Positions 1 through 32,000 of a stretch of DNA of 32,000 bases are shown one piece after another. The stretch comes from Bellilinea caldifistulae (GTDB lineage Bacteria > Chloroflexota > Anaerolineae > Anaerolineales > Anaerolineaceae), in contig NZ_LGHJ01000018.1 in assembly GCF_001306055.1 (NCBI RefSeq), positions 60,001-92,000 on the forward strand, written 5' to 3'. How positions within the stretch are numbered: the stretch's first letter is position 1; the number at the start of each line of letters is the position of its first letter. The position numbers and the translations under genes are program-made. Under the pieces are notes generated by a model. That model saw only the letters and a program-made list of their open reading frames with translations. It searched no databases and was not told where the DNA came from.

Positions 1-753
1 ATCAAGGTGAATACAGGGATGAACCGCCTGGGAATTGCTCCGCAGGATGCCGTCGAGTTCACCCGCTGGGTTTCTGGTCTTCCCGGCATTGAGGTGGAAG
101 GTGTTTTTACGCACTTTGCGCGGGCAGATGAGCCGGCGGCAGATACGACCGATCGGCAGATACGCATCTTTGATGAGGTGCTTGCCAGCCTGCGTTCAGT
201 CGGGATTCAACCGAAACTTTTCCATGCTTCCAATTCTGCGGCGGTTTTTAACTACCCGCAAGCGGCTTATGATATGGTGCGTTGCGGGATTGCATTGTAT
301 GGGCTGCATCCCTCCCCTGAAACCCTGCTGCCGGCAACATTCAGGCCTGCGTTGACCCTGAAAACTCGCCTGACAAGCATTCGGGAACTGGATGCTGGGG
401 AAGGAGTCGGCTACAACTACCGCTACTACACGTCCAAGAAAGAGCGGATTGGCACCATCGCAATTGGTTATGCGGATGGTTTTCGAAGGGTGATGGGCAA
501 CAAAGTGCTGGTTAACGGCGTCGAGGTCCCTGTGGTTGGATCGGTTTGTATGGATCAATGTATGATTTCATTGGATGGCATTCAGGGCGTTCAGGTTGGG
601 GATGAGGTCGTATTAATTGGCAAATCGGGTGGGCTTCAACGCACCGTCGAAGATGTGGCGAAAGAATGGGGCACGGTCAATTACGAAGTGGTCTGCGGAA
701 TGGCAGACCGCCTGACACGAAGATTCATTCACTCCAATGATAAGAAAGGCTAG
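1..753 (+). CDS. alr: Alanine racemase, C-terminal ~250 aa (5' end lies upstream of the window)
   Basis: Frame 1 is open from base 1 (IKVNTGMNRLGI...) to stop TAG 751-753. By-eye motifs match PLP-dependent alanine racemase (NTGMNRLG, FTHFARAD, ALYGLHPSP, IGYADGF, SVCMDQ). Confidence 0.85.
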   Translation: MKVNTGMNRLGIAPQDAVEFTRWVSGLPGIEVEGVFTHFARADEPAADTTDRQIRIFDEVLASLRSVGIQPKLFHASNSAAVFNYPQAAYDMVRCGIALYGLHPSPETLLPATFRPALTLKTRLTSIRELDAGEGVGYNYRYYTSKKERIGTIAIGYADGFRRVMGNKVLVNGVEVPVVGSVCMDQCMISLDGIQGVQVGDEVVLIGKSGGLQRTVEDVAKEWGTVNYEVVCGMADRLTRRFIHSNDKKG

Positions 754-755
754 TC

Positions 756-2456
756 ATGCAAAAAGTTGCCTCAAAACGCTGGAAACTGGCAGAAAAAATA
801 CCACCGGAAATCGAACAGGCATTGAGTTATTATCCGGCTTTCTTTCGTCAGGTATTGTATAACCGCGGCATTACCAGTACCGAGCAGGCCATGGCTTTTC
901 TCAGTCCGGGCGAAGATTTTCACGACCCCATGATGCTCCTAAATATGGCGGGGGTGGTAGAACGACTGCTGTATGCCATTGATCATCATGAACCGATTGC
1001 CGTTTATGGGGATTATGATGTGGACGGAGTCAGCGCAACGGCTTTGCTGGTAGAAACCATTCAATTACTGGGTGGAAATGTCACCGCATACATCCCCAAC
1101 CGCTTTGAAGAGGGTTACGGTTTGAACATTGAAGCGCTGGGTCATTTACGGGAGCAAGGCATTCGTCTGGTATTAACGGTGGATTGTGGGATTCGTTCGT
1201 TACAGGAGGCAGAGCATGCCAGACAGATTGGATTGGACTTAATCATCAGTGACCACCATCACCCATTGGATGAAATTCCGCCGGCAAATTTTGTGATTTG
1301 CCCCAAACAAAACGGTGACGAATATCCGGAGAAAAATCTGGCGGGGGTGGGGGTTGCCTATAAAATTGCTCAGGCATTACTTCGGCAGCGCCGGAAAGAA
1401 CTGCCACGCGAAGGATTTGGCCTGGATCTGGTGGCATTAGGCACGGTTGCGGATGTTGTGCCGCTCACCGGCGAGAACCGGCTTTTGGTGCGGGCTGGAT
1501 TGAAAGAGTTGAGGCGTGGTGGGCGCACCGGTTTGCGTTCCCTGGCTCAGGCTGCCCGACTCAATCTTGGGGCATTGAGTACTTCCGACATTGGATTTGG
1601 TTTAGCGCCGCGTTTGAATGCCGCCGGGAGGTTAGAATCGGCGCTGGCTTCTTACCAGCTGCTGCTTGAGAGGGATATTCAGCAAATTGGCATGCTGGTT
1701 CAGCATCTGGATGATCAAAACCGCGAACGGCAAAAAATCACTACTGAGATGCAAAAACGAGCCGAAGAGCTCATTCAGGAGGAGGGATTCGAGGAAATCC
1801 TGTTTGCTTTTGATGAAAGTTTCAATCCTGGGGTTGTCGGCCTGGTGGCAGGTAAGTTAACCGAAAGTTACTACCGTCCGGCGGTGGTGGGACATATCAA
1901 TGGGGAATATGTGCGGGCTTCCTGCCGGAGTATCCCCGCTTTTCACATCACTCAGGCATTGGATGCCTGTGCCGATCTGATGGTACATCATGGGGGACAT
2001 GCGCTGGCGGCGGGTTTTACCATCCATCGGGATCGTTTAGCCGAGCTCAAACAGCGGCTTGCAAAAATTGCCTTTGAGCAATTGGGAGATTTAGATTTAC
2101 GTCCCGTGCTACGGGCTGATGTGGAAATTCCGCTGGGTGAACTGCACCCGGAATTTTTGAAGTACTTGTATCTACTGGAACCAACCGGAATGGATAACCC
2201 GGAGGTCTTTTTTGTTTCGCGCAATGTACGCACTTCCAATGCCCGGGCAATTGGTGCGGATGGAAAACACCTCAAATTTTTAGTGACCGATGGGTGGATT
2301 ACGTACGACGCGGTTGCTTTCCGGCAGGGACATTGGATGGAAGCCGGTTTACCAAAAGAGGTAGATATCCTATACCGCTTCGAGATGAATACCTTTAACG
2401 GGCGGGAAAGTTTACAGCTAAATGTAGTGGATATCAAACCCGCTGGCGGGGATTGA
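756..2456 (+). CDS. recJ: Single-stranded-DNA-specific exonuclease RecJ (DHH/DHHA1 family)
   Basis: 566-aa ORF whose ATG follows 2 nt after the alr stop. Motifs are DHH-family: YGDYDVDGVSA, VDCG, ISDHHH, HGGHALAAG. Length is typical of bacterial RecJ. Confidence 0.9.
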   Translation: MQKVASKRWKLAEKIPPEIEQALSYYPAFFRQVLYNRGITSTEQAMAFLSPGEDFHDPMMLLNMAGVVERLLYAIDHHEPIAVYGDYDVDGVSATALLVETIQLLGGNVTAYIPNRFEEGYGLNIEALGHLREQGIRLVLTVDCGIRSLQEAEHARQIGLDLIISDHHHPLDEIPPANFVICPKQNGDEYPEKNLAGVGVAYKIAQALLRQRRKELPREGFGLDLVALGTVADVVPLTGENRLLVRAGLKELRRGGRTGLRSLAQAARLNLGALSTSDIGFGLAPRLNAAGRLESALASYQLLLERDIQQIGMLVQHLDDQNRERQKITTEMQKRAEELIQEEGFEEILFAFDESFNPGVVGLVAGKLTESYYRPAVVGHINGEYVRASCRSIPAFHITQALDACADLMVHHGGHALAAGFTIHRDRLAELKQRLAKIAFEQLGDLDLRPVLRADVEIPLGELHPEFLKYLYLLEPTGMDNPEVFFVSRNVRTSNARAIGADGKHLKFLVTDGWITYDAVAFRQGHWMEAGLPKEVDILYRFEMNTFNGRESLQLNVVDIKPAGGD

Positions 2457-2474
2457 TCTCGAATGGAAGGCGGC

Positions 2475-3158
2475 TTAATCTACGAAACGATACTTGATCA
2501 AAGCCCATAAGGCCTCAAAGGCATCCCAGGCTTTGATTTTTTTGCCTTCCGAATAATCGCGTGGATTGAAGGCAATTGGCACTTCGTAGATGCGTATCTT
2601 TCGTTTGAGAATTTTGGCGGTGAATTCCGGTTCAAACTCAAATCTGCGGGCATGCAGGGGAATATCTTTGATGATTTCCCGTTTGAATACTTTGTAACCG
2701 GTTTCCATATCGCTCAGAATATTGTTGTAGAGGATGTTGGTGATCATGGTCAATAACTTATTGGCGACCATGTTCCAGAATAAAATCGGACGGCGTGCAG
2801 CCCCCAAAAAGCGCGATCCATACACGACATCGGCGATTCCATCCCGAATCGGCTGCAAAAGATTGGGGTATTCTCGCGGGTCGTATTCCAGATCGGCATC
2901 CTGAATAATGATGACATCACCTGTAGCATTTTGAATGCCGGTTCTTACGGCAGCCCCCTTGCCCATATTCTTTTCATGGAAAATGGTACGGATTTCACCT
3001 TTTTGTTCCAACTCGCTTAAAATTTCGCGGGTGCCGTCCCTCGAACCGTCATCCACTACCAGGATTTCATCTGCTAAACCGGTTGATTGGACGCGCTGGA
3101 TAATCTCGGAAATTGTTTTACGTTCGTTATAAGCCGGTATGATGACAGAAATTTTCAT
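2475..3158 (-). CDS. Family 2 glycosyltransferase (Dpm1/GtrB-like polyprenyl-phosphate sugar transferase type)
   Basis: The track ORF 2475..3440 is trimmed to the ATG at 3158 ([12 protein letters not shown]...). GT-A motifs are present: [27 protein letters not shown]. The longer N-terminus has no family-like sequence and would run over the divergent AAA gene start. Confidence 0.85.
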
Positions 3159-3203
3159 GGCGGCAATTATAAGGTATCCGTCCCAAATCAACAAGTCATG
3201 GCG

Positions 3204-3212
3204 TGCTATAAT
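3204..3212 (+). promoter_or_regulatory. Candidate extended -10 promoter element (TGcTATAAT) for the AAA+/GDPD/GH3 operon
   Basis: A perfect TATAAT at 3207-3212 is preceded by TGc, 82 nt upstream of ATG 3294. No convincing -35 is present. Sequence pattern only. Confidence 0.3.
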
Positions 3213-3293
3213 TTGGATGTCGGTTTCCGCACTAGTTGTTTGCTTATTCAGATGAAGTGAAACGGTTTTGAAAACTTTCTTTGGAGGGGTAGG

Positions 3294-4634
3294 ATGACCA
3301 AAACTACTCGCCCGCCAACATCCGCTGCAACAGCAGTACCCACCGGCCCTTTTGTTCCACCGCCGATTAATACCATCGAAGATACCGGTCTGAATCCGTT
3401 GTGGCTTCAAGATCTGGCTCTGAAAATATTTTATTTTCAAGGGTATATGAGCGGTTTCAAACTGGCCGAGGAAATCGCCCTGCCGTTTACCGGCGTGCTC
3501 AGCCAGATTTTAGATGCCCTGAAACGCGAAAAATTAATCGAGGTACGTTCGTCGCAAGCAGGAGTGGGGGAGGGCGCTTATATTTACGCTATTACAGGCG
3601 CGGGTATTGCCAGAGCAAGGGAGGCTCTAGAGCGGTCACAATACGCTGGCCCTGCGCCGGTTCCGTTGGAAATGTACAATGATGCGATTCGACGCCAAAG
3701 CCGCGGCCGACTACAGGTGACGAATCGCGTAATGCGGCAGGTGCTTTCCCATGTAGTTCTTTCGGAAGACACGTATCAGCGTTTAGGCCCGGCAGTTAAT
3801 TCGGGAATGTCTATTTTTCTCTACGGCCCTCCGGGCAATGGCAAAACGACGATTGCCCGAGCCATTGGCAACCTGATTCAAGCCCAGAAAATGTACATCC
3901 CTTACGCAATTTATGTGGATGGGCAGGTGATAACCCTGTACGATTCGGTCAATCACCAACTGGCTGGCGAGGAAGATGCCTCTATGCAAGGTACCGGCGG
4001 ACTGCGTTCCACCGTGCGGCGCGATCCACGCTGGGTGCAGATTCGGCGCCCCTTTATTGTAACCGGCGGCGAGTTAACCATGGCGGGGCTGGATCTGGTC
4101 TTTGACGATACGCTGAAGTATTACGAAGCCCCGTTTCAGATCAAGGCGAATGGCGGCATTCTCCTGATTGACGACTTTGGCCGCCAGCAAGTCCGACCGC
4201 GCGATCTGCTCAACCGCTGGATTGTACCGCTCGAAAATCGGATTGATTACATGAGCCTGCACACCGGCAGAAAATTTGAAGTGCCTTTTGATGTGCTGGT
4301 GATCTTTTCAACTAATCTGCCGCCCAAAGAGCTGGTAGATGAGGCGTTTTTACGCCGATTGCGCCATAAAATTGAAATCACCGATCCGAATTACGAGGAG
4401 TACCGGGAGATTTTCAAGCGAGTGGCGGCGCAAAAAGGTGTGGCTTACAACGATCAAGGGTTGGCTTATCTACTTCAAGAATACTACATTAAAGCAAATC
4501 GAAAATTGAGGGCGTCTCATCCCCGTGATTTGTGTGATCAAATTCTGGATATCTCCCGTTATCTTGGAATGGAGCCGGAAATGTCCAAGGAGTTAATTGA
4601 CCGCGCGGTGAAGTCCTACTTTGTGGAATTATGA
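3294..4634 (+). CDS. Uncharacterised AAA+ family ATPase with N-terminal winged-helix-like region
   Basis: 446-aa ORF with GGAGG 6 nt upstream of the ATG. It has Walker [10 protein letters not shown], Walker B LLIDDFG and an AAA-type FLRRL segment. The N-terminal ~110 aa look like a small DNA-binding/wHTH-like domain; that part is inference. Confidence 0.75.
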
Positions 4635-5386
4635 ATCGACTTTTTGAATTACCCAAACCGATTATTTTTGCCCATCGAGGGGCCTCGGCTTATGCCCCGG
4701 AGAACACAATGGCAGCCTTCCGCCTGGCCGCCCAACAAGGAGTAGAAGCGATTGAACTGGATGCCAAACTTTCAGCGGATGGTGAAGTCATTGTTATTCA
4801 CGACAAAACCGTTGACCGAACTACCAACGCAAAAGGCGCGGTGAGCCAATTCAGCCTGCGGGATTTTCAACAAATGGATGCAGGCAGTTATTTTTCTGAG
4901 GAATTTCGTGGTGAGTCGGTGCCGGCGTTGCGGCAGGTATTTGAGGAATTCGGACGGAAACTTTATATCAATGTTGAGCTGACCAATTACGCTACCCCGC
5001 GTGATCCGCTGCCGGAAAAAGTGGCGGAATTAGTTCGGCTGTTTCATCTGGAGGATTGGGTTTTATTTTCATCCTTCAATCCGATCAATTTATATCGAAT
5101 CCGGCGACTTCTGCCAGAATGTCCGGTCGGAATTCTGGCGTTGGAAGGATTGGCTGGCTGGCTGGCTCGTTCGTTCATCGGCAGCTGGTTTGCCCCGCAC
5201 ATTGTCCATCCTTATTTGCGGGATGCCACCAAATCCTTTATTCAAAAGCAACATGATCGCCATCGGCGGGTGCATGTGTGGACGGTGAATGATCCGCTGG
5301 ATATTCAACGGTTGTTTGAGGACGGGGCAGATGGTATTTTTACCGATGATCCCGTGGTTGCCCAACAAATTCGGAATCGATTGTGA
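4631..5386 (+). CDS. Glycerophosphodiester phosphodiesterase (GDPD family)
   Basis: 251-aa ORF whose ATG overlaps the upstream stop (ATGA). GDPD motifs are present: FAHRGASAYAPENT, IELDAKLSADGEVIVIHD, VWTVND. Confidence 0.85.
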   Translation: MNRLFELPKPIIFAHRGASAYAPENTMAAFRLAAQQGVEAIELDAKLSADGEVIVIHDKTVDRTTNAKGAVSQFSLRDFQQMDAGSYFSEEFRGESVPALRQVFEEFGRKLYINVELTNYATPRDPLPEKVAELVRLFHLEDWVLFSSFNPINLYRIRRLLPECPVGILALEGLAGWLARSFIGSWFAPHIVHPYLRDATKSFIQKQHDRHRRVHVWTVNDPLDIQRLFEDGADGIFTDDPVVAQQIRNRL

Positions 5387-8211
5387 ACGGACTTAAACAT
5401 ATGCATTCCACCCAGAAGTGGTTGAATATCCTTTGGATCCTTGTCCTCGTAGCGGGACAGGTTGCCTTGGGGCTTGGACCGGGATCGAGCGCCCAGGCGG
5501 CGAATAACCCTCAAAGTGAGCTCGACACTCGCGTGCGATTGATCATGGATCAGATGACACCGGAGCAGAAAGTTGGTCAGCTATTTCTGGTAACCTTCAA
5601 GGGTACCGATGCCCGACGTGACTCAGCGATTTACCGGTTGATTGTTGATTTTAAAGTGGGCGGAGTCGTGCTGCGCGCTGACAATGATAATTTTGAACCG
5701 GCGGGCAATACCGTTCCGAAAGCGGCTGAGTTGATCCGGGCTCTACAAAATCACGTTTGGGATGCTTCCCAAACCCAGGATCGAACAGCAGGTACGCAGG
5801 TTTTACCTTACATTCCGTTATTCATTGGCATTTCTCAGGAAGGGGATCTCTTTCCCAACGATCAAATTTTTAGCGGGATGACTTCCCTGCCCAGTTTGAT
5901 GGCAATCGGGGCGACCTGGAATCCATCCATGGCCGAAGCCGTTGGAAATGTGATGGGAAAGGAATTGCGGGCAATCGGCTTCAACCTGTACATTGGACCA
6001 TCTCTGGATGTGTTGGAGGTTACGGCAAATTCGGCTAATACATTGGGCGTTCGTACCTTTGGGGGGGATCCTTTCTGGGTAGGCGAGATGGGAAAGGCGT
6101 ATGTGCGTGGTTTGCATTTGGGCAGCCGCGATCAGATGGCGGTGATTGCCAAACATTTTCCGGGACGGGGAGCATCGGACCGCTTGCCGGAAGAAGAAGT
6201 GGCAACGGTGCGCAAATCGCTGGATGCGCTTCGTCAAATCGAACTGGCTCCGTTTTTTGCATCCATGCAAGCCAGTGTGGAGAGTAGAGCCCGGATGGAC
6301 GGGGTGATGGTTTCTCACATTCGCTATCAGGGGTTGCAGGAAAATATCCGTGAAATCACACCGCCCGTCAGTCTTGATGCTGAAGCAATGCGGCAGGTGC
6401 TGACTCTTGAACCGGCAGCCACATGGTATCAAGAAGGCGGCGTGATCGTCAGTGATAATTTGGGCAGTAACGCTGTAAGGCGCTTTTATGACCCGACCGG
6501 CCAGACTTTTGATGCGAGGGCGGTTGCCAGAAATGCCTTTCTGGCAGGGAATGATTTGTTGTATGTGAACAATTTCGTCGAACCCATTGACAACGACAGT
6601 TCCACTACGATTATGAGGGTTTTGGACTCGTTCGCCCAAAAATACCGTGAAGATGCTGCATTTGCCGAACGGGTTGATCAATCGGTAGAACGAATTTTGA
6701 AGTTGAAATTGCGTCTTTTCGGGGAGTTCCGCATTGACCGGGTGCTTCCGCCGGCGAGTCAACTGGCTGAGGTGGGACGATCGCAATCGGTGGCACTTGA
6801 AGTTGCCCGTAAAGCAGCAACCCTGCTCAGCCCTTCGGCAGCGGAATTAAACATACGGCTACCCCGTCCACCCGAAAGCCGCGATCAGATAATTTTTTTC
6901 ACTGACGTGGTGAGTGCACGGCAGTGCAGTACTTGTGGGGAACAGCCGATTTTTTCGGTAGACAGTCTGAAGAATGCGGTTATTCGCTTGTATGGGCCGG
7001 CAGCAGGTGGTTCCATTATTCAGGGTTATTTGTTTTCATATTCCTTCCTTGACCTGAACACCTATTTGAATAATCCGTCAGGTTTGGCTGCTTTGGGGGT
7101 CAATCTGGCTGATGCCGAATGGGTGGTTTTTGCACTTTCAGGTGACAATCCCTCTCACCCGGAATCACAAGCCCTCCGCCGATTATTGAATGAGCGCCCC
7201 GATTTGATTTTGAACAAAAAAGTGATTGTATTTGCGTTTGGGGCACCTTACTTACTGGATGCAACCGATATTGCAAAATTGACGGCCTATTACGGGTTAT
7301 ACAGTAAAGTGCCGGCGTTTGTTGATACGGCTGCCCGAATTTTGTTTCAGGAGCAAAGCGCAAATGGGGCCTCTCCGGTTTCGATCCCCGGAATCGGCTA
7401 CGATATTATCCGGGCAACCTCTCCCAACCCCCTCCAGGTGATATCTCTTTATTTGGATTTTCCGGTTAACCCTGAGATAACGGAGACTCCAATCACGCCT
7501 CAGCCAACCGAAACTCTTGAGTTTAAAGTGGGGGATGTAATCCCCTTTAGAACCGGAATTATTGTGGATCAAAACGGCAATCCGGTACCGGATGGTACCG
7601 TAGTGCGTTTCATCATCAATACGCTGGGTGAAAGCGGTACGACCCAGCAGATTGAAACCGTTACTACCGGCGGGGTCGCTAAGGCAAGTTATCGGATCAA
7701 CCTTCCTTCCACTATTGAAATTCGTGTAGTCAGCGAACCGGCAATGACCTCTCAGATTATTACCATTAACCCTCTGAATGGTGAAGCCAACATTTCCACA
7801 GAGGTACCTACTCCGCAACCCACTCTGACATCCACGCCTACCCTTACTCCGACACCCCAACCGACTGAAGAAGCCGAGGAACTTTCAGAAACCACGCTTG
7901 ATTATGGTTTTTGGGACTGGATGACCATGCTGCTGATTGTAGGAGGAGGGGGTGTGGGCATTGGTTTTATCGGACAACGGCGGATTTCTTTGCGCTGGGG
8001 TTTCCGTTGGGGGATGATGGCCGTCATTGGTGGAATTATGGCTTATCTATATCTGGTCAGCGGCTGGTTTGTGCCGTTAAGCCCCTTGGCCAGCGCAGGG
8101 CGATGGGGGGTGGCCATCAGCAGTCTGATTGGTTTACTCAGCGGTTGGGGAATTGGCTGGCTCTGGCAAATTCGTCTGCAAAAGGCCCAGAAACCTACCC
8201 GCAAGCCTTAA
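5383..8211 (+). CDS. Glycoside hydrolase family 3 (NagZ/beta-N-acetylhexosaminidase-like) with Ig-like domain, Pro/Thr linker and C-terminal 3-TM anchor
   Basis: 942-aa ORF. GTG 5383 overlaps the GDPD stop (GTGA); an alternative ATG lies at 5401. N-terminal signal is [22 protein letters not shown]3 motifs are KVGQLFLV and [11 protein letters not shown] beta-rich Ig-like segment lies near 7500-7760. The PT-rich linker is [19 protein letters not shown], followed by three hydrophobic helices at the C-terminus. Confidence 0.8.
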
Positions 8212-9191
8212 CGGATCAGGGTCATCAACAGACTGATGACCATCAATAAACCCGTAATGAAAATCAGACTTTGCTCCAGCGGGTAATTGATAAAACTCCA
8301 GGGGGAAGTGGCTTCGGTTTTAAGGCGAGGGAGGGTGGGACGGTCTCCGAGCAGGCTTTTTCGGAACACCTCAACGGATTCGGGTCGTTCATCGGGATGC
8401 AGCCCCATTGCCCATAAAATGCATCGTTCTGTTCGAAGTGAGATATCGGGGTTAATTTGACGGGGTGGAATCAGACGACTCGGGTCAAGAAATCGTTCGC
8501 GGGCGTCGGCAGGCGGTTCATTGGTTAAGAGGTGGTAGAGTGTTGCACCGAAGGCATAAATATCACTGCGAACATCGGTATGTCCACTGTCACCGCCGTA
8601 CTGTTCCAGGGGGGTGTAGAGCGCCGTACCCTGACCCTGTAAGACGGTAATGGTTACCTCGCCGGGTGCAAGGACTTTTACCAGTCCAAAATCCACCAAT
8701 TTGAGCAAACCGCTGGGGGTTACTTTCAGGTTGGAGGGTTTGATATCGCGGTGCAGGATCGGCGGATTTTGACTGTGAAGATAAGAAAGCGCGCTTGCCA
8801 GTTGATCGGCCCAGTTAAGCACCTCGGCTTCTGAAAGGAAACGATTTTCCTGTTTCGCTTCCATCATGAGAGAACGCAGATCCCTGCCGGGGATAAAATC
8901 CATCACAAGGTAATCACGCGAACCGGTGGAAAAAAAGTCGGAAACTTTGGGTAAGTTGGGATGATCCAAACGCGCCAGAACCGTTGCTTCGCGGAAGAAC
9001 TGATCTCGGGCTTCTTGCAGCAAATCTGGGGGAAGTGAACGATCGTGTTCGACTTCCTTAAGAGCGCATTGACGACCTTCGAGACGGAGATCATCCGCAA
9101 GGTAAATACTGCCCATGCCGCCTTGTCCGATTATGCGGACAATGCGGTAGCGGCCCCGTAAGACTTCTCCGGATTTTAGAGGCAAGGGCAT
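8208..9191 (-). CDS. Hanks-type Ser/Thr protein kinase, C-terminally tail-anchored (no extracytoplasmic domain)
   Basis: 327-aa ORF with kinase motifs [26 protein letters not shown] and DFGL. A single C-terminal TM ([19 protein letters not shown]) ends the protein. Its stop overlaps the GH3 stop by 4 nt on the opposite strand. Confidence 0.9.
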
Positions 9192-9353
9192 TGGTCAGAT
9201 CCCTGTTCTGTGGGGGTCAGGCAGTCTGGTGTCTTTCTCGGCGTGAAACCAGAATGTCTTCAGAATACTTTTACACAAAGTATCGATTCTTTGATATATT
9301 ATACCTTACTGGGTGAGGCAATCATTCCCAATCCTGCATTCTGGAGATGGGCA

Positions 9354-10034
9354 GTGGATTCGCGTAGTGAAGATCAACCGATTTTGATTGCACAAAGCGG
9401 GCCGCTGAACGGCAAGCGGTGGGATATTTTCGATGGAATGACCATTGGACGGGAAAAGGATTGTGATCTGGTAATTCCAGACCGTCAGGTGTCGCGTTAT
9501 CATGCCCGCTTTGAGGTGCACGCGGATCGAACTGTTCTCCATGATCTTTCAAGTAAAAATGGAACATACCGGAACGGCAAGCGGGTTGAAGAACCGGTTG
9601 TTCTTCAGGATGGGGATGTTGTTCAAATAGCGCTGGTTCAGTACTTTGTCTATCTCAGTTCGGATTCAACTTTACCATTGGGAACTGAATTTGAATTACC
9701 TCTTGAAGAAGCCGAGCAAAAGTTCAACAAACGATTGTTTTTGGATAAGTTATCCCGGCGGGTGTGGGTGAATGGACAGGAACTTTTACCGCCGCTTTCG
9801 GTACCTCAATTTCGGTTACTGGAAGCATTGTATGATAACGAGGGAAAGGTTGTTTCAAGGCAGGAATTGGTCGTCGCAGTCTGGGGGGATGAAGAAGCCA
9901 TAGGTGTCTCGGAACAGGCTCTGGATGCCCTGGTGAGACGTCTGCGGGATCGTCTGGCAGTGTTGGATCCCAATCATGCTTATCTGATTACCGTGCGCGG
10001 ATATGGGTTGCGCTTAGACAATCCTCCGGTTTAA
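9354..10034 (+). CDS. FHA domain + OmpR/PhoB-type winged-helix (Trans_reg_C) transcriptional regulator
   Basis: The track ORF starts at GTG 9210, only 18 nt from the divergent kinase start. I prefer the in-frame GTG 9354, which is preceded by GGAG at 9343-9346 with a 7-nt spacer. The FHA core is GKRWDIFDGMTIGREKDCDLVIPDRQVSRYHARF...SKNGTYRNG. The C-terminal wHTH is PQFRLLEALYDNEGKVVSRQEL...RRLRDRL...ITVRGYGLRL. Confidence 0.85.
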   Translation: MDSRSEDQPILIAQSGPLNGKRWDIFDGMTIGREKDCDLVIPDRQVSRYHARFEVHADRTVLHDLSSKNGTYRNGKRVEEPVVLQDGDVVQIALVQYFVYLSSDSTLPLGTEFELPLEEAEQKFNKRLFLDKLSRRVWVNGQELLPPLSVPQFRLLEALYDNEGKVVSRQELVVAVWGDEEAIGVSEQALDALVRRLRDRLAVLDPNHAYLITVRGYGLRLDNPPV

Positions 10035-10150
10035 TTGAGGAGGGTTGACTGTCTGTATTTCCACATTTTTCAAACTGAAAACTAATTGTAAGTTTGAATG
10101 ATTGATTGCCGACGTGCTTTGATTTAGTATTTAATCAAGAGTTTTCCGCA

Positions 10151-10999
10151 ATGAAGATGGAGTTAGAAGGCGGGAAGATCAACATGATGAAACACTTGCA
10201 GTCGGTACAAAAATCTACTCATCCTAACGAAGCCCATTACTACTCATTCAGACAACCCCTTGCTCTTTCCGGTCACGAAGGCAGCCTGAACGAAACGGCA
10301 TCGGTAGAAAGACATTTTCCCAAGACAACCGGGCTACACAAAACTACTTTATTGGAAGAAAAATGGTTTGGGCCGAGCGTTTGGAAGAGTAAACTCTATG
10401 ATGGCATCCTGCCGGCTTTGGTGATGATCCTGCTTACTTTGTTGTTTAATTTACTTTTTATTCCGGTGGAAGTGCTGTTTGGTACACCGGGACTTCTGAT
10501 TTACACTTTAATCATTCTGGCGGGCGGGGTTTACTCGTTGGGGAAATGTGTTCAGATGCGTTTTGATGAAATTACACGTGCCTGGTATGGTTTGATTGCG
10601 GGGTTGTTGTTGTGGTTCGCCGTCAATACCGCCGGGCGTCTGGGTGAAAGTTCATTCTCAATTGAAGTGGAAGCGGTCATACTGCTTTTGGCGGTGTTGG
10701 TTACTGCCACGCTGTGGAAGACCGTTTTCCCGCTGGGTGTAAGATTTTTGGCGTTTGTATTTTTAGTTGAGTGGACTTTGCGCTTCTGGCTGGAATTGCA
10801 TGTCTTTTTGGCTGAAAGCTTTGAGTTTTTTCAGTGGAGTTATTATCTGAGTGGTTTCATTGCGCTTTCAAGTTTAATCTTTTTTTTGTTATGGATGTTC
10901 CAAAAGGCTGAAAGCCGCATTCATCATCTTTGGGCTGCGGTAGGCGTGTGGTTTTGTACGCTGATGGTTCTAATTGTGTTCTTCCAAATGCCCCTTTAA
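10151..10999 (+). CDS. Hypothetical polytopic membrane protein
   Basis: The long ORF has about 6 hydrophobic helices after a ~90-aa soluble N-terminus. I recognise no family. The start is uncertain: TTG 10106 in the track, ATG 10151 or ATG 10181. Confidence 0.55.
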   Translation: MKMELEGGKINMMKHLQSVQKSTHPNEAHYYSFRQPLALSGHEGSLNETASVERHFPKTTGLHKTTLLEEKWFGPSVWKSKLYDGILPALVMILLTLLFNLLFIPVEVLFGTPGLLIYTLIILAGGVYSLGKCVQMRFDEITRAWYGLIAGLLLWFAVNTAGRLGESSFSIEVEAVILLLAVLVTATLWKTVFPLGVRFLAFVFLVEWTLRFWLELHVFLAESFEFFQWSYYLSGFIALSSLIFFLLWMFQKAESRIHHLWAAVGVWFCTLMVLIVFFQMPL

Positions 11000-11010
11000 G
11001 GAGAACTTGC

Positions 11011-12297
11011 CTACATAGCGGAAAATAAGGGCTGGAAGGTGCGCTCGCCGCCCGTCCGAAGGTTGAGAGCATCCAGATAGACGGATTTTATTTCGTCGGC
11101 AATCCGCTCCCACGAATAGGCTTGAGCAACTTGATTAGCCTGTTTTCCCAGCCGATCGCGTAATGTGGGATCAAGTATCAGTTCTTTAAGACGGTTGCCC
11201 AGAATTTCCGGCTCGCCATCTGGTACGACAAAACCGGTCAGGCCCTCCTGCACCAAAAATGCCAACCCACCCACCTGCGAAGCCACCACAGGGGTGCCGC
11301 AAGCCATGGCTTCCAGCGCAACCATTCCAAAGGATTCATAATGTGAAGGAACCACAACTACATCAGCGGCAGAATAGTAGTACGGCAGTGAATCCTGATC
11401 GCGTTTGCCAAGGAAAAGTACAAAATCGCGCAAGCCGAGGCTTTTGACGAGATTTTGCAACCGTGCCATTTCGGCATTGACGCTCAACTGGCTCTCTTCA
11501 GGATCACCCCCGACAATCACCAGGGAGTAGGGGCAGCACAGCAATTCGGTGGACTGCTGCATCCAGGCGACTGCTCGAATGAGAGTTTCTAGCCCTTTAA
11601 GAGGTTCAATTCGTCCGACGAATAAAATCATCCGATTTTTCACCGGTACGCCGATCACCTCACGAGCCTCATCCCGCGGAATGGGATAGAAGCGGCTCAA
11701 ATCCACTCCAGGGGGAATCACCCGAAGTTTTTTTGAGTTTGCCCCGTAAAGAAATTCCAGCTGGGATTGTTCTGCCGGTGTCGCAGCAATGATTCGGTCG
11801 GCTATTTGTAAGACATGTTTTTCACCTTCTAAACGATACTCGCCTTCAATTTCTTCGGGAGAGCGGGCGACCCGATTTTTCATTAGCACGAGAGTGTGGA
11901 ACATGTGGATGATGGGCGCGTTCCATTCCGCCTTCAACTTTTCCGCCGCGATTCCGGACATCCAGTAATGGCTGTGGATGAGATCGTAACGCAATTGTTT
12001 GGCGCGGGTGAAGTGAAGAATCCCCTCCACAAAGTCAGGCAGGTAGTTGACCAGTTCCTTTTTTGGCAGGGGGACTTCTGGCCCGGCGGGAATATGTACC
12101 ACCCGGTTGCCATAACCTAAGTTGTGCAATACATGGGGGACGTGTTCATCCTGAGAACGGGTAAACACATCCACGTGAATGCCGGCTTTACCCAAAAAGC
12201 GGGTTAATTCAGCGACATACACATTCATTCCGCCAGTATCTTTACCGCCCAGGGTCGCCAGTGGGCAGGTGTGATAGGAAATCATCGCGATGTTCAT
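11011..12297 (-). CDS. Family 4 glycosyltransferase, MshA-like (D-inositol-3-phosphate glycosyltransferase-type N-terminus)
   Basis: The ORF starts at ATG 12297, with AAGGAA 8 nt upstream; the track start 12303 is TTG. The N-terminus ISYHTCPLATLGGKDTGGMNVYV...VDVFTR and HSHYWMSG closely resemble MshA-type GT4 enzymes. The C-terminal EsFG..alEAMAcGtPVV motif is present. The acceptor substrate is not inferable. Confidence 0.85.
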   Translation of the reverse strand: MNIAMISYHTCPLATLGGKDTGGMNVYVAELTRFLGKAGIHVDVFTRSQDEHVPHVLHNLGYGNRVVHIPAGPEVPLPKKELVNYLPDFVEGILHFTRAKQLRYDLIHSHYWMSGIAAEKLKAEWNAPIIHMFHTLVLMKNRVARSPEEIEGEYRLEGEKHVLQIADRIIAATPAEQSQLEFLYGANSKKLRVIPPGVDLSRFYPIPRDEAREVIGVPVKNRMILFVGRIEPLKGLETLIRAVAWMQQSTELLCCPYSLVIVGGDPEESQLSVNAEMARLQNLVKSLGLRDFVLFLGKRDQDSLPYYYSAADVVVVPSHYESFGMVALEAMACGTPVVASQVGGLAFLVQEGLTGFVVPDGEPEILGNRLKELILDPTLRDRLGKQANQVAQAYSWERIADEIKSVYLDALNLRTGGERTFQPLFSAM

Positions 12298-12347
12298 GAT
12301 CAAATTCCTTGCCCGAAAAATCGGTGTACTGGTATAATTTGACCCAC

Positions 12348-12420
12348 GCCACCGTAGCTCAGACGGTAGAGCAGGCGTTTCGTAAACGTCTGGTCAAGGG
12401 TTCGAGTCCCTTCGGTGGCT
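12348..12420 (+). tRNA. tRNA-Thr (anticodon CGU), 73 nt, no encoded CCA
   Basis: Hand-folded cloverleaf: acceptor GCCACCG/CGGTGGC, D arm GCTC-AGACGGTA-GAGC, anticodon arm GGCGT-TTCGTAA-ACGTC. The variable loop is TGGTC, the T arm is AAGGG-TTCGAGT-CCCTT and the discriminator is T. Confidence 0.9.
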
Positions 12421-12653
12421 CTTTGATTCTACACCCGCATCAGAGATGTTTCGGTTTTTCATCCCGGTAACATTGTACCGACTCGGTATTTCTGTTTTCG
12501 GTGGATTTTTCAAATATCCGGAACTCTCGCTGGATGTCCTGTAAGGACCAGAGCAAGATTTGCCCGAATGAAAGGAAACTTCCTTTCAACGCTATTCAGT
12601 TGAAGCAGGACAGGAATGCATTGTTCTTTGCAATGAAAATTGAAAAAGTTTCC

Positions 12654-12854
12654 TTAAAAACCGATACGGAACCAATCTGTACCGGTAATTACGGAAAGTG
12701 CCAGCAGGATGAACACAATAAAAAGGATCATTCCGCAGCCACACCCTAAACAGGAGCCGCTGCCAAATCCAAATCGGGATTGGAGCCAGTTAAACAGGCG
12801 ATCCAGTAAAAACAATTTCAACAAACCTGATAAGCAACCTGGGCGATTGTCCAT
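12654..12854 (-). CDS. Hypothetical small (66 aa) Cys/Gly-rich membrane protein
   Basis: ATG-initiated ORF with GAGAGG about 11 nt upstream. It has a GFGSGSCLGCGCG motif followed by one hydrophobic helix. No recognisable family; coding status is uncertain. Confidence 0.35.
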   Translation of the reverse strand: MDNRPGCLSGLLKLFLLDRLFNWLQSRFGFGSGSCLGCGCGMILFIVFILLALSVITGTDWFRIGF

Positions 12855-12971
12855 TTTGTTTTGAACCTCTCTGTTTTTCTACTTTATTTACGAAAGAGAT
12901 GCAGAAAAGTTGCCTGAAAGATGCGGGTTAAGCCTTGTATAATGCTCTCGGAAGAATTCAACAAAAATTGC

Positions 12972-13001
12972 TTGACAATTCCAGACACCTCTCAGTAAAA
13001 T
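12972..13001 (+). promoter_or_regulatory. Candidate sigma70-type promoter of the his operon (TTGACA-N18-TAAAAT)
   Basis: -35 TTGACA lies at 12972-12977 and -10 TAAAAT at 12996-13001, with an 18-nt spacer. The -10 ends 7 nt before the leader-peptide ATG. A second perfect TATAAT at 12938-12943 is an alternative. Confidence 0.45.
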
Positions 13002-13008
13002 AACCCAT

Positions 13009-13086
13009 ATGATACCCGTGATGCATACTCCCATTTCTCTCCATCATCATCATTTGATCCATAACCTCCACTGTCCGATTGGGTGA
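13009..13086 (+). CDS. hisL: his operon leader peptide, 25 aa, MIPVMHTPISLHHHHLIHNLHCPIG (7 His codons, 4 consecutive)
   Basis: Translated by hand: ATG 13009 ... CAT CAT CAT CAT (13042-13053) ... TGA 13084-13086. It sits between a promoter-like element and a terminator immediately upstream of hisG. It is too short to appear in the ORF track. Confidence 0.7.
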   Translation: MIPVMHTPISLHHHHLIHNLHCPIG

Positions 13087-13120
13087 GTGGGTAGTTCGGG
13101 TATTACCGCTTAGAACCAAC

Positions 13121-13146
13121 CCCCGCCAATCGGCGGGGTTTTTTTT
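13121..13146 (+). terminator. Intrinsic terminator / attenuator hairpin upstream of hisG
   Basis: CCCCGCC (13121-13127), loop AATC, GGCGGGG (13132-13138), then TTTTTTTT (13139-13146). It lies 26 nt before the hisG ATG and inside a transcription unit, which is the attenuator position. Confidence 0.75.
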
Positions 13147-13172
13147 ATATCTTTTTGCATTGAGGGAAAGCC

Positions 13173-14222
13173 ATGAAAACTTTTCGGATTTCGTTACCAT
13201 CCAAAGGCCGTTTATCTGATGAAGCAATGAATTTTTTAGAATCTTGCGGCTTACGGGTTTACAAACCCAATCCTCGCCAGTACGAGGCAGTCCTGCCGGA
13301 TTTGCCGGATTTGAAAGTCCTTTTTCAAAGGCCGGGGGATATTGTTGCCAGTGTTGCCGATGGAAGCGTTGACTTTGGGATTACGGGTCTGGATATGGTC
13401 ATGGAAAAATCACCGGAACCAACGTCAATTCTGGTTTTGCACGAGGCGCTGGGGTTTGGGGGTTGTACATTGAGTCTGGCAATTCCAGAGGGGTGGGAAG
13501 GAATAAATACTCTTGAAGGACTGAAAACCCATGCGGTTTACTTGGGGCGTCCATTGCGGGTGGCGACCAAGTTTTCTCGTTTGACCGGTCAGTTTTTGAG
13601 CCTGCACCAAATTCCATTTTCCCTGATCTCTGCTGAAGGAACGCTCGAAACTGCCCCGGCGATTGGTTATGCCGATATGATCAGTGATCTGGTGGCCTCT
13701 GGGCAAACTCTGCGGGATAACCGCTTGAAGGTCATTGAAGGCGGTGAGATTCTCGCTTCTCAGGCGGTACTGATTGCCAATTTTCACCGGTTGAAGGATA
13801 GCGAAGCAGCCCAGGCGCTCGCCCGCAACTTACTGGAATTGATCGAGGCTCATTTGCGGGGAAGTACCAATTACTCGGTATTTGCCAATATGCGCGGCCC
13901 ATCGGCTCAGGCAGTTGCTCAACGGATTTTTGATCACAGCACTTTACATGGTTTACAAGGCCCGACCATCTCACCGGTGTTTACCCCGCGGGGAAACGGT
14001 GATTGGTATGCTGTGCATGTGGTGGTTGAAAAGCATGAGATTTACCGGGCGGTCAATGAACTCCGGGCGGTGGGCGGTAGCGGAGTGGTGGTTGTGCCGG
14101 TAACCTACATTTTTGATGAGGAGCCGCCGCGTTGTCTGAGGATGAAACAAGCGTTGAGCATGGCTCAACCGCCAACCCTTGCCGCTATATTAGAAAAACC
14201 ATCGGAGCGAAAAGATGATTGA
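13173..14222 (+). CDS. hisG: ATP phosphoribosyltransferase, long form (with HisG_C regulatory domain) plus ~30-aa C-terminal tail
   Basis: 349-aa ORF with RBS GAGGGAAAG. The catalytic region is LPSKGRL...DIVASVADGSVDFGITGLD...ISDLVASGQTL. The C-terminal regulatory domain ends in VVVVPVTYIF. Confidence 0.9.
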   Translation: MKTFRISLPSKGRLSDEAMNFLESCGLRVYKPNPRQYEAVLPDLPDLKVLFQRPGDIVASVADGSVDFGITGLDMVMEKSPEPTSILVLHEALGFGGCTLSLAIPEGWEGINTLEGLKTHAVYLGRPLRVATKFSRLTGQFLSLHQIPFSLISAEGTLETAPAIGYADMISDLVASGQTLRDNRLKVIEGGEILASQAVLIANFHRLKDSEAAQALARNLLELIEAHLRGSTNYSVFANMRGPSAQAVAQRIFDHSTLHGLQGPTISPVFTPRGNGDWYAVHVVVEKHEIYRAVNELRAVGGSGVVVVPVTYIFDEEPPRCLRMKQALSMAQPPTLAAILEKPSERKDD

Positions 14223-15339
14223 TGAAATTCAAAAAGATGTGTTTGAGCGTTTTGAACAGGTTGCGCCCTACACCCCGATTGAGCCGTTTGAAGTCATTGC
14301 GGAGAGAGTGGGGCGAAAGCCTGAGGAAATTATCAAGTTAGACGCAAATGAAAACCCTTACGGTCTCTCTCCGTTGGCGCGTCAAGCTTTGAGCGGATTG
14401 CGTTGGGGCAATATTTATCCTGATCCGGAAAGCCGTGCCTTACGTCAGGCGATTTCCGGTTTTCTGAATGTTCCGGTCGAACATATTTTGGCTGGCGCTG
14501 GCGCAGATGAATTGATTGATTTGATTTTGCGAGTCCTGTTGAAGCCCGGTGACGCCGTGCTGGTTGCACCTCCTACCTTTGGTATGTATGCCTTCGACGC
14601 CCGGATTAATGGTGGACGGGTGCTGGAGGTGCCGCGTAATCCGGACTTCAGTCTAAATCTGGAGGGGATGCGTCGGATTGTGCAACAGCAAAAACCACGG
14701 GCGGTTTTACTGGCTTCTCCTAACAACCCGGATGGAAGAATGCTCACCCCGTCGGAATTGGAGGAAATCTTTTCGTGGGGTGTGCTGGTTGTACTGGATG
14801 AGGCATATATCGAATTCAGTGATGGTGGGCAATTGGGCGAAAAAAACAGTCAGATTCGTCTGCCGCTTGAACGGGATAATGTGATTGTGTTGCGTACTTT
14901 CAGTAAATGGGCTGGACTTGCCGGACTGCGAGTGGGTTACGGTGTTTTTCCGCAGTGGATGCTGCCGGTTTTGTGGAAGGTAAAGCAGCCCTACAATGTC
15001 AATGTGGCAGCCAGTGCAGCGGCCATTGCTTCGTTGGAGGATTTAGCCTGCCTTATTGAGCGGGTGGCCAATCTCCGCTCGGAACGCTGGCGCCTGTTCA
15101 ACGTGCTTACCCAGGTTGACTGGCTGGAACCTGTGCCCTCGCAGGCTAATTTCATTTTATGCCGGGTTAAAGGGCGGCCTGCCAGGAATGTCAAAGCCGA
15201 TTTGATGAAAAGAGGCATCTTTGTACGCTATTTTGATACCCCTCTACTGCAAAACTATATTCGTATCAGTGTTGGATTACCTCAACACCACGATGTTTTG
15301 TTTCAAGTCTTGAAGGAAATGGAGGAACCCAACTCATGA
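14215..15339 (+). CDS. hisC: Histidinol-phosphate aminotransferase
   Basis: 374-aa ORF overlapping the hisG stop by 8 nt. It shows class-II aminotransferase features: KLDANENPYG, SPNNPDG, and TFSKWAGLAGLRVGY with the PLP lysine. Confidence 0.9.
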   Translation: MIDEIQKDVFERFEQVAPYTPIEPFEVIAERVGRKPEEIIKLDANENPYGLSPLARQALSGLRWGNIYPDPESRALRQAISGFLNVPVEHILAGAGADELIDLILRVLLKPGDAVLVAPPTFGMYAFDARINGGRVLEVPRNPDFSLNLEGMRRIVQQQKPRAVLLASPNNPDGRMLTPSELEEIFSWGVLVVLDEAYIEFSDGGQLGEKNSQIRLPLERDNVIVLRTFSKWAGLAGLRVGYGVFPQWMLPVLWKVKQPYNVNVAASAAAIASLEDLACLIERVANLRSERWRLFNVLTQVDWLEPVPSQANFILCRVKGRPARNVKADLMKRGIFVRYFDTPLLQNYIRISVGLPQHHDVLFQVLKEMEEPNS

Positions 15340-15950
15340 CTGAAAACCAGGTGAAAGGGCGAATTGCTTCACTTAGCCGGCAGACCCGCGAAACTTTCGT
15401 TCAAGTGGAATTAAACCTGGACGGAACAGGCGAGTACCAGATTCAAACCGGTATCGGATTTTTAGACCATATGCTGGCGCAGCTGGCTTTCCACGGTCTG
15501 TTTGATTTACGGATCCGGGCGGAGGGTGATTATGAAGTGGATTATCACCATACCGTTGAGGATTGTGGTCTGCTGCTGGGGGAGGCGTTTGACCGCGCGT
15601 TGGGCGAACGCAAAGGGCTGGTGCGGATGGCAGTTCAGTATGCACCGATGGACGACAGTTTAGCCAGGGTAGTGGTGGATTTGTCCGGCAGGCCTTATAG
15701 TGTGATCAAGGCACGCTGGGAAGCCAGCGAAGTCGGCCGTATTCCGGTGAGTTTGTGGGAGCATTTTCTGGAATCCTTTGCACTGCGTTCCCGTTCAAAC
15801 CTGCATGTCAAGGTCTTTTACGGAAGGGATGGTCATCATCAAGTGGAGGCCGTCTTTAAAGCGCTGGCGAGGTCACTCTGCGAGGCCAGCCGGTTGGAAC
15901 CGCGCCGTTTGAATGAAGTGCCATCCACAAAAGGAGCCTTGAATGTCTGA
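15336..15950 (+). CDS. hisB: Imidazoleglycerol-phosphate dehydratase
   Basis: 204-aa ORF with an ATGA overlap onto hisC. IGPD motifs are present: RQTRETFV, GIGFLDHML, DYHHTVEDCG, GRDGHHQVEA. Confidence 0.92.
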   Translation: MTENQVKGRIASLSRQTRETFVQVELNLDGTGEYQIQTGIGFLDHMLAQLAFHGLFDLRIRAEGDYEVDYHHTVEDCGLLLGEAFDRALGERKGLVRMAVQYAPMDDSLARVVVDLSGRPYSVIKARWEASEVGRIPVSLWEHFLESFALRSRSNLHVKVFYGRDGHHQVEAVFKALARSLCEASRLEPRRLNEVPSTKGALNV

Positions 15951-16557
15951 TCCAATGGTCGTTGTAGATGCCGGCACAGGCAATTTACGTTCGGTGGTCG
16001 GGGCTTTGACCAAAATAGGCGCTTCGGTCAGGCTGACCCGTGACCCGGAGGATGTTTTGAGGGCTGAACGAATTATTCTGCCGGGGGTAGGAGCATTTGG
16101 TGAGTTTATGCAGGGACTCACTCGAAATCACCTGGATGAAGCCCTGAAAAACTTTATCCAAAGCGGACGGCCGCTCCTGGGGATTTGCGTGGGTATGCAG
16201 GCTTTAATGGAAATCAGCGAGGAGCTTGGAAGTTACCAAGGCTTGTCTCTTTTCAAGGGGCCGGTCAGGAAATTTCCATCCATGCCGGCTTACAAAGTGC
16301 CGCATACCGGTTGGAATCAAGTCTGGATCAGGCGGGACTCACCCCTCACCCGAGGACTTACCAGTGGGTTTTATGCTTATTTCAATCACAGCTATTATTG
16401 CCAGCCGCACCAGAACGAGTTTGTCCTTGCGACAACCGATTATACGCTTGACTTTTGTAGCATGATTGGGCAGGGAGTTCTGTTTGGCGTTCAATTTCAT
16501 CCCGAAAAGAGCCAGGCAGTTGGTGAAATTTTGCTGAACAATTTTGTCAACTTGTAG
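15943..16557 (+). CDS. hisH: Imidazole glycerol phosphate synthase, glutamine amidotransferase subunit
   Basis: 204-aa ORF overlapping hisB by 8 nt. Class-I GATase motifs are present: ILPGVGAFG, LGICVGMQ, VQFHPEKS. Confidence 0.92.
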   Translation: MSDPMVVVDAGTGNLRSVVGALTKIGASVRLTRDPEDVLRAERIILPGVGAFGEFMQGLTRNHLDEALKNFIQSGRPLLGICVGMQALMEISEELGSYQGLSLFKGPVRKFPSMPAYKVPHTGWNQVWIRRDSPLTRGLTSGFYAYFNHSYYCQPHQNEFVLATTDYTLDFCSMIGQGVLFGVQFHPEKSQAVGEILLNNFVNL

Positions 16558-16573
16558 GCGAGGCAGGAAGAAA

Positions 16574-17326
16574 ATGAGTGATTTTACGATTTTCCCGGCG
16601 ATTGACCTGCGGGATGGAAAAGTCGTTCGATTGGAATTGGGTGATCCCACCCGGCAGACGATATTCAGTGAGGATCCGGCAGAAGTGGCTTATCGTTTTT
16701 TCCGTTCAGGCGCAAAATGGCTGCATGTCATCAATCTGGATGGGGCATTTGGTGATGAGCGCCGCGCAAGAAAAAATGAAACGGCAATTGCCCGGATTTT
16801 GGAAATAACCCCAGAGTTTGGAGGAAAAATTCAAGTGGGGGGAGGTTTGCGTTCGATGAAAGCGTCCGAGCGGCTATTGGCGATGGGAGTCAACCGGGTG
16901 ATTTTTGGTACGCTGGCCGTTGAGCAGCCGCAACAGGTGACCGGATGTATTCGGCAATGGGGTTCAGAGCGAATTGCGGTCAGTGTGGACCTGCGTGCCG
17001 GTAAAATCCAGACTCACGGCTGGCAGCAAAGCGCACAAATGGAGCCAGGAGAGTGGCTGTATCGGCTGGCAGACGAAGGTTTACGCTGGGTGATGGTAAC
17101 CGATGTGGAACGGGATGGCATGTTAAGCGGGGCAAATCCTGAGGTAACTCTTTGGGTGCGGCAGGATAAGAGACTTAAAGTGGTGCTGGCAGGAGGAGTC
17201 AGCCGGTTGGTGGATATTCAGGTTGCCCACCGTAGCGGTCTTGCCGGAGTGATCATCGGACGGGCTTTGTATTCCGGTGAATTGAATTTACCTGAGGTGT
17301 TGAAGGAGGTAACCCATGCTGGCTAA
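16574..17326 (+). CDS. hisA: 1-(5-phosphoribosyl)-5-[(5-phosphoribosylamino)methylideneamino]imidazole-4-carboxamide isomerase
   Basis: ATG 16574 ([20 protein letters not shown]...) with GGAAG upstream is preferred to the track's TTG 16544. HisA motifs are PAIDL.DG, GGGLRS and GVIIGRALY. Confidence 0.9.
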
Positions 17327-18107
17327 GCGGATCATTCCATGTCTGGATATCAAGGATGGCCGGGTGGTCAAAGGGATTAACTTCATCTCCCTGCGGGATG
17401 CTGGCGATCCGCTCCGGCAAGCAGCCTTGTACGATGCGATGGGTGCGGATGAACTGGTCTTTTTGGACATTCAGGCCACGCCGGAAGGACGGAAGACGGT
17501 GGTGGACCTGGTTGCCCGTGTTGCCGAAGAAATCCGCATGCCGCTAACGGTAGGAGGTGGAGTACGCAGTGTGGAGGACATGCGTCAGTTATTGCTGGCT
17601 GGGGCGGATAAGATCAGTATCAATTCTGCGGCTGTCCGCAACCCCCATATCCTTCGTGAAGGCGCTGATCGGTTTGGCAGCCAATGTATCGTGCTGGCGG
17701 TTGATGCGAGGAGAATCATGAAAAACAGCCCCGTGCCCCGATGGGAGGTCATTGTGGATGGGGGCAGGACACCAACAGGATTGGATGCGCTGGAATGGGC
17801 CGAGCAAGCCGTTCGTTTGGGTGCAGGTGAAATCCTCCTGACCAGCATGGATAGAGACGGTACGCGGGCTGGCTATGATCTTGAATTGACGCGGGAGTTC
17901 AGCAAAAACCTGCCAGTGCCGGTAATTGCCTCCGGCGGGGCCGGTCAAATGGAGCATTTTGCTGAGGTGCTGGATGCCGGCGGTGCAGATGCCGCCCTTG
18001 CAGCGACCTTGTTTCATGACGGAATTATCCGAATCCCGGAATTAAAGCACTATCTCTCTCAACGAGGAATACCGGTGCGCTTGCTGGAGAAAGGAGAAAG
18101 ATCATGA
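17316..18107 (+). CDS. hisF: Imidazole glycerol phosphate synthase, cyclase subunit
   Basis: 263-aa ORF with the N-terminus [19 protein letters not shown], plus [14 protein letters not shown] and ASGGAG. It overlaps the hisA stop. Confidence 0.93.
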
Positions 18108-18451
18108 ACCGAGAAGGTAGTTTGAGGTTTGACGAGAAGGGTTTAATCCCTGCGGTTATTCAAGATGCTTTCAGTCAACAAGTACTGATGCTGGGGTGGA
18201 TGAACCGAGAGGCGTTGGAACTGACCCGCAGCACAGGACTGGTTCACTTCTGGTCGCGCAGCCGTCGGCGTTTATGGAAGAAAGGCGAAACATCCGGCAA
18301 TTTGATGCAGGTCGTAGAAATCAGCGTGGATTGTGACCGGGATGCTCTTTTGGTGCGGGTGTTGCGCAAGGGCCCGGCCTGTCATACCGGCATGGTCACC
18401 TGTTTTCACAACCCGATGGACGAGGAGAATGAAAATCATGCAATTTCTTGA
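18104..18451 (+). CDS. hisI: Phosphoribosyl-AMP cyclohydrolase
   Basis: 115-aa ORF with an ATGA overlap onto hisF. Motifs are [35 protein letters not shown], and GPACHTG with the zinc-site Cys. Confidence 0.9.
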
Positions 18452-18719
18452 TCAACTGAGTAAAGTGATTGAAGATCGGCGGGATAATCCACGGGAAGGG
18501 TCATATACCTGCTACCTGTTTGCAAGCGGTGAGGATGAAATCCTGAAGAAAATTGGAGAGGAAGCGGTTGAGGTGATTCTCGCGGCAAAAGGACAGGGAC
18601 ACCAGCGGATTGTGGAGGAAGTCAGCGATCTCCTCTATCATGTCCTGGTGCTTCTTTCATTAAAGAGGGTGAATTTAGACGAAATTGAGGAAGAATTACG
18701 CCGTCGACATGGAAAATGA
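18438..18719 (+). CDS. hisE: Phosphoribosyl-ATP pyrophosphatase
   Basis: ATG 18438 ([15 protein letters not shown]...SYTCYLF...EEAVEVILA...EVSDLLYHVLVLL) has GAGGAG 10 nt upstream. The track ORF start 18333 lies inside hisI in another frame. This is a separate gene overlapping hisI by 14 nt, not a hisIE fusion. Confidence 0.85.
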   Translation: MQFLDQLSKVIEDRRDNPREGSYTCYLFASGEDEILKKIGEEAVEVILAAKGQGHQRIVEEVSDLLYHVLVLLSLKRVNLDEIEEELRRRHGK

Positions 18720-19186
18720 GATTTATGAAAGACCGCGGTCAAGAAAAATTGGAAGCGGCTAAAATCTTCCATTCAGGAGAAATAGGATTATAATAACAGC
18801 AATCCATTTGCCCGGTTACAGGCAAGCCATTCTGGTTTGTACTGACCCGAAAGTTGCCCTGGCAAGGCATGCGTCTGTCCGTTACGCACCTTAAAAATGC
18901 TGTAACGAAAAATCTGGCAATCAAACGGTGGCCGGATGATTTTTGGCACCGCTTTTCCATCGGGCGGAATTGTGGAGCCAATTTTTTTGCCTCGACATTG
19001 CGCCGCAGAACAGTGCCATCACAGCCCATGCGGTAAGGTGGTCGTTATGGCGTGTTTTTTGTGGACAAACCCTCAGCGGGTTAGTCCGGGACAGGCTCAT
19101 GGTGAATAACCATGGCAATTTAACCAAAGACCGGGCGTCTCCGGCGAGGTTAAAAATTCCATATCTTTTTACTTCAAAGGAGAAAA

Positions 19187-19753
19187 ATGGAGATTCAAAC
19201 ATTTTCATATTGCTCTCCAAAATTGGAGTTGCGTCCGTGCCCTGAAAAGGGGGGATTTGGTTTGTTTGCGATTGAGCCAATCAGCGCAGGCGAGCTGTTG
19301 GCTATGTGGGGCGGGCAGGTGGTCACCAGTGAACAACTGCAGTACCTGCCGGTTGACCGCCAGACACACGGCATTCAAATTCATGAAGATCTTTATCTGG
19401 TACCGGTTACTCACGGTGAACCCGCCGATTATTTCAATCATTCCTGTAATCCCAATTGTGGATTGGATTCGCCAATTTCGCTGGTCGCCATGCGGGATAT
19501 TGAAGTGGGGGAGGAAGCCTGCTTCGATTACGCAATGAGCGATTCCTCCGACTATGACGAATTCGAGTGTCACTGTGGAGCCCCTAATTGCCGCAAGACC
19601 ATTACCGGTCGGGATTGGATGCTTCCCGAACTTCAGGAAAGATATTTTGGGTTTTTCTCACCCTATCTTCAGCGGCGGATTGAAAAAATGCGTGAAGAAA
19701 TCCAATTGAAAGGAAATGGCAACAAACCCGCCAATATAACGGACGACCGCTGA
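19187..19753 (+). CDS. SET domain protein (putative protein-lysine methyltransferase) with post-SET Cys cluster
   Basis: 188-aa ORF with a strong RBS (AAGGAG). SET motifs are GFGLFA...I.AGELL, YFNHSCNPNC and EEACFDY. The post-SET motif is CHCGAPNCRK. Confidence 0.85.
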   Translation: MEIQTFSYCSPKLELRPCPEKGGFGLFAIEPISAGELLAMWGGQVVTSEQLQYLPVDRQTHGIQIHEDLYLVPVTHGEPADYFNHSCNPNCGLDSPISLVAMRDIEVGEEACFDYAMSDSSDYDEFECHCGAPNCRKTITGRDWMLPELQERYFGFFSPYLQRRIEKMREEIQLKGNGNKPANITDDR

Positions 19754-19770
19754 TCGGTTGAGGTGAAAAT

Positions 19771-20565
19771 ATGTCGGTAATCTCATTGTTGACCGATTTC
19801 GGTGATCGGGATGCGTTTGTGGGTGTCATGAAAGGGGTAATCTGGAGGATCGCCCCTCAAGTTCAAATTGCCGACCTTACCCACTGGATCGAACCGCAGA
19901 ATGTTTTACACGGTGCCTTAATTCTGGGCCAGGCGTATCGGTATTTCCCGCAGAGGAGTGTACATCTATCTATCGTGGATCCGGGGGTGGGTACTCAACG
20001 AAGAGCAGTAGCCGTCCGAATAGGAGATTTTTATTTTGTCGCGCCGGATAACGGTCTGCTGACCATACCGTTAGAGCGAGCTGAAAAAACCGGAGAACCG
20101 ATTCATGCGGTCGAGCTGAACGAACCGCGTTTCTGGCTGCCGGAAGTCAGTCATTCGTTTCACGGCAGGGATATCTTCGCCCCATGTGCAGCGCATCTGG
20201 CAAATGGCGTACCCCTGGACGAGCTGGGCAGTCATGTGGAGAGCCGAGATCTTTTGCGCGTAGTCATTCCCCGACCTCGCCGTACACCAACCGGCTGGGA
20301 AGCGCAGGTATTAATGGCTGATGTGTTTGGAAATCTGATCAGCAATCTTACTTCGGAAGATTTGGGCGATCAAAAAATTCGTAAAGTGTTTATCGCCGGT
20401 ACCTCCATCGAGCGATTTACGCGGACGTTCGGGGAAGCGCCAAGCGGGTCTCTCATCACGATGTTCGACAGTTCAGGGTATTTGAGCGTTTGTGTGGTTA
20501 ACGGAAATGCCCAGAAACAGTTGAACGTTCGGGTAGGAGACCCGCTGGAAGTGGTCACTGAATAA
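19771..20565 (+). CDS. SAM hydroxide adenosyltransferase / SAM hydrolase (DUF62, fluorinase-chlorinase superfamily)
   Basis: 264-aa ORF starting 17 nt after the SET gene. Motifs are LLTDFGDRDAFVGVMKGV, IVDPGVGTQRR, VAPDNGLL, FHGRDIFAP. Confidence 0.85.
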   Translation: MSVISLLTDFGDRDAFVGVMKGVIWRIAPQVQIADLTHWIEPQNVLHGALILGQAYRYFPQRSVHLSIVDPGVGTQRRAVAVRIGDFYFVAPDNGLLTIPLERAEKTGEPIHAVELNEPRFWLPEVSHSFHGRDIFAPCAAHLANGVPLDELGSHVESRDLLRVVIPRPRRTPTGWEAQVLMADVFGNLISNLTSEDLGDQKIRKVFIAGTSIERFTRTFGEAPSGSLITMFDSSGYLSVCVVNGNAQKQLNVRVGDPLEVVTE

Positions 20566-20570
20566 ATGGG

Positions 20571-21938
20571 CTACACCTTTTCCTGGCCGTACAAAAGTAG
20601 AATGCGGGCGATGTGCTTGGCTCCCTTCAAGTACAAATCCAGGCGGATGTTTTCATTTGGCGCATGAGCCTGCGAACCGGGGTGTCCGATACCGGCAGTA
20701 ACAATGGGTACATGCAGTGTTTCGATGAAAAGGTGGTTTGGGCCTGAACCGCCACTCATCGGGATCATTTGCATCGGTTGGCCATAGACTTCGGCAGCTG
20801 ATTCGACCACTAATTTGACAAAAGGATGATCCGGATCGGTGCGGGCGGGTGCTTCGCCACCAAGATAGGTGATCTGCACATCCTGAAAGCCGTGGCTGTC
20901 GAGATGCTGGCGTAATTGCTCCAACACCTCTTCGGGAGTCTGATCCGGAACCAGACGAAAATCCACCTTTGCGCTGGCACGAGCAGGCAGGACGGTTTTT
21001 GAGCCAGGTCCTTGATAGCCGGAGGTTAATCCGCAAATGGTGCAGGTCGGCATCATGCTCTCGGCAACCCGCAATTCAACCCCACCGGTCATGCTTTTGA
21101 GAAATTGTTTGATCCCATATCGGCCGCGGTATTCATCGGCAGTTTCTGGCATTAATTCAAATAATTCAAGATCGCGCTTGGAGGGCGGACGGACTTTATC
21201 ATAGAAACCGGGCAGGTGAATGATTTCATCCGGGGATTTGAGGGTGTTCAATGCCCAAACCAACCGCCATGCGGCATTCGGAAAAATGGAACCACCCAAT
21301 CCAGAATGAACATCCTGATTGGCAGTTTCAACACTGAGTTCCACATAACACAAGCCACGCAGACCCAGATATTGAACGGGGACATCGCGGTGATCCACGC
21401 CGCCAAATTCCCAAATGCAGGCATCTGCGCTCAGGTCGCCAGCATGTTTTTCTATAAAGGGTTTGAGATTTGGACTGCCGACTTCTTCTTCTCCTTCAAC
21501 CACAAAACGGACATTACAGGGTAATTCCCCCAATTCAGCAAGCAAAGCATCTATGGCAAAAAGACGGCTGACTAAATGACCTTTGTCATCGCTGACACCG
21601 CGCGCAAACAACTTTCCATCGCGCAGGGTGGGTTGAAAGGGAGGCGATTCCCACAATTCAAGCGGTTCTGGCGGCTGGACATCATAATGATTGTAAAATA
21701 AAATGGTGCGCGGTGATTTTCCTGCCCGAAATCCGGTAACAACCGGCGCGCCATCGGTAGGAATGTTCTGAGTTTCAAACCCGCGTTTTTTCAGCATCTT
21801 TTCGACCATCCGGGCGGTTTCTTCAATTCCCCAGTTCTGAGCTGAGACACTGGGTTGTTCACAAAGACGGCTCAACTCGGAGATACTCTGATCGAGATGA
21901 TCTTCCAGATAATGATCAATGCGGCTTGTATGAGTCAT
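20571..21938 (-). CDS. M20 family metallopeptidase (ArgE/DapE/dipeptidase-like)
   Basis: 455-aa ORF with M20 motifs: LFYNHYDVQPP, ARGVSDDKG, VVEGEEEVGS, HAPNE. Confidence 0.85.
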   Translation of the reverse strand: MTHTSRIDHYLEDHLDQSISELSRLCEQPSVSAQNWGIEETARMVEKMLKKRGFETQNIPTDGAPVVTGFRAGKSPRTILFYNHYDVQPPEPLELWESPPFQPTLRDGKLFARGVSDDKGHLVSRLFAIDALLAELGELPCNVRFVVEGEEEVGSPNLKPFIEKHAGDLSADACIWEFGGVDHRDVPVQYLGLRGLCYVELSVETANQDVHSGLGGSIFPNAAWRLVWALNTLKSPDEIIHLPGFYDKVRPPSKRDLELFELMPETADEYRGRYGIKQFLKSMTGGVELRVAESMMPTCTICGLTSGYQGPGSKTVLPARASAKVDFRLVPDQTPEEVLEQLRQHLDSHGFQDVQITYLGGEAPARTDPDHPFVKLVVESAAEVYGQPMQMIPMSGGSGPNHLFIETLHVPIVTAGIGHPGSQAHAPNENIRLDLYLKGAKHIARILLLYGQEKV

Positions 21939-21965
21939 GGTTGCCTCCTATCGTTTGAGTCATTT

Positions 21966-22505
21966 TTAAAAGGGGAAAAGATTCAGCACAAAAGATCCGC
22001 CGTAGGAAAACAGAAGCATTTTCAATACTTTTCCGATCCATGAAAAGAGCAAAAACTGCCAGAGCGGCATTTTGAGGATACCGGCTGTAATCCCGGCTAC
22101 ATCGAAAATCGGGTTTGGTACAAAGGAAAGCACCAGAATGGTAACTGGCCCGTATTTGCGCATCCATTGTTCAAACCTGTCGCTCCATTGGGTTCTTTCG
22201 ATAATTCCCTGGCCACTAAAACCGGCCAGATAACCTGAAAGTTCACCAATGGCTGCGCCTGTACCCGCTGCAACGGCTACCCAGAAAGGATTGAAAACCG
22301 CCCCCATGGCGGAGGTAAACAAAACCCCAGGTACGGGCAGAATCAAGGTGGCGTTTGCCAAAAGGGAAACCAGGAAAATACCCGGGTACCCCAGCCCCCC
22401 TAGCTGGCGGACATTTTCGCGGTTAATGTAGAGAAAAATCGTCAAACCCACCACAAAGATCAGGGCAAGAATGCGCGTGACTTTGAGGCGGGTGTCTTTA
22501 TTCAT
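21966..22505 (-). CDS. YqaA/DedA-type (VTT/SNARE-associated domain) small membrane protein
   Basis: 179-aa ORF with 4-5 TM helices. By-eye match to the COG1238-type pattern (GYPGIFLVSLLANATLILPVPG ... GAAIGELSGY ... NPIFDVAGITAG). Its start overlaps the udk stop by 8 nt. Confidence 0.7.
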   Translation of the reverse strand: MNKDTRLKVTRILALIFVVGLTIFLYINRENVRQLGGLGYPGIFLVSLLANATLILPVPGVLFTSAMGAVFNPFWVAVAAGTGAAIGELSGYLAGFSGQGIIERTQWSDRFEQWMRKYGPVTILVLSFVPNPIFDVAGITAGILKMPLWQFLLFSWIGKVLKMLLFSYGGSFVLNLFPF

Positions 22506-23148
22506 CCGGGTTGTGTTCTTTGCTTTCCAAAAGTGTTTCGATGCGGGAAATGACCATGTCCAGCGCTACGGTGTTGAACCCGCCCTCCGGGATGATGACG
22601 TCCGCATAGCGTTTGGATGGTTCGACAAATTCCATGTGCATTGGGCGGACGGTATTCAAGTACTGGCGGATGACCGATTCGGTTGTGCGCCCGCGTTCGC
22701 GAATATCCCGCTCCAAGCGACGGATGAAGCGTAAATCGGGGTCGGTATCCACAAAGATTTTTACATCAAATAATTCCCGCAGGGCTGGTTCGGCGAAAAT
22801 AAGGATTCCTTCCACCAGGATCACGCGCTGCGGTTCAACGTGAATGGTGCGGTCGGTACGGGTGTGGGTGGTGAAATCATAAACCGGCAGCTCGATGGCT
22901 TCCCAGTTCTTCAATTTTTTGATGTGTTCAATCATTAAAGAGGTTTCCAGCGAATTGGGATGGTCAAAATTGACCAGGTCTCGCTGTGCCCGTGGGAGGT
23001 CTTTCAGGTCTCGGTAGTAGGCGTCGTGGGGAAGATAAGCAATTCGGTGCGAACCAACTCGTTTGAGGATTTCGGTAGCCACAGTTGTCTTTCCAGAACC
23101 GGAACCACCAGCAATGGCGATAACAAGCGGAGTAATCATGGGCTTCAT
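22498..23148 (-). CDS. udk: Uridine kinase
   Basis: 216-aa ORF with P-loop IAGGSGSGKTT, plus NFDHPNS, VILVEGIL, RRLERDI.ERGR and ADVIIPEGG. Confidence 0.9.
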   Translation of the reverse strand: MKPMITPLVIAIAGGSGSGKTTVATEILKRVGSHRIAYLPHDAYYRDLKDLPRAQRDLVNFDHPNSLETSLMIEHIKKLKNWEAIELPVYDFTTHTRTDRTIHVEPQRVILVEGILIFAEPALRELFDVKIFVDTDPDLRFIRRLERDIRERGRTTESVIRQYLNTVRPMHMEFVEPSKRYADVIIPEGGFNTVALDMVISRIETLLESKEHNPDE

Positions 23149-23184
23149 TATTTCCGATTATAGTCGAAATCATTCAATGCCGGG

Positions 23185-23679
23185 TCATTCCAGGAAAACA
23201 AAACGGATTTTCCGATTTTGTACATCCATAATGCAGAATGAGCGTTCTTCTTTTCTCAATCCTCCAATTGCCCCCGGGTTTATCAGGCGAGTTTTTCCCT
23301 GCAGTCTATCTTCGCGGCGGTGGCTATGCCCAAAAAACAGAAAATCGAACTGCTGGCTGTGGAGAAGATTCTGGAACTTGGAAGCAAGGTGACCGTGGGT
23401 AACGGCTATTCTTAAACCGCCTATCTCCCCCTGAAAAACGGTATCGGCGAAAGATTCGGGATTCATTTTCAGCAGGGTGTCCCGGATTTCACCGCTGGCA
23501 AAATCACCGTTCCCGAATGTCAAAATGACTTTGTGGGGAGCCAGGATTGAGGCAGTTTCAGCGGTGGTTACGTCTCCACAGTGAATGATGGTCTGGATGT
23601 TCTCATTCTCGATGATTTGCAAAGCCTTTTGCAGATTACCCAGATGGTTGTGAGTATCCGAAAGGATGGCAATTTTCAT
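23185..23679 (-). CDS. YfcE/MJ0936-family metallophosphoesterase
   Basis: 164-aa ORF with calcineurin-like motifs SDTH, HCGD, GNGD, THGH, GHSH. Confidence 0.85.
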   Translation of the reverse strand: MKIAILSDTHNHLGNLQKALQIIENENIQTIIHCGDVTTAETASILAPHKVILTFGNGDFASGEIRDTLLKMNPESFADTVFQGEIGGLRIAVTHGHLASKFQNLLHSQQFDFLFFGHSHRREDRLQGKTRLINPGAIGGLRKEERSFCIMDVQNRKIRFVFLE

Positions 23680-23682
23680 GAC

Positions 23683-25539
23683 TCAAGCAACCTCCAATGA
23701 GACAATCTCAATATCGGCGTTGAGAAAAGCCAGGCGCAGGGCTTCCCGCTTTGTGGAGGTCAGGTTTTTGATCACCAGCCGGATGTAAAAGCTTCCATCC
23801 GGCTGGGTGTCATTGATGGAACGAAGAATGTTGCCGCCAGCCTGCGAAACGAGGTGGGCAATGCGAGCCAGTACACCCGGGCGGTTGGCATTTTTGCTAC
23901 CGGTAATCGAGATGGTTGTCCAATTCAGGTTTTGTTGTGTTATGCCCGCATTGATCAGAGCATCGGCGAAATCCAGTTCGCGAATGGCGCCCGAACCAAC
24001 CGAAGCATACAGGTCTTCCAGACTGGAGGCTGCCAGATTTTCCAGAAGAATATCAAAACGAACCGGATCAAGGACCTGAACATCTTCCAGAGAGAGGATA
24101 CCCTGATTAATCAGAATCGGTTTGATCAATTGGCGTCCTTTTTCGGCGCTTTTTTTTAAGGCTTCGGTAACCAATACCGAGCGCAGCAAGCGAGCGGTGG
24201 AATTGTTGGCGTAGGCAAGCCATTCTTCGTTAGGTGGCTGGCGGGTGCCGTCGGTAATGACTTCCACAACATCTCCTGAATTCACTCGATCCGAGAGACG
24301 CACCAGGGCTCCATTTACTTTGACGGCACTGATTTTATCGAGCAGAAATTCCTGCTGAATTGATGCAACCGCATCCAACACAGTAGAGCCTTCCGGCAGA
24401 AAACGTGCTCCACCGGTGGGGGTCAAAATTTCCACAGGCCGGTAATGGCTGATATCCTTGCCTTTTTGGATGGCATAAACGACACCCCAGTGATTCTCCC
24501 CTTCCATGTCGCGGGTGGCAATGGCAACTTCCACTGCTCCTAAATCCGGCAGCCAGGCGGTAATTTGTAAAGCACGATATCCATTTTGAGGACAGGCAAT
24601 ATAATCATCGAAACGGTTTTGATCCAGATAGGGGCCTAAAAAGCGGTTGACCCGGGGTAACAGCTGATAACAGGCGGCTTCGTCTTCCTCCTCAATGACC
24701 ATGCGGAAACTGATGATGTCATTGACATCCCGAAAGGAATTCATGGAAGTTTTGCGGGCACGAGCCATGCGGCGCAGTTTTTGCCAGGATTGCCAATAGC
24801 CGTTGACGATAATCTCAATCGAGCCATGTAAACCGCTTTTTTCCATGATGGCGCCTAGTTGTTCCATCATTGGGTTGATGAAGTTCAGGTCAAGGCGCGG
24901 GTCAGTATCAATCATTGCCTTAACCGAGGTGTAAGTTTCCGGCTCGGCAAAAGGAAAGGCGAGATCCTCAATCCAACGCCGCCAACGGTAACAATTCAGG
25001 ATGCCGGCCAGTTTTCCATAAGCGCGAATGGCCTCGGTAGCTTTTTGCTGCCGTTTGTGGGCGGGCATGTGATGAAGGGTGAGCAGGTTGTGGCTTTTGT
25101 CGGCCAGCTTGACCAGAAACACACCGGGATCACGGTACTGGGCAATTTTGCGCAAGGTTTCCATTTCTCGTGAACGTCCATCACGCGGGGCGCTGATTTT
25201 GGTTACCCCGTCCACAATAAAGGCGATTTCTTCTCCCAACCGCCCTGGAAAGTGCTGTTTGATGCGCTCTAAACTTTCCCCTTGATCCTCAACGCTATCG
25301 TGCAACAGGGCGGCAATTGTCCAGGCTTCGTTAGCGACCAATTTATCCACGAAGGCGGCTACCCAGGCACAATGGGTTTCAAAATAAGGTTCTCCGCTCA
25401 GACGCAACTGACCGGCATGAAGTTCTTTTCCCCACCGATAGGCTTCCGCAATTGCCGGAGTGCGCGGGACAAATACGCCGGGGTTGAATTCATCATCTAA
25501 CCGCGGTCGAATTTCACGGATATGCTTGATCGTCACCAT
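23683..25539 (-). CDS. Long RelA/SpoT homologue: HD hydrolase + divergent synthetase-like + TGS + ACT domains
   Basis: 618-aa ORF. HD motifs are LSGEPYFETH, LLHDSVED, LADKSHNL. The synthetase-like region (DIISFRMVIEE, DYIACPQNGYRALQ, VEVAIATRDM) deviates from the canonical EVQIRT/SLH motifs. The TGS domain is ILTPTGGARFLPEGSTVLD...VNG. The C-terminal ACT-like segment is RPGVLARIAHLVSQAGGNI. Confidence 0.85.
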   Translation of the reverse strand: MVTIKHIREIRPRLDDEFNPGVFVPRTPAIAEAYRWGKELHAGQLRLSGEPYFETHCAWVAAFVDKLVANEAWTIAALLHDSVEDQGESLERIKQHFPGRLGEEIAFIVDGVTKISAPRDGRSREMETLRKIAQYRDPGVFLVKLADKSHNLLTLHHMPAHKRQQKATEAIRAYGKLAGILNCYRWRRWIEDLAFPFAEPETYTSVKAMIDTDPRLDLNFINPMMEQLGAIMEKSGLHGSIEIIVNGYWQSWQKLRRMARARKTSMNSFRDVNDIISFRMVIEEEDEAACYQLLPRVNRFLGPYLDQNRFDDYIACPQNGYRALQITAWLPDLGAVEVAIATRDMEGENHWGVVYAIQKGKDISHYRPVEILTPTGGARFLPEGSTVLDAVASIQQEFLLDKISAVKVNGALVRLSDRVNSGDVVEVITDGTRQPPNEEWLAYANNSTARLLRSVLVTEALKKSAEKGRQLIKPILINQGILSLEDVQVLDPVRFDILLENLAASSLEDLYASVGSGAIRELDFADALINAGITQQNLNWTTISITGSKNANRPGVLARIAHLVSQAGGNILRSINDTQPDGSFYIRLVIKNLTSTKREALRLAFLNADIEIVSLEVA

Positions 25540-25670
25540 TGGTTTTTAATTCCCGAACATAAACACCGATTGTAATTGAAAAGTAATTTTAAACGCAAAC
25601 TGAAAAATTGACTAAAATTGGTGTGGTGCACAAGAATGAACCTAAATCCCTATTGAGGAGAAGAAATTTG

Positions 25671-26246
25671 ATGAAAAAATTGATCACTGCTTTGCTTGCC
25701 CTTGCGCTGATGTTGACTGCCTGTAACCGCCAGAATTCGACCGCGGAGCCGATCAAGGTGGAATTACCGGTGGGAGTGGTGGAATCGCTTAGCCGGAATT
25801 TGAAAGTGGAATCCGAACAGATTGAATTCAACAAAATTACCGAATTGGATTATTCAAACACCTGCCTTGGCCTCCCATCGGTTGATGAACAATGTGCTGA
25901 AATGATAATTAAAGGCTATCAGGGAATTATCTCGCTGGATGGCGCTCAGTATGAGTTTCGCAGCGATCGAAGCGGCGAACGGATGAGGATTGTGCCAATT
26001 GCCCTGAAAGCTGCTCAATCGGTTTTGGCGAACCGGCTGAATGTCAATCCGGAATTTGTGCGCTGGGTTTCCATTGAAAAGGTGGACTGGCCAGACAGCT
26101 GCCTTGGACTGGAGCAGCCAGGAATGAATTGCAACATGGTGATCACCCCCGGCTTTCGGATCCTGCTCGAATCGGGGGGAATTATTTTTGTGTTTCGAAC
26201 CGATCTTTCGGGTAAGCAAACGGTAATGGAAATGTTCAGCAATTGA
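25671..26246 (+). CDS. Lipoprotein with two tandem ~73-aa Cys-pair repeats (unknown function)
   Basis: ATG 25671 has GAGGAG 11 nt upstream; the track start TTG 25608 is rejected. The signal plus lipobox is MKKLITALLALALMLTAC. Both halves repeat the motif D(Y/W)xxxCLGLxxxxxxCxMxIxxG...FRxDxSG. Confidence 0.7.
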   Translation: MKKLITALLALALMLTACNRQNSTAEPIKVELPVGVVESLSRNLKVESEQIEFNKITELDYSNTCLGLPSVDEQCAEMIIKGYQGIISLDGAQYEFRSDRSGERMRIVPIALKAAQSVLANRLNVNPEFVRWVSIEKVDWPDSCLGLEQPGMNCNMVITPGFRILLESGGIIFVFRTDLSGKQTVMEMFSN

Positions 26247-26256
26247 CGATTGAGTC

Positions 26257-26309
26257 ACTCCGCCCATGATACCGGTTGGAATTCGGAAAAATGGGCGGAG
26301 TAGTTTTTT
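26257..26309 (+). terminator. Intrinsic terminator after the lipoprotein gene
   Basis: An 11-bp perfect stem ACTCCGCCCAT (26257-26267) / ATGGGCGGAGT (26291-26301) has a 23-nt loop. It is followed by AG-TTTTTT (26304-26309) and sits between convergent genes. Confidence 0.7.
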
Positions 26310-26311
26310 AC

Positions 26312-27304
26312 TTAACGAGAGCCGTATTGGAAGGGGGTTCTTTCTTCATTGCGGTCGGTAGCGGGTGGTGGTTCGGGGGATAATGCGGAGATTTCAGCGC
26401 GCAATTCGGGGGTCATCTTGATCTCAAGACATTGCAGAATTTGTTTCAATTGTTCGGGGCTGCGTGCCCCAATGATCGGGGCGGTTACAGCCGGGTGACT
26501 TGCCACCCAGGCAACCGCCAACGGAGCGGGGTGGTAGCCATGTGAGCTTGCCAGTTCACTGAATCGTTCCGCCAGAACATACAAAGCCGGGTCTCCGTAG
26601 CGGGTTTGATACATTTTGTTTTCAACCAGCCGACCGCTTTCGGGTTTTTTGCCCGTTCCGTATTTCCCACTCAACAAGCCGCCACCCAAGGGACTGTAAG
26701 GAATGACGGCCAGGCGTTCGGCTTGAGCCAGCGGTAGAATTTCAACTTCGGCCTGCCTCTTGGCCAGATTGTACATCGGTTGGATCACTTCAATGGCAGC
26801 CCAACCATATTGACGGGATATTCCAAGCGCCTTCATAATCTGCCATGCAGCGAAGTTGCTAACAGCAGGGTATAATATTTTTCCCTGCTGAACCAGATCA
26901 TCGAGCGCTCGCAGGCTGTGTTCCAAATCAGTAAAGTCGTCAAAGTGGTGGATGAAGTAAATATCTATCCAATCGGTTTTTAATCGTTGTAAGGATGCTT
27001 CTACTGATCGCATCATTTGCCGACGAGATGCCCCGCGTGCGTTAACATCTTCACTGGTTGGAAAGTAAACCTTACTGGTGATGACCACTTCATCGCGGTG
27101 ATCGTGAATCAGCTCCCCTAAAATTTCTTCTGATTTACCACCAGCATAGACATTGGCGCAATCAAAGAAATTGATGCCTGCATCCCTGCACATCTGATAC
27201 AACTGTGCGGAAGTGTCGCGATCGGCATCACCTCCAAAGGACATTGTGCCAAAACACAACGAAGAAACCTTGACACCGGTTTTGCCTAAAAATTTGTATT
27301 CCAT
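26312..27304 (-). CDS. Aldo/keto reductase
   Basis: ATG 27304 (MEYKFLGKTGVKVSSLCFGTMSFGG...) has AGGAAG 6-7 nt upstream; the longer track start 27367 is rejected. AKR motifs are FFDCANVYAGGKSEE, ITSK, IPYSPLGGGLL and the IIGARSPEQL tail. Confidence 0.9.
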   Translation of the reverse strand: MEYKFLGKTGVKVSSLCFGTMSFGGDADRDTSAQLYQMCRDAGINFFDCANVYAGGKSEEILGELIHDHRDEVVITSKVYFPTSEDVNARGASRRQMMRSVEASLQRLKTDWIDIYFIHHFDDFTDLEHSLRALDDLVQQGKILYPAVSNFAAWQIMKALGISRQYGWAAIEVIQPMYNLAKRQAEVEILPLAQAERLAVIPYSPLGGGLLSGKYGTGKKPESGRLVENKMYQTRYGDPALYVLAERFSELASSHGYHPAPLAVAWVASHPAVTAPIIGARSPEQLKQILQCLEIKMTPELRAEISALSPEPPPATDRNEERTPFQYGSR

Positions 27305-27558
27305 AGTGGCTTCCTGAGAATGGGATTTGATAGGATTTTGAAAATTTTTGTTTCTGAGCATAATCATACCATCATCAGAATTAATAAAAGGTGACGAATG
27401 GTGGTATTCATTAAAGGGATTTTTTGTTATGATATTACCGATTCCGTTAAAAAATATAAAAAAGGATAGACTTAGTTTGTCAACGTGTGGTGAAGGTCAA
27501 AAGAATTGTTTTCTAAGACCACTAACCAGCACCTTATTTTTATTTTTTTGACAACATC

Positions 27559-30500
27559 ATGGCCGAACTTTCCATACCGGTTACCCGAACCAAGGTCATT
27601 CTCCCTCGACGCCGTGCGGATCTTCTCACCCGACAACGGCTGCTCTCCTATTTGGATGACCTGAGCGAAAACCGGCTGGTGATTATTGCCGCCCCGGCTG
27701 GCTATGGGAAGACGTCCCTTCTGGTAGATTTTGCTCATCAGAATCCCATGCCGGTTTGCTGGCTATCCCTTGACCCAATGGATGCCGAGCCACAGCGGTT
27801 TGTAGCAGGATTGATCGCTGCTCTTCAAGCCGTTTTTCCGGAATTTGGCAGAAACAGTATTCCGGCGTTGAATGGGATGCCTCAGGAACGACTTAATCTG
27901 GAAACACTGGTTTCCTTGATTGTCAATGATATTTATGAGACCATTGATGAGCACTTTATTCTGATCATTGATGATTATCATCTGGTTGAGAATGTACAGG
28001 AAATTAATTACTTTATCAACCGTTTCCTGCTCTTAGCTGATGAAAACTGTCATGTATTCATTTCTTCGCGACGTTTACTTCCCCTGGCCGATATGCCATT
28101 GCTGGTTGCCCGGTCAATGGTGGGTGGTATTGGCTTTGAGGAACTGGCTTTTCAACCCGAAGAGATCCGAAATTTGTATTTGCAAAATTTTGGCATTTCT
28201 TTGTCCGAAAAGCAGGTTGAAGAACTTTCCCGCCTGACCGAAGGATGGATTACGGGGTTGATCCTTTCTACACAAGTAGAAAATGGTCAGCTGAGAACTC
28301 GCTTTCAGGCGAAGAAAGTTTCAGGCGTGAGCATCTATGATTACCTTGCCCAACAAGTTCTTGAGCAACAAAAGAATGACTTGAAACAATTTTTATATCG
28401 AACCTCGCTTTTCGAGGAGTTTGATCGTCAGATTTGCGAGGAAGTTTTGGGGAAAGGTTTGAACCTCCAAATGGACTGGGATCGGTTGATGGAGGAAGTG
28501 CAGCGGAATAATTTATTTGTCTTACCGGTCATCGAGGAAGATCGAATCTGGCTGCGCTACCATCATCTTTTTCGTGATTTTCTACAAAATCGGCTGCTCA
28601 GAGAATATCCCCAAGAAGCTCAGTGCATCCTTAATCGGCTTTCAGCATATTATCAGGAAGTGGGGGAGTGGGAGCGGGCTTATCAAATTTACGAGCGGAT
28701 GGGGGATAAAGAGGCCAAGGCGCGATTGATTGAGCGCGCCGGAACCGTTATGGTCTCTAAAGGGCGAATCATTACGCTTCAGGCCTGGCTGGAGGATTTA
28801 CCATCGCTGTACATTGAGCGATCCCCTTTGTTGCTCTCCATTCAAGGGGCGGTTCGGGTGATGCTTGGGGATGTTCGTAGTGGAATTGAGTCGTTCAATC
28901 TTTCACTAGGTTTGTGCAAAGAAGCGGATGCGACTCTCTACGCGCACACCTTGATTCGTCGTTCGGGAGCTTTTCGAATCCAGGGGGATTATCTTCACGC
29001 TCTGGAGGATGCCGAGAATGCTTTGCAAGTATTATCTCACTTGCCGGGTGAAAAGCATTTATTTGCAACAGGGTTGCATGCCAAAGGAACGGTTTTGCAT
29101 TATCTCGGAAAAATCAACGAATCCTTGAATTGGCTCATTCAAGCCAGAGACATTTTCTTCGATTTGGGTGATGAGGAGTCGGCAGCCAAGGTAGCCATGG
29201 AAATTGCCATGGTGTACCGCTATCTTGGCAACCTCGAACATGCTGAAAAGATCTATAAAGACACGTTATTGTTTTATCAAAGCAGTGGCAACATTGTCTG
29301 GCAAGCCAATTTGTTAAATAACCTTGGTGTACTTCACTCGCTGGCAGGATTATATGAAACAGCCCTGGAAGAACTGGAAAAAGCGATCCAGTATGCCAGA
29401 CTGGGGGGTTATGTCCGGCTGGAAGCCTATGCCCTAACCAGTCTTGGAGATTTGTTCAAGGATGTAGGCGCATTTTTGGAGGCGGAGCAAGCCTATCGAA
29501 AAGCTAATCAATTGACCCAACAGATCGAAGACCAGTTCCTCCGGTTTTATTTAACCCTTGCAAAAAGTGATCTGCTGTTGATTCGCAACCAGATTCAAGA
29601 AGCAGAAAATGAACTGATCACTGCATGGCAGGCGGCAGTAGATGCCGGTTCTCTGTACGAGGAAGCATTGTGTAAATGGGTTTCGGGAAAAATCGCAATC
29701 CTCAAAGAGGATTGGGATACAGCTCGCCGCAATCTCGAAGAGGCGGAAAGTTATTTTTCTCTGGAAAGACATCATGTGGAGGCTATTCGTTGCCGGATGT
29801 TGTTGTTAGCGGTTTATGCCCGCTTACAAAACGAACCCGCATTAATAAGAGGCATGGAAGAGTTATTGCCCGTGGTGCAGGACATCAAATTTCATCACTT
29901 GATTGGCAGCAGCGGAGAACCGCTCGGCAAAGTGTTTCAAGATGAGATGAATCTGCCGGAAGATATACGCGTTCTCTCAGCGCCATTTCTCAAAGTGATC
30001 CGGCAGCACAGCCGGCATTTACCCAATGCCCGAAAACAACTTCGCCAGAAATCGCAGGAAGTTCCGATATCGCCACCGGAATTGACTATTGTGACGCTGG
30101 GCAGAATCCAAATTTCGCTCGGAGACCACATGATTACAGGTATGGAGTGGCGCTCTCAAACAGCCCGTGATTTGATGCTGTTGTTGATGCTTCACCCCGA
30201 AGGTCTAACCAAAGAACAGGTCGGACTGATCTTCTGGCCGGATATCAGTCCGGGTGAATTGAAGATCCGATTCAAGAATACTATTTACCGATTACGCCAC
30301 GCTGCCGGCAAAGATGTGGTGGTTTTTGAAGACGACATTTACTACTTCAACCGCGCCATGGATTACGAGGCGGATTTTGAGACGTTTAATCGCGAAATTC
30401 AACTTGCCGGGCTTGCCCGAAAGCCAGAACAGGAAATTGAGCATTATCGTCATGCGATTGAACTGTATAAAGGCGAATTCTTGCCGGAAATTAACGAGGA

Positions 30501-30828
30501 ATGGGTCGTTGTCGAAAGGGAGCGTCTGCACCAAAAGTACATTACCGCTTTGAGGCGATTGGCCGAGTTGTATCTGGAGACTTCTCAACCGGTGGAAGCG
30601 CTGGCGTTTGCCAATAGATACCTTCAATATGATCCTCTCAATGAAGGTGTTCACCAGCTGATTATGCGATGTTATGCCAGCATGGGGAATGTCAACATGG
30701 TGATCAAGCAATACCAGACATTGAATTTCATACTGGAAAGTGAGCTGGGCGCTCAGCCGAGTCCGCAAACAATCTCACTTTATGATTTACTAACCCGCAA
30801 CCGTCGCAAGACTGAGAACGATCATTGA
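27559..30828 (+). CDS. Large transcriptional regulator: MalT-like STAND NTPase + TPR/SUPR sensor region + C-terminal SARP module (OmpR-type wHTH + BTAD)
   Basis: 1089-aa ORF. The N-terminus (TKVILPRRRADLLTRQRLLSYL...VIIAAPAGYGKTSLL, Walker B ILIIDDYHLV) matches the MalT N-terminal pattern. The middle ~500 aa are TPR-like repeats. The C-terminal ~250 aa contain a wHTH (LGRIQISLGD...WRSQTARDLMLLLMLHPEGLTKEQV...IYRLR) and BTAD (YKGEFLPE...WVVVERERL...L.YDPLNEGVHQLIMRCYASMGN...YQ). Confidence 0.85.
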   Translation: MAELSIPVTRTKVILPRRRADLLTRQRLLSYLDDLSENRLVIIAAPAGYGKTSLLVDFAHQNPMPVCWLSLDPMDAEPQRFVAGLIAALQAVFPEFGRNSIPALNGMPQERLNLETLVSLIVNDIYETIDEHFILIIDDYHLVENVQEINYFINRFLLLADENCHVFISSRRLLPLADMPLLVARSMVGGIGFEELAFQPEEIRNLYLQNFGISLSEKQVEELSRLTEGWITGLILSTQVENGQLRTRFQAKKVSGVSIYDYLAQQVLEQQKNDLKQFLYRTSLFEEFDRQICEEVLGKGLNLQMDWDRLMEEVQRNNLFVLPVIEEDRIWLRYHHLFRDFLQNRLLREYPQEAQCILNRLSAYYQEVGEWERAYQIYERMGDKEAKARLIERAGTVMVSKGRIITLQAWLEDLPSLYIERSPLLLSIQGAVRVMLGDVRSGIESFNLSLGLCKEADATLYAHTLIRRSGAFRIQGDYLHALEDAENALQVLSHLPGEKHLFATGLHAKGTVLHYLGKINESLNWLIQARDIFFDLGDEESAAKVAMEIAMVYRYLGNLEHAEKIYKDTLLFYQSSGNIVWQANLLNNLGVLHSLAGLYETALEELEKAIQYARLGGYVRLEAYALTSLGDLFKDVGAFLEAEQAYRKANQLTQQIEDQFLRFYLTLAKSDLLLIRNQIQEAENELITAWQAAVDAGSLYEEALCKWVSGKIAILKEDWDTARRNLEEAESYFSLERHHVEAIRCRMLLLAVYARLQNEPALIRGMEELLPVVQDIKFHHLIGSSGEPLGKVFQDEMNLPEDIRVLSAPFLKVIRQHSRHLPNARKQLRQKSQEVPISPPELTIVTLGRIQISLGDHMITGMEWRSQTARDLMLLLMLHPEGLTKEQVGLIFWPDISPGELKIRFKNTIYRLRHAAGKDVVVFEDDIYYFNRAMDYEADFETFNREIQLAGLARKPEQEIEHYRHAIELYKGEFLPEINEEWVVVERERLHQKYITALRRLAELYLETSQPVEALAFANRYLQYDPLNEGVHQLIMRCYASMGNVNMVIKQYQTLNFILESELGAQPSPQTISLYDLLTRNRRKTENDH

Positions 30829-30844
30829 TGGCTTCTTAATCAAA

Positions 30845-30864
30845 TGTTAACATTTTGTTAACAT
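30845..30864 (+). repeat. Tandem TGTTAACAT x2 with 11-bp phasing (each unit palindromic around GTTAAC); candidate operator
   Basis: The copies lie at 30845-30853 and 30856-30864, exactly one helical turn apart. They start 17 nt after the regulator stop and sit ~110 nt upstream of the small-peptide gene. Confidence 0.4.
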
Positions 30865-30899
30865 TAAATTGCCCAAAAACAGCCTCAAAACCGGTTTAC

Positions 30900-30919
30900 G
30901 GAAGCCTCTTTGGAAGCCT
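30900..30919 (+). repeat. Direct repeat GGAAGCCT-N4-GGAAGCCT abutting a candidate -10 (TAAACT 30929-30934); candidate activator box
   Basis: The copies lie at 30900-30907 and 30912-30919, a 12-bp period. The 3' copy ends 9 nt before TAAACT, a geometry resembling SARP direct-repeat sites next to -10 elements. Confidence 0.3.
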
Positions 30920-30971
30920 ACCCCTGATTAAACTGGATTTATCCAAACACAAGAAAAAAGGAGAGGCTGAA

Positions 30972-31097
30972 ATGAAAAAGATCAATTCCCGTGTTGTTTT
31001 GTTCGTTCTGACGGTTGCCCTGTATGTTCTGGGTTCTGGTGCACCGGAAGCTGGCGGCGGAATCATCAACAGCATCATCAATTTCCCGGGCTGGTAA
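30972..31097 (+). CDS. 41-aa peptide with signal-peptide-like N-terminus: MKKINSRVVLFVLTVALYVLGSGAPEAGGGIINSIINFPGW
   Basis: ATG 30972 is preceded by a very strong SD (AAGGAGAGG, 30957-30965). The track's 80-aa version starts at TTG 30855 inside the repeat region and is rejected. The peptide has a basic n-region, a hydrophobic core, GSGA, and then a 17-aa tail. Confidence 0.6.
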   Translation: MKKINSRVVLFVLTVALYVLGSGAPEAGGGIINSIINFPGW

Positions 31098-31122
31098 TCT
31101 CCCTCTCAAACTTTTTGCTTGA

Positions 31123-31710
31123 ATGATACTCCTCACAGCCGTCATCGCAGGCCTGACTCTGGGTCTAATTCGAGCAAAAATCGGCAATCGCCCGTACCGT
31201 CCGTTCTCCTTTCGGTGGGGGTGGATGGTGGCGGCGGCGCTCATCCTTCAATGGCTTGCATTTGGTTTTCCGCTTACCCGAACCATTTACCCGGATGAGG
31301 CAGCCAGTATCAGTTTAGTACTTTCACAATCCATATTGCTCATTTTTGCATGGTTCAATCGGAAAATTCCCGGTTTCTGGCTTTTGACCATCGGGCTGGT
31401 GATGAACCTGCTGGTTATCAGTGCCAACGGCGGTTTTATGCCGATCAGCCCAGACACCGTCCAATGGTTGCGCGGAGACGCCGTCACGGCTGGTTGGGAG
31501 GTGGGAGAACGGTTAGGAACGGGAAAAGATGTTGTGTTGCCGGTTGAACAAACCAAACTCGAATTTCTTTCCGACCGTTTCCGAACGCCGGACAACCCCT
31601 ACTATCGGGTTGCCTTCAGTGCAGGCGATGTATTGATTGCTTTGGGTGCATTCTGGTTGTTATGGTCAGTCGGCGGCCGGTTTGAACGAAATTCGGGAAA
31701 GGAGATTTAA
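31123..31710 (+). CDS. DUF5317-like integral membrane protein
   Basis: 195-aa ORF with ~4 TM helices. The motifs VISANGGFMPISPD and FLSDRF...FSAGDVLIALGAF resemble my memory of the DUF5317 (PF17248) signature NGG.MP ... S.GD. It starts 25 nt after the peptide gene. Confidence 0.65.
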   Translation: MILLTAVIAGLTLGLIRAKIGNRPYRPFSFRWGWMVAAALILQWLAFGFPLTRTIYPDEAASISLVLSQSILLIFAWFNRKIPGFWLLTIGLVMNLLVISANGGFMPISPDTVQWLRGDAVTAGWEVGERLGTGKDVVLPVEQTKLEFLSDRFRTPDNPYYRVAFSAGDVLIALGAFWLLWSVGGRFERNSGKEI

Positions 31711-31712
31711 CG

Positions 31713-32000
31713 ATGACACCTACATTGATGGATTCGAGAAAACCCACTTATCGAGATGTTTCGGAAGAATATGGACGTATTCTCACCGCGGCGGTGATCA
31801 GCGCTCAGTTTCGTCAATTGCTGCTCAGCAATCCGGCTAAGGCACTTGCGGCTGGCTTTGGCGGCGAGGCGTTTCACCTTAGCAGTGAGGATCGTTCACG
31901 TCTGGTAGCGATCCGGGCTACCTCTCTGGCTGATTTCGCTTCTCAATTGAGTGGTTACAATGCAAACCGCTCGGTTCAGTCGGCGGTGTGTGGAGATTAG
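31713..32000 (+). CDS. 95-aa RiPP-leader-like peptide (Nif11/NHLP-like helical N-region, short C-terminal tail ...SVQSAVCGD)
   Basis: The ATG follows 2 nt after the DUF5317-like stop, with AAGGAG 10 nt upstream. Stop TAG is 31998-32000, the last bases of the window. AAVISAQFRQLLLSNPAKALAAGF...LSSEDRSRLVAIRATSLADFASQL matches the helical leader style of NHLP/Nif11 and Franean1_4349-type peptides. That match is from memory and unverified. Confidence 0.6.
   Translation: MTPTLMDSRKPTYRDVSEEYGRILTAAVISAQFRQLLLSNPAKALAAGFGGEAFHLSSEDRSRLVAIRATSLADFASQLSGYNANRSVQSAVCGD

What the first reader, a model, noticed from the sequence alone, without database searches (positions are those of the whole stretch)
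12972..13172. His-codon leader peptide plus terminator: ribosome-mediated attenuator in front of hisG
A 25-codon ORF lies between a TTGACA-N18-TAAAAT promoter and hisG (ATG 13173). It runs ATG13009..TGA13086 and encodes MIPVMHTPISLHHHHLIHNLHCPIG, with 7 of 25 codons His, including CAT x4 at 13042-13053. A GC hairpin starts 34 nt downstream: CCCCGCC-AATC-GGCGGGG (13121-13138) followed by T8 (13139-13146). It ends 26 nt before the hisG start. The G-rich stretch spanning the leader stop codon (GGGTGAGTGGGTAGTTCGGG, 13081-13100) can pair by eye with GAACCAACCC (13113-13122), which overlaps the 5' side of the terminator. That makes it a candidate antiterminator. A ribosome reaching the stop would mask it, while a ribosome stalled on the His codons would leave it free. 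This is the logic of the enterobacterial hisL attenuator. To my knowledge, leader-peptide control of his genes is described mainly for Gammaproteobacteria (the Rfam His_leader seed), and Firmicutes use T-boxes. An instance in this apparently Chloroflexota-like context would be new or convergent.
Basis: partly seen in the sequence, partly recalled or inferred. Interest (0 to 1): 0.75.

Follow-up and report, generated by a model that had tools for sequence, protein, structure and literature searches.

The report
Histidine leader-peptide attenuator before hisG
A tiny histidine-rich reading frame followed by a transcription stop signal sits in front of the histidine-synthesis genes of this Anaerolineae (Chloroflexota) bacterium and of about 70 related species. 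It almost certainly lets a stalling ribosome switch the genes on when histidine runs short: a classic mechanism, here in an RNA family and a phylum where I found no earlier description.

Summary
The interpretation, a ribosome-mediated His attenuator, is strongly supported by comparison with related genomes.

- **Gene context:** the downstream genes are hisG-C-B-H-A-F-I-E of a Bellilinea-like Anaerolineae.
- **Conservation of the His run:** 68 of 81 hisG upstream regions from different Anaerolineae species carry an in-frame run of at least three CAY codons in a 13-31 codon ORF. Background is 0.03 per 300 nt, and there are none on the opposite strand. Each run is followed by a GC hairpin and a T-run.
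- **Homology of the window element:** a covariance model built without the window's own subgroup finds it at 44.5 bits (E 5e-10). It also finds 50 of 59 other loci.
- **Antiterminator:** its core is CCGAUUGG (13075-13082) pairing with CCAAUCGG (13126-13133), which covers the end of the terminator's 5' arm, its loop and the first 2 nt of its 3' arm. This helix covaries across the family.
- **New features:** a conserved promoter places the leader AUG 5-10 nt after the -10 box, so the mRNA is probably leaderless. A covarying long-range helix pairs the 5' end, including the AUG, with the segment after the leader stop.
- **Prior knowledge:** there is no Rfam match, and I found no prior description.

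Verdict: a new member of a known kind, of moderate interest.

The parts
12972..12977 (+). -35 hexamer TTGACA of the leader promoter
   Evidence: 11/12 match with an 18-nt spacer. TTGACA or a one-mismatch variant is conserved at the same relative place in 62 of 68 relatives.
12996..13001 (+). -10 hexamer TAAAAT. The predicted transcription start is about 13007-13009, at or just before the leader AUG.
   Evidence: The leader ATG lies 7 nt after the -10 box here and 5-10 nt after it in 57 of 68 loci. There is no room for a Shine-Dalgarno sequence and none is present. The leaderless start is inferred, not mapped.
13009..13086 (+). Leader ORF (25 codons plus TGA), MIPVMHTPISLHHHHLIHNLHCPIG
   Evidence: Orthologous short ORFs with His runs occur in 68 or more related loci.
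13042..13053 (+). Regulatory His codons, CAT x4 (codons 12-15). Further His codons lie at 13024-13026, 13060-13062 and 13069-13071.
   Evidence: The run is aligned with the CAY runs of all relatives. 80% of run codons are CAT, against 32% in the hisG coding sequences.
13010..13018 (+). P0 5' strand (UGAUACCCG): the 5' end of the transcript, including the UG of the start codon
   Evidence: Pairs with 13097-13105 in the MFE fold. RNAalifold predicts it on the window group with compensatory changes, CCCG:CGGG here against CCUG:CAGG in relatives. Family-wide, own-partner duplexes average -15.5 kcal/mol against -11.6 for cross-locus pairs, p = 4e-7.
13068..13090 (+). Hairpin 1:2 (13068-13072 with 13086-13090, plus 13075-76 with 13082-83), with the stop codon in its 3' arm. 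It acts as the anti-antiterminator.
   Evidence: -10.3 kcal/mol. Kept in all 5 sequences of the window group. The equivalent GCCUCC:GGAGGU hairpin is predicted in the core group.
13075..13097 (+). Antiterminator 5' strand. The core CCGAUUGG is 13075-13082; the extension includes GGGU 13089-13092 and GUUC 13094-13097.
   Evidence: MFE of the nascent RNA ending at 13133 is -23.6 kcal/mol. The core helix covaries in 59 sequences: 89.8% of cells paired, 5 of 7 pairs with changes on both sides, 0 of 500 shuffles as good. RNAalifold predicts it independently. The whole strand lies inside the footprint of a ribosome sitting on the stop codon.
13097..13105 (+). P0 3' strand (CGGGUAUUA)
13113..13133 (+). 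Antiterminator 3' strand: GAAC 13113-13116, then 13119-13133, which covers the whole terminator 5' arm, its loop and the first 2 nt of its 3' arm
13121..13146 (+). Intrinsic terminator: stem CCCCGCC/GGCGGGG, loop AATC, then T8
   Evidence: The stem scores -15.9 kcal/mol. A terminator sits at the same place in essentially every relative.
13162..13167 (+). hisG Shine-Dalgarno sequence GAGGGA, which lies outside the terminator hairpin
   Evidence: Read from the sequence. Equivalent GAGG motifs are present in relatives.
13173..18719 (+). Regulated operon hisG-hisC-hisB-hisH-hisA-hisF-hisI-hisE
   Evidence: NCBIfam equivalog hits for each ORF. Only 26 nt separate the T-run from the hisG ATG, which leaves no room for a separate promoter.

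Best explanation
This is a ribosome-mediated (leader-peptide) transcription attenuator of the his operon. It belongs to an RNA family conserved across the class Anaerolineae.

[quoted passage not shown] The 25-codon leader is therefore probably translated from a leaderless mRNA.

**Default state (off).** The 5' end of the RNA pairs with 13097-13105 (helix P0), and 13068-13072 pairs with 13086-13090 (hairpin 1:2). This leaves 13121-13138 free to form the terminator, so RNA polymerase stops at the U-tract (13139-13146).

**Histidine plentiful (off).** The ribosome runs to the UGA stop. Its footprint there covers the whole 5' strand of the antiterminator (13075-13097), so the terminator again forms.

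**His-tRNA scarce (on).** The ribosome stalls on the CAU codons at 13042-13053, and possibly at 13060-13062. The antiterminator strand stays exposed and the P0/1:2 fold is disturbed. The segment 13075-13092 then pairs with 13119-13133, which is the terminator's 5' arm, loop and first two 3'-arm bases. The terminator cannot form and the polymerase reads into hisG.

**Shown here:** all sequence elements, their conservation, covariation of the antiterminator core and of P0, and the thermodynamic preferences under ribosome masks.

**Inferred:** the transcription start, translation of the leader, the kinetics, and the response to histidine.
For: 1. **Elements and gene context.**
2. **Conservation.** 68 of 81 hisG upstream regions have an in-frame CAY run of at least 3 codons in a short ORF, against 0.034 expected per 300 nt and 0 of 81 on the opposite strand. 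Four more have interrupted His clusters. In two loci the leader lies further upstream. Terminators follow in essentially all.
3. **Homology.** Model R1 was built from 15 core-group leaders without the window group. It hits window 13018-13147 at 44.5 bits, E 5.4e-10. This is the only hit in the window. It also hits 50 of 59 other loci at E <= 0.002.
4. **Antiterminator covariation.**
   - On a sequence-based MAFFT alignment of 59 leaders, 89.8% of cells pair and 5 of 7 pairs change on both sides (28 cells). No shuffle of 500 does as well, and slid controls pair 9-53%.
   - The subfamily variants differ but each stays complementary: UGACCGG:CCGGUCA, CCGAUUGG:CCAAUCGG, GAUCGGC:GCCGAUC and GCAUGUUCGGG:CCCGACCAUGC.
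   - RNAalifold returns the same helix on its own.
5. **RNA-level constraint.** The nucleotide motif CCUGCCUGACCGGAG is kept in a subgroup that reads it in another frame.
6. **Ribosome logic.**
   - Over 64 loci, the nascent-RNA MFE sequesters 80% of the terminator 5' arm with a ribosome on the His run. The figure is 24% with a ribosome on the stop codon and 42% for shuffled sequence. At least 70% is sequestered in 50 of 64 loci (stalled) against 4 of 64 (at stop).
   - In the window, with a stalled ribosome, the antiterminator is the MFE for 3' ends 13128-13136, which is the part of the RNA exposed when the polymerase is on the U-tract. Without a ribosome, P0 plus 1:2 and then the terminator dominate.
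7. **Promoter.** It is conserved, and the ATG lies 5-10 nt after the -10 box in 57 of 68 loci.
8. **No room for a second promoter.** Only 26 nt separate the T-run from hisG.
Against: - **No experimental data.** There is no mapped transcription start, no mapped 3' end and no measured response to histidine.
- **Spacer length in the window's subgroup.** The His run ends 14 nt before hairpin 1:2, against about 5 nt in the core group. A ribosome stalled on codons 12-15 would reach only to about 13064-13066 and would not itself mask 13068-13072. Only the extra His codon 18 of the window would do so, and it is not conserved in L001-L004. Disruption of the off-state fold in this subgroup therefore has to be attributed to loss of P0 or to steric effects, which is inferred.
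- **Thermodynamics alone do not decide.**
   - At full length the terminator fold is always more stable: -40.8 against -34.3 kcal/mol. Read-through must therefore be kinetic, as in classical attenuators.
   - At a 3' end of 13133 with no ribosome, the antiterminator is marginally favoured: -27.8 against -25.7 kcal/mol.
- **Weak covariation of hairpin 1:2.** It is conserved in sequence but shows almost no changes on both sides.
- **Leaderless translation is uncommon in this phylum.** Published predictions give 4-6% of genes in the Chloroflexi genomes analysed (PMC3160421).
Confidence: 0.85

Rival explanations
1. The architecture is the same, but the switch acts on translation or RNA stability rather than on transcription termination. 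The hairpin plus U-tract would serve as a processing or stability element or would modulate hisG translation, as in the mycobacterial leaderless poly-Cys short ORFs that unmask a ribosome-binding site.
For: Leaderless short-ORF attenuators that act on translation are documented in mycobacteria (10.1101/834739). The efficiency of intrinsic termination in Anaerolineae is untested.
Against: The hairpin is a canonical intrinsic terminator: 7 G-C pairs, a tetraloop and T8. The same design is present in essentially every relative. The hisG Shine-Dalgarno sequence (13162-13167) lies 16 nt beyond the U-tract and is not part of any conserved pairing.
Confidence: 0.05
2. The CAU repeat is not decoded. 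It is instead bound by a trans factor, which decides between terminator and antiterminator. The factor could be a histidine-activated RNA-binding protein in the manner of TRAP, or uncharged tRNA-His in the manner of a T-box.
For: T-boxes do occur in Chloroflexi (PMC3766115). Triplet repeats can be protein-binding sites. CAU is strongly preferred over CAC in the runs.
Against: - No T-box or any other Rfam family matches.
- The runs are always in frame within a short ORF. Its ATG sits at a fixed 5-10 nt from the -10 box, and its stop lies in or just after the antiterminator strand.
- Interrupted His clusters (HPHH, HNHTSH, HRHH) replace the repeat in some species. This preserves the amino acid, not the RNA repeat.
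Confidence: 0.04
3. The promoter, short ORF and terminator form an independent small gene for a His-rich, perhaps metal-binding, peptide. Its location next to hisG has no regulatory meaning.
For: The unit has its own promoter and terminator, and the peptide is His-rich.
Against: - hisG has no room for its own promoter, with only 26 nt after the T-run.
- Outside the His run the peptide sequence is poorly conserved. Its C-terminus is read in different frames in different subgroups while the nucleotides are kept.
- Linkage to hisG, or to a gene directly preceding hisG, is kept in about 70 species.
- The covarying antiterminator has no role in this reading.
Confidence: 0.02

Closest known systems
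Enterobacterial his operon leader (hisL; Rfam His_leader RF00514)
   Same: A short ORF with tandem His codons precedes hisG. Terminator and antiterminator folds are mutually exclusive, and an upstream anti-antiterminator is present. The position of the ribosome (stalled on His codons or at the stop) selects the fold.
   Different: - There is no detectable sequence or structure homology: no RF00514 match on the coding strand.
- It has 3-5 consecutive His codons instead of 7.
- The leader ORF is probably leaderless, with the AUG 5-10 nt after the -10 box and no Shine-Dalgarno sequence.
- The antiterminator pairs with the terminator loop as well as the 5' arm.
- A long-range helix sequesters the 5'-terminal AUG.
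- The host phylum is Chloroflexota.
Predicted His leader-peptide attenuators of Firmicutes (B. cereus group, Peptostreptococcaceae, Erysipelotrichales; PMC9413887, PMC2965389)
   Same: Both are lineage-specific leaders, independent of RF00514, with 3-5 His codons in a row followed by terminator and antiterminator hairpins upstream of his operons. Both were identified by comparative genomics only.
   Different: They come from a different phylum. I could not compare the sequences, so homology is untested. No leaderless start or 5'-end helix has been reported for them.
Mycobacterial leaderless poly-cysteine short-ORF attenuators (10.1101/834739; PMC4633059)
   Same: A leaderless short ORF enriched in codons for the amino acid made by the downstream operon. 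Ribosome stalling remodels the downstream RNA structure.
   Different: [quoted passage not shown] Here the output element is a canonical intrinsic terminator. The amino acid is Cys there and His here. Leaderless status there was mapped experimentally; here it is inferred from promoter spacing.
His-specific T-box leaders (Firmicutes, Actinobacteria; T-boxes also occur in Chloroflexi, PMC3766115)
   Same: A terminator/antiterminator decision upstream of his genes that responds to tRNA-His charging.
   Different: A T-box senses uncharged tRNA directly without translation. No T-box model matches here, and the element is only about 140 nt long with a translated short ORF.

Membership tests
Rfam His_leader (RF00514, gammaproteobacterial hisL) | Match to the covariance model at or above the gathering score (49 bits) | tested here: not met
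   There is no hit on the + strand. The only hit is 14.6 bits (E 6.2) on the - strand. Nothing was found at gathering threshold in the window or in 20 related loci.
Rfam His_leader (RF00514, gammaproteobacterial hisL) | Short ORF with tandem His codons directly upstream of the first his gene | tested here: met
   4 consecutive His codons and 7 of 25 in total, 86 nt upstream of hisG.
Leader-peptide (ribosome-mediated) transcription attenuators, as a functional class | Short ORF enriched in codons for the amino acid made by the downstream operon, conserved in orthologous leaders | tested here: met
   68 of 81 loci have a CAY run of at least 3 codons, and more have interrupted His clusters. Background is 0.034 per 300 nt.
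Leader-peptide (ribosome-mediated) transcription attenuators, as a functional class | Intrinsic terminator between the leader ORF and the first structural gene, with no intervening promoter | tested here: met
   The gap to the hisG ATG is 26 nt.
Leader-peptide (ribosome-mediated) transcription attenuators, as a functional class | Alternative antiterminator pairing that is mutually exclusive with the terminator and supported by covariation | tested here: met
   89.8% paired, 5 of 7 pairs with changes on both sides, 0 of 500 shuffles as good; RNAalifold; MFE of the nascent RNA.
Leader-peptide (ribosome-mediated) transcription attenuators, as a functional class | Antiterminator strand covered by a ribosome at the stop codon but free when the ribosome is stalled on the regulatory codons | tested here: met
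   Window geometry. Across 64 loci, 80% of the arm is sequestered with a stalled ribosome against 24% with a ribosome at the stop. This is computational only and assumes a footprint of +16 nt from the P site.
Leader-peptide (ribosome-mediated) transcription attenuators, as a functional class | Stalled ribosome masks the anti-antiterminator (region 1) | tested here: inconclusive
   Met in the core group, where region 1 starts about 5 nt after the run. In the window subgroup the spacer is 14 nt, so only the non-conserved His codon 18 would mask 13068-13072.
Leader-peptide (ribosome-mediated) transcription attenuators, as a functional class | Premature termination relieved by starvation for the amino acid | not testable with these tools
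   Needs Term-seq, northern blots or reporter assays.
T-box leaders (RF00230) | Match to the T-box model (Stem I, specifier loop, T-box sequence) | tested here: not met
   no T-box hit, even at E <= 10 in 12850-13250.
Leaderless short-ORF attenuators (mycobacterial type) | Transcript begins at the start codon of the short ORF | tested here: inconclusive
   The ATG is 7 nt after the -10 box here and 5-10 nt after it in 57 of 68 loci, with no Shine-Dalgarno sequence. No transcription-start data are available.
Leaderless short-ORF attenuators (mycobacterial type) | [quoted passage not shown] | tested here: not met
   The output element is an intrinsic terminator. The hisG Shine-Dalgarno sequence (13162-13167) lies outside all conserved pairings.
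Anaerolineae his leader family (defined here, model R1) | Significant match to a covariance model built from other subgroups of the family | tested here: met
   Window 13018-13147 (+) scores 44.5 bits, E 5.4e-10. It is the only hit in 32 kb.

The most novel reading that the evidence does not exclude
The element may be a leaderless transcription-termination attenuator. In this reading the leader peptide is translated from an mRNA that begins at its AUG. A conserved, covarying long-range helix (P0) then captures that 5'-terminal AUG once the polymerase has passed the leader stop.

The decision would integrate two signals. The first is whether a 70S ribosome loaded on the 5' end in time. The second is whether that ribosome stalled on His codons. 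The stalled or queued ribosome would act by keeping the 5' strand of P0 unavailable, not only by masking a classical region 1.

This would be a mechanistic variant not described for amino-acid attenuators. Its conservation across a whole class would also imply tight transcription-translation coupling in Anaerolineae.
Probability: 0.4. Interest if true: 0.65.

Novelty: new member of a known kind. Interest (0 to 1): 0.5.

Why it matters
- **Wider reach of the mechanism.** It extends amino-acid leader-peptide attenuation to Chloroflexota as a class-wide, well-conserved RNA family that is absent from Rfam. The family is evidently independent of the enterobacterial hisL, so it adds a clean case of convergent, or very ancient, invention of the same logic.
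- **Implication for coupling.** The mechanism only works if a ribosome follows RNA polymerase closely. Its conservation therefore predicts functional transcription-translation coupling in Anaerolineae. From my own knowledge, such coupling is not universal, since B. subtilis is reported to be uncoupled.
- **A test system for leaderless translation.** The probable leaderless start and the helix that sequesters the 5' end offer a compact natural system for studying how leaderless initiation can be wired into attenuation.
- **Annotation.** These short ORFs are missed by gene callers. Model R1, or the motif, can mark the his regulon in Anaerolineae genomes assembled from metagenomes.

Tried and rejected
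- **Rfam.** I searched at gathering threshold (window, 20 loci) and at E <= 10 (12850-13250). Only tRNAs and sub-threshold chance hits driven by the terminator came back (Hrs1, MicF, Trp/Leu/Phe leaders at 15-25 bits). I rejected these as homology.
- **First P0 test.** I defined the 3' segment relative to the stop codon. The result was weak (p = 0.018) because long-leader subgroups keep the partner inside the ORF. I redid it anchored on the conserved region-2 motif.
- **Column-wise covariation count for P0 on the 59-sequence MAFFT alignment.** It was unusable because the helix register shifts between subgroups. I did not use it as evidence either way.
- **Column-wise terminator covariation on the same alignment.** I abandoned it for the same reason and detected terminators per sequence instead.
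It scores only -4.3 kcal/mol. I kept it only as part of the larger helix.
- **Literature.** I searched for any Chloroflexi or Anaerolineae his leader or attenuator and found none. Lopatovskaya et al. 2010 (Mol Biol 44:128), which surveys attenuators across phyla, is not held in the library, so I cannot exclude prior mention there.
- **Bidirectional terminator.** I considered that the hairpin might serve a convergent gene. I rejected this because the reverse strand has no T-run and the nearest neighbour on that side is the leader promoter itself.
Full report
**1. The observation**

- ORF 13009-13086 (+) translates to MIPVMHTPISLHHHHLIHNLHCPIG*. It has four CAT codons at 13042-13053 and seven His codons in all.
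- A promoter-like site TTGACA-18-TAAAAT lies at 12972-13001 and scores 11/12.
- The hairpin CCCCGCC-AATC-GGCGGGG (13121-13138) is followed by eight T (13139-13146). It starts 34 nt after the stop codon and ends 26 nt before the ATG at 13173.
- The ORFs from 13173 to 18719 are hisG (long form), hisC, hisB, hisH, hisA, hisF, hisI and hisE, each with an NCBIfam equivalog hit.
- The organism is a Bellilinea-like member of the Anaerolineae. The best HisG relatives are 86-94% identical and come from Bellilinea/Anaerolineaceae genomes.

**2. Is it more than chance, and is it conserved?**

I fetched hisG loci from 80 species-representative genomes, nearly all Anaerolineae, and examined the 300 nt upstream of hisG.

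- 68 of 81 regions, counting the window, contain a run of at least three CAY codons on the coding strand. None of the 81 has one on the opposite strand.
- The density elsewhere in the same DNA is 0.034 per 300 nt.
- All the runs sit in short ORFs of 13-31 codons. The commonest form is M-x7-8-HHH(H)-T-x-LPPA-stop.
- Four further loci have interrupted His clusters: HPHH, HNHTSH, THH and HRH.
- In two loci the leader lies further upstream. In one it precedes a 510-codon ORF adjacent to hisG, and in the other it lies before an insertion of about 420 nt.
- Each leader is followed by a G+C-rich hairpin and a T-run.
- A composite pattern scan finds one site in the window and one spurious site in all the remaining fetched DNA.

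**3. Family membership of the window's element**

A MAFFT alignment of 59 leaders shows a shared sequence of blocks. These are the ATG, the CAY run, a C-rich block, the motif (U)GACCGG or its variants, a G-rich block, a variable spacer, and the terminator CCCCCGG-UC..-CCGGGGG-U(n).

I built a covariance model from 15 core-group leaders, with none from the window's subgroup. It hits window 13018-13147 (+) at 44.5 bits, E 5.4e-10. This is the only hit in the window. It also hits 50 of 59 other loci at E <= 0.002. The window's element is therefore a diverged homologue of a class-wide family, not an isolated look-alike.

**4. The alternative structures**

*Terminator (3:4).* 13121-13127 pairs with 13132-13138, at -15.9 kcal/mol.

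*Antiterminator (2:3).* The conserved core is CCGAUUGG (13075-13082, the last codons of the leader) pairing with CCAAUCGG (13126-13133). The latter comprises the last two bases of the terminator's 5' arm, its loop, and the first two bases of its 3' arm.

- Other subfamilies have different sequences, but each is complementary to its own terminator apex. Examples are UGACCGG:CCGGUCA, GAUCGGC:GCCGAUC and GCAUGUUCGGG:CCCGACCAUGC.
- On the sequence-based alignment, seven column pairs were counted. 89.8% of cells pair, five of seven pairs change on both sides (28 cells), no shuffle of 500 does as well, and slid controls give 9-53%.
- RNAalifold returns the same helix without being told.
- In the window, the MFE of the nascent RNA ending at 13133 extends the helix to 13075-13092 with 13119-13133, plus a capping hairpin, at -23.6 kcal/mol.
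- A subgroup with the longer leader ending PLPDRRAG keeps the nucleotides CCUGCCUGACCGGAG but reads them in another frame. The constraint is on the RNA, not on the peptide.

*Hairpin 1:2.* 13068-13072 pairs with 13086-13090, with inner pairs 13075-76:13082-83, at -10.3 kcal/mol. Its loop holds the antiterminator core. It is kept in the window group. Its equivalent, GCCUCC:GGAGGU, is predicted in the core group. It shows little covariation.

*Helix P0.* UGAUACCCG (13010-13018) pairs with CGGGUAUUA (13097-13105).

- In the window group RNAalifold predicts it with compensatory changes: CCCG:CGGG here against CCUG:CAGG in the relatives.
- Across the family the sequences differ widely but stay complementary. 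Examples are GCAAAACG:CGUUUUGC, GCCAAAC:GUUUGGC and AUGAAACAAACC:GGUUUGUUUCGU.
- Own-partner duplexes average -15.5 kcal/mol, against -11.6 for cross-locus pairs (Wilcoxon p = 4e-7).

**5. Promoter and the probable leaderless start**

The -35 and -10 hexamers are conserved, with TTGACA-17/18-TAnnnT in 62 of 68 loci. The leader ATG begins 5-10 nt after the -10 hexamer in 57 of 68 loci, and 7 nt after it in the window. There is no Shine-Dalgarno sequence and no room for one.

The leader is therefore probably translated from a leaderless, or nearly leaderless, mRNA. P0 would then pair the very 5' end of the transcript, including the start codon. This is inferred from spacing, and no transcription-start data exist. 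Published predictions put leaderless genes at 4-6% in the Chloroflexi genomes that have them (PMC3160421).

**6. How it most likely works**

I placed a ribosome with a footprint reaching +16 nt from the P site.

- *Across 64 loci.* A ribosome stalled on the last His codon of the run leaves a nascent RNA whose MFE sequesters 80% of the terminator's 5' arm. At least 70% is sequestered in 50 of 64 loci. A ribosome on the stop codon gives 24% (4 of 64 loci), and shuffled upstream sequence gives 42%.
- *In the window, stalled ribosome.* The antiterminator is the MFE for 3' ends 13128-13136. This is the stretch exposed while the polymerase sits on the U-tract. The terminator wins only from about 13140.
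- *In the window, no ribosome.* P0 plus 1:2 is the MFE from 13106 to 13130, and P0 plus the terminator from 13136 onward. The full-length energy is -40.8 kcal/mol, against -34.3 with the antiterminator enforced.

This gives the following logic.

- No ribosome, or a ribosome released: off.
- Ribosome at the stop, covering 13069-13097 and so the whole antiterminator strand: off.
- Ribosome stalled on CAU codons: on.

As in the classical systems, read-through has to be kinetic, because the terminator fold is the more stable at full length.

One step is not settled. In the core group the C-rich region 1 begins about 5 nt after the His run, so the stalled ribosome masks it as in the trp paradigm. 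In the window's subgroup the spacer is 14 nt. Only the window's extra His codon 18 (13060-13062) would put a ribosome over 13068-13072, and that codon is not conserved in L001-L004. In this subgroup, I attribute loss of the off-state fold to P0 being unavailable. The cause would be a stalled ribosome together with a second ribosome held on the 5' end, or steric exclusion. This is inference.

A further detail concerns codon choice. 80% of the codons in the runs are CAU, against 32% in the hisG coding sequences of the same genomes. This would fit selection for the wobble-read, slower codon. The fit is an inference from general knowledge of tRNA-His decoding, and RNA-level constraints could also explain the bias.

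**7. Comparison with what is known**

Functionally this works like the enterobacterial hisL attenuator. It is not a member of that family, because RF00514 does not match.

- His leader-peptide attenuators independent of RF00514 have been predicted in three Firmicutes lineages (PMC9413887, and earlier PMC2965389).
- Leaderless short ORFs enriched in the cognate codon regulate Cys operons in mycobacteria, but through unmasking of the ribosome-binding site (10.1101/834739).
- A 2013 survey of RNA regulons recorded T-boxes, but no amino-acid attenuators, in Chloroflexi. It regarded those attenuators as essentially gammaproteobacterial (PMC3766115).
- My literature searches found no description of a Chloroflexi or Anaerolineae his leader. 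One relevant survey (Lopatovskaya et al. 2010) is not held in the library.

**8. Verdict**

- The kind, leader-peptide attenuation of his genes, is textbook.
- What is new is the family: it is class-wide in Anaerolineae, absent from Rfam, and not homologous to hisL.
- Two design features also appear new: a probably leaderless leader ORF whose 5' end is captured by a covarying long-range helix, and an antiterminator that pairs with the terminator loop.
- I rate it a new member of a known kind, interest 0.5.
- I give 0.85 confidence to the attenuator reading. I give about 0.4 probability to the more novel reading, in which the decision senses the 5' end of a leaderless mRNA.

Noticed in passing
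window 12348-12421 (+); also L001 2307-2379 and L004 2352-2424: A tRNA-Thr (anticodon CGT) lies about 590 nt upstream of the leader promoter. An identical-scoring tRNA sits at the same relative place in two close relatives, so the neighbourhood is syntenic.
   Followed up: partly
window 13173-18719: The operon is hisG-C-B-H-A-F-I-E without hisD. None of the window ORFs I scanned is a hisD, and several other ORFs were not scanned. hisI and hisE are separate, overlapping ORFs rather than a fusion.
   Followed up: partly
window 14100-14222 (HisG residues about 309-349): HisG is 349 aa long. The HisG_C model ends at residue 313, and a further C-terminal stretch carries a motif invariant in 21 Anaerolineae sequences (P309, Y312-I-F, E316-E-P, R320). 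It looks like a clade-specific C-terminal extension of unknown role.
   Followed up: no
leader His runs of the window and L001-L080: 80% of the His codons in the leader runs are CAT, while the hisG coding sequences of the same loci use 32% CAT. This may reflect selection for the slower, wobble-read codon or an RNA-level constraint.
   Followed up: partly
L030 791-926 and L061 2450-2582: In L030 the leader-terminator unit lies about 540 nt upstream of a 510-codon ORF that directly precedes hisG. In L061 about 420 nt of hairpin-rich sequence separates the leader from hisG. The regulated unit is therefore not always hisG-first.
   Followed up: partly
L024, L062, L065, L071, L072: These hisG loci have a coding gene running up to hisG, and neither the motif scan nor model R1 found a leader within the fetched flank. 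his regulation there may differ, or the leader may lie beyond the flank.
   Followed up: no
L028 (labelled Candidatus Zixiibacteriota) compared with L027 (Anaerolineales): The two loci have identical leader, terminator and flanking sequence. The 3.2-kb contig in the Zixiibacteriota bin is probably mis-binned Anaerolineales DNA.
   Followed up: no
leader C-termini across loci (e.g. L013 LPPA*, L063 PLPDRRAG*, window CPIG*): Many leaders end in Pro-rich motifs followed by UGA-C. From general knowledge these resemble slow-termination or arrest contexts, and could hold the ribosome on the stop codon. However, the same nucleotides are constrained by the antiterminator, so the peptide motif may be incidental.
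   Followed up: no
window 8208-10034: A Ser/Thr protein kinase gene (- strand, 8208-9191) is divergent from a gene encoding an FHA domain fused to an OmpR-type DNA-binding domain (9210-10034). This looks like a kinase/FHA-regulator pair.
   Followed up: no
window 19187-20565: Directly after the his operon come a SET-domain protein (19187-19753) and a SAM hydroxide adenosyltransferase family protein (19771-20565). I did not examine whether they are co-transcribed with the his genes.
   Followed up: no

Follow-up and report, generated by a model that had tools for sequence, protein, structure and literature searches.

Large SARP regulators such as AfsR combine an OmpR-type winged helix and a BTAD with a STAND NTPase and TPRs in the order SARP-NOD-TPR, and act on an antibiotic cluster or on afsS. 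MalT has a LuxR-type HTH as its output domain. In RRNPP systems of Firmicutes, including Rgg-SHP and ComR-ComS, the gene for a small basic-hydrophobic pro-peptide adjoins that for a TPR-containing transcription factor and lies behind a promoter under the regulator's control; the receptors consist of an XRE-HTH and TPRs. Streptococcal SHP/ComS-type pro-peptides have a Lys-rich N-terminus, a hydrophobic stretch and a short C-terminal tail. Small membrane proteins also regulate sensors, as in MgrB-PhoQ. NHLP/proteusin RiPP precursors (TIGR03793, NF038399, PF14407) have a helical leader, a Gly-Gly cleavage motif and a core peptide, and their systems include a maturase or C39 exporter. In the locus described here, at the end of the window (the whole 32,000-nt stretch of Bellilinea caldifistulae DNA analysed), signalling enzymes, not peptide-modifying enzymes, come next, so the locus most probably represents a membrane signalling module not described before rather than a peptide cluster of the antibiotic type.

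Gene order and conservation

The sequence-only reading described a same-strand unit of a regulator (REG), a mini-peptide (MINI), a DUF5317 membrane protein and a leader-type protein. The unit is real: a check on the window sequence found every feature claimed for it in place, with ORFs, gaps and Shine-Dalgarno sites as described.

27559-30828, + strand, REG regulator, ORF of 1089 aa
30845..30866, + strand, TGTTAACATT(T/A) twice, each containing a GTTAAC palindrome, starts 30845 and 30856, 11-nt spacing
30897..30920, + strand, two 12-bp direct-repeat units, TACGGAAGCCTC and TTTGGAAGCCTA, candidate SARP-domain box for REG
30929..30934, + strand, -10-like hexamer TAAACT of a putative promoter, 8 bp past the 3' repeat unit
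30972-31097, + strand, MINI (mini-peptide), ORF of 41 aa
31123-31710, + strand, DUF5317 membrane protein, ORF of 195 aa
31713-32000, + strand, NHLP-like protein, ORF of 95 aa

The sole sizeable gap in the unit is the 143 nt at 30829-30971; MINI is separated from the DUF5317 gene by 25 nt, and the latter from the 95-aa ORF by 2 nt. Shine-Dalgarno sequences precede 30972 (AGGAGAGG) and 31713 (AAGGAG). The 95-aa ORF ends together with the window, its stop codon being the last codon.

A search for the quartet in related genomes covered 80 Chloroflexota loci and showed the cassette core in almost all. The four genes are syntenic in nearly all of them, so a quartet syntenic in no related genome, which the earlier reading had named as grounds for its own rejection, is not what was found. 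DUF5317 is present in all 80 loci, the NHLP-like protein in 78 (adjoining DUF5317), REG in 65 (directly upstream of the cassette) and HD-GYP in 64. Flanking genes are not syntenic; those of this genome recur in 7-16 of the 80 loci, except for two ABC ATPase genes (36/80). The cassette lies on the chromosome and has been conserved vertically, and the peptide is under purifying selection.

Versions of the cassette occur in other phyla. A Firmicutes MAG encodes a 26-aa peptide, a MASE9-HD-GYP protein and DUF5317, and Bipolaricaulota have four or two tandem peptides, a TM-HD-GYP protein and DUF5317. These versions, and locus L094, have peptide and DUF5317 without REG. Conservation reaches deepest for the peptide-DUF5317 pair, which occurs without an output gene in L094, L034 and L054; since L094 has peptide and DUF5317 alone, the pair must have a function of its own.

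The regulator and its candidate operator

REG residues 11-529 match the MalT-type NTPase model NF003420 (E 7e-65), the Walker A motif of the STAND NTPase being GYGKTS, and TPR_12/TPR_MalT matches are present. A BTAD (PF03704) lies at residues 939-1075 (E 9e-22), residues 827-1076 align with AfsR positions 14-263, and the AfsR SARP structure 8hvr matches the C-terminal 269 aa (E 1e-4). Judged by these matches, REG is a predicted MalT-type STAND NTPase whose TPR sensor region is followed, at the C-terminus, by a SARP module (OmpR-type winged helix and BTAD). These are the domains of AfsR, but their order is inverted (NTPase-TPR-SARP), and REG would act on a signalling operon of Chloroflexota. 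As for MalT, the N-terminal 520 aa align to the MalT equivalog model (E 7e-65) and WHD_MalT and TPR_MalT regions are present; however, the score of 219 bits is far under the MalT cutoff of 537, and the output domain is a SARP.

SARP promoters carry direct repeats that overlap the -35 region, with 8 bp between the 3' copy and the -10 element (PMC10936776). The putative promoter of MINI has this SARP-type layout, because its 12-bp direct-repeat box likewise ends 8 bp before the -10-like TAAACT; the period of 12 bp, however, departs from the 11 bp canonical for SARPs, and from 22 bp. Hexamers of the type TAAACT/TACACT/GATAAT stand at the equivalent position in many listed loci.

Two sets of helically phased operator repeats had been proposed for the gap, and one of them holds up. 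The GGAAGCCT pair (starts 30900 and 30912, spacing 12) belongs to the conserved direct-repeat box, and the block at 30897-30920 is near-invariant across L001-L015 (one substitution, in L012) within variable flanking sequence. Upstream of the mini-peptide, 51 of 65 loci have a period-12 exact repeat of 7 nt or more, against 0.56 expected. The TGTTAACAT pair, in contrast, is conserved in the closest relatives only; the GTTAAC pair is kept in L009-L012 and replaced by other sequence in L013-L015. Nor does phasing at about 10.5 describe the family, whose conserved spacing is 12 nt instead. Among shuffles of the 143-nt gap, 0.55% contained an exact repeat of 8 nt or longer with a spacing of 10-12, and 0.01% contained two. 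The recognition helix of REG co-varies with repeat type, a co-variation confounded by phylogeny.

The mini-peptide, DUF5317 and the NHLP-like protein

In MINI (MKKINSRVVLFVLTVALYVLGSGAPEAGGGIINSIINFPGW), a basic N-terminus leads into a TM helix, which a GSGAP hinge joins to a tail of 16 aa. A motif search recovered 77 peptides of the same build in 69 of 81 loci, phmmer added matches in four more loci, and analogues occur in other phyla. The mini-peptides are a new family, with a near-invariant [G/A/S][A/S]GAP hinge and a short Gly-rich tail of the shared pattern xxxG[GST][VIF]G[GRH]. The TM helix and GAGAP hinge are the best conserved part; among close relatives the tail residues differ and the TM segment is fixed. 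Loci carry one, two or four tandem copies, which are identical in L012 and L036 (two each) and in L063 and L078 (four each). Two or four identical tandem genes are a better fit to a consumed or secreted product than to a stoichiometric partner. Like MgrB, MINI has about 40 aa and a single, probably N-in/C-out TM helix, is encoded in a regulated operon, and may contact a membrane signalling protein. Unlike MgrB, to which it has no homology, it is the first gene of its operon, is present in up to four copies, and would have DUF5317 rather than a histidine kinase as partner.

The 195-aa protein belongs to DUF5317 (PF17248, E 3e-34) and has five predicted TM helices and a conserved loop of about 65 aa (residues 102-166). 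The motifs NxGxMP, LxD and SxGD are invariant across phyla, and one of two invariant Asp residues lies within SxGD, where a TM helix begins. Applied to the AF2 model (5 TM helices, pLDDT 83), the positive-inside rule suggests that the loop is outside and the C-terminus inside. A comparison with the PDB gave neither a fold match nor a sequence match for DUF5317, and no recognisable catalytic family was found for it.

The 95-aa protein is helical; its residues 19-80 form the conserved core, and its short tail ends in GD. Its domain of about 60 aa is related, below threshold, to the NHLP leader clan: NF038399 (Os1348 NHLP-clan family) scores 32 bits against a cutoff of 40 (E 8e-8), and PF14407 25 bits against 48 (E 2e-5). 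Foldseek similarity to nitrile hydratase alpha and a proteusin precursor is weak and non-significant (E about 8-10). The protein had been taken for a leader-type precursor, a role that its sequence does not bear out. A core peptide was looked for in the 95-aa protein and not found, and unlike NHLP/proteusin precursors it has no Gly-Gly cleavage motif. The tail, of about 15 aa and not Cys/Ser/Thr-rich, is dispensable, being wholly absent in 3 of 27 homologues. Also unlike those precursors, the domain occasionally occurs as part of a membrane protein: two singleton proteins carry it on the C-terminus of DUF5317, both on single contigs where read-through or assembly artefact is possible. The NHLP-like protein is absent exactly where HD-GYP has its own membrane domain, in the other phyla. 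It is proposed that the NHLP-like protein is a cytoplasmic adaptor rather than a precursor.

The output position

The sequence-only reading took the cluster to be cut by the window end with its enzymology out of sight, but no such enzymology lies there. The only further co-directional gene encodes a predicted GAF-like/HD-GYP cyclic-dinucleotide phosphodiesterase, followed by an uncharacterised convergent membrane ORF and a branched-chain amino-acid ABC transporter. Among the 80 loci, no RiPP maturase, peptidase-exporter (C39) or immunity gene is conserved, and neither is any radical-SAM, YcaO, lanthipeptide synthetase, ATP-grasp or C39-ABC gene. The HD-GYP protein keeps intact HDLGK and HHERYDGSGYP motifs, and the PDB structures it matches best are 5z7c, 4mcw and 4r8z. 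It shares with PmGH-type GAF-HD-GYP phosphodiesterases and V-cGAP3 the full HD...HHExxDGxGYP signature and an N-terminal GAF-like region, but its GAF match is weak (E 7e-3) and it sits in an operon with the peptide, DUF5317 and the NHLP-like protein. When occupied, the position 3' of the NHLP-like gene always holds a signalling protein. Examples besides GAF-like/HD-GYP are:

L029, PAS-GAF-HD-GYP
L098, PAS-HisKA-HATPase
L059, HisKA-HATPase
L052, PAS-GAF
L078, REC-like protein

In L034, L054, L069 and L058, no output gene lies 3' of the NHLP-like gene despite room.

Proposed function and alternatives

It is tentatively proposed, at somewhat less than an even chance, that the locus is a conserved signal-transduction cassette in which a new peptide/DUF5317 input feeds second-messenger or kinase outputs, driven by the adjacent STAND-TPR-SARP activator. 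Activated REG would bind the two 12-bp direct repeats and drive a single operon of mini-peptide, DUF5317, NHLP-like protein and GAF-like/HD-GYP phosphodiesterase. The 41-aa product would insert with its N-terminus in and C-terminus out, which would bring the hinge and the tail to the outer side of the membrane. The outward DUF5317 loop (NxGxMP ... LxD ... SxGD) may recognise MINI on that side and possibly clip it. The cytoplasmic C-terminus of DUF5317 may be coupled through the NHLP-like protein to the sensory domain of the output enzyme, in this genome tuning an enzyme that would hydrolyse c-di-GMP or a related cyclic dinucleotide; elsewhere a histidine kinase would take its input from the same module. 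The analysis shows gene content, synteny, motif conservation, the swapping of outputs and the promoter layout, and from these the topology, all contacts between proteins, the direction of signalling and the REG ligand are inferred. Synteny, the signalling-only output position, the versions in other phyla, the two fusions, the AF2 topology and the promoter speak for such a cassette. Against it stand the singleton nature of the fusions, the lack of a recognisable DUF5317 fold, the loci without output, L094, the identical tandem peptide genes, the period of 12 rather than 11 bp, and the confounding by phylogeny of the co-variation between REG helix and repeat type.

An RRNPP-like quorum-sensing system is unlikely, though it deserves some weight. 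DUF5317 would process or export the peptide, and the released tail would build up outside the cell, be re-imported and bind the REG TPRs, inducing its own operon with HD-GYP as co-regulated output. As in RRNPP systems, the peptide gene adjoins that of a TPR-containing regulator; it lies directly 3' of it, first behind a REG-type box, with a promoter plausibly under REG control. MINI is built like the streptococcal pro-peptides, and the identical tandem copies, the variable tails on a fixed TM segment and the two invariant Asp of DUF5317 also fit. However, the TM helix and hinge, which set the family apart from SHP/ComS peptides, are its most conserved part, and the tails keep their Gly-rich pattern rather than diversifying freely. 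REG, a 1089-aa STAND ATPase with a SARP module, resembles no RRNPP receptor, and the Firmicutes, Bipolaricaulota and L094 versions do without it. Unlike RRNPP systems, the cassette co-encodes DUF5317, the NHLP-like protein and HD-GYP; no oligopeptide importer is conserved in it across the 80 loci, and it has neither an Opp-type importer nor an Eep/PptAB homologue linked to it. It is rather improbable that mini-peptide and DUF5317 form a non-sensory complex for membrane homeostasis or transport, or with the peptide as small subunit, regulated by or co-regulated with nearby signalling genes. The occurrence of this deepest conserved pair without any output gene and the strong conservation of the peptide TM helix, expected of an intramembrane partner, would suit this. 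Yet the pair is found with a linked signalling enzyme in three phyla, output domains swap between lineages, and DUF5317 has only five TM helices and no transporter-like fold match.

The sequence-only reading had left a RiPP/bacteriocin cluster and a novel peptide-signalling cassette side by side, and the latter fits the evidence better. That the mini-peptide is a membrane-active toxin or bacteriocin, with DUF5317 as immunity or export protein, is very unlikely: a small hydrophobic peptide, at times in tandem arrays, lies beside a multi-pass membrane protein behind a promoter that looks strongly regulated, but there is no double-glycine leader, ABC/C39 exporter, or PADLOC or PHROGs match. Vertical conservation, purifying selection and consistent linkage to HD-GYP or histidine-kinase genes also count against a toxin. 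Least probable of all is a RiPP cluster in which the NHLP-like protein, the mini-peptide or both act as precursors on which novel or unseen enzymes work. The NHLP-clan and Foldseek likenesses and the multi-copy peptide genes point that way, but both HMM matches are under curated cutoffs, conservation lies in the core rather than the tail, and no modifying enzyme is conserved. The only candidate enzyme, the DUF5317 loop, is predicted to be extracellular, whereas the NHLP-like protein has no export signal.

Conservation of the cassette in Chloroflexota

Four genes occupy the right end of the window, and ORF calling places them where the sequence-only reading had put them:

27559-30828 (+), REG, a STAND/TPR-SARP regulator gene encoding 1089 aa
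30972-31097 (+), MINI, a mini-peptide gene, 41-aa ORF
31123-31710 (+), DUF5317, a membrane protein gene, 195-aa ORF
31713-32000 (+), NHLP-like, a 95-aa ORF that ends, stop codon included, exactly at the window end

The MINI/DUF5317 and DUF5317/NHLP-like gaps are 25 nt and 2 nt, and a good Shine-Dalgarno sequence stands in front of both small genes, MINI and NHLP-like. A DUF5317 profile search of GTDB species genomes returned 327 relatives; the best 80 loci, all from Chloroflexota, were fetched with 10-kb flanks, and genes were counted by ORF calling and HMM searches. The window sequence belongs to record DF967971.1 of assembly GCA_001050215.2, and the closest relatives in the scans carry the labels Bellilinea or Anaerolineaceae.

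Table. Occurrence of cassette and flanking genes among the best 80 of 327 loci
DUF5317: 80/80
NHLP-like, directly downstream of DUF5317: 78/80
REG, directly upstream, same strand: 65/80
HD-GYP gene, the first gene past the window end: 64/80
ABC transporter ATPase genes: 36/80 each
Remaining genes flanking the cassette in the window genome: 7-16/80 each

The proposed synteny of the quartet REG, MINI, DUF5317 and NHLP-like is borne out by this comparison, in which the quartet is the core of a module across the 80 Chloroflexota loci. Because the quartet and HD-GYP counts are high and flanking genes rarely recur (outside the five cassette genes, genes of the window neighborhood are found in at most 36 of the 80 loci, mostly 7-16), the cassette is a self-contained module. 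The majority of loci without REG are truncated at a contig end; L070, L074, L078 and L086 have upstream space available and still lack it. One locus (L035:1-7850) has a tandem pair of REG paralogues upstream of a single DUF5317 cassette, and L048 and L066 carry an additional REG-like gene on the opposite strand.

Mini-peptides and the DUF5317 protein

The mini-peptides are, judged by their sequences, a new and well-defined family. Searches recovered 77 of them in 69 of 81 loci, and phmmer adds 4 further loci. In each, a basic N-terminus leads into a conserved TM helix (LFVLTLxLFVL), which is followed by a near-invariant [G/A/S][A/S]GAP hinge. The tail after the hinge is short, 5-17 aa (median 8, 33% Gly), and often fits the pattern xxxG[GST][VIF]G[GRH] or ends in an aromatic residue. 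Proline immediately after a small-x-small motif blocks signal peptidase I, and its presence at this position in the hinge makes a dedicated partner or a membrane-resident state plausible. Copy number is mostly one, with the following tandem arrays:

L063:9377-9997, four mini-peptides in Ornatilinea apprima P3M-1, three of the four copies near-identical
L078:9324-9919, four mini-peptides, copies near-identical
L012:9651-9977, two mini-peptides, the second (L012b) with its own Shine-Dalgarno sequence and without the repeat box
L036:9688-9990, two mini-peptides

DUF5317 gains a testable context as the candidate membrane partner of this family. The window protein matches PF17248 over model positions 2-151 of 151 (E 3e-34; 118.8 bits against a cutoff of 25). 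Its AF2 model (pLDDT 83) has five TM helices, with a conserved segment of ~65 aa between TM4 and TM5. By the positive-inside rule, given the basic loops after TM1 and TM3, this segment would face outside and the C-terminus inside. Residues invariant across phyla (N79, G91, N95, N102, G104, M106, P107, L149, D151, S166, G168 and D169) make up the motifs NxGxMP, LxD and SxGD. The DUF5317 family is large, with 3257 clusters (50% identity) at E <= 0.001. Against the PDB, the AF2 model drew no Foldseek match below E 2 and a profile search came back empty; Pfam at E <= 10 returned DUF5317 itself alone. NCBIfam has no model for the mini-peptide or DUF5317, and no mention of DUF5317 was found in the literature searched.

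The REG regulator and its candidate operator

REG has the domain composition of a MalT-type STAND regulator, namely a STAND NTPase (NF003420, E 7e-65, residues 11-529), a MalT winged helix (PF25873, WHD_MalT) and a TPR-like sensor (PF17874, TPR_MalT, and TPR_12 repeats). It is not a MalT equivalog (219 bits against a cutoff of 537), and a search for a GerE/LuxR C-terminal HTH in REG found no match. The C-terminus is instead of SARP type, with an OmpR-type winged helix followed by BTAD (PF03704, E 9e-22). In the alignment to the AfsR model, residues 827-1076 cover positions 14-263, and the C-terminal 269 aa match the AfsR SARP structure (PDB 8hvr, E 1e-4), including the OmpR-type recognition helix RFKNTIYRLRH.

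The 143-nt gap between REG and MINI contains two pairs of repeats, TGTTAACATT(T/A) twice at a spacing of 11 and GGAAGCCT twice at a spacing of 12. Among shuffles of the gap, 0.55% contained an exact repeat of 8 nt or more at spacing 10-12, and 0.01% contained two. In an alignment of close relatives, the block CGGTTTACGGAAGCCTCTTTGGAAGCCTACCCCTGATTAAACT is near-invariant between variable flanks, with one substitution (L012), and the TGTTAACAT pair is retained only in L009-L012. The putative promoter of the MINI operon was placed by phylogenetic footprinting at the following elements:

30897-30908 and 30909-30920, candidate 12-bp repeat units, followed by an 8-nt spacer
30929-30934, -10-like element TAAACT, 8 nt past the 3' repeat unit

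The 12-nt period recurs across the family. Of 65 loci, 47 show it in their longest exact repeat ahead of the first peptide gene, and 51 have at this period an exact repeat of 7 nt or more, against 0.56 expected. The unit seen most often is TTTGAAGCCTnn, present in 2-3 copies; lineage variants include TTTGCATCCTG (2-4 copies) and TCTGTCCCCA (3 copies). SARP promoters have direct repeats 11 or 22 bp apart, the 3' repeat lying 8 bp from the -10 element (PMC10936776). The candidate box agrees with this rule in its 8-bp spacer to TAAACT but has a period of 12 bp instead of 11. GAAGCC-type and GCATCC-type loci have different residues just ahead of the recognition helix of REG; this co-variation tracks clades and so is not independent evidence. 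A scan of the operon region for sigma-70 promoters and terminators gave counts no higher than in shuffles and zero sites upstream of MINI.

Several other features were seen in and around this region. Two GTTAAC palindromes, 11 nt apart (30845-30866), lie just past the REG stop codon and are kept in the nearest relatives only; distant loci have different 10-11-nt repeats at this site, such as AACCAATTTT twice in L030. The site may be a second, lineage-specific operator. Single GGAAGCCT octamers also occur at 19513, 25440 (-) and 29421, none of them paired at 12-nt spacing, for a window total of 5 against 1.1 expected. An 80-aa ORF starting with TTG (30855-31097) was rejected as an artefact because its first 39 codons run through the conserved promoter box and the 5'-UTR and the one start that is conserved, together with its Shine-Dalgarno sequence, is the ATG at 30972. 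Rfam at E <= 1 returned nothing relevant, such as a c-di-GMP riboswitch or other RNA element, over positions 6000-13200 of L001, the locus containing the window region.

The NHLP-like protein and the interchangeable output

The sequence-only reading described the 95-aa protein as a RiPP-like precursor and left the choice between a RiPP/bacteriocin cluster and a novel peptide-signalling cassette. It is not a convincing RiPP precursor. All matches to NHLP-clan models fall below the cutoff (NF038399, 32.2 of 40 bits; PF14407, 25.2 of 48; TIGR03793, 12.9 of 50.9). Among 27 homologues (alignment A1), conservation extends over residues 19-80, and neither a cleavage motif nor a variable, modifiable core peptide after the leader was found. 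The tail is ~15 aa long, not rich in Cys/Ser/Thr and usually GD-terminated, and is missing in 3 of the 27. The AF2 model (pLDDT 76) is a five-helix bundle; Foldseek matches to a nitrile hydratase alpha N-terminus and a proteusin precursor (E 8-10) are non-significant and thematically consistent. In the proteins P0252 and P0367 the NHLP-like domain is fused to the DUF5317 C-terminus, which is suggestive only, as each is a singleton on one contig.

The RiPP alternative is likewise not supported by the genes past the window end. An HD-GYP gene lies there on the same strand, after a 94-nt spacer. Beyond it come a 138-aa membrane ORF in convergent orientation and an ABC transporter for branched-chain amino acids, and the stretch contains neither a RiPP maturase nor a C39 exporter or immunity gene. 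Over the 10 kb downstream and the 80 loci, no maturase (rSAM, YcaO, LanM, ATP-grasp and similar) or peptidase-type exporter is conserved, and a RiPP cluster was therefore rejected as the main explanation. For RiPP genome mining this is a caution, since NHLP-clan matches in a DUF5317 context are probably not precursors.

The 385-aa HD-GYP protein has a weak GAF-like N-terminal region and a complete HD-GYP domain (PF13487, E 8e-41) containing both the HD motif and the HHExxDGxGYP signature as the metal- and substrate-binding motifs HDLGK and HHERYDGSGYPYG. Its best PDB matches are V-cGAP3 5z7c (E 9e-40), PmGH 4mcw and PA4781 4r8z. Where the position after the NHLP-like gene is occupied by a gene other than GAF-HD-GYP, that gene encodes another signalling protein; no output gene follows in L034, L054, L069 and L058.

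Table. Alternative products of the gene after NHLP-like
L029: PAS-GAF-HD-GYP
L098: PAS-HisKA-HATPase
L059: HisKA-HATPase
L052: TM-PAS-GAF
L078: REC-like

The convergent 138-aa membrane ORF (L001:12214-12630, -) has no family match and is conserved downstream of HD-GYP in 14 of the 80 loci, each from a closer relative; it is a possible member of the cassette. In the NHLP-like/HD-GYP spacer, a palindrome GGAAACTGTTTCC (L001:10912-10924, ~34-46 nt past the window end) is kept in close relatives, and L013 and L015 have an analogous CTTCCCTGGAAG. Its role could be to bind a protein or to direct processing inside the operon.

Related associations outside the main set

Among more distant members of DUF5317, further combinations with peptide genes were found in the following loci:

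L089-L091, Firmicutes MAG, 26-aa peptide MKGAILKVLIALACLLLAGGAFFTWG, MASE9-HD-GYP and DUF5317
L092:3629-6573 and L097:4068-6564, Bipolaricaulota, four and two tandem peptides, respectively, multi-TM HD-GYP and DUF5317
L093, Dehalococcoidia, TPR-BTAD regulator, two peptides ending TGADAVWP, DUF5317, NHLP-like and HD-GYP
L094, peptide (...ASGAGGKWS) and DUF5317 only

The Bipolaricaulota peptides were called at ~50 aa and have a core of ~37 aa, MKKLF..YYLLTIATLILVLAENIKWRPDPPTGG, ending IKW(R/S)PDPPTGG. REG and the NHLP-like gene are both absent from L092 and L097, and the Bipolaricaulota arrangement is an independent version of the peptide/DUF5317/HD-GYP association. The NHLP-like protein is present with a soluble output protein and absent in the two lineages whose HD-GYP has its own membrane domain. 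MASE9 has been argued by Galperin and Chou to sense signals within the membrane (bioRxiv 10.1101/2021.11.05.467447). In three phyla or more, DUF5317 appears to be connected to outputs of the c-di-GMP or histidine-kinase type.

Possible function of the cassette

The pattern of conservation points to a signal-transduction module rather than a biosynthetic cluster. This reading is favored because the peptide-DUF5317 pair is invariant and accompanied by a tightly coupled cytoplasmic helical protein, the cytoplasmic signalling outputs are interchangeable, and a dedicated activator with a conserved box occurs without peptide-maturation enzymes. In the mechanism envisaged, REG would turn on the operon through the 12-bp repeats, and the predicted outward-facing DUF5317 loop would meet the hinge and tail of the peptide. 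The state of the peptide-DUF5317 complex would then pass from the DUF5317 C-terminus to the NHLP-like protein and from there to the output enzyme, whose GAF or PAS domain would receive it. Taken whole, this scheme is tentative and somewhat more doubtful than probable.

A different course is conceivable, in which the tail is released as a diffusible autoinducer and read by the TPR region of REG, much as in RRNPP systems. In favor of such a consumed or secreted product, nothing argues more strongly than the tandem identical peptide genes; in favor of a resident partner, nothing more strongly than the conserved TM helix together with the patterned tail. RRNPP receptors consist of an N-terminal XRE-type HTH (or phosphatase) and TPRs only, unlike REG with its STAND NTPase and C-terminal SARP region, and no peptide importer is conserved in the cassette among the 80 loci. 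An RRNPP-like circuit is judged unlikely. More elaborate is a proposal in which the mini-peptides would be ribosomal signals of a new class and DUF5317 a new kind of juxtamembrane aspartyl peptidase (invariant LxD and SxGD) that clips the GAGAP hinge on the outer side of the membrane, with the released tail or the cleavage itself read both through DUF5317 and the NHLP-like adaptor to HD-GYP or a histidine kinase and through auto-induction of the operon by REG. GxGD aspartyl proteases (presenilin/SPP, prepilin peptidase) have two catalytic TM Asp residues, one in GxGD, and the LxD and SxGD motifs of DUF5317 are a resemblance only. No homology of DUF5317 to these proteases was found, the Foldseek match to SPPL2a (E 5.1, TM-score 0.22) being non-significant and Pfam giving no match even at E 10. 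The combined proposal is distinctly unlikely; if true, Chloroflexota would gain their first described system of cell-cell peptide signalling, and an NHLP-type domain would for the first time have a role outside RiPPs, as an adaptor. A phage origin and a part in anti-phage defence were discarded, since PADLOC gave generic TPR and HD matches only and PHROGs zero.

The cassette lies outside RiPP clusters, RRNPP systems and MalT and fits the SARP family at domain level only, the architecture of REG being inverted, and no description of it was found in the literature searched. All functional statements about the input module are drawn from comparative genomics. The signals governing HD-GYP enzymes are mostly unknown (bioRxiv 10.1101/2021.11.05.467447), and for second-messenger research the cassette would, if borne out, be a new multi-protein input module for these enzymes. 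For Chloroflexota, the cassette is a candidate signalling circuit that would work through peptides, and its promoter box is defined.

Surroundings of the cassette

A homologue of the RelA/SpoT-family (p)ppGpp synthetase/hydrolase (23683-25539, -) and a metallophosphoesterase (23185-23679, -) are encoded 2-4 kb upstream of REG, a neighborhood common to the closest relatives only (12-16 of the 80 loci). Elsewhere in the window, positions 10001-11000 show a local dip in G+C to 0.436, against ~0.50 in the remainder, with a strongly negative AT skew (-0.21).
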